Positions 1-64,000 of a stretch of 64,000 bases of DNA are shown one piece after another. The position numbers and the translations under genes were made by a program. The stretch covers positions 48,360,001 to 48,424,000 of the forward strand of contig NC_042999.1 of the NCBI RefSeq assembly GCF_006345805.1, read 5' to 3'. Position 1 is the first letter of the stretch, and each line of letters starts with the position of its first letter. The DNA comes from Octopus sinensis. Taxonomy: Eukaryota. The notes below the pieces were generated by a model, which ran no database searches, was not told the DNA's origin, and worked only from the letters and a program-made list of their open reading frames with translations.

Positions 1-1
1 A

Positions 2-35
<34 letters not shown>

Positions 36-39
<4 letters not shown>

Positions 40-291
40 AATTTCAGCGTGGGAGGTGTTTATAAGACACTTAAACACACGAAAACCATTAGATTAACTT
101 CAACATTAAACTTTAATTTCTCAAACATTTTTCGACGCTTTGTGATTGCGACCTGTTCACTGGCAAAATTCGGTCGCGGTCTCGAACCGATGAAAGTATT
201 TTCGCATGTTAATTTTTAATATTGAAGTGGATCTAACAGATTTTGGGTCTTTTTAAATGCCTTATAAACGCCTTCCACGCTGCAATTGTTT
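36..291. mobile_element. MITE-like fold-back element with ~75-bp imperfect terminal inverted repeats, next to a (TA)n tract
   Basis: Left arm aaacaatttcagcgtgggaggtgtttataagacacttaaa...ttcaacattaaa matches the reverse complement of the right arm tttaatattgaagtggatctaac...ccttataaacgccttccacgctgcaattgttt. No coding content. Confidence 0.75.
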
Positions 292-339
292 TGTTTCAAC
301 ACTCGATCTCAGATCATGTCACGTGCTATGCAAGTACAT

Positions 340-1800
<1,461 letters not shown>

Positions 1801-1954
1801 CTCTCTGGATGTATGCTAGCATCTATATGTTAGCGCATGTATAAGTATATAATTTGGGTTATCTCACATATGCGATGTTTTATATTTGATATTTTCGAAA
1901 ATTTAAATAATCAAAGTTCTAATTAAAATAAAATTAAAATTAAAATAATCAAAT

Positions 1955-2285
1955 CTAAAAATATTCCCCTTCGTTTTCTACAATGTCCTTCCATTTACTT
2001 TGTAGAGTTGCAAGGACCCTCTTCCAAACTCCACTAGTCCTTGATGAAGAATATTCTTCCAGTACCGTTCTGACTTAGTTTACAGAATTCACATTTTTTC
2101 CGCTAAACTGTTTTTGAAGACTGCGTAATAAATAATAATAAGATGGGGCAATGTCCGGCGAATATGGTGGATAGGGCATCGTTTCTCATTCAAACTGATC
2201 CAGCCTTTGGAATGTCATCCTCGCTGTATGTGGATGAGCATTATCCTGACGGAATGACGCCTTTCGTCTTGAAACGAAAGATGGT
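1955..2285 (-). pseudogene. Mariner transposase C-terminal remnant
   Basis: Minus-strand translation RQDNAHPHTARMT...ETMPYPPYSPDIAPSYYYLLRSLQ...KWKDIVENEGEYF, matching the mariner DNAxPH and YSPDLAPSD motifs. In-frame stops present. Confidence 0.9.
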
Positions 2286-2510
2286 CATTTTTCTTTTAGA
2301 TGATGTTAGTTGCAACCTAAGTCTAGATGAATATTATAACATATAAACATGTAAAAAGTAATTATTTAATGAAAGACGTGAGGGTCATCTATCATATACA
2401 CACTGTTCTAAATATGTTTGGAAAATTCTATGAGGCGTCTATATATATGTAAACGTACGTATCCAATTATATATGTGTATACGTATCTATGAACGATTGT
2501 ATATTTGTAA

Positions 2511-2553
<43 letters not shown>

Positions 2554-2879
2554 ATATGTGTGTGTGTGTGTGGTGTGTGTGTGTGTATGTGTATATAATG
2601 TATCGTTAATGCGTGTATGTCCATATATTTGCATATGCATGTTTATGTATGTGAATGTACTTCTATACATATATGGGCATTGCTACACATGTATATATAT
2701 GTATGTATATATATATATATATATTGTGTGTGTGTGTGTGTGTGGTGTGTGTGTGTGTGTATGTGTATATAATGTATCGTTAATGCGTGTATGTCCATAT
2801 ATTTGCATATGCATGTTTATGTATGTGAATGTACTTCTATACATATATGGGCATTGCTACACATGTATATATATGTATG

Positions 2880-2915
<36 letters not shown>

Positions 2916-3184
2916 GTGTGTGTGTGTGTTTGTATGTGTGTGTGTGTGTGTGTGTGTATGTGTGTGTGAGAGAAAGAGAATGTGTGTGAGTTTTAAGTTT
3001 TCCCGTCATGTACAGAAAAAAACATGAAACTAAGATATGACGGGCAATATATGGATTCATAAAATATTCTCTCTTCAGTATTTCAGAGACATAGTCTTGG
3101 ATTAAGGTGATCTAATAACTTGGTCCATTCGAGGTGATCTGTGTGAAAGTCCCATCATTCCATAAATCTATATATTTCACTGCA

Positions 3185-3567
3185 AGGAGGCGCAATGGCC
3201 CAGTGGTTAGGGCAGCGGACTCGCGGTCGTAGGATCGCGGTTTCGATTCCCAGACCGGGCGTTGTGAGTGTTTATTGAGCGAAAACACCTAAAGCTCCAC
3301 GAGTCTCCGGCAGGGGATGGTGGTGATCCCTGCTGTACTCTTTCACCACAACTTTCTCTCACTCTTGCTTCCTGTTTCTGTTGTAACTGTATTTCAAAGG
3401 GCCGGCCTTGTCACTCTCTGTGTCACGCTGAATATCCCCGATAACTACGTTAAGGGTACACGTATCTGTGCAGTGCTCAGCCACTTACACGTTAATTTCA
3501 CGAGCAGGCTGCTCCGTTGATTCGGATCAACCGGAACCCTCGTCGTCGTAACCGACGGAGTGCTTCC
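3185..3567 (+). mobile_element. tRNA-derived SINE, family 1, full length with 13-bp TSD
   Basis: Head ggaggcgcaatggcccagtggttagggc...ggtttcgattccc has A-box and B-box-like motifs. TSD atatttcactgca at 3172-3184 and 3568-3580. Confidence 0.9.
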
Positions 3568-3614
3568 ATATTTCACTGCATATATATATATACAAAGGGA
3601 GAGAGAGAGGAACG

Positions 3615-3663
<49 letters not shown>

Positions 3664-3771
3664 ATAATGTATCGTTAATGCGTGTATGTCCATATATTTG
3701 CATATGCATGTTTATGTATGTGAATGTACTTCTATACATATATGGGCATTGCTACACATGTATATATATGT

Positions 3772-3832
<61 letters not shown>

Positions 3833-4076
3833 GTATGTGTGTGTGTGTGTATGTGTGTGTGAGAGAAAGAGAATGTGTGTGAGTTTTAAGTTTTCCCGTC
3901 ATGTACAGAAAAAAACATGAAACTAAGATATGACGGGCAATATATGGATTCATAAAATATTCTCTCTTCAGTATTTCAGAGACATAGTCTTGGATTAAGG
4001 TGATCTAATAACTTGGTCCATTCGAGGTGATCTGTGTGAAAGTCCCATCATTCCATAAATCTTATATTTCACTGCA

Positions 4077-4459
4077 AGGAGGCGCAATGGCCCAGTGGTT
4101 AGGGCAGCGGACTCGCGGTCGTAGGATCGCGGTTTCGATTCCCAGACCGGGCGTTGTGAGTGTTTATTGAGCGAAAACACCTAAAGCTCCACGAGGCTCC
4201 GGCAGGGGATGGTGGTGATCCCTGCTGTACTCTTTCACCACAACTTTCTCTCACTCTTGCTTCCTGTTTCTGTTGTACCTGTATTTCAAAGGGCCGGCCT
4301 TGTCACTCTCTGTGTCACGCTGAATATCCCCGATAACTACGTTAAGGGTACACGTATCTGTGCAGTGCTCAGCCACTTACACGTTAATTTCACGAGCAGG
4401 CTGCTCCGTTGATTCGGATCAACCGGAACCCTCGTCGTCGTAACCGACGGAGTGCTTCC
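4077..4459 (+). mobile_element. Duplicate of the family 1 SINE (part of the tandem duplication)
   Basis: Near-identical to 3185-3567, with the same TSD at 4064-4076 and 4460-4472. Confidence 0.9.
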
Positions 4460-4505
4460 ATATTTCACTGCATATATATATATCAAAGGGAGAGAGAGAG
4501 GAACG

Positions 4506-4531
<26 letters not shown>

Positions 4532-4538
<7 letters not shown>

Positions 4539-4833
4539 ATCACGTGACCGACCAGACCATGAGCTGTTGTTACACATCGCTGGTCACAATGCGTTCGCAT
4601 TGTTTTAGCCTTCGAATGACGCCACCCCGCTGGCTAAGCGAGCAGGCCAACTGAAGAAAGAGTGAGAGAAAGAGTGGTGAAGGAGTACAGCAGGTATCAC
4701 CACCCCTGCCGGAGCCTCGTGGAGCTTTTAAGTGTTTTCGCTCAATAAACACACACAACGCCCGGTCTGGGAATCGAAACCGCGATCTTACGACCGCAAG
4801 TCCGCTGCCCTAACCACTAGGTCATTGCGCCTC

Positions 4834-4835
<2 letters not shown>
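4532..4835 (-). mobile_element. Family 1-related SINE with the same head and body but a different 3' tail
   Basis: 4660-4835 is the reverse complement of the first ~175 bp of family 1. The tail is unrelated and ends in gtcacgtgatcacgtga. Confidence 0.88.
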
Positions 4836-4901
<66 letters not shown>

Positions 4902-4937
4902 CATATACACGTGTGTGTTTGTGCGTATATATATATA

Positions 4938-4993
<56 letters not shown>

Positions 4994-5034
4994 ATATACA
5001 TATACATACATACATATACACGTGCGTTTGTGCG

Positions 5035-5065
<31 letters not shown>

Positions 5066-5415
5066 TAAAGATCCAGTAGACGTAGCATCAGCAAAAATAT
5101 ACTCCATTCACTGAGAATAAATATCCATTCAAGTATTCAACTGCAGGTGTTATGTGATTCATGCTCTTATGATACTTGAACAGGCATGTTTATTTAAACA
5201 GGCGCAAATATGTTAAAGCAATATATCAGGTTGTGTTTGTGCGTCATATATATGCATAATCAAGGACGCCGAATAGTAAGAACATTAGAAAAATAGTTGA
5301 TGCAAAACTGAAACGAGACAAAAGAAATGAAACAAGATGATTACTATCCTCGTCCTCCTTGATTGCATAAATCTTATTAAATACAACTGGCTTAGAATAA
5401 AATAACAGAAAATTG

Positions 5416-6311
5416 GGGGGAAATCCTCCTCGTCGAAACGAAACTCTGGAAGGAAAACAAAACTGTCAGATAGGGACTGTCAGACTCTTACACAAATTGT
5501 TAAAAAGGTTCACAAAAGTACAGCTCCCAAAATTACTGCAGCACTTAATTACCACCTAGGGAACCCAATTTCCACAAAAACTGTTTGCCGGAAGCTGCAC
5601 AAAGCGGGATTATACAGGAAGGCTGCAATCAGAAAAAACACTACTGTCAAAAACAAACGTTGCAAAACGTTTAGTGTGGAGTAAAAACGTACGGAATGGG
5701 TCCCTAGAGCAGTGGAAGAATGTTATTTCTTCGGACGAGTCATCCTGTACCGTATTTCCGACCACCGGCCGAGTATACGAGTGGAGACAGCCAAAACAAG
5801 CATTTGACGCAGACTGCTTTCTACCGAGTGTTAAACATGGAGGAGGATCTGCGATGATCTGGGAGGGCTATATCTTGGAAATCCGCCGGCCCTATGCCTT
5901 CGCTTCATGGCGGAATTAATAGGCAAGACTATTTAAACATTTTATATGATCAAATTCATCCCATGGTTGCAGAACTATTTCTGGAGAGAAACGCAATCTT
6001 TCCGGATGATAATGCACACAGCTAAAGTTGTTACTGAATGGCACGAGGAACATTCTCCTAAAGTTGAACATCTTATCTGCCCACCACAGACACCAGATCT
6101 CAATAATATTGAAGATTTACGATGCATTTTAGAAGAACTGGAGACCGTTTTAGCTGAATGGACAAAAAATCCTTTGGAAAAAATTCAATCTTTGTACGAG
6201 TCCATACTTCATAGAATTCAAGCTGTAATTACTGCCAAAGGCAGTCCTACTCCGCATTAAGATAAATGTGTTTGAAATTTTAAGCTATCCCATTATTTTG
6301 TCCAACCCCTG
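5416..6311 (+). pseudogene. Tc1-family transposase remnant with right TIR
   Basis: Frameshifted translation SGRKTKLSDRD...WKNVISSDES...VKHGGGSAMIW...PPQTPDLNNIE...RIQAVITAKGSPT. Ends ttttgtccaacccctg followed by TA. No left TIR found. Confidence 0.92.
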
Positions 6312-6344
6312 TATATGTATATACATACTCTTTTATTATTTTTT

Positions 6345-6661
6345 TTGCTCGTTTCAGTCATTTGAGTGCAGCCATGCTGGAGCACCACCTTTAGTCGAAC
6401 AAATCTACCACATAAGCCTAGTACTTATTCTATCAGTCTTTTCGCCGAAGCGTTCAGTTACGGGAACGTAATAACACCAACGTCGGTTGTCAAGCGATAG
6501 TGTGAGTACAAATAGAGACACACACAAATACATTCACATGACTTTGGTTGGCCCGAAGATATAGTAAAAACCACTAGCCCAAGGAGCCACGCATTGGGAC
6601 TGAACTCGGAATCTTGTGGTTGGAAATTAAGCATCTTACCGTTTAGCCACTTCTGCGCCTA
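6345..6661 (-). mobile_element. tRNA-derived SINE, family 2 (CORE-like body, internal microsatellite), internally deleted
   Basis: Shares tttcagtcatttga...gccatgctggagcacc and cccaagg...tgggactgaac with the copies at 17010, 38108, 50821 and 63074. Confidence 0.85.
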
Positions 6662-6699
6662 TATTAATACGCTTAAACCTTACAAGCGATCACCGTGCA

Positions 6700-7430
6700 T
6701 TAACAAAGGCAAATAGACCAATTTGTAAAAAGTATAATTTTTGGGGTGGGGGCATATGTATATTCATTTTTCATATATGCGTGTGTGTGTATGCGTATAT
6801 AAACATGTGCGGGTATGTACATATATGGGCGTGTGTGTGTATGCGTATATAAACATGTGCGGGTATGTACATATATGGGCGTGTGTGTATGAGTGCAGAA
6901 GGGCATGTCCGTATATGAACGAGGTTTTTATGCTTTGTATAATGCCTTATGTGTTTTCTGTTACCTTTAACCATGGTTTTTCTTGTGCTTGTGCGTATAT
7001 AGACGTATGTATGAACTTTTACGGTACGCATGTGTGTGTGTGTATGAGTCTGTATATATATGCGTATATATTTCGCGAAAAATGCGAGTGAGGATGTGTA
7101 CGTTTTCATAGTGACGTATAAGTACGCACGTGGGTCCGCGAGCGCACATGTGAGTGTATGACTATGAAATTTTTAATCTTATTTTATATAAGTAGCAGAA
7201 TTATAACACAGTAATTTCCCTTTATATAACGGTATTTTTTCATAGCGTTTTTTTCAGATGGCCAGATAACCGAAGAGATGGTGTTGTGGATTTCCACTTC
7301 GGCATCTGAAACTCAGAGTTTTATCTTGACTACTGGGTAATTGTAAAATATTATTTTATAGATAAATTTCCTCTATTTACATAATATTGAGGTCTCTTTC
7401 TTTCTTTTGGTATCTTACCGTTTTTACTAA
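6700..7430 (+). mobile_element. Penelope-like element 3' non-coding region with a hammerhead-like motif
   Basis: Homologous to the reverse complement of 54340-54900; both translate spuriously to FSCACAYIDVC. That second copy abuts a GIY-YIG remnant. Confidence 0.7.
7264..7326 (+). ncRNA. Degenerate minimal type-I hammerhead ribozyme motif
   Basis: agataa-CCGAAGA-gatg...catc-t-GAAA-ctc a gag-UU-ttatct. 6-bp stem I, palindromic stem III, and a U4C change in the core. Confidence 0.6.
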
Positions 7431-8065
7431 TATATATATATATATAAGTGTAATGTTTAGTACAATTGTGGCGAATGCATGAATGCATTGTTTAGAGTCC
7501 CATGAATGCGTTGTTTAGTTATTTCAAGCAGGTTGACATACCTAGTATGTCCTTTGATTAATGTTAATCCCTCGGCTATTTAATGTTATTTTTTTGGCCT
7601 ACTATCGCCTGTGTCATTGATTCTGTTATTATCATTTTTAAAATTGTTACATTGGATAATAATAGAATTAATGACACCTTCGTAAGTTAAGTTTTTGGTA
7701 AATTATTTTTGTCGTAAATTGTATCGAGCTTGTTTTACACTGGTGGCTGTTATGATTTCGGCGTGGAACGAATCAGTTGCAGCACAGACTTCGAAGCGAT
7801 AGTTTGGGAGTCTCTAATCATGGTAACACATGCTGAAGAAGCTAAGGTTTTATTTTACCAATGCAGAAATCGATCCACGTGAGTCCAAATACTTAAATGT
7901 ATGTTAGTAGATTGTCTTAACCTGAATTTTGCCTTCGTTTGATTTCAGTAGTTTTTATCGGTGTATTTTGGCGATTTAATAAGAGTTTTGACTGTTATTT
8001 CAAGCCGGCTGACATACCTAGTATGTCCTTTGATTAATTTTAATTAATAGATATATATATATATA

Positions 8066-8446
8066 CTAGCAGTATCGCCTGGCATTGCTCGGGTTTGTTT
8101 CGACCCGCTGGAATTGGAATTTTTGAAAAGTAAAATTTGCATTATGTAGCTTGTTATTGTGTTCAAGTGAACATTTTTATGGTTGAAATACAACGAAAAG
8201 TGGCGACACAGCAGTGAAAAAATGGTAAAAAATAGGGATTTTCATAGAAAAAAGCAGCTTTTTGATGTAAATAATTTTTGGTCTTAACATGGTCTGATTT
8301 CAATTTTATCTGCTACGAAAGGAAGAACAACCCTTCTTCTATCATACTCTCAAATTTGGTCAACTTGCGCCGCAAGGCCTCGGAGGAGATAGTGTTAGTT
8401 GAAGGCTACCAAACCTGCCGCACACAGACAACTTCAGCTTTATAGA
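8066..8446 (-). mobile_element. Non-autonomous Helitron-like element (short)
   Basis: Minus strand ends caaacccgagcaatgccaggcgatactgCTAG followed by t (subterminal hairpin plus CTRR) and starts TCtataaagc. Matches 41375-41692 in reverse. Confidence 0.75.
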
Positions 8447-8699
8447 GAGAGAGATAACACACACACACATTAATACACATACATACACACACACACACAT
8501 GTATGTATGGATGGATGTATGTATGTATATATGTACATCTGTCCACTTCTTGCCATATTTTTATCCTTCACTTCCTACACACACACATACACATACTCAC
8601 ACATACACACACACACACATACACGCACATATACACACATACACACATACACACACACCTTCTTAGCTTACACTTTCTTTCTTTCAACAACTGACAATT

Positions 8700-9782
8700 G
8701 AAGTACGCTCGCCAATTAATACTACCAAAATTTAGCGAGAGAATGTAAATTAAAAACCAATTTACCTTTTCTGTTGAGCTATGGCAATTCGACCGTCGGT
8801 GTGTGTTTGCAAATGTGTTCGAATGAGTAAGTGAATTGTGTTTGGCGCCTTTTTTACTAATAACAAACATACATGTGTGTGTGTGTGTGTGTTTGAGTGT
8901 TTGTATATAGTTGTTTGAAACGTTTGTGTTTGTCACTGTCATATATGTATATGTTTGCGTGTGTATGTGTGTGTGAGAGGAATGACAAACCAGATAGATA
9001 GAGCGCAAAGTTCTTTTGAAGTTCGCGCTCCGTTTGTGTGTGTGTGTGCGTGCTTTAGGTGTACGTAGGTATGTGTTTTTGTGTGTATGTCACTGAAGCC
9101 ATACATATATATATACATACATAACCTCTCTCTATTCTTTTCTCTCTCAGTCACTCACTACAAAAAGTGAATAAAATAGTTCAGTTATCTCTGTCTTTCA
9201 CATATACACACACAGCACTACATTACTCTCTCTCTTTACACACAGTACCAAAAGCACTTCACTTAAACACCACACTTTCTGTGTCGCACACCCCATCAAA
9301 CACACACACACACAAACAGTCACGCACGCACACATGTACATCAATGCTTCCGATGCACACCAAATTGAAAAGAACTTCCCGAAAAAAATGCACGTGTATC
9401 TGTTTCCCCGCTTGCAAAGAGAAAGTAGGAGAAAGTATGGTAATAGACGGAGGAAAGCATTTGAAATGAGAGAGGCAATCGTATATGTATATGTCTGCGT
9501 GTCTATGTGTGTGTACACTTGCAACGAGAAAGTAGGAGAAAGTGTGGTGGTAATAGCAAGAGTAAACCACTTGAAATGAGAGAGGCAAATCATAAAATAT
9601 TGAGTTTTCTCGAATTTGTGCTTAATTGGGGGTCAAATTGAAAAAACTTTACATGCCATGACCCAATCGAATCTACCTGGAAAAATCATAGGTAAATTCC
9701 AATTGAAGAAATTCTATATTGTAGAATTGTATTAAAAAGAAACATGGGAACAGGCAGAGAAAACCTGCCTTTTATCATAAGA
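8700..9782 (-). mobile_element. Helitron-like element, 5' end and internal modules
   Basis: Minus-strand start TCttatgataaaaggcag resembles the start at 40035. 8985-9370 and 9595-9690 are reverse complements of segments within 40470-40870. Confidence 0.7.
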
Positions 9783-9809
9783 TATATATATATATATATA
9801 TATATATAA

Positions 9810-9973
9810 ACGTTGCCGGATGTCAAATTCCGCCGAGGTCAAATTCCGCCTCTCATCTTTTCGGGGTCGATAAATTAAGTACCATTTACGCTCTGGGGTC
9901 GATGAAAACGACTTAATCCATTTCTCTGTCCTTGTTTGTCCCCTCTGTGTTTAGCCTCTAGTGGGTAGTAAAG

Positions 9974-9977
<4 letters not shown>
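9810..9977 (+). mobile_element. SINE family 3 fragment (conserved central domain, Meta-like)
   Basis: aaattccgccgaggtc...tcatcttttcggggtcgataaattaagtacc, shared with 22265-22884. Confidence 0.75.
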
Positions 9978-10053
<76 letters not shown>

Positions 10054-10856
10054 GTATGTATGTATATCTGTATGTACAAACATGTGTACCGTGTACTTAT
10101 TTTCTCACAAGCATCCACATATGCAAATGTTATTCATACTACAGGTAAGCACTTCCAAATATACATAAATAAACGCATACGTACATTGAACGAATAATGG
10201 ATAAACGACACTACTGGCATGACATACATACGTAAATATGAAATATTTATCTACGTAAATTCTTTAGGAATTGTTTGATGTTTTTCTTCCGCTTTAGATA
10301 CTTAAAAAATATGAAAGGAAAATATTTATAACTCGTAACATTTATAACGATAACTAGATTTTATCTTCATTTTAAAAATAATCTTGGATGTGTTTTAATG
10401 GTGTAATACAGTATTTACTATATTAGAATTTGCTAAATACTTAATCATATTAGAGAAATATAATATCACAGGATGAGTTTAGTTTTATTCAAAAACGACA
10501 AATTTCCAGAAAATAACTTAAGAGAAAACACTTGCTTATATTGGTCTCAATATTGTGAAAAATTTGCTATATGCATATTCTTCGTAGATTATATACAATG
10601 GATGCAGTACTTGAGCTTCCATTGATGAAAGTGTTTTGGCATGTTTATGTATGTGTGTCAGTGTATGTTTGTATATGTGTGCGTTTGTGCGCAAACTTTG
10701 CTTATACTTGATACAATCATATTGAAATGAATTTCAATATGCATTCAATGTCTACGAAATGCGAAAGCCGTAGAGAAATATGTCTTAAGTAAATAAAGCA
10801 GACGAAAGAAAAACTGCCAAGCAATAACACCATTATGAATAATACTAATGATGAAA

Positions 10857-10889
<33 letters not shown>

Positions 10890-10939
10890 GCGACGATGAT
10901 GATGTTGATGATGTCGACGACGACGAACAACAACAACAC

Positions 10940-10972
<33 letters not shown>

Positions 10973-10978
10973 CGATAA

Positions 10979-11521
10979 TGCCCTGATGCAGTACCAGACA
11001 GTGGCTCTCGTGGCTTCTGATCTTAAGTGATTGGAAGTGTTATCATGTCTTGTTTTAAATGATGAGCTACAACAAATATTTTGCTCAATACCGCAGATTT
11101 GCTGGTCAATTGTTTGACCTTAACTGGCTGAGCAAGTCCTTTAGTGGCTGATGATATGTGCACTTCTGATCACGAGCAGAAGTAGTGGTGGAACATCATA
11201 GCCATGTGTTGAGAGGCAATCTTGGAGGTTTGGATTATTCACATTTGGGAACATGGGTGTTTCGTTCAACATCATAAAACAACCCTTATTCAGGGACCTT
11301 TTGAGCGGGATGGGCTACTCGATCAGAAGGAAATTCTAACTGGCTCCCACCTGCAAAGTCAAGCGCTGTTTATCTTGATATGAGGTCACCATGTCGCGCA
11401 CATATAGTTGTGATGCATGTGACTGCTGTACCCTTATCAGACGGGTAGTCATGATGGGTACATTGGGCTTCGTATATTTTACCCCAGTGTCCCTTTGATG
11501 GCATCAACTGCTCTCTCACTC
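10979..11521 (+). mobile_element. ~540-bp (AAT)n-associated non-coding repeat 'X', copy 1
   Basis: Starts tgccctgatgcagtacc and ends ctctctcactc followed by (AAT)n. Four copies in the window. Confidence 0.85.
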
Positions 11522-11561
<40 letters not shown>

Positions 11562-11586
11562 TTAATAATAATAATAATAATATTAA

Positions 11587-11638
<52 letters not shown>

Positions 11639-11639
11639 A

Positions 11640-11710
<71 letters not shown>

Positions 11711-12251
11711 TGCCCTGCAGTGGCTCTCATGGCTTCTGATCTTAACTGATTGGAAGTGTTATCATGTACATTGTTTTGTCTTGGTATAAAAGATGGGCTA
11801 CAGCAAATATTCTGCTCAATACCACTGATTTGCTTGTCAGTTGTTTGACCTTAACCAGTTGAGCATGTCCCTTAGTGGCTGACGATATGTGCATCTCTGA
11901 TCACGAGCAGAAGTAGTGGGAGAGCATCATAGCCATGTGTTGAGAGGGATTCTTTGGGGTTTAACTAATTCACCTCTGGAAACATGGGTGTTTCTTTCAA
12001 CATCCTTAAACAACCCTTATTCAGGGACCTTTTGAGCGGGATGGGCTACTCAACCTGACGAAAATTCTAACTAGGCCCCACCTGCAAGGTCATGTGCTAT
12101 TTATCTTGATATGGGATCGCCATATCGCGCACATATGATTGTGATGATGTGCCCGGTGTACCCTTATCAGACGGGTAGTCATGATGGGTATATTGGGCTT
12201 CGTATATTTTACCCCAGCGTCACTTTGATGGCATGAACTGCTCTCTCACTC
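11711..12251 (+). mobile_element. Repeat X, copy 2
   Basis: Colinear with copy 1, same termini, flanked by (AAT)n on both sides. Confidence 0.85.
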
Positions 12252-12266
12252 AATAATAATAATAAT

Positions 12267-12329
<63 letters not shown>

Positions 12330-12432
12330 AACAATAACAATAACAATAATAATAATAATAATAATAAATAATAATAATAATAATAATAATATAATGATAA
12401 TGATAATGATAATGATAATGATAATGATAATG

Positions 12433-12467
<35 letters not shown>

Positions 12468-12468
12468 G

Positions 12469-12511
<43 letters not shown>

Positions 12512-12609
12512 TCATAATAATAATAATAAAATAATAATAATAAAATAATAATAATAACAACAAGAACAACAACAACAACAACAACAATAACAATAACAAT
12601 AACAATAAC

Positions 12610-12654
<45 letters not shown>

Positions 12655-12685
12655 AACAATAATGTTGATGATGAAGATAATAATT
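12252..12685. repeat. Compound trinucleotide microsatellite (AAT/AAC/AATGAT)
   Basis: Directly visible. Similar tracts at 10848-10978, 11522-11710, 39820-40000, 44250-44340, 44590-44760 and 45690-45775. Confidence 0.95.
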
Positions 12686-12687
12686 AG

Positions 12688-13134
12688 TTTCCTATTGGGC
12701 AACCAACAAAATGCAGACATTGAATATCACTATATAAATGTTAAAAAATAAAAGTATATTAAAATAGATTATACTAGCATTAAATACTTCAATATAGTCA
12801 GCATGTCTAAGATAGAGCATGGAGATTCACAACGATGAGTCAGATACCCACTTGAAACTGATGAAGACATTCTACATACTAGCACTGTTCTATCTACTGT
12901 TAGTATCATTGCTAATATAACTGCCACTAATGCTACTACCATTTTAAAAATAAAAATAAAAACGCTGATGTTGCTGCTGATGATGATACTATAAAAATGA
13001 ATGAGTAAAATATGCGATTATGAAAATAACCATGAAAAAGATGAGGATGCGAAGGAAAGAGATGAAAAGTAGAATTATTACGTTAGTATATTTTTGTATT
13101 GAGAAAAATATCTTCAAGAGGAAGCTAGCGAAAA
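12688..13134 (+). repeat. Segment 'Y', with a diverged duplicate at 45776-46230
   Basis: Colinear from ctattgggcaaccaacaaaatgc to aaaaatatcttcaag...agcgaaaa at both places. Confidence 0.9.
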
Positions 13135-13319
13135 TCTGCGTATCCGTACGGCAAAAAATATTAAAAAGTAACATTTTGAAATTTGGTAAATATGAATCAA
13201 ATAATATCGCAATCTTTAATCTAGTCACAAACAGATATGGATACGTTTGGAAGGTTACATTGCCAACATATTTCGTTTCTAAGTTTACTATCAAAATATG
13301 AAATTTGTATTGTATTAGA

Positions 13320-15900
13320 CGGGTGACCTCTTAGGTGCTGTTTGCTGACCGTGTAAAACGGGGTAAGCTATGCTTTAACCACTTTTTCTAAGTAGTTCCT
13401 CGGATTGAGGTAGGAAGTTACTTTCGAAAATAGAGACGCCTGGACACACAACCTGAACCGGAGAAGCCTTTCGTCCTAAGGGGAAGACTTCAGTGACCAT
13501 CTTCCTCGAGCTGCCACCGGGCAAGCTTCAAGCTAGAGGCTTCTAGCAGCATCCATGATTGCTTCCGTCACCAGCTGCTCATAGCCGAGTAAAATGAGAT
13601 AAAAATAAAACAGACTTTCAGTTCCTTCCTTGCATGAAATTCTTAACTCACACCGACTTCATCGAAGGATTCTTCTGGTTGCCTTCGAGCTGAAACGCTA
13701 CGATGTGCACATAACGGGACTTTGCAAGACTCGCTTCTCAGAGGAAAGCTGTCTTACGGAAAAGGGAGAGGTATGCATATTCTCCAGGAATGATGTCTCT
13801 GATGGCATAGATAGAACTCATGGGGTGGCCTTAGTTGTACAAATAAGATGGCAGACCTTTTGTACCGATCATCGAATGATCAGATCTCACCTTCATATGA
13901 CTCCGATACCTGCTATCCGACAATCGTGCATTTTCCTTCGTTTTGACATTGCTGCCCTCGCCAACCCTAAGAAGGTCACTCAGCTCCAATGTGGAATACA
14001 GGGATAGTTCTCGCATATAACAAATCCCCCAGCTGCTGACCAAACCCAAGAGGAAATCAATGTCCCCTGATACTCATCCTTTGTTATTCTAGATAGTGCC
14101 AAGGCAACACTTGTGATAAGTACGTATTGCAATCCCGAATTCTTTGATTTGTCGTACAAGATTATGCAACATCTTCTGTCCGAGAATAAACGGTCTATGA
14201 TACTATTCTAGCCAACCCAAGCTCTACAACTCTGTGCCAGAAATGGAGGAATACACACGTCTCCGTACACCGTTTCATCAAAACTGCTGAAAATTATTGG
14301 TGGCATCCAAATGTGGAAGAAACCCAGATTTTTACAGTCGACAGCAAACCGTTTGTATTCTAAGTTTCGTTTAAGAGAATCGTCGGCCCACGCACAAAAC
14401 TACTGCTCCAATAAAAGCGTTTCAATGACACGATTTCACATAGGGACCGAACGTTTTCAAAATCTTCTCAATCGTATTAAACCTACCGATCCTACAACAC
14501 ATGAAGTGATTCCACCTCATCCTATCCTGAGAGAGCTTGGCAATCCACAACATTTCATGAGTTCCTACGGGTCATCAGCGGTTTCAAAAAGAACCCTCCC
14601 GGTGATGATGGGATCCCAGATAATATCTATAAGTTTGGCGGGCGTCAACTCGTATCCCACCTTAAATATTCGTTTCTTCTTCATTGGCAAGGAAAGACTA
14701 AACCTATTTGATGGATACGCTTCAATATTATCACTATCTAAAAGTGTGACAACATTTATTGATGTGTAAGAGCAGCAGCGGAATCTATCTTCTGTATGAC
14801 ATCGGCAAGATTGCTCATACTCTCTTCCGTTGTCTTGAAGTTCATGTTTGAACATGGTTATGCCTGAGTACCAATATGGATTTCGACCAGGAACAGACAC
14901 TGCTGACACGATATTTGTAGCCTGTATTCTCCTTGAAAAATGTTGTGAACAGCAGAGAGATATATGTTATTCATTCATCTATCTAAGAAAGGCATTTAAC
15001 ACGGTCAGCCGACCTCTGACGTGGCACCTTCCTCTCGATCGTCCAAACGTTTCATTGCAGTATGCAAGCAATAAAGGATAGTCGGTGGTTGAAACCTCAG
15101 AACAATTTGATGTCCAACTCGGGGTGACACAGGGAAGTGTTGCTGACCCTCTGATGTTTAACGTTTACGTGCTGGCTGTAACTCTTCTCTCTAAAAGACG
15201 GTTTACCGGAGAAAAAAGGAATTCGTATCAGGTATCTCTATGATGGCAGCATCTTTAACACTAACAACCTGTGATCCACTTCATAATACGGTGTATGAGA
15301 TTCAGTACACTAACGGTTCTGCTGCACCTCCTCAAGCACCAATTCTCTTCAACACATGAGAGACTAAATGAGCAGTACCAGTTCTCCGTTCGGCTTTCAA
15401 ATAAATCATGAAAAGCTGAAGTTCTCCAAGCAGCTTACACATATTCACCTACCTATCCAGCCTCTATACAGTTGAATCTTGCAAACTTCATCATCTTTTC
15501 CGCTGTGTTGGCCATGTATTACTGATGCCGGTTAACCGGGTCAAAAAGATGCTCTGTTTCAGAGATATCTAGAATGAAAGCAGACTACAGGTACATTCAA
15601 AATTGCATTTTCATGATCATCTCCAGCAACCTCATATTTTCTGCGATGTATCTTCCAATCGGTTAGAGGCCCTGACTGTTAATCGGAAGGAATGACAGTT
15701 AATCTGTGATGCTGAAGTCGAACACTTGAAACCGAACACAGGAGACTACATAAAGAGAGGAGAAGCCGTCATCCACAACCTGTGGCAGCTGTTTGGGGTC
15801 ACTTTCTTTACCCTCTGTGTCACAATAGTTTTCTATCTCATATTGGCCTTTTCAGGAAGAATGTCCTTGATCGACATTACATCTTATGGGCCATCGTAAG
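13320..15900 (+). mobile_element. Decayed RTE-clade LINE (APE endonuclease and reverse transcriptase remnants)
   Basis: RRILLVAFELKRYDVHITGLCKTRFSEESCLTE...HGVALVV is an RTE APE N-terminus. MPEYQYGFRPGTDTADTIF...LLEKCCEQQR...FIYLRKAFNTVSR and GVTQGSVADPLMFNVY are RT motifs. Many stops and frameshifts; right boundary approximate. Confidence 0.88.
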
Positions 15901-17009
15901 CAACTAAATCAGTGAAATTTTTTTTAAACGCCATTAATTTTTTTAAATCGCTTATAGTATACAAATAATTTAACCAAAGTGAAATCTGTGAAATTTTCTC
16001 TGTAGTTAAACTAGAGGATACCTTACAGCTTCAACAGTGAATGAATCCTTAAATTTTGCATCCCTTCAATCTCAGGACGGATCGCTTATATTCTACCCCT
16101 AAGCTTCAAAAATATTGCTGTTAAATCATGCAAAATGATATCTCAATATATGGTTATTAAATGCGAATCTGATTCCGTGCATATATTTTTCTATAACACC
16201 TATGTTTTTACATTTATTATCAATGCCCGATTACCTATATAAACGAGTTCCGTCACCTGAAGTAATTATATTTTACATGATTATTTCCATATTTTTTTAA
16301 ACTTTTGACGTCTTCGAAACGGTAAGAATGTGATGCAAGTTGAATTTTAAGAAAGATAAATCGCGTCGCCTGGAATTTCAATCTCAGCTGCCAAAATCCG
16401 TCAGTATCTCCATGTTTTCTGTGTTCACAGCAATAGTAATTGTATATGAAATATGTAGATGTGCATCCGAGTGTTATTCATCACTGCTAGAACTACCGTA
16501 ACATTAATTAATATACTATTAATTTTCTTCGCCCTTGCCACTACATATGAAATATGATTGTGATGGGAAGCGAGTCTGTTTTAGAAAATTCTGTAACTAC
16601 GAATGCATTATCATACGTGTCAACATTAAGACTGCAATCTTCCCATTTTAAGATGATAATATGTGAACCCACAACATGGGTATCTCCTGTGTATCTCGCA
16701 ATATACGTAGGAATATATATATTCTTACTTTAATTTTTTTGTCTCTGGAAGAAGGTCCATAAGGGGGTTATAATTTCCTTTCATATATCTAGGACTGCAT
16801 TGTGCGATATGAGAGAGACGGGGTTGCTAATTTTGGAATACTAAACGATGACAAAAATGTCTTCTGTCACTGTAACAGCTAAAATACCGATATCACATGT
16901 TTCCTATTATGCTTCATTTTCTGTCGATGTTCCTTTTTTGTTTTGTTTTGATTTGCATCATTAGCAAATAAAATTACTATATAATATATACTCTTTACTC
17001 ATCATCTTA

Positions 17010-17261
17010 TATTTGTTTCAGTCATTTGACTGTGGCCATGCTGGAGCACCGCCTTTAGTAGAGCATATCGACCACAAGACTTATTCTTTGTAAGCCTAGT
17101 ACTTTTTCTATCGGTCTGTCTTGCCGAACCGCTAAGTTACGGGGACACCAGCATCGGTTGTGAAGTAATGTTGGGGGGGGGGAACACACACACACACAAG
17201 CATACACACACACACACACATATATATATATAGTAGAAATATGTTACGAAAAGAAAATATA

Positions 17262-17306
<45 letters not shown>

Positions 17307-17492
17307 CATACATACATACATATATGTGCGACGGGCATCTTTCAGTTTCTGTCTACCAAATCCACTTACAAGGCTTTGGTCGGCTCGAGGCTATAGTAGA
17401 AGACACTTGCCCAAGGTGCCACACAGTGGGACTGAATGCGGAACCATGTGGTTGGTAAGCAAGCTACTTACCACACAACCACTCCTATGCCT
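17010..17492 (-). mobile_element. SINE family 2, full length with internal (CA)/(TA) microsatellite
   Basis: Minus-strand head aggagtggttgtgtggtaag...ggttccgcattcagtccc followed by the CORE-like ccttgggcaagt. Confidence 0.9.
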
Positions 17493-18721
17493 ATTATATA
17501 TATTTATATAAACATATTAATATATATGTTACATTAATGATTACGTAAAATTACGGAAATATTTTCTTCGGGGTGAATGTCCAGAGAATACTAGCAGAGT
17601 AAATTGAAAATAAATATAACAAACTGTTCAGAAATGCGTGAAGTGTCTTTATGTGGAGCAGTTCAATGACTGACTATGTATTCTGTAGTCTTAACAACTA
17701 ATGCATTTCTATTTTTGATTTTTTAACATATGTTAGCACTGTCTGAAGCATCTAATCTTCTATGCGAGGTATTTAGTGATATCATTTAATAATTCAAGGA
17801 ACGCAAATACGCAATTAATAAAAATATTATGAAAATTACCTCAACTGAAAAATGAATGGTCGCAACATACTTAGGCTCTTGACATATAATGTGGCGTGTA
17901 TCGTTTCTAAGAGCAAGAGTAAACTATTCACGTGGTATTTTATTTGTTATTCTAGCTATTTTCAGACCACTCCCAAAATGCAGAATATTTGTTTGTACAT
18001 TCTTGATAGAAAAAGGATTATTTTAATGTGTTTATACATTCTTAATAGAAAAAGGATTATTTTTATCAACAAAGCGCTGAACTAAGGCCCTTCTACGATG
18101 TATGAGAGTAATTCGTCGAAATATACAAGTTCCTGTTATCTTTCATTCTAAGAGCACATAATCTGGTAGAATTAGTCACGAGGAAAAGAAGATGAGACAT
18201 GTATAATTGAATGTTCGAGGACAGCGCTGCAAAATATTAGCTAACTCCCCCAGATGGCTTAGTCCGTCACCATTTCAATTTTACTAGGGGAAAATTATTA
18301 ATTTTTAATATAAAACTGTGCGAAAATATATCTTGCTTGCATTGTTCGGAGAATGACCTTGATTAATGTCTTGATTAAAATTTATTTAGATTCGATTAAT
18401 CACAGCAATGTAAGGAAACTTTTGCGATCTGAACCAACGAAAACAAGGTCATTGATCCATATAATCTATAAGTTGATCTACGTCCATACTTTGTTTGTTT
18501 GAACCAGATCAAAGGACATTCTTTTAGTCTTTTCTTGAAAAGCTACCCTCCTATTGATATACATGATATGTAGAAGATTTTCAGGGGAATCAGTACAAAC
18601 GTTTTCAAGCTTTGATTGTAGCCAACCAGATAAGGAAAGTTTTTAAAAATAAATATCCTTCTTTGGTCCTCTACATTTAGTTTGTGCTTCAATCATGCCC
18701 GCAAACGGAAATGAAATTGAC

Positions 18722-19800
<1,079 letters not shown>

Positions 19801-22264
19801 AAATCGTAGGACATCAAGCCAAAATCTATTTTAAATTATGTGGGAAATGCTTCTGTTTATAATTTCATCAAGGATAACTATGCTGCTCCTTAAAAATAAA
19901 ATTGCATCTGACACACAAATCTGTCCAGTTTAAGAAATGTAACAATCATATTTGGATTTATCTCAACCAAGACTGTAAGAATGAAGTACTTGAATTATGG
20001 TGACTCTAAAAAACATTTTAACCGTTGTTTCCCTCAGTAATCAAAAATAACTAGGAAAGCGAAAGGGATTTTATCAGAGATTCTGTGTAACATTTACACG
20101 TACGTTTTTTTTAAAAAACCTTCCAAACGCCTTGTTTATGCTTCACTAAAACACATATTTATAGCTATTGCATAACAAATATTTGCTGTGGCCAGTACAT
20201 AAAACTGCTCATTTAGATGACTGCTTCGATTTCTAACAGTGTACATATAATTATTTGCTAAAAGTAAGAAACCAATATATTTCATAAAGTTCTAAGTCAG
20301 TGATTATACTGGCAAACGTTTATATCACTCGCAAAAGGGTATGCTTTGTATTTAATGCAGCATGAACTTCTGGCAAGCCATTTAGCAAGAATGGTGAAAC
20401 TTAGTCGATTGAAATCAATATCTGTGAAGTATGAAAGACAATATTTGTGAAGTGATGGCCAAAGAAAGTTTAGCATTTAGATTGCTACTTGAAACATTAG
20501 TCACATAAATATATATAATTTATGAGTTGAACATCTGGTATGATACAGTTAATGATGATGATGTAGTATTTTTAAATGAATACAATTCATAAACCTCCTC
20601 TAAAAACACTTCTATAGAAAATAAAAGAAAAGAAAATATATACACAAATAATAGGATTATCCAAATTTTGTTCTCTGCAATTCTCAAACTCAATAATATT
20701 TTCGTATATTTGATTGTTTATTTGGTATGTATGTTTTCCTCCAAATTGTAAAATGCTCGTGTTTTGACAGTACACTAGTAGTTGTAATTTATAAAATCAA
20801 TACCATATAAAGCAAATATGTTCTCATATATACGATTGGTTGTGTATTGTAGCAAAATCTGAAAATTTGCATTTTTTTAGTTAGTTAAATTATCATAGAA
20901 AAATATGCCATAGGTTATTTATTATGAGTAAAAGAAAAATTATTCATCTACGATTGATATGCGGAGCTTTGAGCTGAATTCTGTACAAAGAGATAAATAC
21001 TTTTGAGTAAAACAAAATATTGCTGCTATTTTCTCGGTTACAGTAAGTTGCAAACAGATAACCTACCAAAGTTTAGTTGATAATTTAGCCTGTCTTCTTG
21101 CAAATTACAAATCAGAAATGTTGAAAAAATATTGTTATTAATATTTAATAAAATTAAACAGATTAAATATTTTAGCCTCTAAGTCTAGTGGTATCAAGGC
21201 AATCATATCTAGTTTTCCGGTTTCTCTCATTTGATTGACCCTCATACACAAATGATATTACACAATTATGATTTCTCTCCTGTTCGAATATGGTGCCTTG
21301 TACCCAAATAAAATCAATATCCGACCAGAAATTACGTAAAATAAATCAATATGTGCTTATAAAATAAATCACTATTTTATCACAGTCGACCTAAAAATCA
21401 ATATCTTATACCTGTTTATAAAATAAAATAATCAATATTTAGTCATTGACTGGAAAGAGCTGCAGCACAATCAGTATGCTCGATCTTGAGACCATGTATG
21501 GGTTTCAAATCAGAAAGAAGCTACTCCATTTAATTTGAACAGTTGATGCAAAGTAAAATGTGAAGATAGGCACATTGCCACAAGGCTATGAAAATGTAAA
21601 TATTAGAAAAAGAAAGCAGTATTTTCAGAAAATATTTAAAAGTTTATAATAAAAATTATCATTATTAGTTATCATGTATGAAGTAATTTGCTTGGCGGTT
21701 AATGAGCCAAATATGTTATTGAAATTGTGATAGGTTAATTTGAATATTTACTTTAACGGTGCTTTACTATGAGCTCCCAAGTACAGAGTAGCGCTTTCAC
21801 CTTTCATCGCTACTTGCGTCTCTTTGAAGTTATTTACAAAATGGATGCTGAAATTTATTTAAAAGCATTACCTTTAAATTACATTCGTGATCAATATAGA
21901 TATTTTTTGTAAAACAGGAGGTGTATATTATCCAGCTAATGGTATGAGGTTGCAAGAACGTCAGAGAGGTGGAGTAAATGCTTTGTAGCATTCGGTTGTT
22001 TTTTGTTATTGAAATTTATACCTGGTTATCCGTAGTCTCTTCTTTGGAGTATTTCAATAAAAGGACGAAATTATTCACCATTTCAAAAGTGTTACTGATA
22101 ATTCCATCTGACCAGCGGGGCGCCTTATTCTGCGCGAGTTGATTTACATTCTAAGTTCCACTCCAGAACTCAGTCGATTTTTTACTTTCAATTCCTTTCC
22201 AAAAACGTATTGCACAAATGAAACAACGAATGACGTACTGATATAGATTCAGATACTATAGTCC

Positions 22265-22884
22265 TGTTCTACTCTAGGCACAAGGTCCGAAATTTTGAGG
22301 GAGTGGTCCAGGCGATCAGATCGAACCCAGTATGCAACTGGTACTTAATTTATCAAACCCGAAAGGATGAAAGGAATAGTCGACCTCGTCGGAATTTAAA
22401 CTCAGAACGTAAAGGCAGACGAAATACTGCTAAGTACTTCCCCCGGGGTGCTAACGTTTGTTATTCCTTTATTGCCCACAAGGGGCTAAATATAGAGGTG
22501 ACAAACAATGACAGAAAAAGCAATTAAGCCAATTAGATCGACCCCAGTGCGTAACTGGTACTTAATTTATCGACCCCGAAAGGATGAAAGGAAAAGTCGA
22601 CCTCAGCGGAATTTGAAGTCAGAACGTAAAGACAGACGAAATACCTATTTCCTTACTACCCACAAGGGGCTAAACACAGAGAGGACAAACAATGACAGAT
22701 GAACGGATTAAATCGATTATATCGACCCCAGTGCGTAACTGGTACTTATTTAATCGACCCTGAAAGGATGAATGGCAAAGTCGACCTTGGCGGAATTTGA
22801 ACTCAGAACGTAACGGCAGACGAAAGACGAAATACCGTTAAGTATTTCGCACGGCGTGCTAACGTTTCTGCTAGATCGCTGATT
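22265..22884 (-). mobile_element. SINE family 3 with the central domain triplicated, 17-bp TSD
   Basis: Three tandem units of gaccccagtgcgtaactggtactta...gaaaggatgaa...gtcgacct...ggaattt. Flanks ttcagatactatagtcc (22248-22264) and ttcaggtactatattcc (22885-22901). Confidence 0.88.
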
Positions 22885-25685
22885 TTCAGGTACTATATTC
22901 CAAAATACAAAATTTATATCATACTTCAATTGTGTACTTCGTGTACTGCAACGTCATGGGTGAATGGGTTATCTGGCTTGCATTTGATACACCGGTATAA
23001 TATGAAACATTAAGCTTTGGAATCCACAGAAGTTTGGTGTCTTTTATTTCAGCTGAACCTCTGGGTTTAGCAGTTCTAGAAATGAAGGACAAACAGGAAA
23101 TATGATGAAACTAGTACATTTAGAAAGATTTAGTTTTCACCTTCAGGCACATAATTAAATGTGCTGTGGTATATAACAAAATATATAGAAATTCTCAAGT
23201 CGAACAACTAGAACCAGATGTCACATTATTTTATATTTTAAAATATTAAAGGATTTATCTCTGTTCCAAATTTTAAAAAACATAAATTTGTATTATCACT
23301 ATGGGCTTTTTTAACTTCGTTCAGCTTTTAGCGTTGACCACCTTAAATTCGGGTCTGATAAAATAATTAAACAGACGCGTATCGCATGCGAATTCTTTAG
23401 CTGTAGAATTTTGTTAGCCAGAAATGGCAAACGTACACAGCATAAAGTCGTATACTAGACCGACTTTTCGACCTTGTCACAACGAGTGATAACAATGAGG
23501 ACAGGGAAAGCGAGAGAACAATAAAAGCATCAACCGCAAGTAGCAACCACTGAAGGGCGGAAGATAATTCACAGCCCCAAACGCAAATTTGATTTCGTTG
23601 AAAATTGAGAGCTCTGTGGCTACTGCACGGTCTTGAGGAAATTGCAATGGCCGCGGTATTCGCAATACCTACTTTGCTGGTAAAAATGATGTCATTAATG
23701 CTTGTCTTAAGCCCCTGCAAATCACCACCCGAGGAGAGTCAGGAGCAGGAAAATAATTTTGAAAGACCGATGTTCTGAGACATAAAGACTGGGAACAGCT
23801 TCTAATAGGGAATATAAGAATCTGGATACAACAATGATAAGAAGAAAAGGGAAACGAATGGATTTGATATAACTGAGTTGAGTAACATCACTTCCACATG
23901 CATTGGGTGGGATAGTGGAAAGCTATAGGTACCTTACAGAGTGTACTAAAAGGAGAGACGGAGAGATACGTCTGGTATCTCTGGATACCAGAAGTTGGAG
24001 TAAATGCTGTTTTTGTTTCCTCAGAGTTTTTTTCAGTTTCACTATTCTTTGTTACATATGCTTTCGTTCCTACACTGGGCATTGAGTGGCTTGTGCTCCC
24101 AAATATACTTCTATCTCTGAAAGATATATATAACAAAAAAATTGATGTTAAATATTTATTCAAAAAGGGGGAAATAAAGAACAAATATGAAGAATCATAT
24201 AATAATTAAATTCTTAATTGGTAGTATGTTATAATTAATTTTTGGAATGGATTTTGAGACGCTATTTTTAGTTTACTGTTACATAGGATGGCAGGTTCCA
24301 ACGAAAAGTTTCCCAAGCAAACAAAATGTGGCGTTCACTTACGGCATTTTATCTTCCATTACCCTATCACTGGAATGTTAATTCTGTCTTTCATAATTTT
24401 TTGTTAAATAGGAGTAACAATCAAGCGCTTGAGCTAATTCAGTCGGTTAAACCTTTCCCCCAAACTTGTATCGCGCCTAAGCTGTAATGACGTTTTGGGA
24501 TCATACTTATATAACATGGGCCTTCTAAAAAGCAGCAACTAAATCTTACGACACACCACCTGACATTGATACCTCAACATTTCAGAACTTTCAGCATGTG
24601 TGTGTGTTCGAGCGCGTGTACGTTCGTGTGTGTGTGTGTCTATGTACAAAGAAATTATGATAAAATAGTTTGAGCGTTTCTTTAATTAATATGTGGAGCC
24701 TATATAGTTTTACATGAGAACAAACATTGAATATATTTGTTGCATGTGTATTCCTGTTTTTAACATTTAAGAAAGATCAAATGATAACATTTTTTTTTTT
24801 GGTTTCATTTAAACTCGAGATGCATCGAAGCTCATATTTTATAGTAAAAGTTATGCGGGTGTTTTAGCATTTTTGGTCGAGTGATCAATATCTCTTATAT
24901 GGTACTTATTTCCCTGTTCACATTAAATAAAATTTAAAATGTTATCTCACTACAAACTAAACTGATTGCGATATTTATTATCATATATTGTATCATATCT
25001 GATCGTGTTCCTATTATTTCCCAATAAATGGATAGCACTATCTTACTCTAAATATTCCTCTGGATTTCCATTGAAATTTAATGTTTGTCAAAAATGCTAT
25101 TGTCTATAGTTTGTTCAATTGTTTTTCCCTCATAACATGATTGAGGAATTGAAGAATTTCAAATACGTCATTTAAAAAAAAAACAGTTATCTACACGACA
25201 TTCTCATGAAGCTAATTATAATCTCACCTATTATTAGAAATTCTGTAGTGTGAACGTTCATTGGCAAAGGTAGGCCTATGATCAATATCGCTTTATAAAA
25301 GGGTTAGACAGCCATGTGTATGAAAGTGTTTGTGTAATGTTTTCAGGAAATACTGAAATCAACAGAGAATAGGAGAAAACAAATAAAGAAGCAATAATAA
25401 ATGTTCTATAAAATCGTCCAAGGCAATCATATTTCCCAATGAATGTTTAGAGAAAATGGTACAAAGGAAAATGTGTAGCTGTTATATTTGTCCTTCGCAA
25501 TGCAAACGTGACTGAGCATTCAGCTGCCAAAATGAAGTCTTACAATGAATATCACGTTGTGTTATCTATAAGTATCTTATGGATTCATTGTGGGTAGTTT
25601 ATGATTTAAGAGTAAATCAAAGTAAACCTTATTTTCCGGTTCGAAATATGCAATATGAACAATGATGTAATAAACTGTAACGATA

Positions 25686-25894
25686 CGAGGGGGCGCTGAA
25701 ATATTCCCTGCTTTAAGGGTACCGTGAAAGGCTTTAATAGGGTCTCAAACTTCGTTCTGTTACAGAACTTATAAAAACTGAAGAACCGCTACGATAAATA
25801 TGTGAACATATTCCCATGCTGAATAAAATCATAATTAACTGATACCTCTTTAATTTCTTTTACCCAGAGTCAAGCATTTTTCAGCACACCCTCG
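25686..25894. mobile_element. Mariner-derived MITE with TA target duplication
   Basis: TA then cgagggggcgctgaaa at the left end; tttcagcacaccctcg then TA at the right end. Confidence 0.8.
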
Positions 25895-26074
25895 TAATAT
25901 AAACCTATATTTTAAGAAGTTCTATTAGTCTCAATTCTTTTAACATCAAATATTTAAAAAATCCCCCGGACAAATGAGAAAATAAAACGTACTTCTATTA
26001 TATCATTGATTCAAACGATAAATGACCGTATGATACTCCCTTGTGCTTAAGGAACATATAACTAGCCTCACTGA

Positions 26075-26295
26075 GGGCGACCGTCAGACTGTATCGTTTC
26101 ACGCCGGGTAAAATGCTTAGCGGCATTTCATTTATCTTTACGTTATGAGTACAATCTCCACCAAGGTCGACGTTACCTTTCATCATTTCGAAATCAATTA
26201 AATATATAGCAGCTGAGAATTGGGATCAATATAACCGACCAACCAACCCCTTCCACCGAAAATCCTGTCGTTGTGCCAAATTTAGAAGCCATTAT
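26075..26295 (+). mobile_element. Degraded SINE family 3 copy
   Basis: atgcttagcggcatttc...ccaaggtcgacgttacctttcatcatttcg. Further degraded copies near 28375-28490 (+), 36945-37060 (-) and 43965-44110 (+). Confidence 0.65.
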
Positions 26296-26399
26296 TAGGG
26301 CTGTTGTATTTACTGGTAAACATCAATTGAAGAGCTGCATTAAAAGCATATGGGGCTTATTCCTGAGGTTTTCACTGCACAAAAGTCCGCTAAAGAAAT

Positions 26400-27040
26400 C
26401 GGGTAAGTGTATCAAAAAAAAGGAAGTCAGTATTTCATCCGTTCTTCACTGAGAATATAGCAGTTTGTTCACCGATTTGCAAATCAAAATGATTAAGCAA
26501 CTTCGTTTGATTAAATTGAGGCAGATAATGACAAATGGAAAGTCGATGCAAATAATAAATATAGACTAGTCATCGATAAATGAAAATCCAGAGCCAACAC
26601 CCAAACGAAATCTTCACAAGAATACGTTTTTGTTATACTCTTGATGGGATGTAATGGGTATCGTTGTATTCGAATTATTGGAACAAGTGCAAGGAATCAC
26701 CGCCGAACTTTATTGTTAACAATAAAGTTCTATGCTGAAACAAGATTTGATTGTGTTAATCAAGTATTGTTATAACAGAAAGACACCAACGTAAATCAAC
26801 ACAAGAGGGTTATACTAAAGTTTAATAATATCTGCCAATCCTCAGAGTAAAGAGAAACTAATTAAACTGAAACGCCCTACCGCACAGTTCCTCAATAGAC
26901 AGAGCACCATAAGATTTTCATGTATTCGGGTCACGAAATATATTCAGTGGCAGGGAGGATGTGGAAACGGCATTCCAACCGATTTTCTCTTCTAAATAAC
27001 TCAGTCTTTAACCTCGGAATACGGAACTGGTTTCGAGTTA
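26400..27040 (+). pseudogene. Highly decayed mariner transposase (catalytic region)
   Basis: Fragments ENPEPTPKRNLHK and VLLYS*WDVMGIVVFELLEQVQGITAELYC*Q match the mariner KKVMLxVWWDxxGxxxxELL...TITAxxYCxQL block. Confidence 0.78.
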
Positions 27041-28219
27041 AATAATTGTTACTATTAAATGACTGTAATTATATTTTGAATGGATAAATATTATAACGAT
27101 ATGAAATAATGATTTGATTTATGTTTATTTGAATTCATTATATGAACTGCGACATTACTTTTGGGCACTCTTAATATACCGAATCTGTAGGATGAGGTGA
27201 CGAATGATATAAAAAGGTTAGAAAAAATGCCTTTGATGCTCAGAATATAAGATGCCTTCGAGGAGAAATCTTCATCTAAGTTATAGAAATATTTAAGATA
27301 TTTACTGATATTTATTGATATCTTTGGAAATGATTACCAGCAGTTTGAGATAGTGAAAAGTATATATGATATGTAAGATGTTGCTCAGGCGAAGCAAATG
27401 TTAGTCTATTGCTTAAGAGCATCGAGAGAGAAATCAATGAATGTGGACACTCGAATATTTGAAATAAAATGTAGGGGAGGAATACATGATTAACATATGG
27501 TAAAGACACCGTATATTTATGAAAGAGAAATAGAGAAAGAGAAAGAGACTATGAGATGGTCACGTGTATGAAACCAGAAGTGGTTGTAGAAAGAAAATTA
27601 GTTTCTACTGCTGTTGCATTACACTAAGAAATGTACACTTGGTGTTAGATAGAAAAACATACTAGCTACCGTTAATAGTGCATCAAACTGCTAGAATATT
27701 AAGGAAGTAAACGTTATATATTTCGGAGGGGAATAATTAGGTGAAGAGATTTATGTGAAAGTTGTTAGTGACTAGAGATAGAGTTTATGAATACAGACTA
27801 ACACCTAGAAGTGTAGTTGTCAAATTAATATCAGGTTGAAAAAAGATGGTTATAATTCAACAGAAAGAGTAAAGCTCAACCGTTAATACGAGTTGCTTGG
27901 TAAATACATATAATAAAATTGAGTTATTCATCCATATACGCTTGTAAAAGTTGAAATACAATGTTAGGTAATTTCACTAAACTCTAAGTGGTAAATGACA
28001 AGGAAGGCAAAATGTAAACTTGAGTTCAAGATTTATTGAAGTATACATTTTTGATATGTACTAGACTACTCCCGTTGGGTCACCTAGAAAAACTGAGCTT
28101 CCAAGCAACGGAGTTTTGTTTCGTGGGTTTGTTCTACGTTTCCAGGTTATTTCGCATGCCTTTAACGAATGTGACATCGAAATCACGCGTAAACAGCTCC
28201 TTTCCCCAGAAAAGGGAAT

Positions 28220-28330
28220 ATTTGGCTGCTATTTCTTGCATGCCTTGCTACCACGTAGCAGATATTTGGGGTCCTTTATCGCAAATAGCTGATACGTGGT
28301 AGCAAGGCCTGCTAGAAATAGAAGCCAAAT
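28220..28330. repeat. 111-nt hairpin with ~49-bp arms and a 13-nt loop
   Basis: atttggctgctatttcttgcatgccttgctaccacgtagcagatatttg pairs with caaatagctgatacgtggtagcaaggcctgctagaaatagaagccaaat, with about 5 mismatches. Confidence 0.9.
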
Positions 28331-28609
28331 CTTGTACTGGAAAACTATTTGTAATGGTATTCCCACTTGCCTATTATCCTTTCGAGGTCAATAAATTAAG
28401 TACTAGTTGCGTACTGGGGTCAATCTAATCGACTGCCCCGCATCTCAAAACTGTTCAGGCTTTGCGCCTAGAGTAGAAATGATTATTAAGATGAAAGGAG
28501 GTTATACAATGAATCGATCCTTAGGATGACGTTTACTGTCCATAAATAGTGAAGTAATTATAAAAACCTCATGGATTACAAAGTTTTCCGGTTTAGACGT
28601 GCTTCATAT

Positions 28610-28707
28610 TATAATAAAGTATGGAGGCTTCTACTTATATATATATCCAACGACTTCATATAATAAAGTATGGCGGATTCTACTTATATATATATATCCA
28701 ACGACTC
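28610..28707 (+). repeat. Two-copy ~48-bp tandem repeat
   Basis: ataataaagtatgg.gg.ttctacttatatatatatccaacgact occurs twice. Confidence 0.9.
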
Positions 28708-29852
28708 TAGTTACTAACAAAAAATATGTACGACAGTGTGAATTAATCTGAAGAACTGTGCATGTGTTCACATACGGATGTGTGTGCGTGCGCGCCTCTT
28801 TATGTGTTTTACTGTATATCTTTCTGCTTATTGTTGCATTCATTTTTTTGAATGAATGTAACGGATTATTTTCTCTCTGTAAATGCATATAAATGTGTAC
28901 GTATCATATTTCGCTAGTATTTAATAATATTTAACTTCAAAAATGTCATCACAAATTTTGTTTTTTGGATGTACTAGCATCCATATTACAAATATATACT
29001 AAATTTCACGATTAACCAAATGCTCGATTGGAAACAAACATTTTCGCCAGTATGTCAGGGAACTACTCACAGGAAGAATTTGTTCTTTGTCATTTCCTTA
29101 TATTAAATGTTTAATATCTTCTTAAATTTATTGTCACTTACATTTGTATGACACTTCCGTTTATAATTCCAATCTGACGGTATACTACAGGAAACAAGAA
29201 TGACAAATGTAGTATCTTGATTTTATTCATTAAAGTATACACGATGAATACGAACAAAACGCGTTGAGATTTTTAGCGCTGAGTGTACACACGATTTCTC
29301 TTGTAATTTTGATAGATAATTAAGTTGAATTGGAAATATGCGATGGATTTAATAGTCACCAATAAGATAATTTCGGGAGATAGTCATTGAAATGCGGCAA
29401 ACAATAAAAATATCGTTAAAGATGTGTGCTTGGCTGTAATTCTAATGAGGGAGTATATCTGTATGGCATGAAGTGGAGAGCGGGAGATGATATCTCTACA
29501 TCAGGAAATGTCAATCAAGATCGTACGTACGAATTCTCTCGCACTTCTGAAGAAATATCAACAGCTTTCTACATTGAAAATTCATCTCACTTCTCTCCTC
29601 TAGTCAATCAAAATCCGGCCGAAGTCGGCTTTGATTAAAATTATTTCGGCTTGATTATTTTATGTAAGTTTAACAAATAAGGTATATATCAATTGGGAAG
29701 GTAAAATCTACCTGATATTCCCTTTCTCCTCTTAGTATATTTAACAGTTTCTGCTCTATCACTTAAAAATTCGGTGTATATCATCGTCAAAATTGTTAGA
29801 ATCTACCGAAGTTATAGAAAGATATCCGGGATTCGAATTATGCCGAGACATC

Positions 29853-29888
<36 letters not shown>

Positions 29889-30023
29889 GTGAATTGAAGA
29901 AATGGAGCTGAACGCAGATTGAACAGAAATCGTTTTATTGTTTACTGCTGTGATTTTTGCTACTAAGGTATCGGTTAAACTTTTGATTAATCTACTACAA
30001 AATTATTCATCTTTCTATTTCAC

Positions 30024-30064
<41 letters not shown>

Positions 30065-30436
30065 GGACGATACAACCTGGAGTCAATGAATCAATAGACT
30101 CTCTTTATTACCTTTTAAACGCATCTAAAACAAAAGACATATCCACCACGGCCTTAGAATATCACAATCACAAATACACACGTATTAAAAGTGATACACG
30201 CTAGAGATTTCGAAGAATTCATTAAAAAACAGTCCCAATCAATGCTATAATCGACTTCACTATTTAACACCTTACTACTTTCATACTAACTACATTCACT
30301 CTTATTCTCCCTTCTATTTCTTATTCCTCTTTGTCTCCTTCATACTCCTTCCTACGTTTACCATTATTGCTGTTTAGAATAACACCTACGCAAATTTAAA
30401 AAAAACATTCAAAATATGTGTCAGAAGATTTAGGTG

Positions 30437-30509
<73 letters not shown>

Positions 30510-30825
30510 CAGACAGATAAATGATAGATAGATAGATAGATAGAAAGATAGATAGATAGATAAATATAGATACATTTACAAACATATACTTATATACGGA
30601 TACTTACACTCATACATATATAATTATTCATGTGCTTAATCATAGTGAGACACAGACATAGATATACCCATACACACAGCAATATACACATACACACATA
30701 TATATGTATATACATATATACACATCGATATACAACGTATGCACACATTCATAAACATACATACACACACACACATGCACATACACACATACACACACAC
30801 ACACACACACACCACACACACACAC

Positions 30826-30874
<49 letters not shown>

Positions 30875-32236
30875 CATTATAAAGGCAACATGCATAATTA
30901 CAAATATAATCATACAAATTATACGTATTCAGATATAGACATCCATGATCAGGGTGTTAAGATCGTTCGGATGAACTATCAGAAAAGTATATATTCGCAC
31001 ACCTTGAGGATTGAATCTGATCCTATACTTAGATTTATAGGTGTTTCATATTCTAAATGTGGATATTATATCTATAGGTATTTCATGTTTATATTTGTAA
31101 ACATAATATACATATTTGATGAAAACGACTAAAGTCTAAACTTTCAAAAAAGTTATTTTAGTCATTTTGTTAGTTGTATATCAATTAGATAATTTTGACT
31201 GTTGGTGTTTTATAGATATATGATATATAGTTCTATTTTGCTATTAATATATAGTTTGAAATGGTTATGTTAAAAAAAACTGCATTGGACGTTTTTAAGT
31301 GACATTAAAGCATATCAATGAAACGCTTTAGTTTAATAAAGAGGTATCGCCCCATGTGTCTACATGAAAATACTTTTTCCTGCCTCGTACTAACTAGGTT
31401 CCCTTTTCTTTTCAATATTTTGTAGTTTTCCTGCAGGCATAATTTACACAATTAATTTTTAATTTTGTAAGAATGTACATGTGCTAATTTTTTCGATTTG
31501 ATTGTGAAATTAACTCTTCTTTTTTATTTTTTATTTTTTAGGTACCTTATTTTCTTTGAAAGTTCTATACTGTTCATTTTGTAGTGTGTCTGTATGTGTG
31601 TGTGTTTGTGTGTGCCTAGGCAAAATATATATAGGCCCAGGGCTGAAAATCTGGTATGCATTTTTCGGCCCTATCACATGTTCCTTGCTCAGTCCAAAAG
31701 CTTGACATTTCGGGTAGATGACTTTTAATATAGCCTTGGTCGGACTAATGATTTATGAGGAGATTTTTTACACAAAGACTGAAAGAAACTGTTTTTAAAC
31801 ACACAGACTCACACACAGCACACACACACATATATATATACATATACATGGGGGGGTGTATACGCACAAACATACAAGATTATATCCACTGTATGATTAT
31901 ATAAAGGGCTGATTTCAGAATATATGACAAGGTATTTTATTGCTTTCCATCAAAAACATGTTTCAGTTAACCATCTATATTACAAACCTGTTCATGAGCC
32001 AATTACATTCTTTCAGTTTAGAAATCGGTAACATTCTTCATGGAATGCATTAAGTTGAAGTGACAAGAGGTAAATTTATAACGCAAACATAAGGGTTCCT
32101 GTCAACGCTCGTGTTAATAATCATACATGCATACGCATATCATATACGTAAATAGACATGCAAGTATATATCTATATTTTTTACGCATATATATATATAT
32201 ATATATATATGAATGTGTACAGTTTTATGAATGTGC

Positions 32237-32282
<46 letters not shown>

Positions 32283-33139
32283 ATATATAGATGTATGTAT
32301 GTAGGTATGTATGCATTGATATACATAATGTTTTATTTGCAAATATATCATAATCATTTTTCATTTTTATTTATATGGCACTGGCTTCGGCTAAATTTCA
32401 TTTGTTGCTCATGATGAATATGCTTGTTACTCAAGCTTCAAATTTGAGCTAGTAACAAAATTATATTCCTTCTCACCGGATTACCGAACGGGTGATTTTT
32501 TCATTCATTTCCACTGATGTTTATTGGCAGTTGAACATACACACATAAACACACATTTACAAATACACCCATACATATGTATATTGTAAGTCGATGTTAT
32601 GTAATATATATATATATATACATACTTACACACGCACATATTTTATCGACAACACATAATCCCGTAGGATGTATACTTGTTCGCCGGTAGGCTGTCATTT
32701 AAAAATTTGAGTATCACTCACTCAAATAATCGCTCGTAAAACAACCGAATACCTTAGAATTCATAAAAATGTACAATCTACCCCAAACCCAATTCAGAAG
32801 TTTTGTACATAGGTATTTCTCCATTTTTGTGGATTATCAATATCACGAAGCGAGACCGAATCGTGCCGAACTTATTCACCAGTCTATGACTACAAATAGT
32901 GTTAAAGTAATTTGCTAGTATACCACGACGACATATACGTTGAAATTAATTAAAGTATGAATCGGAAGCAATGCTAATGTAGTAAACGTCATTTACTCTA
33001 TGTACTCGTGTCCATCAATGTCCATCGCTGTTGAATGGGATTCGAAGTGTGTTGAATCGCTTATGTATCAGGTTTCACTCGGCGGTTTGAGTAATCCTCA
33101 CCGAGCAAAACAACAGACGAAAGGAATGGGAAGTTATAC

Positions 33140-33830
33140 ATGAACTGAAAAATAACTACATTATAATTAAGGAAGTAGATAAGGAAAGAGCTACAGTTAT
33201 TTTGAATACAAAAGAGACATACTACCTTTATTACAAGGTACGTTTACCTATGTAAAGCTAAGCAGTTACCAAATGTAAAAGACAGTGACGAAACTGAACA
33301 CACACGTCCATAGACATCATAAAGTTTGGATTACTAAAGAATGTAACTACCTAATCCATTTTTATTGCAGGAGTAGCTACCTCTACGTTTTCCCGAGAAT
33401 TCCAAAGAATCAAATTATTACGAATGCATGTAAAGAACCAACTTCATGTTGCATAAACATAATATATCCCACCGACCTTAAATGTCGGTCAATTGTAGCA
33501 GGCTCGAACTCTGCATCTTTTTAGATATATTACAGAAACCTATTTTAAAATACCAAGTCTTGTTAAAACCACCTCCCAAAAATCCATAAACTAATATAGA
33601 ACTATTGTATTTTTTAATGTGGTAAACAACTATACCTCAATCTCACGCCCATATGGACTATAGGCAATACATTTCTGACTTCAGAAATTCCCTGATGTAA
33701 TTCCAGACAGAATTGAAAAAGTTTCAACACTGAAGGATTAAAATTCATGCCAGTAAACACCTTCTTCTTGACATCCATGGCAATATCTACAAAGAAATAT
33801 CTGGAACTACGATGGGAACAGACGTTGCTG
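33140..33830 (+). pseudogene. Penelope-like reverse transcriptase remnant
   Basis: IIIKEVDKERATVILNT (cf. IKPADKGGAVVI), SYLYVFPRIPK...PTDLKCRSIVAG (cf. FYGLPKIHK...RPIVA), LDILQKPILK, and FNVVNNYTSISRPYGL*AI (cf. FDVxxLYTxIP). Confidence 0.82.
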
Positions 33831-35889
33831 TGACTCACGCCAATTATATTTAGTTACATCACAATGATACATTGCATTTAACATTATGTGTGTTATGCTA
33901 ATGAATATTTTTGACTTCTATTATGTTTTCGTTTATTACATTTAACTGTATCTAAAGTACTGAAGTGGCAGTATTTAAGTTTGCAAACGTAGGCTTAACT
34001 CCGACACGTCGCGAATGTCTGACCGGAGATGAAGTTTTAAGAAATTGCATGGATTGTTTAGTTTGATGGTTCTAATATGATAAACAACTTACAAAATAAA
34101 ACAATAAATATGATGTGATATTAAAACTGTTCTAAACTAAATTTTGGTATAAGCTTCAAAATGGTCGATAATGTATTTGAAATACTATGACACGGCAATA
34201 TAGTCTGGCCTAATGAGACTGCAGGAAATGATGGAATTTTCTTTATGGATAAAAGAACATGAAGTTGCAGAAAATATTAAATCTTAAAATAAAATATCAA
34301 AACAGGCGGCAATTTTACAACATCATTAGGAGTCGAAGATTATAATTCCTCATGATATTTATTCCAGATAACTGCTTCCTAATTCGAAATAATGTGAACG
34401 CCAGTTTTATATTCCATTAATTCGAATCGCTAAATTAGCTCCAATCCCGGATGGTAGAAAGGCGATATTTTTCTTAAAGGTGGAAAGAGGATTTTCCATA
34501 TGTATTCTGCATTTTGTATTCAGGCAGCAACACGTTCAACTACAATGGTATCGGCATATTCAAAAGAATTTTCGCACAAAACTTGCTTTGTTGCATTTAG
34601 AATAGATTTGCATGAACAACTGGCAGCTATGCTGAAAAAAAATCACACCCAATTTTCATATGTATTGGTGATGAATGAAAACGGTTCGTCAACGGTGGTT
34701 CACAATATAAAATGAACTATGATGATATAAAGAGGAAAATTAAAAAGGAAATGATATAATTAATGGCGTTAGGCAGAATATCTTAGTAAATGCAATTGTG
34801 GTTATGAGATGTTCTTATAATATGTTGATTACTTGGTTCTGAGAGTATGTTGTAATTCATATACGATATATAAACTTCAAGGCGTTATATTCAAAGTATA
34901 TATTTTTTTTTACATCTGACATATTGGCGAAGAGGATTAGATTCGATTTCTCGCTAGATGTATTACATCGTATTGTTGCTCTATCTATGTTCTTACACTG
35001 TCAGTTGTATTTTACGTTAGTATAATATATTCTAGCATATGTTAGCACAATATATACATAAAAGTTGACGATAGCTGGAATTATAATAGTTTTCAGTAAT
35101 TCTCATATCCATTTGTTGCAGACGACCGGATCATGATATTCCTCAGGTATACGATATAATTTGGGCGGGGTTAGGACTCTTATGATCAGAACAATCTCTT
35201 AAGGAGATAAGATCATGACAAAAGAAAAACGAAAAACATCATCACTTTACATAGATTTCACTAATAAAGCATCAAGGTATATTCCATGCAATGTACAATT
35301 ATATCAAGAGTTTCACGAAAATTTCTGAGGATGCAACCACATTAGAATTTCGGATTGTAAGTGATGAACGCATTGAAGGTACCATCAGAAGATTATGGTC
35401 ATTGTTTCTATGCAACTGAATTCAATGGCGTTGATTTTATCTTCGACAGAGTACCACATTGAAAAGTGATATCATTGCGAACTACAAAGATAGCACTATC
35501 AAAACAATAACAGCAACACACAATTCCAATCACACTTTAGAAAATAACAGTTTCAAATAAAATACGTATGTTTATATTTCATATAACACTGTATTGTCAT
35601 TTAAAAGTCTTGACTTACATAAGTTAATTAACACAGTTTTAAAACATATTATCCAACTGAAGCACGTATCTGTAAGGGAGTGCATTTATTAAACATCGAA
35701 CAGGATGAAATTTAAGTTGGAAACGGCAAGATTTCTTAAAAGAAAAGAAACCTGTTAAGACAAAACAAGTAATATTTTATTAAATTGAATATGTCTTCAT
35801 TAAGCCTGTGAGAGATCTAAAGCAAACTGTTATTTAAACATATGACTCCAAACAATATATATGTGTGTATATATGTATGTGTAAGTATG

Positions 35890-35935
<46 letters not shown>

Positions 35936-38107
35936 ATATATACATACATATAAAGAGAGAAATTGGGGTGAGAGATAAATACCCAGACAGACAGACAGAC
36001 AGATATTCCAGGATCTGCTAATTTTATCTGTATATATATATTTGGGGGGTGGGTGGCATGGAGAGTTTTACACATATTACTTATATATGCATAAAATATT
36101 AGTGATAGATTGTCCGAAATATTGTTTAATATTAATATGTGTTGTATGAATGGATAAAGATTTCCGAGAACTTCAATATACATTTTGCGAATTTCATTTT
36201 CTGTCATGATGTTTTTCATAAAGTATATTAAAGAAATAGAAATCTCTTCATCATCCTTGTTTGCGGTGACATTTGCTTGAAAGAAATATAATTTCTCTTG
36301 TCATAGAATTATTGGAAATTCTTCAATGTGAACTTCCATAGGGAAAAGCAAGCGTTTCATGAATATTACTTAATAAAAAAGAGTTAGATACGTGTGGATA
36401 GCAACTATTTTTTTTTTATTCGTTAGAAATTACCTCATTCAACAGATTTCCGACAAAGCAGATATAATGAAAATTCCAATTTCTATGTTATGAAATGTCG
36501 TATGATTTTCATAATTTGCAATGATTTACTTTGGAAGAATGACAGGAGGCAAAGATATGTTTCAAATATTAATTGCTGTTGTTATCCTTGAGCCACAGGG
36601 TCATTAGGTTTAAAGCCACTATCTGTCCCTTCGATACTTTAGTGGAATTCTCTCTGTGCCTGCAAATTAGAACAGATCTCCGTTTAAAGATACCCTCCTC
36701 CTCCCCTTTCTTTAATCGCGTAAAACTTACAAATGGTCATGGGGGTGCATTTCCTATTTACTCGGTTATCAAATACTTAATTGTGATCAAAGGTAACTGT
36801 GCTTAATCTCATAACAGTATTCCAGCAACACGGTGTATAAGGATAACACTTTCTATCGATTGATCTGACAGAGATTTAGTTACAATTTCTGACATTTTAG
36901 GAGATACTTATATACTTACCCTATGCTATAATATGTTTATTTCTAATTCTGGCACATAAGTACTAGTGCCCAGTGCTAAACTGGTACTATTTCATCGATC
37001 TCGAAAGGATGAAATTAGAAGTCAACCTAGGTAGAATTCGAACTCACGACGTAGAGATGGACCAAATATTCAGGCTATCAAATATTAACGATATATTTCC
37101 GTACTAAATATCCTTAGCCGTCACATGCCAGTGAGTGTGACATGATACCTTCTTCCAAGCACTCACCATTTGCTTTAGAAAATCACGAAGGGATTATTGT
37201 GTGCAGAAGAAAGGAAGATTAGATAGTACAATGCTGTTTTTCGCGAGCATCAACATTGGAATAGCAGTATCCAGATCGAATTTTTGTTTTCCTAGCAACG
37301 AGATACATTCCAACGAATGAATCATAGACATGTCGTGCTTGAATTCTGGAGAACGATTGAAAGATATAGTATATATCGAAAACGTCTTTACGGAATTACT
37401 TGAGAGCGTTGCCCAGTATTTAATATATAATGTATGTAGAAGCTCACGCAGAAAAACGTGAAATAATTCATCAGAGAACGATATATATTTTATAGCTCGC
37501 CTTGTATGTGTACTGAACTACATAATATCGTAATTGGATCAAAGTTCAATTTTTCTCTAGTATGTGTGAGGAACATTAACTCAGATATCCTTACAGGAAA
37601 GATTCACTGAATTCTACTCAGCTGAATATCTGAAATAATTAGCACTTTTATTTATTTTCTCAGTTCCCATGTTCTCATTATTTTACGGTCTTTCTCATAT
37701 TCTTCCTCACTTCATACACTTATAATCAATTCCAATGATAAAGTAAACGAACTGAAACTTTCATTATAGTATTCCTTGTATCAAATTTTAACGCACTTTG
37801 CTTCCACATACTCAGAAATGGAGGCACACTCACAAACAGATAAACATATAATTACACCCACGCAGTCATATATATATGTGAGTGTGTGTGTGTGCGCGCG
37901 CGTGTGTGTATACATAAACAGTACTTCTTTATTTATATAGTATTCTGAATTTCTGTGATAATGTATAGATTGGCCAAAAGATGACCACCTGCATTATACT
38001 GTTATTTCCTTTCTCAAATATTTGATGAAACATTTGAAAGAATAAGAAGTACTTCACCAAAGCCGTAGAACTTGAAGGTAACGCAATTTACTGTCTCTTT
38101 CTCTTTT

Positions 38108-38241
38108 CTCTTTTACTTTTTTCAATCATTTGACTGTTGCCATGCTGGAGCACCGCCTTTAGTCGAGCGAGCAAATCTACCAAAGAACTTATTCTTTGTA
38201 AGCCTAGTACTTATTCTATCGGTCTCACATACACACACATG

Positions 38242-38281
<40 letters not shown>

Positions 38282-38447
38282 TACGACATGCTTCTTTCAG
38301 TTACCGTCTATCAAATCCACTCACGAGGAGTTGGTCGGCCCGAGGCTATAGTTGAAGACACTTGCCCAAGATGTCACGCAGTGGGAGTGAACCGGAACCA
38401 TGTGGTTCGTAAGAAAGCTACTTACCACACAGCAACTCCAAAGCCTA
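38108..38447 (-). mobile_element. SINE family 2, internally deleted
   Basis: Colinear with 17010-17492. Further fragments at 39200-39352, 48420-48470 and a degraded one at 31620-31790. Confidence 0.87.
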
Positions 38448-39508
38448 TTCTGAAAGATTTATTTGAACTACCACAAAGTTAATATCAATGGAAAATGTAA
38501 TGCATCAAATCAGTATTGCTTGCTAAAATATTAGACAGCGATGAGTATCAAAGCGGCCAGTATAATGTTCTTTAGATAACCCCACAATCAACTGTACTGA
38601 AATCTCATATAATAAAAGAAATTATAAACTCTGTTCGATATAATATATCTTTTATTCTTAGAACTCTCAATGGGTAATTAAGAAGAAATATACGAGGTAA
38701 AACAATTAAAGTAAAAATGAAGGCATGCTGTTGTGTTTTAACATGTGAGTATCCCTGATGAAGCCGACTTATGCTTAAGTATTTTCTAGTCAATAACAAA
38801 TCCATATCCGGTTGTGCTTTTCAAAGATTTCAAAGTCTAGAGATGTGGTTTCATCTAATTTGGTTGCAATGTCTAACCGGTTGCGCATCCACGAAGAAAA
38901 GTGACTTGTTTGTAAGACTGTTGATTAATCGAATTTCATTACTAAACAAGTTTATAATTTAGGAACATGGCCAACATTTTTGACGGTAATATTGTCTGCA
39001 ATATCGAAATCAGCACTTAGCTAGTAATTCAATTTATCTATCCTCGATAGAGTACATTCAAGGAATTTTACCTTAGAGTCTAAAGAACCGTAACTAAATA
39101 CTTCAAGGTGTTAGAGTTGTTTATCTATCGACACTAAAAATACCACCCGCTTTAATTTAAATATTATAAGAAATCGATACACGTTACTCTATACACTTTT
39201 AATTGTTTCAGTCGTTTAACTGCGGCAAGGTGGAGCACTGCCTTTAGTCAAGCAAATCGACCCTATACATTGGAAGCTTCGCACTTATTTTATCGGTCTC
39301 GAAATTACGGGTACGTAAGCACACCACCATCAGTTGTCAAGCGATGTAAGGGGAAAAAATACCAATACCAAAGCGAAAGTTACGTAATATAAATATTGAA
39401 GGAATGCAGAAAAAATGGTAGGGGTTTATAGAGAACAATACTACTTATATTTCTAGACAGTGTAGTGTATATATATATATATTATATATATATAATATAT
39501 ATATATAT

Positions 39509-39548
<40 letters not shown>

Positions 39549-39588
39549 TATATATAATATATATATATAATATATATATATATATATC

Positions 39589-39691
<103 letters not shown>

Positions 39692-39900
39692 GAGATCTCT
39701 CCACTGTTTTCTTCTATGAGATTACTTTATCAGTAAGAAGTGTATTTTCATCGATTCCTCTGCTGCTATTTGCGATACCCGTCTTTTTATAGCTTCGCGT
39801 TCTACTTCCGAGAACCAACGATTATTATTATTATTATTATTATATTATTATATTATTATTATTATTATTATTAATTATAATAATAATAATAATAATAATG

Positions 39901-39938
<38 letters not shown>

Positions 39939-40034
39939 TAATAATAATAATAATAATAATATAATAATAATAACAATAATAATAATAATGATGATAATAA
40001 TCTCGCGGAGAAGGTTTATATCTCTTCTATTAAA

Positions 40035-41692
40035 TCTATTATTATAAAAGGCAGATTTTATCTGCTTCCCTTTGTAACTTATAGAAATCTACAATATAGG
40101 ATTTCTTCAATTACAATTTACCTAGCATTTTTAAGAGTAGAATGCATCGGGTCATGCCAGGTCCAGTTTTTTAAAATATAAACTCCAATTAAGCAAAATT
40201 TACAGAAAACTCACATTCTGGTGTGTATGTCAAATGCTTTTCTTAATGTGGTTTACACCACACGCACACGCACACACACAGTGTGCAACGAATAAAATGA
40301 AAGTAAATAGCGACAGAGTGATTTGAGGAAGACTAATCTGAAAGTATTTAAACCACTACTCAAAAAATAAAAAAAAACACAGCAAACAGAAACAAATAAA
40401 TACATAACGATTTACTCCTCACACAATTTCTTCTATTAGAGTTTACCTAAGATTTTTCAAAGTACTCCATCGGTCATGCCATAATATATTTCTTTCAATT
40501 TCACCCCCAATTAAGACAAAATTCGAGAAAACTCAATATTTTAACATTTCACTCCGAAAGCATTGATGTACATGTGTGCGTGCGTGAGTGTGTGTGTGTG
40601 TTTGATGGGTTGTGCGACACAGAAAGTGTGGTGTGTAAGTGAAGTGCTTTTGTTAGTGTGTGTAAAGAGACAGACAGAGTGAAAGACAGAAATAACTGAA
40701 CTTTTTTTATTCACTTTTTGTAGTGAGTGACTGAGAGAGAAGAGACAGAGAGAGGTTATGTATGTATATATGTATGTATGGCTTCAGTGACACACACACA
40801 CAAAAACACATACCTACGTACACCTAAAGCACGCACACACACACACACAAGCGGAGCGCGAACTTCAAAATTTTGGTAGTATTAATTTGCGAGCGTACTT
40901 CTAAGCGCGCGTAATTGAAAGTTTTCACTATGATATCATCACGTGCGAAAAAATTCGAAGGGTTTTGAACAATTGAGATACACATGTCACGCCTGTATTG
41001 AAACCATTGCTAAGCTGCCGTAATTGCTTAATTAAGACTTTCTTTAAATTAAAAGGGGCAAATATGTGACGAGGTTGAAAAAAAACACCCCAGAAAAAAA
41101 AATGTACTGCTGGTATTTATATAATTCACTACTATTTTGCTACAACGTCATGAAAATGAAAAAATTTAGGTATGTTAATCGAATTCGCCACCCCCCCCCC
41201 TTTTCCGTTCGCGTTGTGTAAAAAAATTATTATTTAAGTTTTAAAAATTATTTACTTTGTTCAAAAAATATTAATATTAATTAACTTTCAAGAATTATTT
41301 AATTTTATTCTGTAAAATAGTAATTAATTCATTTATCTGTAAATCCGCGAGTTTGTTACTCAGGCACCTAGAATGGTAACCTTCAACTAACAGTATCTCC
41401 TCCGAGACCCTGCGGCGCAAGTTGACCAAAATTGAGAGTATGGTAGAAGAAGGGTTGCTCTTCCTTCCGTAGAACAGAAAATTCAAATCTGACCATGTTA
41501 ACACCAAAAATTATTTACATCAAAAAGATGCTTTTTTCTATGAAAATCCCTATTTTTTACGATTTTTTCACTGCTGTGTCGCCACTTTTCGGTGTATTTC
41601 GACCAGAAAAATGTTCACAAAATTTTTACTTTTCAAAATTACAATTCCAGCGGGTCGAAACAAACCCGAGCAACGCCGGGCGATACTGCTAG
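40035..41692 (+). mobile_element. Non-autonomous Helitron-like element with both termini
   Basis: Preceded by a, starts TCtattattataaaaggcag, ends cccgagcaacgccggg (hairpin) cgatactgCTAG, followed by t. No TSD; insertion between A and T. Confidence 0.8.
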
Positions 41693-42293
41693 TCGGGTTA
41701 TAATTGTATCTATATTAGGATATTAGGAAGAGTGGAAGATGAGATTCTGATTGTCTTACGAGAGAAGAGTTCATTATTCTTATGTAAAGCTGGGAATTTT
41801 CTTTCTAAATTCGTCATGAAATTATATATATATATTAGTACAGATTACACAATTAAAATATATATAGATATGAGTACGTTCTACTATTCTCTGAACGTGC
41901 AATCACACTGACATGGACACAGGTGCGCGCACACACACATACACATGCATATGCATACGTACACACACACAAATTCACTCATGCCAGAGACTAATCACGG
42001 TTTTATTGCAAGTTTTATTGCAAGTTATTTATCCTATAACAATGGAGAGCGATTTGCAACTGGCATTGGGTCGGAATAGAGGTATACAACAACATTCCCA
42101 ACAAGATATAAAATAGAGAAGAATTTCAAGGTGTGAAGCGATAAAATGGAGGAATATATATTCTAAAGAGAATACTAAAAAAAAATATGGCCGGTTTCTA
42201 GAAAGGGGAAGTGTGCTGCAATAACATATGTAGGTTTTAGTATCGAATACCAAGAACGCCAGGAATTATATCCCTTTAAATCAACAGATTAAG

Positions 42294-42360
<67 letters not shown>

Positions 42361-42363
42361 TAG

Positions 42364-42402
<39 letters not shown>

Positions 42403-42470
42403 AGGGGGATAGATAGATACATAAATATATACATATATATGCATATGTTTATATAGGTGTATATTATATG

Positions 42471-42539
<69 letters not shown>

Positions 42540-43565
42540 GTATACACACTCTTACAAGCATACGCATATGTATATCCATACATATATGAAGACAGAGCCA
42601 GAAAGAAGTTAAGTAGTTAGGAATAAATATGTACATGTACACATGCATATAGAGACAGACAGACAGACAGACAGATAGATAGATTGATAGATAGATAAAT
42701 AGAGAGATATATAGATAGATAGATATATTAGATGTGTATGTTATGAGAAAGGTCACTTAATAATTGAACGATGTAGTACTTTTTCATTTAAACTATTGAT
42801 GCAAATGTCCTTAATTATCTTGATACAATGTGTAGACTTCAATGGCTTTGCATCTCAGCCGATTATTGAGGGAATGAATAGAAAAAGATTCCTTTTCATT
42901 TTCGGAATGACTAATCGTTATCTATTCGTTTTATGACACTTCGATATCTTTATTAGCACTCAGTAAAATTTCTCACTATAATGCAGTTCTAGGGTTAGCT
43001 AATACAATTGAAATATTCATCAATTTATTGTCGTGTTCCCAGAATGTTGCACTTATGATTTATGTGTGCATATTCAGTAATATCTTATTTCAAATATTAA
43101 TATGGATTTCTCCCGACGCATAGATTGTCGAAGGAACTGTCTTATAATTATACTCCTTTCATTTTCTTGTTCGAATTGTTAGATTAAATAGTTTAAGGAA
43201 TTAGAAATGCTTCATAAAAGCCATTCATCATGACGACATTCATATGAAAAAAATCTAATTTTCCTTATCAAAGGATTACTTGAAATTTTGCAATGTGAAC
43301 ATCCATTGCGAAAGACAAGTGTGTTTTCAATATCATTTGATGGACGGTTCAAACAACTAAGTATCGTGGGATTTGTATAATATAGTAATCAACACAGTTC
43401 TTAGAAAGAGAACATTTATTTTTTAATAAGATTTCGAAAACACTGCGGAATTTAAATGTGTAATTTAAAAAAAAAGAATGTGAAATGATCCGAAGTAGAG
43501 AAAAGATGCGAAGATTAGTGGCTGTAGTTACTTTAACCCCAAGCATACCATGGATGCGATTATCT

Positions 43566-43673
43566 ATAATGAATATTTAAATGAACATGATAACCTTTTG
43601 GAATAATGAATATTTAAATGAACATGATAATGTTTGGAATAATGAATATTTAAATGAACATGATAACCTTTTG
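43566..43673 (+). repeat. Three-copy ~36-bp minisatellite
   Basis: ataatgaatatttaaatgaacatgataa(ccttttgga) occurs three times. Confidence 0.92.
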
Positions 43674-44275
43674 CTCCTGTCGTAGATACATAATGTTATT
43701 ATTAAACAGGAGAATCTTGTGAAACTAATTGGTTCCTTAATATACCATAGGTATTTCTACTAATGAGAGTAATAAAATTTCATGAATCATACACAAGCGA
43801 AACCGCCCGATTGTTTTGCGTTTCGTTAAAGTTAATTAAATGAGAAAGAAATAGTTTGATTAATGATAGTATTCTCATACAACAATGTGGAATAACAAAA
43901 TAACAAAGCTGCTCATAAATCCCACAGTGTTAATAAGGTTAACGAAATCTACAGCACAAGAAATGTGGTGAATTAGCAGAATAGTTGCAGCATCGGAGAA
44001 TAAATCTTGCAATATGTAAAATATATGTTTTGAGTATCAATGCAGTCGAGGTCAGCTTCGCCATTCTTTCTTCTTCGAACAGAATACAACAGCACTCAAT
44101 TCGATTTACTTAACTTGCAGATAATTTCTCACAGTAGGCTTGCTTTCAATATACTTATAGCATTCACAATAACAGTAGGGAAATAGGCCGACATATTCGT
44201 AGAAATATTACTGTTTGGTCATATAAACTTAGCAATGTTGCATTCTTATAAAATAATAATAATAACAACAACAAC

Positions 44276-44340
<65 letters not shown>

Positions 44341-44342
<2 letters not shown>

Positions 44343-44588
44343 GTAGGTGCATTAGGCATGATAAAAAAATATTCAGACAAATACATAACAAAAACACCAG
44401 GACTTACAAACACATATAACATACAGAAAATTGCACTACTAGGCACTGCACACATCCTACGCAGAACATTTTCCATACAATAACCATCAGAGCATCACAA
44501 CAAATCACAGCACATACCCCAGGCACACAGAGCTGCGCTCGGTAGTGAAGTGAAAGCACGCATAAAAATAAAAAAACTCTGAATAATT
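44341..44588 (+). mobile_element. 5'-truncated R4/Dong-type non-LTR retrotransposon (ORF C-terminus and 3' UTR) in (AAT)n
   Basis: IVGALGMIKK...PGLTNTYNIQKIALLGTAHILRRTFS*, the typical R4-clade C-terminus, flanked by (AAT)n on both sides. Confidence 0.85.
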
Positions 44589-44653
<65 letters not shown>

Positions 44654-44687
44654 AAGAAGAAGAAGAAGAAGAAGACGAAGAAGAAGA

Positions 44688-44736
<49 letters not shown>

Positions 44737-44756
44737 GATGATGATGATGATGATGG

Positions 44757-45131
44757 TGATGATATGTGCATCTCTGATCATAAACAGAAGTAGTCGGGAG
44801 AGCATTATAGCCGTGTGTTGAATGGAATTCTTACAGGTTTGGATAATTCACCTTTGGAAACATGGTTGGTTCGTTCAACATCGTTAAACAATCCTTATTC
44901 AGGGACCTTTTGAGTGGGATGGGCTACTCGACCAGAAGAATATATTAACTGGGCCCCACCTGCAAGGTCATGCGCTGTTTATCTTGATATGAGATCACCA
45001 TGTCGCGCACATATGGTTGTGATGCATGTGCCTGGTGTACTCTTATCAGACAGGTATTCATGATGGGTATACTGGGCTTAATATATTTTACCCCAGTGTC
45101 ACTTTGATGGAATGCACTGCTCTCTCACTCA
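44757..45131 (+). mobile_element. Repeat X, copy 3 (left-truncated)
   Basis: Colinear with the 3' two-thirds of 10979-11521 and ends ctctctcactc followed by (AAT)n. Confidence 0.85.
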
Positions 45132-45169
45132 TAATAATAATAACAATAATAATAATAATAATAATAATG

Positions 45170-45198
<29 letters not shown>

Positions 45199-45204
<6 letters not shown>

Positions 45205-45689
45205 CCAGATATTGTTGTGAAAGACCAAAACAATAAAGTTTGTTTATTGATCGACATGAGCATCCCCTGTGATCATAATATCTCAGCGAAAGAGTTTGAC
45301 AAGCTCAGAAAATATAAAGACCTACTCATTGAAATTGAGAAAATGTGGCATCTCAAGGCGGTTACAATACCAGTGATCGTAGGAGCACTAGAATGATCAA
45401 GAAGGGAACCGAAAATTATATGAGAATGAACCCGGCTTACCATCCCTGCAAGAAGTGCAAAAGATTGTCTTAACTGGTACATCACACTTATTGAGAAGAG
45501 CATTGTCGATGTGAGAACTGTTGCTGCTCATGTATTTTAATTTAACTTTAAAAAAAAAAAAAAAAAATGAACGAACTACTGAGTTTGGTTTAATGGCCTA
45601 CCAATGTATACTATGAGTTTCTTTGCCCTAGGAGTCGGGGAGACACTCGGCAAGAAATGGAAGCAAATTTGAAAGAAGAAAAAAAAAGT
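45199..45689 (+). mobile_element. 5'-truncated R4/Dong-type element with a restriction-like endonuclease domain, second subfamily
   Basis: NKPDIVVKDQNNKVCLLIDMSIPCDHNISAKEFDKLRKYKDL...IPVIVGAL (PD..D and KxxKY motifs), then after frameshift LQEVQKIVLTGTSHLLRRALSM*. Flanked by (AAT)n. Confidence 0.9.
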
Positions 45690-45693
45690 AATA

Positions 45694-45756
<63 letters not shown>

Positions 45757-45775
45757 TAATAATAATAATAATGAT

Positions 45776-46230
45776 TTTTCTATTGGGCAACCAACAAAAT
45801 GCGGAAAAGGAATATCGCTTTATATAAATGTTAAAAAATAAAAATATATTAAAATAGATTATCCTAGCATTAAAATTTTCAGTATAGTCAGAATCTCTAA
45901 GATAGAGCATGGAGATGCACCTGACAGTGATGAGGCAGATACCCGCTTGAAACTGATGAAGACATGCTACATACTAGCACTGCTCTATCTACTGTTACTT
46001 TTATTGCTAATGTAACTGCCACTAATGCTACTAACATTTTAAACATAATAAAGGAAACGCTGATGTTGCTGCTGATGATGATAACATAAAAATGAATGAG
46101 TAAAATATAGGATTACGAAAATAACCATGAAAAAGATGAGGAAGCTAAAGAAAGAGATGAAGAGTAGAGTTATTACGTTAGTATATTTCTTGTATTAAGA
46201 AAAATATCTTCAAGCGGAAGCCAGCGAAAA
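45776..46230 (+). repeat. Segment Y, second copy
   Basis: Colinear with 12688-13134. Confidence 0.9.
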
Positions 46231-46499
46231 CATGGATGTTTGGTTCAACATCCTTAAACAACCCATACTCAGGGACCTTTTGAGCGGGATGGTTACGCGA
46301 TCAAAAGAAAACTCTAACTAGGCCTCACCTGCAAGTTCATGTATTGTGTATTTTGATATGAGATCACCATGTCGCGCACACATGGTTCTGATCTATGTGC
46401 CTAGTGTACTCTTATTAGACAGGTAGTCATGTTGGGTATACTGGGCTTCGTATATTTTACCCCATTGTCACTTTGATGGCATGCACTCCTCTCTCACTC
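46229..46499 (+). mobile_element. Repeat X, copy 4 (3' half)
   Basis: Joined to Y at gaaaacatgg and ends ctctctcactc followed by aataataat. Confidence 0.85.
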
Positions 46500-47056
46500 A
46501 ATAATAATAATATTACTAGTAATAATAATCATAATTTCTATATGTGATACAGCAATAATTGTTTCCCAGAGCTCAAAATTTACACAATTGATTTCCATTA
46601 TATAAATATCTAGTCTTCTCGTGAAATTCCTGCAGCTAGTAGACTTTTATATTTAACTTCTACAATTATTTGGCAGTCTGTGCGATATAAATATTTCGGT
46701 AAATTTTGCAATATTACAACAATTACAGGTGTGTATAAGATAAATCTGAAATGAAAATTGGATAACAATTCCTTGAATATTTTACGCATTACGTTATATT
46801 ACATACATTTTCTTTATATTGCCAGTGGAAATACAGCAAAGTATATGTAACTAGAATAAATTATACTTGTATAAATTAATATTTATCATTCTCTATCTGC
46901 TTTTCCTTCTATCTCTTTCTACCTGTCTCCTACAAAAAACAAAAATACGCAAAATATGTGTATATACACACATAGAAAACACACATACATACACAAACAC
47001 ACACATAAATACAGAGTGAGAGGTTAAAAGTGTAAGTGAAAGATAGATTCATCCAC

Positions 47057-47093
<37 letters not shown>

Positions 47094-47094
<1 letters not shown>

Positions 47095-47731
47095 TAGCAG
47101 TATCGCCCGGCGTTGCTCGGGTTTGTAAGGGAAATAACTATATAAGCATTTTTAGAGAGTTATAGCCAAAAAATAGCAAAAAATGCATTAAAAATGGAAA
47201 AAATATGATGGTAATTTTTTTTAAAAATCGTTGACTCATCGTAGACATTTTTAGAGAGTTACTTCCCTTATGTAATAGCGAAAAAATGCATTAAAATGGA
47301 AAAAAAAACGATGGTAAATTTTTTTTTAAATCGTAGACTCATGTAGACGCTTTCTTAGCCATTTCTGTTTTGGTGTCTTCAAGCCATGAAGTCGTTGTTC
47401 TAAAAGAACGCTGGTCTCCTTGACAACGCATTACGACGTTGATTTCCTTACACTCCCTTCCCCACAGGTGCAGGTGTGAGCGTGGACGCCAACTCCGCCG
47501 CCATCGACACACGAAAAATTATGCATTAAAATGGAATAAAAAATGATGTTAAATTATTTTTAAAATCGTAGACTCATCGTAGACGCGTGCTAATACTCAG
47601 ACGGGCTCGATATGAATCACGACTATAAGCTACCCGAATTTGGTTAAACTGCACCGCAAAATGTGGGAGTAGTTAGGAATCTAAATCGAAGGGGACAGAC
47701 ACTCACACAACTACTGTTTTACATATATAGA
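47094..47731 (-). mobile_element. Helitron-like element sharing the 3' hairpin-CTAG end but with a different body
   Basis: Plus-strand ctagcagtatcgcccggcgttgctcgggtttg is the exact reverse complement of the 41692 end. Minus-strand start TCtatatatg. Internal direct repeats containing gactcatcgtagac. Confidence 0.75.
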
Positions 47732-47744
47732 TATACATAGCGCA

Positions 47745-48342
47745 GTAGTGGTGAGATGTGACAGCAAAGAAAAGCATACATTCACTCTCTGCATGCAATT
47801 AGACTCGGAAAGTTCGTGAGGAACCCATTGACCCAATTTGCTGACTTTTCCGATAGCACACAGGTCTCAATGAATGGTTGAATGACCAAATCCAAGCTTC
47901 TCTGCTAGTTCCTCAACAGTTACGATGAGATTTTGTTCCACCAGGGTTTTCAGGATGTCCTTGTCGAGTTCTACAGATCTTTCAGGATGAGGCTCGTCTT
48001 CTAGGCTGTAGTTTATGGCTCGGAATTTCTGGAACCACCATTGACACTGCCTTACGCTTATTGTCCAATCCCCATATACTGCATTAATATTTCTTGTACT
48101 TTCCGTTGCGTTGTTGTCTTTATTGAACTCATAAAGCAAAATATGCCAAATATGCTCCTTTGTTACTTCCAATATAGCTTTGAAAAAAATAGCTGTTACA
48201 ATCGAAATGCACTCTTCAAAACTTGCACTATGAATAAGGACAAGATAAAATTACTACCTGCTTTTATAGCAAGTTAATATAAGTAGTTTATCCCATTCCC
48301 CTCTGACATTTAGTTCAAGCTGTTGAAAAAATTGCATTATTA
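47745..48342 (-). pseudogene. Mariner transposase N-terminal (HTH) remnant
   Basis: ORF 47867-48172 MEVTKEHIWHILLYEF...WWFQKFR...LEDEPHPERS...VEELAEKLG continues past a stop to KLGQWVPHEL. Confidence 0.92.
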
Positions 48343-48961
48343 TATATATATACATACATATACATACATACATATACACACACACTCTCTCTCTCACACA
48401 CATGCACACATTTATATTCTGTTATTGTTTTATACGTTTCAGCCTTGAGGTTGTGGCCATGCTGGATCATGTGTGTGTGTGTGTGTCTATCTGTCTGTCT
48501 GTCTGTATGTATATATGTATATGTATGTGTGTGAACAATAATATTTTCAACAGATGTGTTGCAAATGTATCTGATTGTTCTCAAGCTTCAATACTGTATG
48601 TGTGTGTATGTGTGTGTGTATGTATGTATGTATGTATGTATATGTATGTATGTATGTATGTGTGTATGTATGTATGTGTGTGTGTATGTATGTATGTGCG
48701 TGTGTATGTGTGTGTATGTATGTATGTATGTATGTATGAGTGTATGTTTACTTTATTACTAACACAAACCACTACGGTTATTTAATTTAAAGTCTTCCTC
48801 AAATCACTCTCTCTGGCTATTTACTCTCTTCCAAGAACATTTTCACTCACTCTTATCTGTTAGCTTCCCATACAATTTACTCATGTATCTATCAGCGTCA
48901 TAGTCGTCATCGCATTCTATTGTCTACCTGTCAACACACTGAATTAGTTTCACTTTATTCG

Positions 48962-49208
48962 TAGCACACTGTGTGCGTTTGCGTGTGGTGTAAACCAGAC
49001 TAAGAAAAGCATTTGACACACACACCAGAATGTGAGTTTTCTGTAAATTTTGCTTAATTGGAGTTTAAATTTTAAAATCTGGACCTGGCATGACGCGATG
49101 CATTCTACTCTTAAAAATGCTAGGTAAATTGTAATTGAAGAAATCCTATATTGTAGATTTGTATAACTCCCAAAGGGAGGCAGATAAAATCTGCCTTTTA
49201 TAATAAGA
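48962..49208 (-). mobile_element. Helitron-like 5' fragment
   Basis: Reverse complement of about 40035-40290, starting TCttattataaaaggcagattttatctgc. Confidence 0.8.
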
Positions 49209-50391
49209 TATATATATATATATATAATATATATATATAATATATATATATATATATAGATATATAATTTTCCATATATATATATGTTAAACTACGAAGT
49301 AACTTTCACTCATACTGGTGTTAAATTTAATAAACATATACTCCAAAGAGGAAATATAGTGATTCAGCAGTTTAATTGTATATTATTTTTATCATAACTC
49401 TACATGAAGACAAACATTAATACTATGTATAAAACAGTTGCAGTACTTGGACAGATCCCCAATCATATATCCTAGTATAGCTTGGTGTTTCGTATCTCGA
49501 AATATATCCTGCCTACATTCGACCAAAATTTGACTAAACAAATTGAAGCATGCATTCATGAAAAATTGTCCTGCGCCGATAATTTCACATCGATTCTTCA
49601 ATAACCAGCTAAATCTACGATGATTTTAATAGTTCTAATAATTTCTGTAATTTCTAATGTTCCAAACGTACTATATTGACTCGCATAAATGTCCAGTTAC
49701 ATAACTGTAAAATAAATTATTCTTTGCCCTTCAATGCGGCATCCCATTCCACTAATACTTGCGTTGAGTGCGTTTCTTCTTTCTCTATTTTTCTTTACTT
49801 CTTTGGTATCTTCGATGCAGCATCAATGAATGTCAGCGGGCGAATGACCATGCTACCAAATTTCCCTTTAATTACTCGTCAGTAAGTTCCAGCAGCCAGC
49901 ACTATCTTACTGTCACATGACACTGTGTAAACTTCAACTGACCAATGGAGGGGAAGGACGCGTAGGAAGGGTGCTCTCGTTAAACCTCCCTTACAACAGT
50001 GTCATTTTAGTTTCTCAAATTGTGCAGAATCTATACACAAACCCGCTATATATATCTAGACGAGTTTTGTCTATCCTTGTGGGTATTTGTGCGAGTACAG
50101 GCGGGTATTTTGCAAGTGCCTGATTGAGTACCTGTTTGAATGCCTGTGTCTATGTATACCTGTTTTTATGTGAGTATTTTTCTCATACTCTTTGACGTTT
50201 ACAAGTCATAGCTTCGTCACAGAAGAGAAAAGATTGTTACGTTTATGTAAGATTTATGATCGTATTGAATGAATCATTTCAAGCCCTCCTCCGTCGTGTT
50301 GCGCAAGCATAGTTAATTTCGATGCCTGGAACAAGCGAAAGGATACACGGATACATACATCCATTCATTCATACATATATGCATAGACCTA

Positions 50392-50460
<69 letters not shown>

Positions 50461-50570
50461 CATATATACATATATACATGCATACGTGCATAGATAGAGA
50501 TACACAGACATATCAATATACAATATAAAAGAGTTAAAGAAGAGAGTAGATCCTCTCATTGATCCTTAGA

Positions 50571-50650
<80 letters not shown>

Positions 50651-50678
50651 TACATACATGCATATACATAATACATAA

Positions 50679-50713
<35 letters not shown>

Positions 50714-50820
50714 CGGAGAGAGAGAGAGATAAAGAGACAGAGGGAGAGACTGACAGATAGACACACAGAGACGGAGAAAGATTCACTCTCATATCCATGC
50801 ACACATGCATGTATATATTA

Positions 50821-51207
50821 GAGTGGGCGTGTAGTAAGTAGCTTGCTTAACAACCACATGGTTCCGAATTCAGTCCCACTGCGCGGCAACATGGGCAAGT
50901 GTCTTCTAGTGTAGCCTGGGGTCTATCAAAGCCTTGTGAGTTGATTTCGTAGACGGGAACTGAAAGAGGCCCCATCGTATATATGTGTGTGTGTGTGGTG
51001 TGTGTATGTGTGTGTATGTGTGTGAGTATGTGTGTGTGTATGTGTGTGTGTATCAGAGAGTGTTGACGGCAGTGAAACAATAGCAGTCGGAAAAAGAGAT
51101 CGATAGGATAAATACTAGGTTTATAAAGAATAAGTTCTAGGGTCAATTTGCTCGACAAAAGGTGGTGCTCCAGCATGGCCACAGTCTACTGACGGAAACA
51201 AGTAAAA
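50821..51207 (+). mobile_element. SINE family 2
   Basis: Head gagtgggcgtgtagtaagtagc...ttcagtcccactg, tail ggtgctccagcatggccacagtc. Confidence 0.87.
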
Positions 51208-51236
51208 TAATATATATATATATATATGCATATATG

Positions 51237-51300
<64 letters not shown>

Positions 51301-52624
51301 TATATACACATATATACATATATATATAAATGCATGCATATATATAGATATATATATATACATATATTTATATATGCATACACACTCGCGCACACAAACA
51401 TCACACACATACACTCACACACACATATATGTATATACACATGCACATATTAATTCCATTAGTAAATGTATATACTTAACTGAATATAAATATTTAAACC
51501 TATATACCACAGTAACAAAAAATAGAAATTAAGACAAAAGCATCAATCTATCTTTCTCGGTACACTGTTTTATCCGACTTGAATCTAAATAGACATATAC
51601 TACACTTTGAAAACATTGCTTTGTGTCTAGACATAATGATAATATAAAAGCCTTGGCAAATACAGCTATATTTTCACTCTCATTATTCTTTATTTTATTT
51701 TTATAATATAGTTTTTCGTCTTTTGATCAGAGTCAATATGTTTCCTTTCACACATTATCCTGTAGACTTGTAATCAACACTGGCAGTTACTCTAAAAATA
51801 GATGACGGTTGTGCTTTGGCAATCTGTTAGTCTTCATCAATGGTGCTTTATTTCCACTGACCACCTGTCGTAGTTGGCTAAATATCGGCAGAGTAAGAGG
51901 CACTCAAATTGGCTATTCGTTTGACAAATAGAGAGAAGACAACGAAGATAATAGCATCAAAAATCGGAGATGTATTCTAGCGAATGATACTGTTGTCGAA
52001 ATTAATTGTTCTATTGTTATTGAACAGATTTCTAAGAAAATTGCAGCATATATCTCGTCACTGTAATGTGCACTCAAAGATATTATCTGAGATAGTTTAC
52101 ATTGTCTGGAGAAAATATGTAGAATACTTAGAACCTGTTTACATGCATATGTCTTTCTATATTCATACCAGTCTTTTATGCCACAGACGTCTTTTAAATC
52201 GTTTGAATATACTGAAAAGGAATAATTGCTGGATTCCAGTTCTAAAGTACATTATTGTTTTAAGTAAATCTACATATTCATAAGTCATATAACTGTATTA
52301 AACATATGTTCTCATTGTAAAGAACCAAAAAGAAAAAAAATATGTACCTCTTTAGAATTTTAATGTTACTCAAACACTCACACATGCACTTACACATGTA
52401 TGTACGTACGAGTATATGTATGCATTTTTATGGATTTATATCTAGGTACACATATATAAATCTAAATATACATGCAATACAAATATGTATAGATTTACAT
52501 ATATGTATATAGATTTAAGAACAAATGTATTAATCATGATTGTTTCTGTTTATAGAAGTGTTAGTAAGGTAAATAAAATGTATGTATACGTACAGATCGC
52601 TAGACAGTAACCTTTATATATATA

Positions 52625-52775
52625 TATTTTCTCCCTGTATATTTCTCTTTGCCTTTCTGTCGTAGGCTCGAATTATAAAAGATTTTTCTTTCTTCCCGAG
52701 CGTTAAAACAATACATTTATTTGTTGTTTATACACCGGTCTTCGTCTCTTGTTTGTTTCGTAAATTCTCACTATA
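52625..52775 (+). mobile_element. PLE-type terminal-repeat fragment homologous to 61075-61250
   Basis: cgtaggctcgaa...cccgagcgttaaaacaatac...tacacc.gtc.tcgtct is shared with the minus strand of 61075-61250. The hammerhead core is deleted in this copy. Confidence 0.6.
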
Positions 52776-53104
52776 TATATATGTGTGTGTATGTGTGTGT
52801 GTGTGCCTGTGTGTGTGTGTATGTGTATATATATATATATTGATATACATATACACTTACAGATATTCAAAAACAAGTACAGCGAGGTGAATAAAAATTC
52901 ATATATATTCACTTACATATGGAAATATATGGAAATGTATCTGTAGGCAGGGATGCGAATTGCGGATTTAGATGGGAGAAAACATTTAACATAGACCAAT
53001 ACTGAAATATATGATTGAGATACAGACATATTTCCATATATTTATGTATGTAAGTGAATATATATGAAATTTTATTCATATTACTGTACATTTGTATATC
53101 TGTA

Positions 53105-53135
<31 letters not shown>

Positions 53136-53422
53136 AATGTGTATATATATACACACATAAATATATATATGTATATATATATATGTAAATTTATAAATAA
53201 GGATAATATCAATATTTCAATATCGATATTATTATGTGGCCAGCATTGGAATAAATACCATACAAAGGTCATAGTTTTTTACAACTAAAAATAAGGGTGT
53301 ATGGAGACACCACCATGCCGAAATATCAGTCAAATCCCTGACTCTAAAAAACCCTTTAAATGTTCATATCGCACCATGAGATAAGACAGAGGGACAAAAT
53401 AGCAAAAATATATTACTGAATA

Positions 53423-53481
53423 ATTCAAGATCCTGGATTTCTAGCTTTGCTTTAAATAAGCTCAACTTTCATCAGTTGAAT
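53423..53481 (-). ncRNA. Minimal type-I hammerhead ribozyme motif with intact core
   Basis: Minus strand: attcaa-CTGATGA-aagttgagcttatttaaagcaaagcta-GAAA-tcc a gga-TC-ttgaat. Perfect 6-bp stem I, palindromic stem III, AUC cleavage triplet. Confidence 0.8.
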
Positions 53482-53891
53482 ATATCAGATGGGCACATGA
53501 ATACAAATATATATATATATACAGAACAAAAGTTATACTTATATATACGAACGTCCATACATACATATATATGCACGTATTTACAAGGCCAGTTCAAATT
53601 GCCCGCCAACTATTTTTAGTTGTGAAAAATTATTACATTTGTATGGTATTTATTCCCCTGCTGGCCACTTGATAATATCGATATTCAAATATCGATATTA
53701 TCCGTATTTATAAATTTATATAATTCGTCACTATATTCACTGCGGTGTTTATTGTGACCATATCGTGGTTGGCGGGCAATTTGAACTGGCCTTGTACATA
53801 CGTGCATATATATGTATATATGGACGTTGTATATGTAAGTATAACGTTTGTTCTGTATATATATATTTGTATTTATGTGCCCATCTGATAT

Positions 53892-53939
53892 ATTCAACTG
53901 ATGAAGGCCGAGCAAAGTTAGACATCCAGGATCTTCAAT
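53892..53939 (+). ncRNA. Degenerate second copy of the hammerhead motif
   Basis: attcaa-CTGATGA-aggccgagcaaagtta-GACA-tccagga-TC-ttcaat. GAAA is changed to GACA, so probably inactive. Confidence 0.6.
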
Positions 53940-54152
53940 TATTCAGTAATATCTTTTTGCTAGTCTATTTTGTCCCTCTATCTTATCTCGTGGGGCGATA
54001 TGAACATTTAAGGTGGTTCTTAGAGTCAGGGATTTGACTGCTATTTCGGCATGGTGGTGTCTCTCAGACACCCTTATTATTAGTATGTATGTATATATAT
54101 ATATATATATATATACACTGGAGTAAGCACATAAACATATATATGCTTTATT

Positions 54153-54261
54153 TAAAAGCAGTAGAAATATAACAAAAGCTTTTATTTAGAGGTTCACTTT
54201 CCCGACGAACGGGAACGTGAAACTTTGACTAACGGCTTTTGTTATGTTTCTGCTGTTTTTA
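54153..54261. repeat. Short palindromic MITE-like hairpin
   Basis: aaaagcagtagaaatataacaaaagc...ttcac.ttcccg acgaa cgggaa.gtgaa...gcttttgttatgtttctgctgtttt. Confidence 0.85.
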
Positions 54262-54324
54262 CACAAAATTATATATATGTATATATATATGTGTGTGGGG
54301 GGTGTTTGTGTGTGTGTGTGTATA

Positions 54325-55900
54325 ATATGAGACAATTAACTTGTAGACCTGATAAAACTCCGTTTTCGGATATCGGGGCGGAAACCCACACCAGCATCTC
54401 TTCAGTTATCGGGCCATTGAAAAAAATGCCATGAAAATGACCTTTAAAGGGAAATTACTGTGTGGTTGACCGTTATTAACACAGAAGAGCTATTAGGATG
54501 GCCGCTAAGTAAGGGGAGGGTGTAAATGCAAGGTAGTACATGTGTTCATAGTAATCGCGTAAATACCCATGTCCATACAGACATTGCGCGCCCGCACACC
54601 CACGTACATGTGGCTATATGTGTATAGTCATCCACCCTCACTTGAAATACACACATGCTCACCTACACTTTCGCTAATAAAATAAAAACATACACGTACC
54701 TGCATACACGCTAGCACACGCACACACATACACGCACAATAAAGGTTCACACACACGTCTATGTACGCACATGCACATGAAAAAACAGAGCTAAAGATGA
54801 CTACAGAACAGTGTAAAAAATAATCAATAAGAATAAGAAGTAAAGGATTAAATATGCGCATGAGAATGCGTATGAGCGCATGTTCATACATAAACATGCG
54901 CGTACGCACACCCACATATATATGTGTATATGCTCATCCACTTGAAACACACATGCGCACCCACACTTTCGCCAACAAACAATTTATGTATACGCGTACG
55001 CACGCGCACAAAACAGCTTCATATACATATCTTTATACACACATACTCGCATGCACGCGCACACACACGTCTATATACGCACATACCCGAACACATGCAC
55101 ACATCCACACGCGCGCACAAAAATTCCATATGCACGCCTATATACGCACAGGAAAAATGCAGTTTGGAAGGTAAAAATACAGAAAAAATTACGTGTAAAA
55201 ACTTATATGAGCAATAAACCTATAAAACAATATCTCTAGAAATATGTAAAAAAATATATATATAAAAATATATAAGAAATATAAGTAAAGAGTATAGAGA
55301 GATTAAAACTTGTACGTGGGCACAATATAACAAAGCAAGTCCTATCTGTAATCTTGGGGAGACCAAAAACCTAACAAATATTTAGCTACGCGTGGACCTT
55401 ATCCGAAAAGTTCAGTTTTTGAATTTAGACATGTGGCTGAATCTAAGCTGCTTTTTCATGAGCCATCTTTCCATATGAGAAAGACCATACTTTCCACTGC
55501 CGTTGGTGTAGGGCTTACACTTGGCTAAGATCTTCGAATGGATGTTTTAACTGACACCTTTATCTTTTAAGGACCATATATGACTGCATAATTTGGTCGT
55601 TTTCCTTTAATACCAGTGCCTGAAGCTCAAGGTTTGATTATTGAATCTTGTCTTGAAATTACCCTCTGTAAGGCCCACGTATTTCTTCGTCGAAAATGTG
55701 TCCATAATGAATGTCCACGGTGTCGTCATAAATGATAGTCTTGGTCAGGCAAGCTCCATTTAGCGGGCAAAAATTTTTATCCCTGCATGAACAGCTGGTT
55801 TTATTTCGTGGTATGGAAAGATGGCTCATCGGGAAAAGCAGCTTAGACCCGGCTACATGGCTAAATTCAAGAATTGAACTTTCATCAATTATCGGCTGTT
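54325..55900 (-). mobile_element. Penelope-like element 3' portion: GIY-YIG endonuclease remnant (about 55400-55800), low-complexity 3' region and hammerhead
   Basis: TSCSCRDKNFCPLNGACLTKTIIY...KKYVGLTEGNFKTRFNNQTLSFR...TKLCSHIWSLKDKG, with stops and a frameshift. Confidence 0.88.
54348..54413 (-). ncRNA. Hammerhead-like motif at the 3' end of a PLE remnant
   Basis: Minus strand: gataa-CTGAAGA-gatgctgg...ccgatatc-c-GAAA-acggag-UU-ttatc. Stem III is imperfect. Confidence 0.6.
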
Positions 55901-57732
55901 CATCTACTCCACATTTCGAGTAATTAACGACAATATATGGCTTCCAAAACCAGTTGCTCGCGTGAACCAGAAGGAGGAAGAGGGGGGGAGAGAGAGATAT
56001 AGATAGAAAACGGTGAAGGGAAGAAAAAGAATTAGAGAAAGAGAGAGAGAGAGAGAGAATGAAAGGGGGGGGGAAGAGAACAGTACTGCCTAGGGTCGCA
56101 TCAAAATTATTAATATAACCTTACTCGGAAATGGATGCGTGGCGTGTAATCATATCGTATGAATAATAAATATATATGATGGGGGGTGGTGTTTATATTG
56201 ATAGGTAGATAGATAGATATACAAATACGTATACATATGCATAATATAAATATATGCATATATATGTACATTTGTATATATATATATATATATGTACATA
56301 CTTACATATATATGTATATATGTATGCGTATATGGGTAGAGGACGTCACAAAACGTAAACAACATGAACTGTATATACATACATGGTACACACATTACAT
56401 ACATACGTACGCTAGATGCCATATAGATTTATGTACAGACGCACACACACACACACACACACATTTATATATATATATATATATAGGCAGAGACAGAAGG
56501 AAAGAAAGATACGATGTTTGATACGATAGGCTCAATGCACTTCGCCGTATGTGTATGTGTCCGCATATTGTGTATGACAGTGTGTCTATGTGTCCTGTAT
56601 TAACACTTTCTTTACTTTCTTCAGTAAAGTATTTTCTTTTGTTTCGTATTCCTTTATCTTCAATAACTTGGAGCAACGTTAAACGTAAAAGCATTTATGA
56701 GAGAAAAGACCAAGTAATTGTCTGGAGTACATATAGATAAAGATATCTTCGTGCCATACATTATTCACATTATATGGCTTTGTGGATATGGTGGAAGTAT
56801 TTTCAATGCACCCGTCGTTTTAAGTTTTGGGAACTAATAGTAATCAATAGAAACGTTGCAGTTATCGAAAATCTGCAGTACACATCTATCTATCTATCTG
56901 TTTATCAATCTACTTGTCTATCTATCTCACTATATATATATATATATAATATATATAGATAAAGAGAAAAAGAGAGCGTCGTGTGTGTGTATGTATGTGT
57001 ACATATAATATATAATATATATTTATATATATGTATATCAAGAGAGAGAAAGAGTAAGGTAGATTTATATAGATATAGGATAGACATGAGAAATCATATA
57101 CCTATGGAGAGTCCTGTAGATATAAGTATAAATGTATATACATTCTTTAAGCTTTTTTATTAGATTGTGTTATGAATATAAGCTTAAAGTAGTAACATTA
57201 CTGACTGTATTTTGTATAACAATTTTCATACAAGTTTTAATCTAGCTGATTTAAAATAATTAAAATAGAGTGACAGTTCCTGTCATTATTTTGCGTTATG
57301 AATTGTAGAATATAAAACAAATTAAAACTTTATTTACACGATATTTATTTTATACGGTATGCAAAATAATGGAATATTCTCCACGGGAAATTATGAAAAA
57401 CCATAAGTAGTTATCTACTAATAATAATTTTCTTCAACAGAAAAAGTACGGGATTATTGTTAATATATTAGATAACTGCGCCGATGAGAATACTAGGAAG
57501 TCTGGCATGTCATAATATGTACATGTAATGATAGGTGACATTTCAAAATCACAATGTGCTTTTACTTTTACAACTACAATTAGGTTATAGCCACATGAAA
57601 ATGAATATTCAGTGAGCAACAGCAAATGATTTTGTTGCTTTGGAGATGTATGATTGAAATTTAAATTACATGAAGTTCAACGTAGAAGTTTTTTGTACTT
57701 CATTATTTCAAACAACGCACATACGCATGTAA

Positions 57733-57780
<48 letters not shown>

Positions 57781-58344
57781 ATATATATATATGTGTGCGT
57801 ACGTATGCGTGTGCATATATATAATGTAGATGTATAAATGCATACACACACATAGACACACATAGTAGATTGAAATCCATTCACTAGAGCGGTTTCAATC
57901 GAGTTTTATCGAAGAATAGAGTTATAATATAATTCCAAAAAAGAACCGTTTTATTCAGGTGATTTCAATAATTTAACAATAATTCCAAAAATCAACAATA
58001 TGTGGTACTTCATGGTTCCAGGTTAACGCGTGGGAACTAGCCCTTTTCCATCCGTTGTTTTTCATTTATCATTCATGTTACTTAGGAGCCTACAATTTGT
58101 GTGAATCTGGATTCAGTGTGGTGTGTGTTCCTAAGTACAGCCTCGTGTTATATTCAGTCGGTCACTTATGATCTTTGATGCAATTGCAATTTTATTCCAT
58201 TTTGTACTTCGGTATATACATATATGTTCCACTAATTTTGTTTCCTACATGATTGCAATATTGTTGACCCGAACTTAGTGCTTTCCTATCCAGGTACCCG
58301 TTTCCCTTCAATCCCAAACTCTTCTACCCTCCGTCTCTCATTTG

Positions 58345-58388
<44 letters not shown>

Positions 58389-58524
58389 ACACACATACGC
58401 ACTCACATAAATATATATATAAAATTGAATAAGGGTAGAAATTGATATTAATCAATTAAAACGGGTGGCCTAGCATATTCAAGAAATCCGAAGATTAAAA
58501 TATTAAAAAAACATTTTACATCTT

Positions 58525-58643
58525 GTTTTTTTGCTGAGTTTTTTCTTGAGAACACATTCTTCGTGGAAAATAGCGATTTTGACGTCCATATCTAGCATAT
58601 TGACTGTCCACTTTTAGTGGTCAGTCCTTCAAATTTTGTGTAT
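58525..58643 (+). repeat. ~120-bp dispersed repeat, second copy at 63265-63384
   Basis: gctgagttttttcttgagaacacattcttcgtggaaaatagcgattttgacgtc...cacttttagtggtca in both copies, each followed by (TA)n. Confidence 0.9.
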
Positions 58644-60748
58644 ATCTATATATATATATATATATATATATAATCTAAGTCAGTTCAAATGTGTCTGTGA
58701 CATAGGTTAGCTTTTAACTTCTAACTACAAATTCACTGCAGTTTATAAATATTCTCGCATATATTAAACGTTTAAGTATTTAAGAAAATCTATATTAGCA
58801 CATTGGTGCACTTTGTTGGACCCATAGATGCATCTCTGGCTCGTTATTCCTTCCTTTGTAGGGGATACCAAAGGGAGATAAGTTTTAGCTGACTCGGATT
58901 CCGAAGCTTAGAATAAATCAGTCAGTACCAGTGACTGTTTTACGCTCGCAGACTAACTAGTCTAATTAAAGACATTAGTATTCGCTGGGAGCAGCGATGA
59001 CAATTAAACAAAAATTATGCTACTTCAGATATGTTTGTGATATATATGTTTAATTTCTAAGGATAATTCCTTTGCAGTTTACTGTGGAGAAAAATGTATG
59101 AGAAGGTAAATAATTATTGTAGTATCACCATTATTTATATTGATATTTGTTTCTGCTATGACCGTGTAGTAACAATAAATTGAATAACGAAGCAGGGTAA
59201 CAACAGCGTAACGATCCAACAATCTCTCCACGAACTCTACACGTACAAATAAAGAAACGATACTCCGGCAAAATTCCAAAACGACACCTTACAACTTCTT
59301 GCGATTAACGCTTACTGTTTCTCGTCTCTCACTCAGAACGCTACTATTTGCAGTGGTTCGATCGAGTCTGTTCTTGCACGGAGTGTCCTGACACTCGCCA
59401 CAACACCTCTCCATTTGAGAATACGATTTCTGTAGGAAACGAAATTTATTTTATTGTTTTATTTTTTCTTTCTTTCCAACACGGCGCCCTTTTTGAAATT
59501 TTGCTTCACTGGGGAGTTCAGTACATTTTCCACTAAGGAATTATTTCTATATGCTTAGTCTGTTTACGCAGTGTGTTACTGCAACTTCTAAGTTCAATCA
59601 CTGCCGGTGCTGCCGCATCGAACATGTCGTAAGACACTTTCTTCGTGTCTCTCTTTTCTTTTTTATGATGAATTTCTATTTCTATGATGTATTTGTCCTT
59701 TACTGTTTCACTTCTTATATCTTACACAGTCACTGGTACTTCGAATGACTTTGTAGAAAGTGTTTATAACAAAGACTCCACAAACTAGACATGAACCAAC
59801 AAACAAAAATCCAGCAAAAAAACAAAATGACACCTTAATATACCCTTCGATTAACGTCTGCTCTTACTTGTCTCTCACTCAGACCGCTACTAATTATAGT
59901 CTTTTGGTCAAATCTATTCTTGCAGATGCTGTCATGATTCACTACAACACTTTATAGATAGTATATATATATATACATATATATATTGTAAACTACGACA
60001 GGTGGTCAGAGTAGAAATAAAGCACTATCCCATTCTCTCATTGTCAGTATACATATATGTCTTCATACATATATACATTCGTACGTATGAGTCCATAAAC
60101 GCACACAAGCACTCACGCGCACACACACACAAACACACACACACATACACATATATACATACATAGAGATATAAACAGATATATATGCATGTATATTTAA
60201 TCAATGATGCTTGATTCCTTTTAAAGATAGTTCCTACTTTCGTTGAATAACCTTACCTGCAATGTAAATTCAACCCATCAATAATGTTATTATATATTTT
60301 GCAAATAAATATTAATCAAACATGAAAGAAAATTTTGAATCGAACATAGAATGAAGTATTGTTATAGACGATCGTAATTGATTAATGATTTCATTTTGAG
60401 TGTGAAAGAAGCAATAATGTTTCTCGATTCATCGCTTAACCTGAAGAGAAACATATACATTAATCACAGACGTGTACGAATTAAAACAAATAAACTAATC
60501 AAATATATGTATAAATACGTTTAACTGATTATTAATATACTTTTAGAAAATATTAAAGAGAGATAAAATCTGTGTATCTTTCTTAGACTGGGAGAAAAAT
60601 TATGTAATGTAAAGAACCTTCACTTGATCAAATAATGACCAGAGGAAAATAGCACATTTCAAACAAATGTACGTATGTACATACACATGCGTGTATATGT
60701 ATACACGCATACGCACGTACGGAAACACAGGAAGACACAAGCACACGC

Positions 60749-60824
<76 letters not shown>

Positions 60825-61074
60825 ATATATATTATATATATATATATGTATGTAATATATTGTCAAATATAAGTGGCGGAAAACCGTATTGAAATACCAA
60901 GGAAACAGTAAGGTATAGAGTTTCAAATCGATAATAAACATGTGTGCTGCACTTTAATCGGAATTACAGAAAGCGGTTTGAGGGTGACATTTGACCTACA
61001 CATAAATCCATTCAAATATCAGAAAATATTGACAACGATTCCATCAACATACATCTGGTTATTGAAAAAATATT

Positions 61075-61334
61075 GTTGAAATTTATAGAAAAATAAAAGA
61101 CGACGACAGGTGTATGAACAAGAAGCTAGAGTATTAGTTTGACGCTCTGGTAAATTAAAAAGTCTTTTAGTTTTCGAGCCTACGCTCTTCAAGAGAAAGG
61201 AATAAGAGAAAATAAACTGAGAGAGAATGAAACAAAATTGTAGATCTTTTTCCCGAGCCTCAAAGTAATACACTTGCTTCTTGTTCATACAGCTATCTTC
61301 ATCTTTTTCTTTTTTTCTTTCAATAAATTTCAAC
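61075..61334 (-). mobile_element. PLE-type terminal repeat with an inverted partial copy and a degenerate hammerhead (61163-61196)
   Basis: 61075-61150 is the reverse complement of 61251-61334. Minus strand reads tctc-TTGAAGA-gcgtaggctc-GAAA-acta-aaaga. Confidence 0.65.
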
Positions 61335-61779
61335 TACATTTTATACGCTCCCGTACTTACCCCAGTGTGATCCTGACAGAACTTCCTACTCTTTTGACTT
61401 GCATGTCTGAACCACATTCCGAAATTCCAGCACCTCTCCTCATACATATACCAGCACCTGGATTAACTGTTGATCTACTGACTCTACCTTCACGGGTTTC
61501 AACGGAGAGTTTTCGTTATTGAAAAATGTGATTGCACCGTTTTTGAAAGCACATTTTTCCGATTTAGAATTACTAGTAAATACAGACAATAAATCCAATT
61601 AGCTGCCTTTTATTTGTAAGTTAGAAGTAAGCTTGCTCTAATTTAAATAGAATTTAAAACGAAAATCTGAATTATTGAAACTATTGAAAGACATCCTTTT
61701 AAATTTTTCATTTCGAAGCCTCTTCGAGCATAGCTAATCTCATTCATAACCGATTCTTCATATTAATATCATCATCTAG

Positions 61780-62040
61780 ATCATGCTGGAAACTTTCCAG
61801 TATTCTCTCTATCCCTGTAATACCTGTAGCATATCACATTTTATTCTTAGTCAGTCTATATATAATTCCATGATGTCGATTTTGCACAGCTTAATGATGA
61901 CTGTGATATTAATTCAGATTTTTACACACCCCGTGTATTTATGTAGCTTTAATGTTCGTACTTGGAATTCACTCCTCTCTACGTTTTCGTATCTTCTTTG
62001 CCGCCATTTCAAACAGTTTACCCGCTAAATTTGATAATTT
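61780..62040 (+). mobile_element. Possible decayed LINE ORF2 3' end
   Basis: SFNVRTWNSLLSTFS...FK resembles the FFxRTxxxWNSLP...FK C-terminal motif of CR1/L2/Jockey-group LINEs. Confidence 0.4.
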
Positions 62041-62123
62041 CTGAGTGCTGGTATTGTTTTTCTAACAGAGAACAAACTTACATATCATTTGCATTATCGT
62101 TGCCAGCAACAGGTATTTTTATC

Positions 62124-63062
62124 TCTCACTGTTTAAATGTTTCCCTATCGATATATTTTTCCAACTGAAATTATGTATTTATATCAATTAGCATTTTGTA
62201 TACGCTTTCTTTTAAAATATACCTTTCATAGCTCTCTGAAATAATGTATATTACAATTTTTTCCCTTTTTATCTGTTTCATCTAAATTCCAAATTCGTTC
62301 ATTTTCAACCGGTCTCCCCCTCCTTCTCTCATTCTTTCTCTCTCTCACATACTCTCCCTTATTCCCTCTCTCTTTCCCCTCTTTCTATCTCGCTATATAT
62401 ATCCCACACAACAGTTTAATAAATTTATGAATTGAATTTACATTTTAACTTTATTACCAACTCACTTCCTTTATTTTCTTTAATTTTTAAACGACTTTTT
62501 CTGCATTACTCCATGGCAGCAGAAATTATATCCAAATCTATTCATGAAGTTATAACATGTGCTATTATTCAATTCGTTATTAAATTTTGTATTATAATCT
62601 TCGATCGTTTGATTAATAAAATTAACGAGTTTTCTCGACTTCCAAATCCGGCAGTTCACTGTCCAAACATCTTTAAATGTTTATTTACAAACCGATTTCC
62701 CTTTCCCAATATAAAATAATTTTATTGTTCAAAAAATTAGCACTTGTCAAATAACGACATAATGCCTGAGCTTCTGTCTAAAATTTCTGGAATGTTCTCA
62801 CTTTCAAATACTTTTCATTGTGTTAGTGTGTGTGTGTGTGTATGAGTGTATGTGTATGTATGTTCTCTGTGTCTGTGTGTGCGGGTTCTGTACGCATGTG
62901 CTAATATATCAAATACGAAAATTCTTTTAATGAGCTGCAAAACATGAATTTTGACTATATAATGTCTCACTGTTTATGTATCTCCCTATCGATGTATTTT
63001 TCCGACTGAAATTATGTATTTATGTCAATTAGCATTTTGTATACGCTCCATTTTAAAATACC
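62124..63062 (+). repeat. ~100-bp direct repeat (about 62124-62223 and 62965-63062)
   Basis: tctcactgttta...ccctatcgat.tatttttcc.actgaaattatgtatttat.tcaattagcattttgtatacgct occurs twice. Confidence 0.88.
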
Positions 63063-63073
63063 ATATCTAAGAG

Positions 63074-63228
63074 TTACTGTGTGGTATGTAGCTTACTTAA
63101 CAACCGTACGGTTTCAGATTCAGTCCCACTGCGTGGCACATTGTGCAAGTCTCTTCTACTATAGCCTCGGGCAGACCAATGTCTTGTGAGTGGATTTGGT
63201 AGACGGAAACTGAAAGAAGCCCGTCGTA

Positions 63229-63267
<39 letters not shown>

Positions 63268-63382
63268 TTTGTGCTGAGTTTTTTCTTGAGAACACATTCT
63301 TCGTGGAAAATAGCGATTTTGACGTCTATATCTAGCATACAGACTGTCCACTTTTAGTGGTCACTACTTTAAATTTTGCATG

Positions 63383-63459
<77 letters not shown>

Positions 63460-63696
63460 ATATACACCACACATATATATATATGTATGTATGTATGTAT
63501 GTGTCTGTGTCTGTCCACCCAACAACGATTGAGAACCGATGCTGGTGTGTTTACGTCCCGTAATTTAGCTGTTCGGCAAAAGAGGCCGATAGAATAAGTA
63601 CTAGGCTTACAAAGAATAAGTCCTGGGGTCGATTTGCTCGACTAAAGGCGGTGCTCCAGCATAGCCACAGTCAAATGACTGAAACAAGTAAAAGAG
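63074..63696 (+). mobile_element. SINE family 2 with a foreign ~120-bp insertion in its internal (TA)n
   Basis: Head 63074-63230, insert 63265-63384, tail 63500-63696. Confidence 0.88.
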
Positions 63697-64000
63697 TAAT
63701 CATTGCCCACATTCGCGTTTAAATCGCCTGAAATGAGTTGTTACCAATATGTTGTTGAAACATCTGTAACCAAGGCAAATACGTGATACCAATAAAGCCA
63801 TTTTTTGTTATGTTATACTATGCGACTGACAGTTAAAACCTGGATTGTTCTTGTTTTTTGTTTTTTTTGTTGCTCTTTTTAGTCTGTGTGAAACGAAATC
63901 TTTCCACTGAAGAATTGTATCTTTGCATACATTGTATTAATCCATGTTCGTAGGAGTGGCGACTGCGGTGATAGCTTGGACGTCTAGATCCAATTTCATA

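What the first reader, a model, noticed from the sequence alone, without database searches (positions are those of the whole stretch)
53183..54078. Hammerhead-bearing module in an interleaved A-B-A'-B' double inverted repeat
Seen: two inverted pairs that cross rather than nest (A 53183-53293 with A' 53611-53722; B 53290-53610 with B' 53768-54078). B carries a hammerhead motif, so each strand has one: intact core on minus, GACA mutant on plus. Established: Penelope-like elements carry hammerheads in their pseudo-LTRs and often insert with inverted partial copies. Inference: this is a non-autonomous PLE- or retrozyme-like unit made by template switching. If transcribed, A:A' and B:B' would compete, and B:B' pairing would mask the ribozyme, giving a potential structural switch. 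It could equally be an inert insertion scar.
Basis: partly seen in the sequence, partly recalled or inferred. Interest (0 to 1): 0.75.

Follow-up and report, generated by a model that had tools for sequence, protein, structure and literature searches.

The report
Back-to-back insertion of a ribozyme retroelement
This is one copy of an abundant 488-base non-coding repeat that carries a predicted self-cutting RNA and likely spreads by borrowing the enzyme of Penelope-type jumping genes; its two back-to-back arms end at two different fixed points, which explains the crossed repeats and makes an RNA switch unlikely.

Summary
The crossed repeats and both hammerhead motifs are real. A and B are parts of one 488-nt repeat unit (a-x-B) with hundreds to about 1,500 genomic copies. 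The locus is two head-to-head arms in (TA)n: B-a on the minus strand, a-x-B' on the plus strand. The crossing follows from that permutation and appears in 9 of 61 head-to-head loci. Arms end at two fixed sites about 100 nt apart (E1, E2). Of 41 head-to-head loci with both ends at such sites, 40 have one of each (20 more have an end elsewhere). Partner arms share subfamily variants (388/429; 246 expected), so they likely come from one event. This matches the known Penelope-like 'tail' and head-to-head pattern, with a longer tail. The switch idea fails in folding: B:B' beats the A:A' state by about 230-240 kcal/mol. No autonomous partner was found. Verdict: non-autonomous Penelope-type/retrozyme-like element; this copy is likely an inert scar. 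The scan reported the same two-site architecture before on other DNA of this genome (e1-8807173, e1-10332717).

The parts
53182..53610 (-). E2 arm: unit positions m158-589 (B, then the ~100-nt tail a), 3' end running into (TA)n
   Evidence: Mapping to the family unit, 93% identity; end class E2
53611..54085 (+). E1 arm: a-x-B' (m478-979), 3' end at E1 running into (TA)n
   Evidence: 92% identity to the unit; end class E1; E1 motif at 54071-54084
53182..53293 (-).
53611..53722 (+).
53723..53767 (+). Segment x linking a to B in the unit; 11-nt deletion against the family
53416..53488 (-). Type I hammerhead with intact core; predicted cut between 53429 and 53428; unpaired A.A at the base of helix II; 3-bp self-complementary helix III
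   Evidence: activity untested
53885..53946 (+). Decayed hammerhead (GACA, 11-nt deletion in helix II, helix I mismatch)
   Evidence: same letters in contigs of runs X1 and X4
53610..53611 (.). Head-to-head junction, flush
   Evidence: contigs of X2 and X3
53671..53702 (+). 32-nt palindrome in a just upstream of E2 (second copy at 53202-53232); candidate enzyme-binding or initiation hairpin (inferred)
53109..53181 (.). Left (TA)n-rich target tract
   Evidence: sequence
54086..54114 (.). Right (TA)n target tract
   Evidence: sequence

Best explanation
The locus is two back-to-back arms of a 488-nt non-coding hammerhead repeat in a TA microsatellite, likely laid down in one retrotransposition event by a borrowed Penelope-like RT/GIY-YIG enzyme, and this copy is likely inert. 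Shown: the unit, its partial tandems, the two fixed 3' ends about 100 nt apart, one end of each kind per insertion, shared subfamily variants between arms, TA targets. Inferred: the enzyme nicks both strands of (TA)n; one nick primes cDNA at E1 and the other at E2 on the same RNA lineage (an uncut multimer or a circle, since arms run through the ribozyme site and past one unit length); the two 5'-truncated cDNAs are joined with little or no gap. The crossed A-B-A'-B' pattern arises whenever the E1 arm is long enough to reach the upstream copy of the tail. The ribozyme likely serves the family's RNA (processing or circularisation), not this locus.
For: Copy number: 1579 and 1391 first-look candidates for B and a-x; 121 exact matches of a 27-nt motif, 0 for the reversed control. 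143 loci gave 114 unique insertions: 61 head-to-head, 52 single orientation, 1 tail-to-tail. Of the 61, 40 are E1+E2, 1 is E1+E1, 0 are E2+E2 and 20 have an end elsewhere; single-orientation ends are 24 E1, 23 E2, 5 other; 40/41 gives p=2e-11 at 50:50. Partner arms agree at 388 of 429 subfamily sites against 246 expected, over 41 loci. 121 of 146 outer E1/E2 ends abut TA-rich DNA. 46 of 61 junctions lie between 16 nt overlap and 1 nt gap. 46 of 180 arms are at least one unit long, 133 span a cleavage site and 5 span two. Crossing geometry in 9 of 61. Hammerhead pairs covary across subfamilies (280:346 AU 42/GC 9; 277:349 CG 49/UA 5; 300:320 CG 48/UA 5, of 60 rows). A homologous sister family (score 66 against 27+-3.4 in 300 shuffles) keeps the E1 motif, and 14 of its 16 head-to-head loci are E1+E2 by my reading. 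The genome holds long RT+GIY-YIG frames. Literature: two internal RT start sites define the tail and both strands are cut and extended (PMC11167929); head-to-head arms with the tail often at one end and TA targets (PMC8557442; PMC3846280).
Against: No autonomous partner found: 37 PLE loci showed no terminal homology to this unit apart from an inserted sister-family copy, and no PLE frame abuts a 5' junction in the 114 loci. For this locus alone the arms are no closer than random copies overall (0.910 against 0.912) and share 16 of 19 diagnostic sites (0.65 expected, p=0.06). Gene conversion between arms could also raise sharing, and diagnostic sites are linked, so they are not independent. The tail is about 100 nt against the published 30-40. 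The ribozyme lacks the G10.1-C11.1 pair (A.A 39, C.A 14 of 56), only 38 of 60 copies pass my core test, and its active fold lies 4.3 (family consensus) to 6.7 (this copy) kcal/mol above the minimum-energy fold. Rfam does not recognise it. No long tandem array was seen (longest arm 1048 nt). Loci were chosen as best hits or exact-motif carriers, not at random.
Confidence: 0.82

Rival explanations
1. Two independent insertions: one copy landed in or next to another in the opposite orientation, or a later inversion produced the crossed repeats.
For: In this locus B and B' are only as alike as random copies (0.910 against 0.912). A and B' would join in register at the a|B side if read as one interrupted copy, apart from the missing x. 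TA tracts collect insertions.
Against: The outer ends are E2 and E1 in TA on both sides, the junction is flush, and 40 of 41 comparable loci obey the same rule with shared variants. Independent events would give mixed end pairs and mixed subfamilies.
Confidence: 0.07
2. One primer and self-priming or fold-back template switching: RT copies from one end, then folds back or jumps to an antisense template to make the inverted arm, as proposed for Adineta Penelope elements.
For: Explains the shared variants and short junction overlaps; proposed in PMC3846280 (passages).
Against: It does not by itself explain why the second arm ends exactly at the other fixed site and runs into TA, nor why E1 and E2 arms can each be the longer one (arm lengths).
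Confidence: 0.15
3. A functional RNA switch in which A:A' and B:B' compete to expose or mask the ribozyme.
For: The pairs are mutually exclusive in geometry; A:A' forms 93-99 pairs if B' is held unpaired.
Against: 229-242 kcal/mol in favour of B:B'. The transcription order masks the intact ribozyme on the minus strand, and the plus-strand copy is broken. The locus has decayed at the family's median rate (4.7% against 4.4%, rank 66 of 112). The geometry is a by-product seen in 9 of 61 loci.
Confidence: 0.02
4. The unit is only the pseudo-LTR of a still unfound autonomous PLE, and these copies are its 5'-truncated ends.
For: Hammerhead, tail and an intron-like GT...AG frame around the ribozyme resemble PLE ends.
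Against: Upstream of B the arms continue into x, a and B again, closing the unit on itself (46 of 180 arms at least one unit long). No shared flank among the first 30 loci.
Confidence: 0.08

Closest known systems
Animal non-LTR retrozymes (Cervera and de la Pena 2020, PMC7229834, 12 passages seen; Li, Clavereau and Pollet 2026, bioRxiv 10.64898/2026.07.22.740005, parts 1-3 of 5 read)
   Same: Non-coding unit of a few hundred bases with a type I hammerhead, tandem continuation, short palindromic helix III; a mismatch at the base of helix II also occurs in axolotl HHR_Amex2; proposed to derive from PLE pLTRs.
   Different: Dispersed, mostly sub-unit to 2-unit copies rather than arrays; fixed internal 3' ends and head-to-head arms ('inverted' and 'target site' do not occur in PMC7229834); circular RNA and cleavage not shown here.
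EN+ Penelope-like element insertions (Poseidon of Anolis, PMC11167929, parts 1-2 of 4 read; overview PMC8557442, 12 passages; Adineta Penelope PMC3846280, 8 passages; PLE hammerheads PMC4209133, 12 passages)
   Same: Two RT start sites defining a tail, tail on one arm, partial tandems, inverted 5'-truncated copy head-to-head, AT-rich/(TA)n targets, copies that run through the uncut ribozyme.
   Different: No ORF; tail about 100 nt rather than 30-40; one-of-each rule counted at 40 of 41; partner enzyme not identified; helix II lacks G10.1-C11.1.
L1 twin priming (recalled, not read here)
   Same: Two target-strand primers on one RNA give an inverted 5' part.
   Different: Here the two arms overlap in sequence by up to most of a unit and both start at fixed sites, which needs displacement, a multimer, a circle or two RNA copies.

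Membership tests
Non-LTR retrozyme | Type I hammerhead in the repeat unit | tested here: met
   Descriptor, fold and covariation; no Rfam hit
Non-LTR retrozyme | Non-coding unit of a few hundred bases, without LTR/PBS/PPT organisation | tested here: met
   488-nt unit; no PLE protein match inside the element; PBS/PPT not searched separately
Non-LTR retrozyme | Tandem units with two complete ribozymes | tested here: inconclusive
   5 of 180 arms span two cleavage sites, longest 1048 nt; no long array seen
Non-LTR retrozyme | Self-cleavage and circular RNA in vivo | not testable with these tools
   Only contigs of runs guessed to be RNA were available
Autonomous EN+ Penelope-like element | RT + GIY-YIG ORF | tested here: not met
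   The unit closes on itself; no ORF match within it
Non-autonomous PLE derivative | Two fixed 3' ends (tail), tail on one arm | tested here: met
   40 of 41 classifiable head-to-head loci; tail about 100 nt
Non-autonomous PLE derivative | Partial tandems and head-to-head inverted 5'-truncated copy | tested here: met
   61 head-to-head against 1 tail-to-tail of 114; 46 of 180 arms at least one unit long
Non-autonomous PLE derivative | AT-rich/(TA)n target preference | tested here: met
   121 of 146 outer ends; 23 of 52 5' flanks of single-orientation copies for comparison; no genome-wide TA background computed
Non-autonomous PLE derivative | Terminal homology to an autonomous PLE in the same genome | tested here: inconclusive
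   None in 37 PLE loci out of 5029 first-look GIY-YIG candidates
Non-autonomous PLE derivative | Target-site duplication | not testable with these tools
   Ends lie in (TA)n, where a duplication cannot be read

The most novel reading that the evidence does not exclude
A dimeric Penelope-type enzyme obligatorily primes the two target strands at two different sites of one retrozyme RNA (one subunit at E1, one at E2), likely a circle, copying overlapping stretches by strand displacement. This family and its sister would then be a genomic record, hundreds of events deep, of how animal retrozyme circles integrate and of why PLE tails sit on one arm only.
Probability: 0.3. Interest if true: 0.7.

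Novelty: new member of a known kind. Interest (0 to 1): 0.4.

Why it matters
The locus itself is probably inert. The family bears on an open question: how PLE insertions get their tandem/inverted structure and one-sided tail, and how animal retrozymes integrate. Published work shows two RT start sites in bulk and a tail 'often' at one end. The near-strict one-of-each rule plus shared variants between overlapping arms gives a sharp, testable prediction (coupled priming at two sites per event). Three literature searches turned up no description of this family or of such a count; Repbase/Dfam and paper supplements were not seen and may hold it. The scan has noted the same architecture on other DNA of this genome.

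Tried and rejected
(1) Rfam: nothing at gathering thresholds, only AT-repeat miRNA noise at E<=10. (2) I first read the hammerhead segment in L176 as the pLTR of an autonomous 781-aa RT+GIY-YIG PLE. I rejected this: sibling copies L178 and L179 end before it, and it is a copy of a sister non-coding family sitting in that element's TA tail. (3) Search for PLE frames joined to this family's arms: fragments near L132, L056 and L138 only, none at a 5' junction. (4) Expression: no RNA holder listed. Four runs guessed to be RNA (X9, X11, X14, X19; contigs only) held 119, 43, 59 and 25 pieces over 52900-54300, mostly 90-99% alike; none of the listed pieces crossed the junction, and the table was cut. 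This says nothing on this locus, its strand or A-to-I editing. (5) Ribozyme cut as the RNA 5' end: only 3 of 104 arm starts fall at m330-345. (6) Spliced copies lacking the intron-like m226-366 segment: 0 exact pattern matches genome-wide, 0 of 89 spanning arms (most loci were chosen on the ribozyme, which lies inside that segment), and no such joint listed. (7) A recalled Pfam accession for a PLE domain was not in the library. (8) No earlier scan notes by sequence or nearby. (9) Host-gene context was not established: frames of 90 aa or more in the window were only inspected by eye.

Full report
Observation. The two inverted pairs exist at the stated places: A/A' 112 nt at 89% and B/B' 91%, and they cross. 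B carries a type I hammerhead on the minus strand (core from 53475, predicted cut after 53429). B' carries a broken one on the plus strand, with GACA, an 11-nt deletion in helix II and a helix I mismatch. Rfam does not detect either. Contigs from four DNA-type runs reproduce locus-specific pieces without differences: the junction in X2 and X3 (29 letters on the short side, just under the tool's 31-letter rule) and the broken ribozyme in X1 and X4. A mis-assembly is unlikely, though one run may be the assembly's source.

What it is. B is a genome-wide repeat (1579 first-look candidates; 1391 for A'+x; 121 exact copies of a 27-nt motif). Mapping the loci showed that A', the 45-nt spacer x and B' are consecutive parts of one 488-nt unit a-x-B that continues into itself. 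The window holds two arms joined flush at 53610/53611: B-a on the minus strand and a-x-B' on the plus strand, each with its 3' end in (TA)n. The crossing is therefore a result of circular permutation, not of two modules. It appears in 9 of 61 head-to-head loci; L040 has the same layout and L011, L038 and L060 contain it.

Family anatomy. I used 143 loci: 30 best hits to B, 30 to a-x, and 83 around exact-motif matches. They reduced to 114 insertions: 61 head-to-head, 52 single orientation, 1 tail-to-tail. 3' ends fall at two sites, E1 (end of B) and E2 (end of a, about 100 nt later), each classed within a 25-nt window because TA blurs the edge. Single-orientation copies use both equally (24 and 23; 5 other). 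In head-to-head loci 40 pair E1 with E2, 1 pairs E1 with E1, none E2 with E2, and 20 have at least one end elsewhere (p=2e-11 for 40/41). Partner arms agree at 388 of 429 subfamily-diagnostic sites against 246 expected (41 loci with overlap; identity 0.951 against 0.918). For the window alone the figures are weaker: 16 of 19 (p=0.06) and 0.910 against 0.912. 121 of 146 outer ends abut TA-rich DNA. 46 of 61 junctions are within 16 nt overlap to 1 nt gap. 46 of 180 arms are at least one unit long, 133 span the ribozyme site, 5 span two, and arm starts are not enriched at the cut site (3 of 104). A few copies classed as single orientation have tiny inverted remnants (L021, L026, L095; probably L135). 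Median divergence from the consensus is 4.4%; this locus has 4.7%.

The ribozyme. Among 60 rows from loci L001-L060, helices I-III are paired in 54-60 rows per pair, with two-sided changes at three pairs that follow subfamilies and so count as few events. 38 of 60 pass my core test. The base of helix II is unpaired (A.A or C.A), unlike the G10.1-C11.1 pair stressed in PMC4209133 but similar to the U.U mismatch of a weakly active axolotl ribozyme (PMC7229834). The active monomer fold is 4.3-6.7 kcal/mol above the minimum, and helix III is self-complementary, as in ribozymes that work as dimers. Activity is predicted, not shown.

Sister family and partner. A GIY-YIG search gave long RT+GIY-YIG frames. 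One locus matched the E1 region, but the match belongs to a second non-coding ~477-nt family inserted in that element's TA tail. That family is collinear with ours (score 66 against 27+-3.4, maximum 41 in 300 shuffles; alignment), keeps the E1 motif, has an ~88-nt tail, and 14 of its 16 head-to-head loci pair E1 with E2 by my reading (loci chosen on an E2-ended query). No autonomous partner of our family was found in 37 PLE loci or at the junctions of the 114 insertions.

Mechanism. In Anolis Poseidon the protein cuts and extends both strands of AT-rich DNA, starts at two internal RNA sites whose interval is the genomic tail, uses uncut RNA, and is predicted to be a dimer (PMC11167929). Head-to-head arms with a one-sided tail are typical of PLEs. 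I infer that one target strand was primed at E2 and the other at E1 in a single event, on a multimeric or circular RNA or on two copies from one source, and that the truncated cDNAs were joined. The enzyme, the template form and the coupling are inferred.

Switch. Folding the whole locus gives about 287-289 B:B' pairs and under one A:A' pair on both strands; the A:A' state costs 229-242 kcal/mol. On the minus strand the masking sequence is made first, and the plus-strand ribozyme is broken. A read-through transcript would be a long duplex, as with other inverted repeats; nothing suggests regulation.

Novelty. This is a new member of the retrozyme / non-autonomous PLE kind. It works like a PLE insertion but is not an autonomous PLE. 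Three paper searches did not show this family or the counted end rule; supplements and repeat databases were not seen. I had the end rule before looking up earlier notes, which report the same architecture on other DNA of this genome; those notes also call the genome an octopus, which I did not test. Interest 0.4.

Noticed in passing
window 54330-56120, minus strand: Decayed end of another PLE: a frame with a C-x-C-R...CPL-x-G-x-C motif (55659-56120; I recall this as Neptune-type, Pfam gave nothing useful), followed about 1.2 kb downstream by a second hammerhead-like motif at 54405 and an end near 54330. The motif region matched 2 of 213 held loci.
   Followed up: partly
window 54120-54267: Short fold-back element (58-nt arms) right beside the E1 end in the same TA tract; very high contig depth in DNA runs and matches in 7 of 213 held loci, with unequal head-to-head arms. 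Probably another PLE-type end.
   Followed up: partly
window 52877-53089: 69-nt inverted arms at 86% left of the TA tract; about single-copy depth in contigs and no match in 213 held loci.
   Followed up: partly
window 53835-53963 (+); unit m226-366: Intron-like frame (GTAAGT ... pyrimidine run + TAG) encloses the whole hammerhead; a donor-like motif and a T-run + AG sit at matching places in the sister family (GTAAGT in 22 of 29). No spliced copy was found.
   Followed up: partly
L211:933-2700 (G000:C2:165608500-165617500): A sister-family arm ending at E2 is joined head-to-head, without a gap, to a 5'-truncated Poseidon-like PLE frame. A single case; it could be a two-template insertion that names that family's partner, or chance.
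   Followed up: partly
L176 (G000:C1:207472500-207480500): Young PLE with a 781-aa RT+GIY-YIG frame flanked by a 1653-nt 99.3% direct repeat that includes unrelated downstream repeats, as in 3' transduction; the identical GIY-YIG score recurs at dozens of places, so the family is abundant and recent.
   Followed up: partly
unit m150-159 (window 53610 and 53768): Arm 5' starts cluster at m158-159 (6 of 104 in the motif-selected set), including this locus; partly due to a subfamily variant that breaks alignments there, possibly an RNA start or RT stop.
   Followed up: partly
L037, L044, L052, L060 and others: A subfamily has CCGAUGA in place of CUGAUGA, together with compensatory changes in helices I and II.
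   Followed up: no
L038/L039 and L167: Whole head-to-head insertions duplicated in tandem at 1075 and 770 nt spacing; real duplications or assembly duplicates.
   Followed up: no
window 33109-33711 (+); 5406-6260 (+); 2708-4522: PLE RT fragment; a broken Tc1/mariner-like transposase read from frames (label recalled); a 924-nt 97.6% tandem duplication.
   Followed up: no
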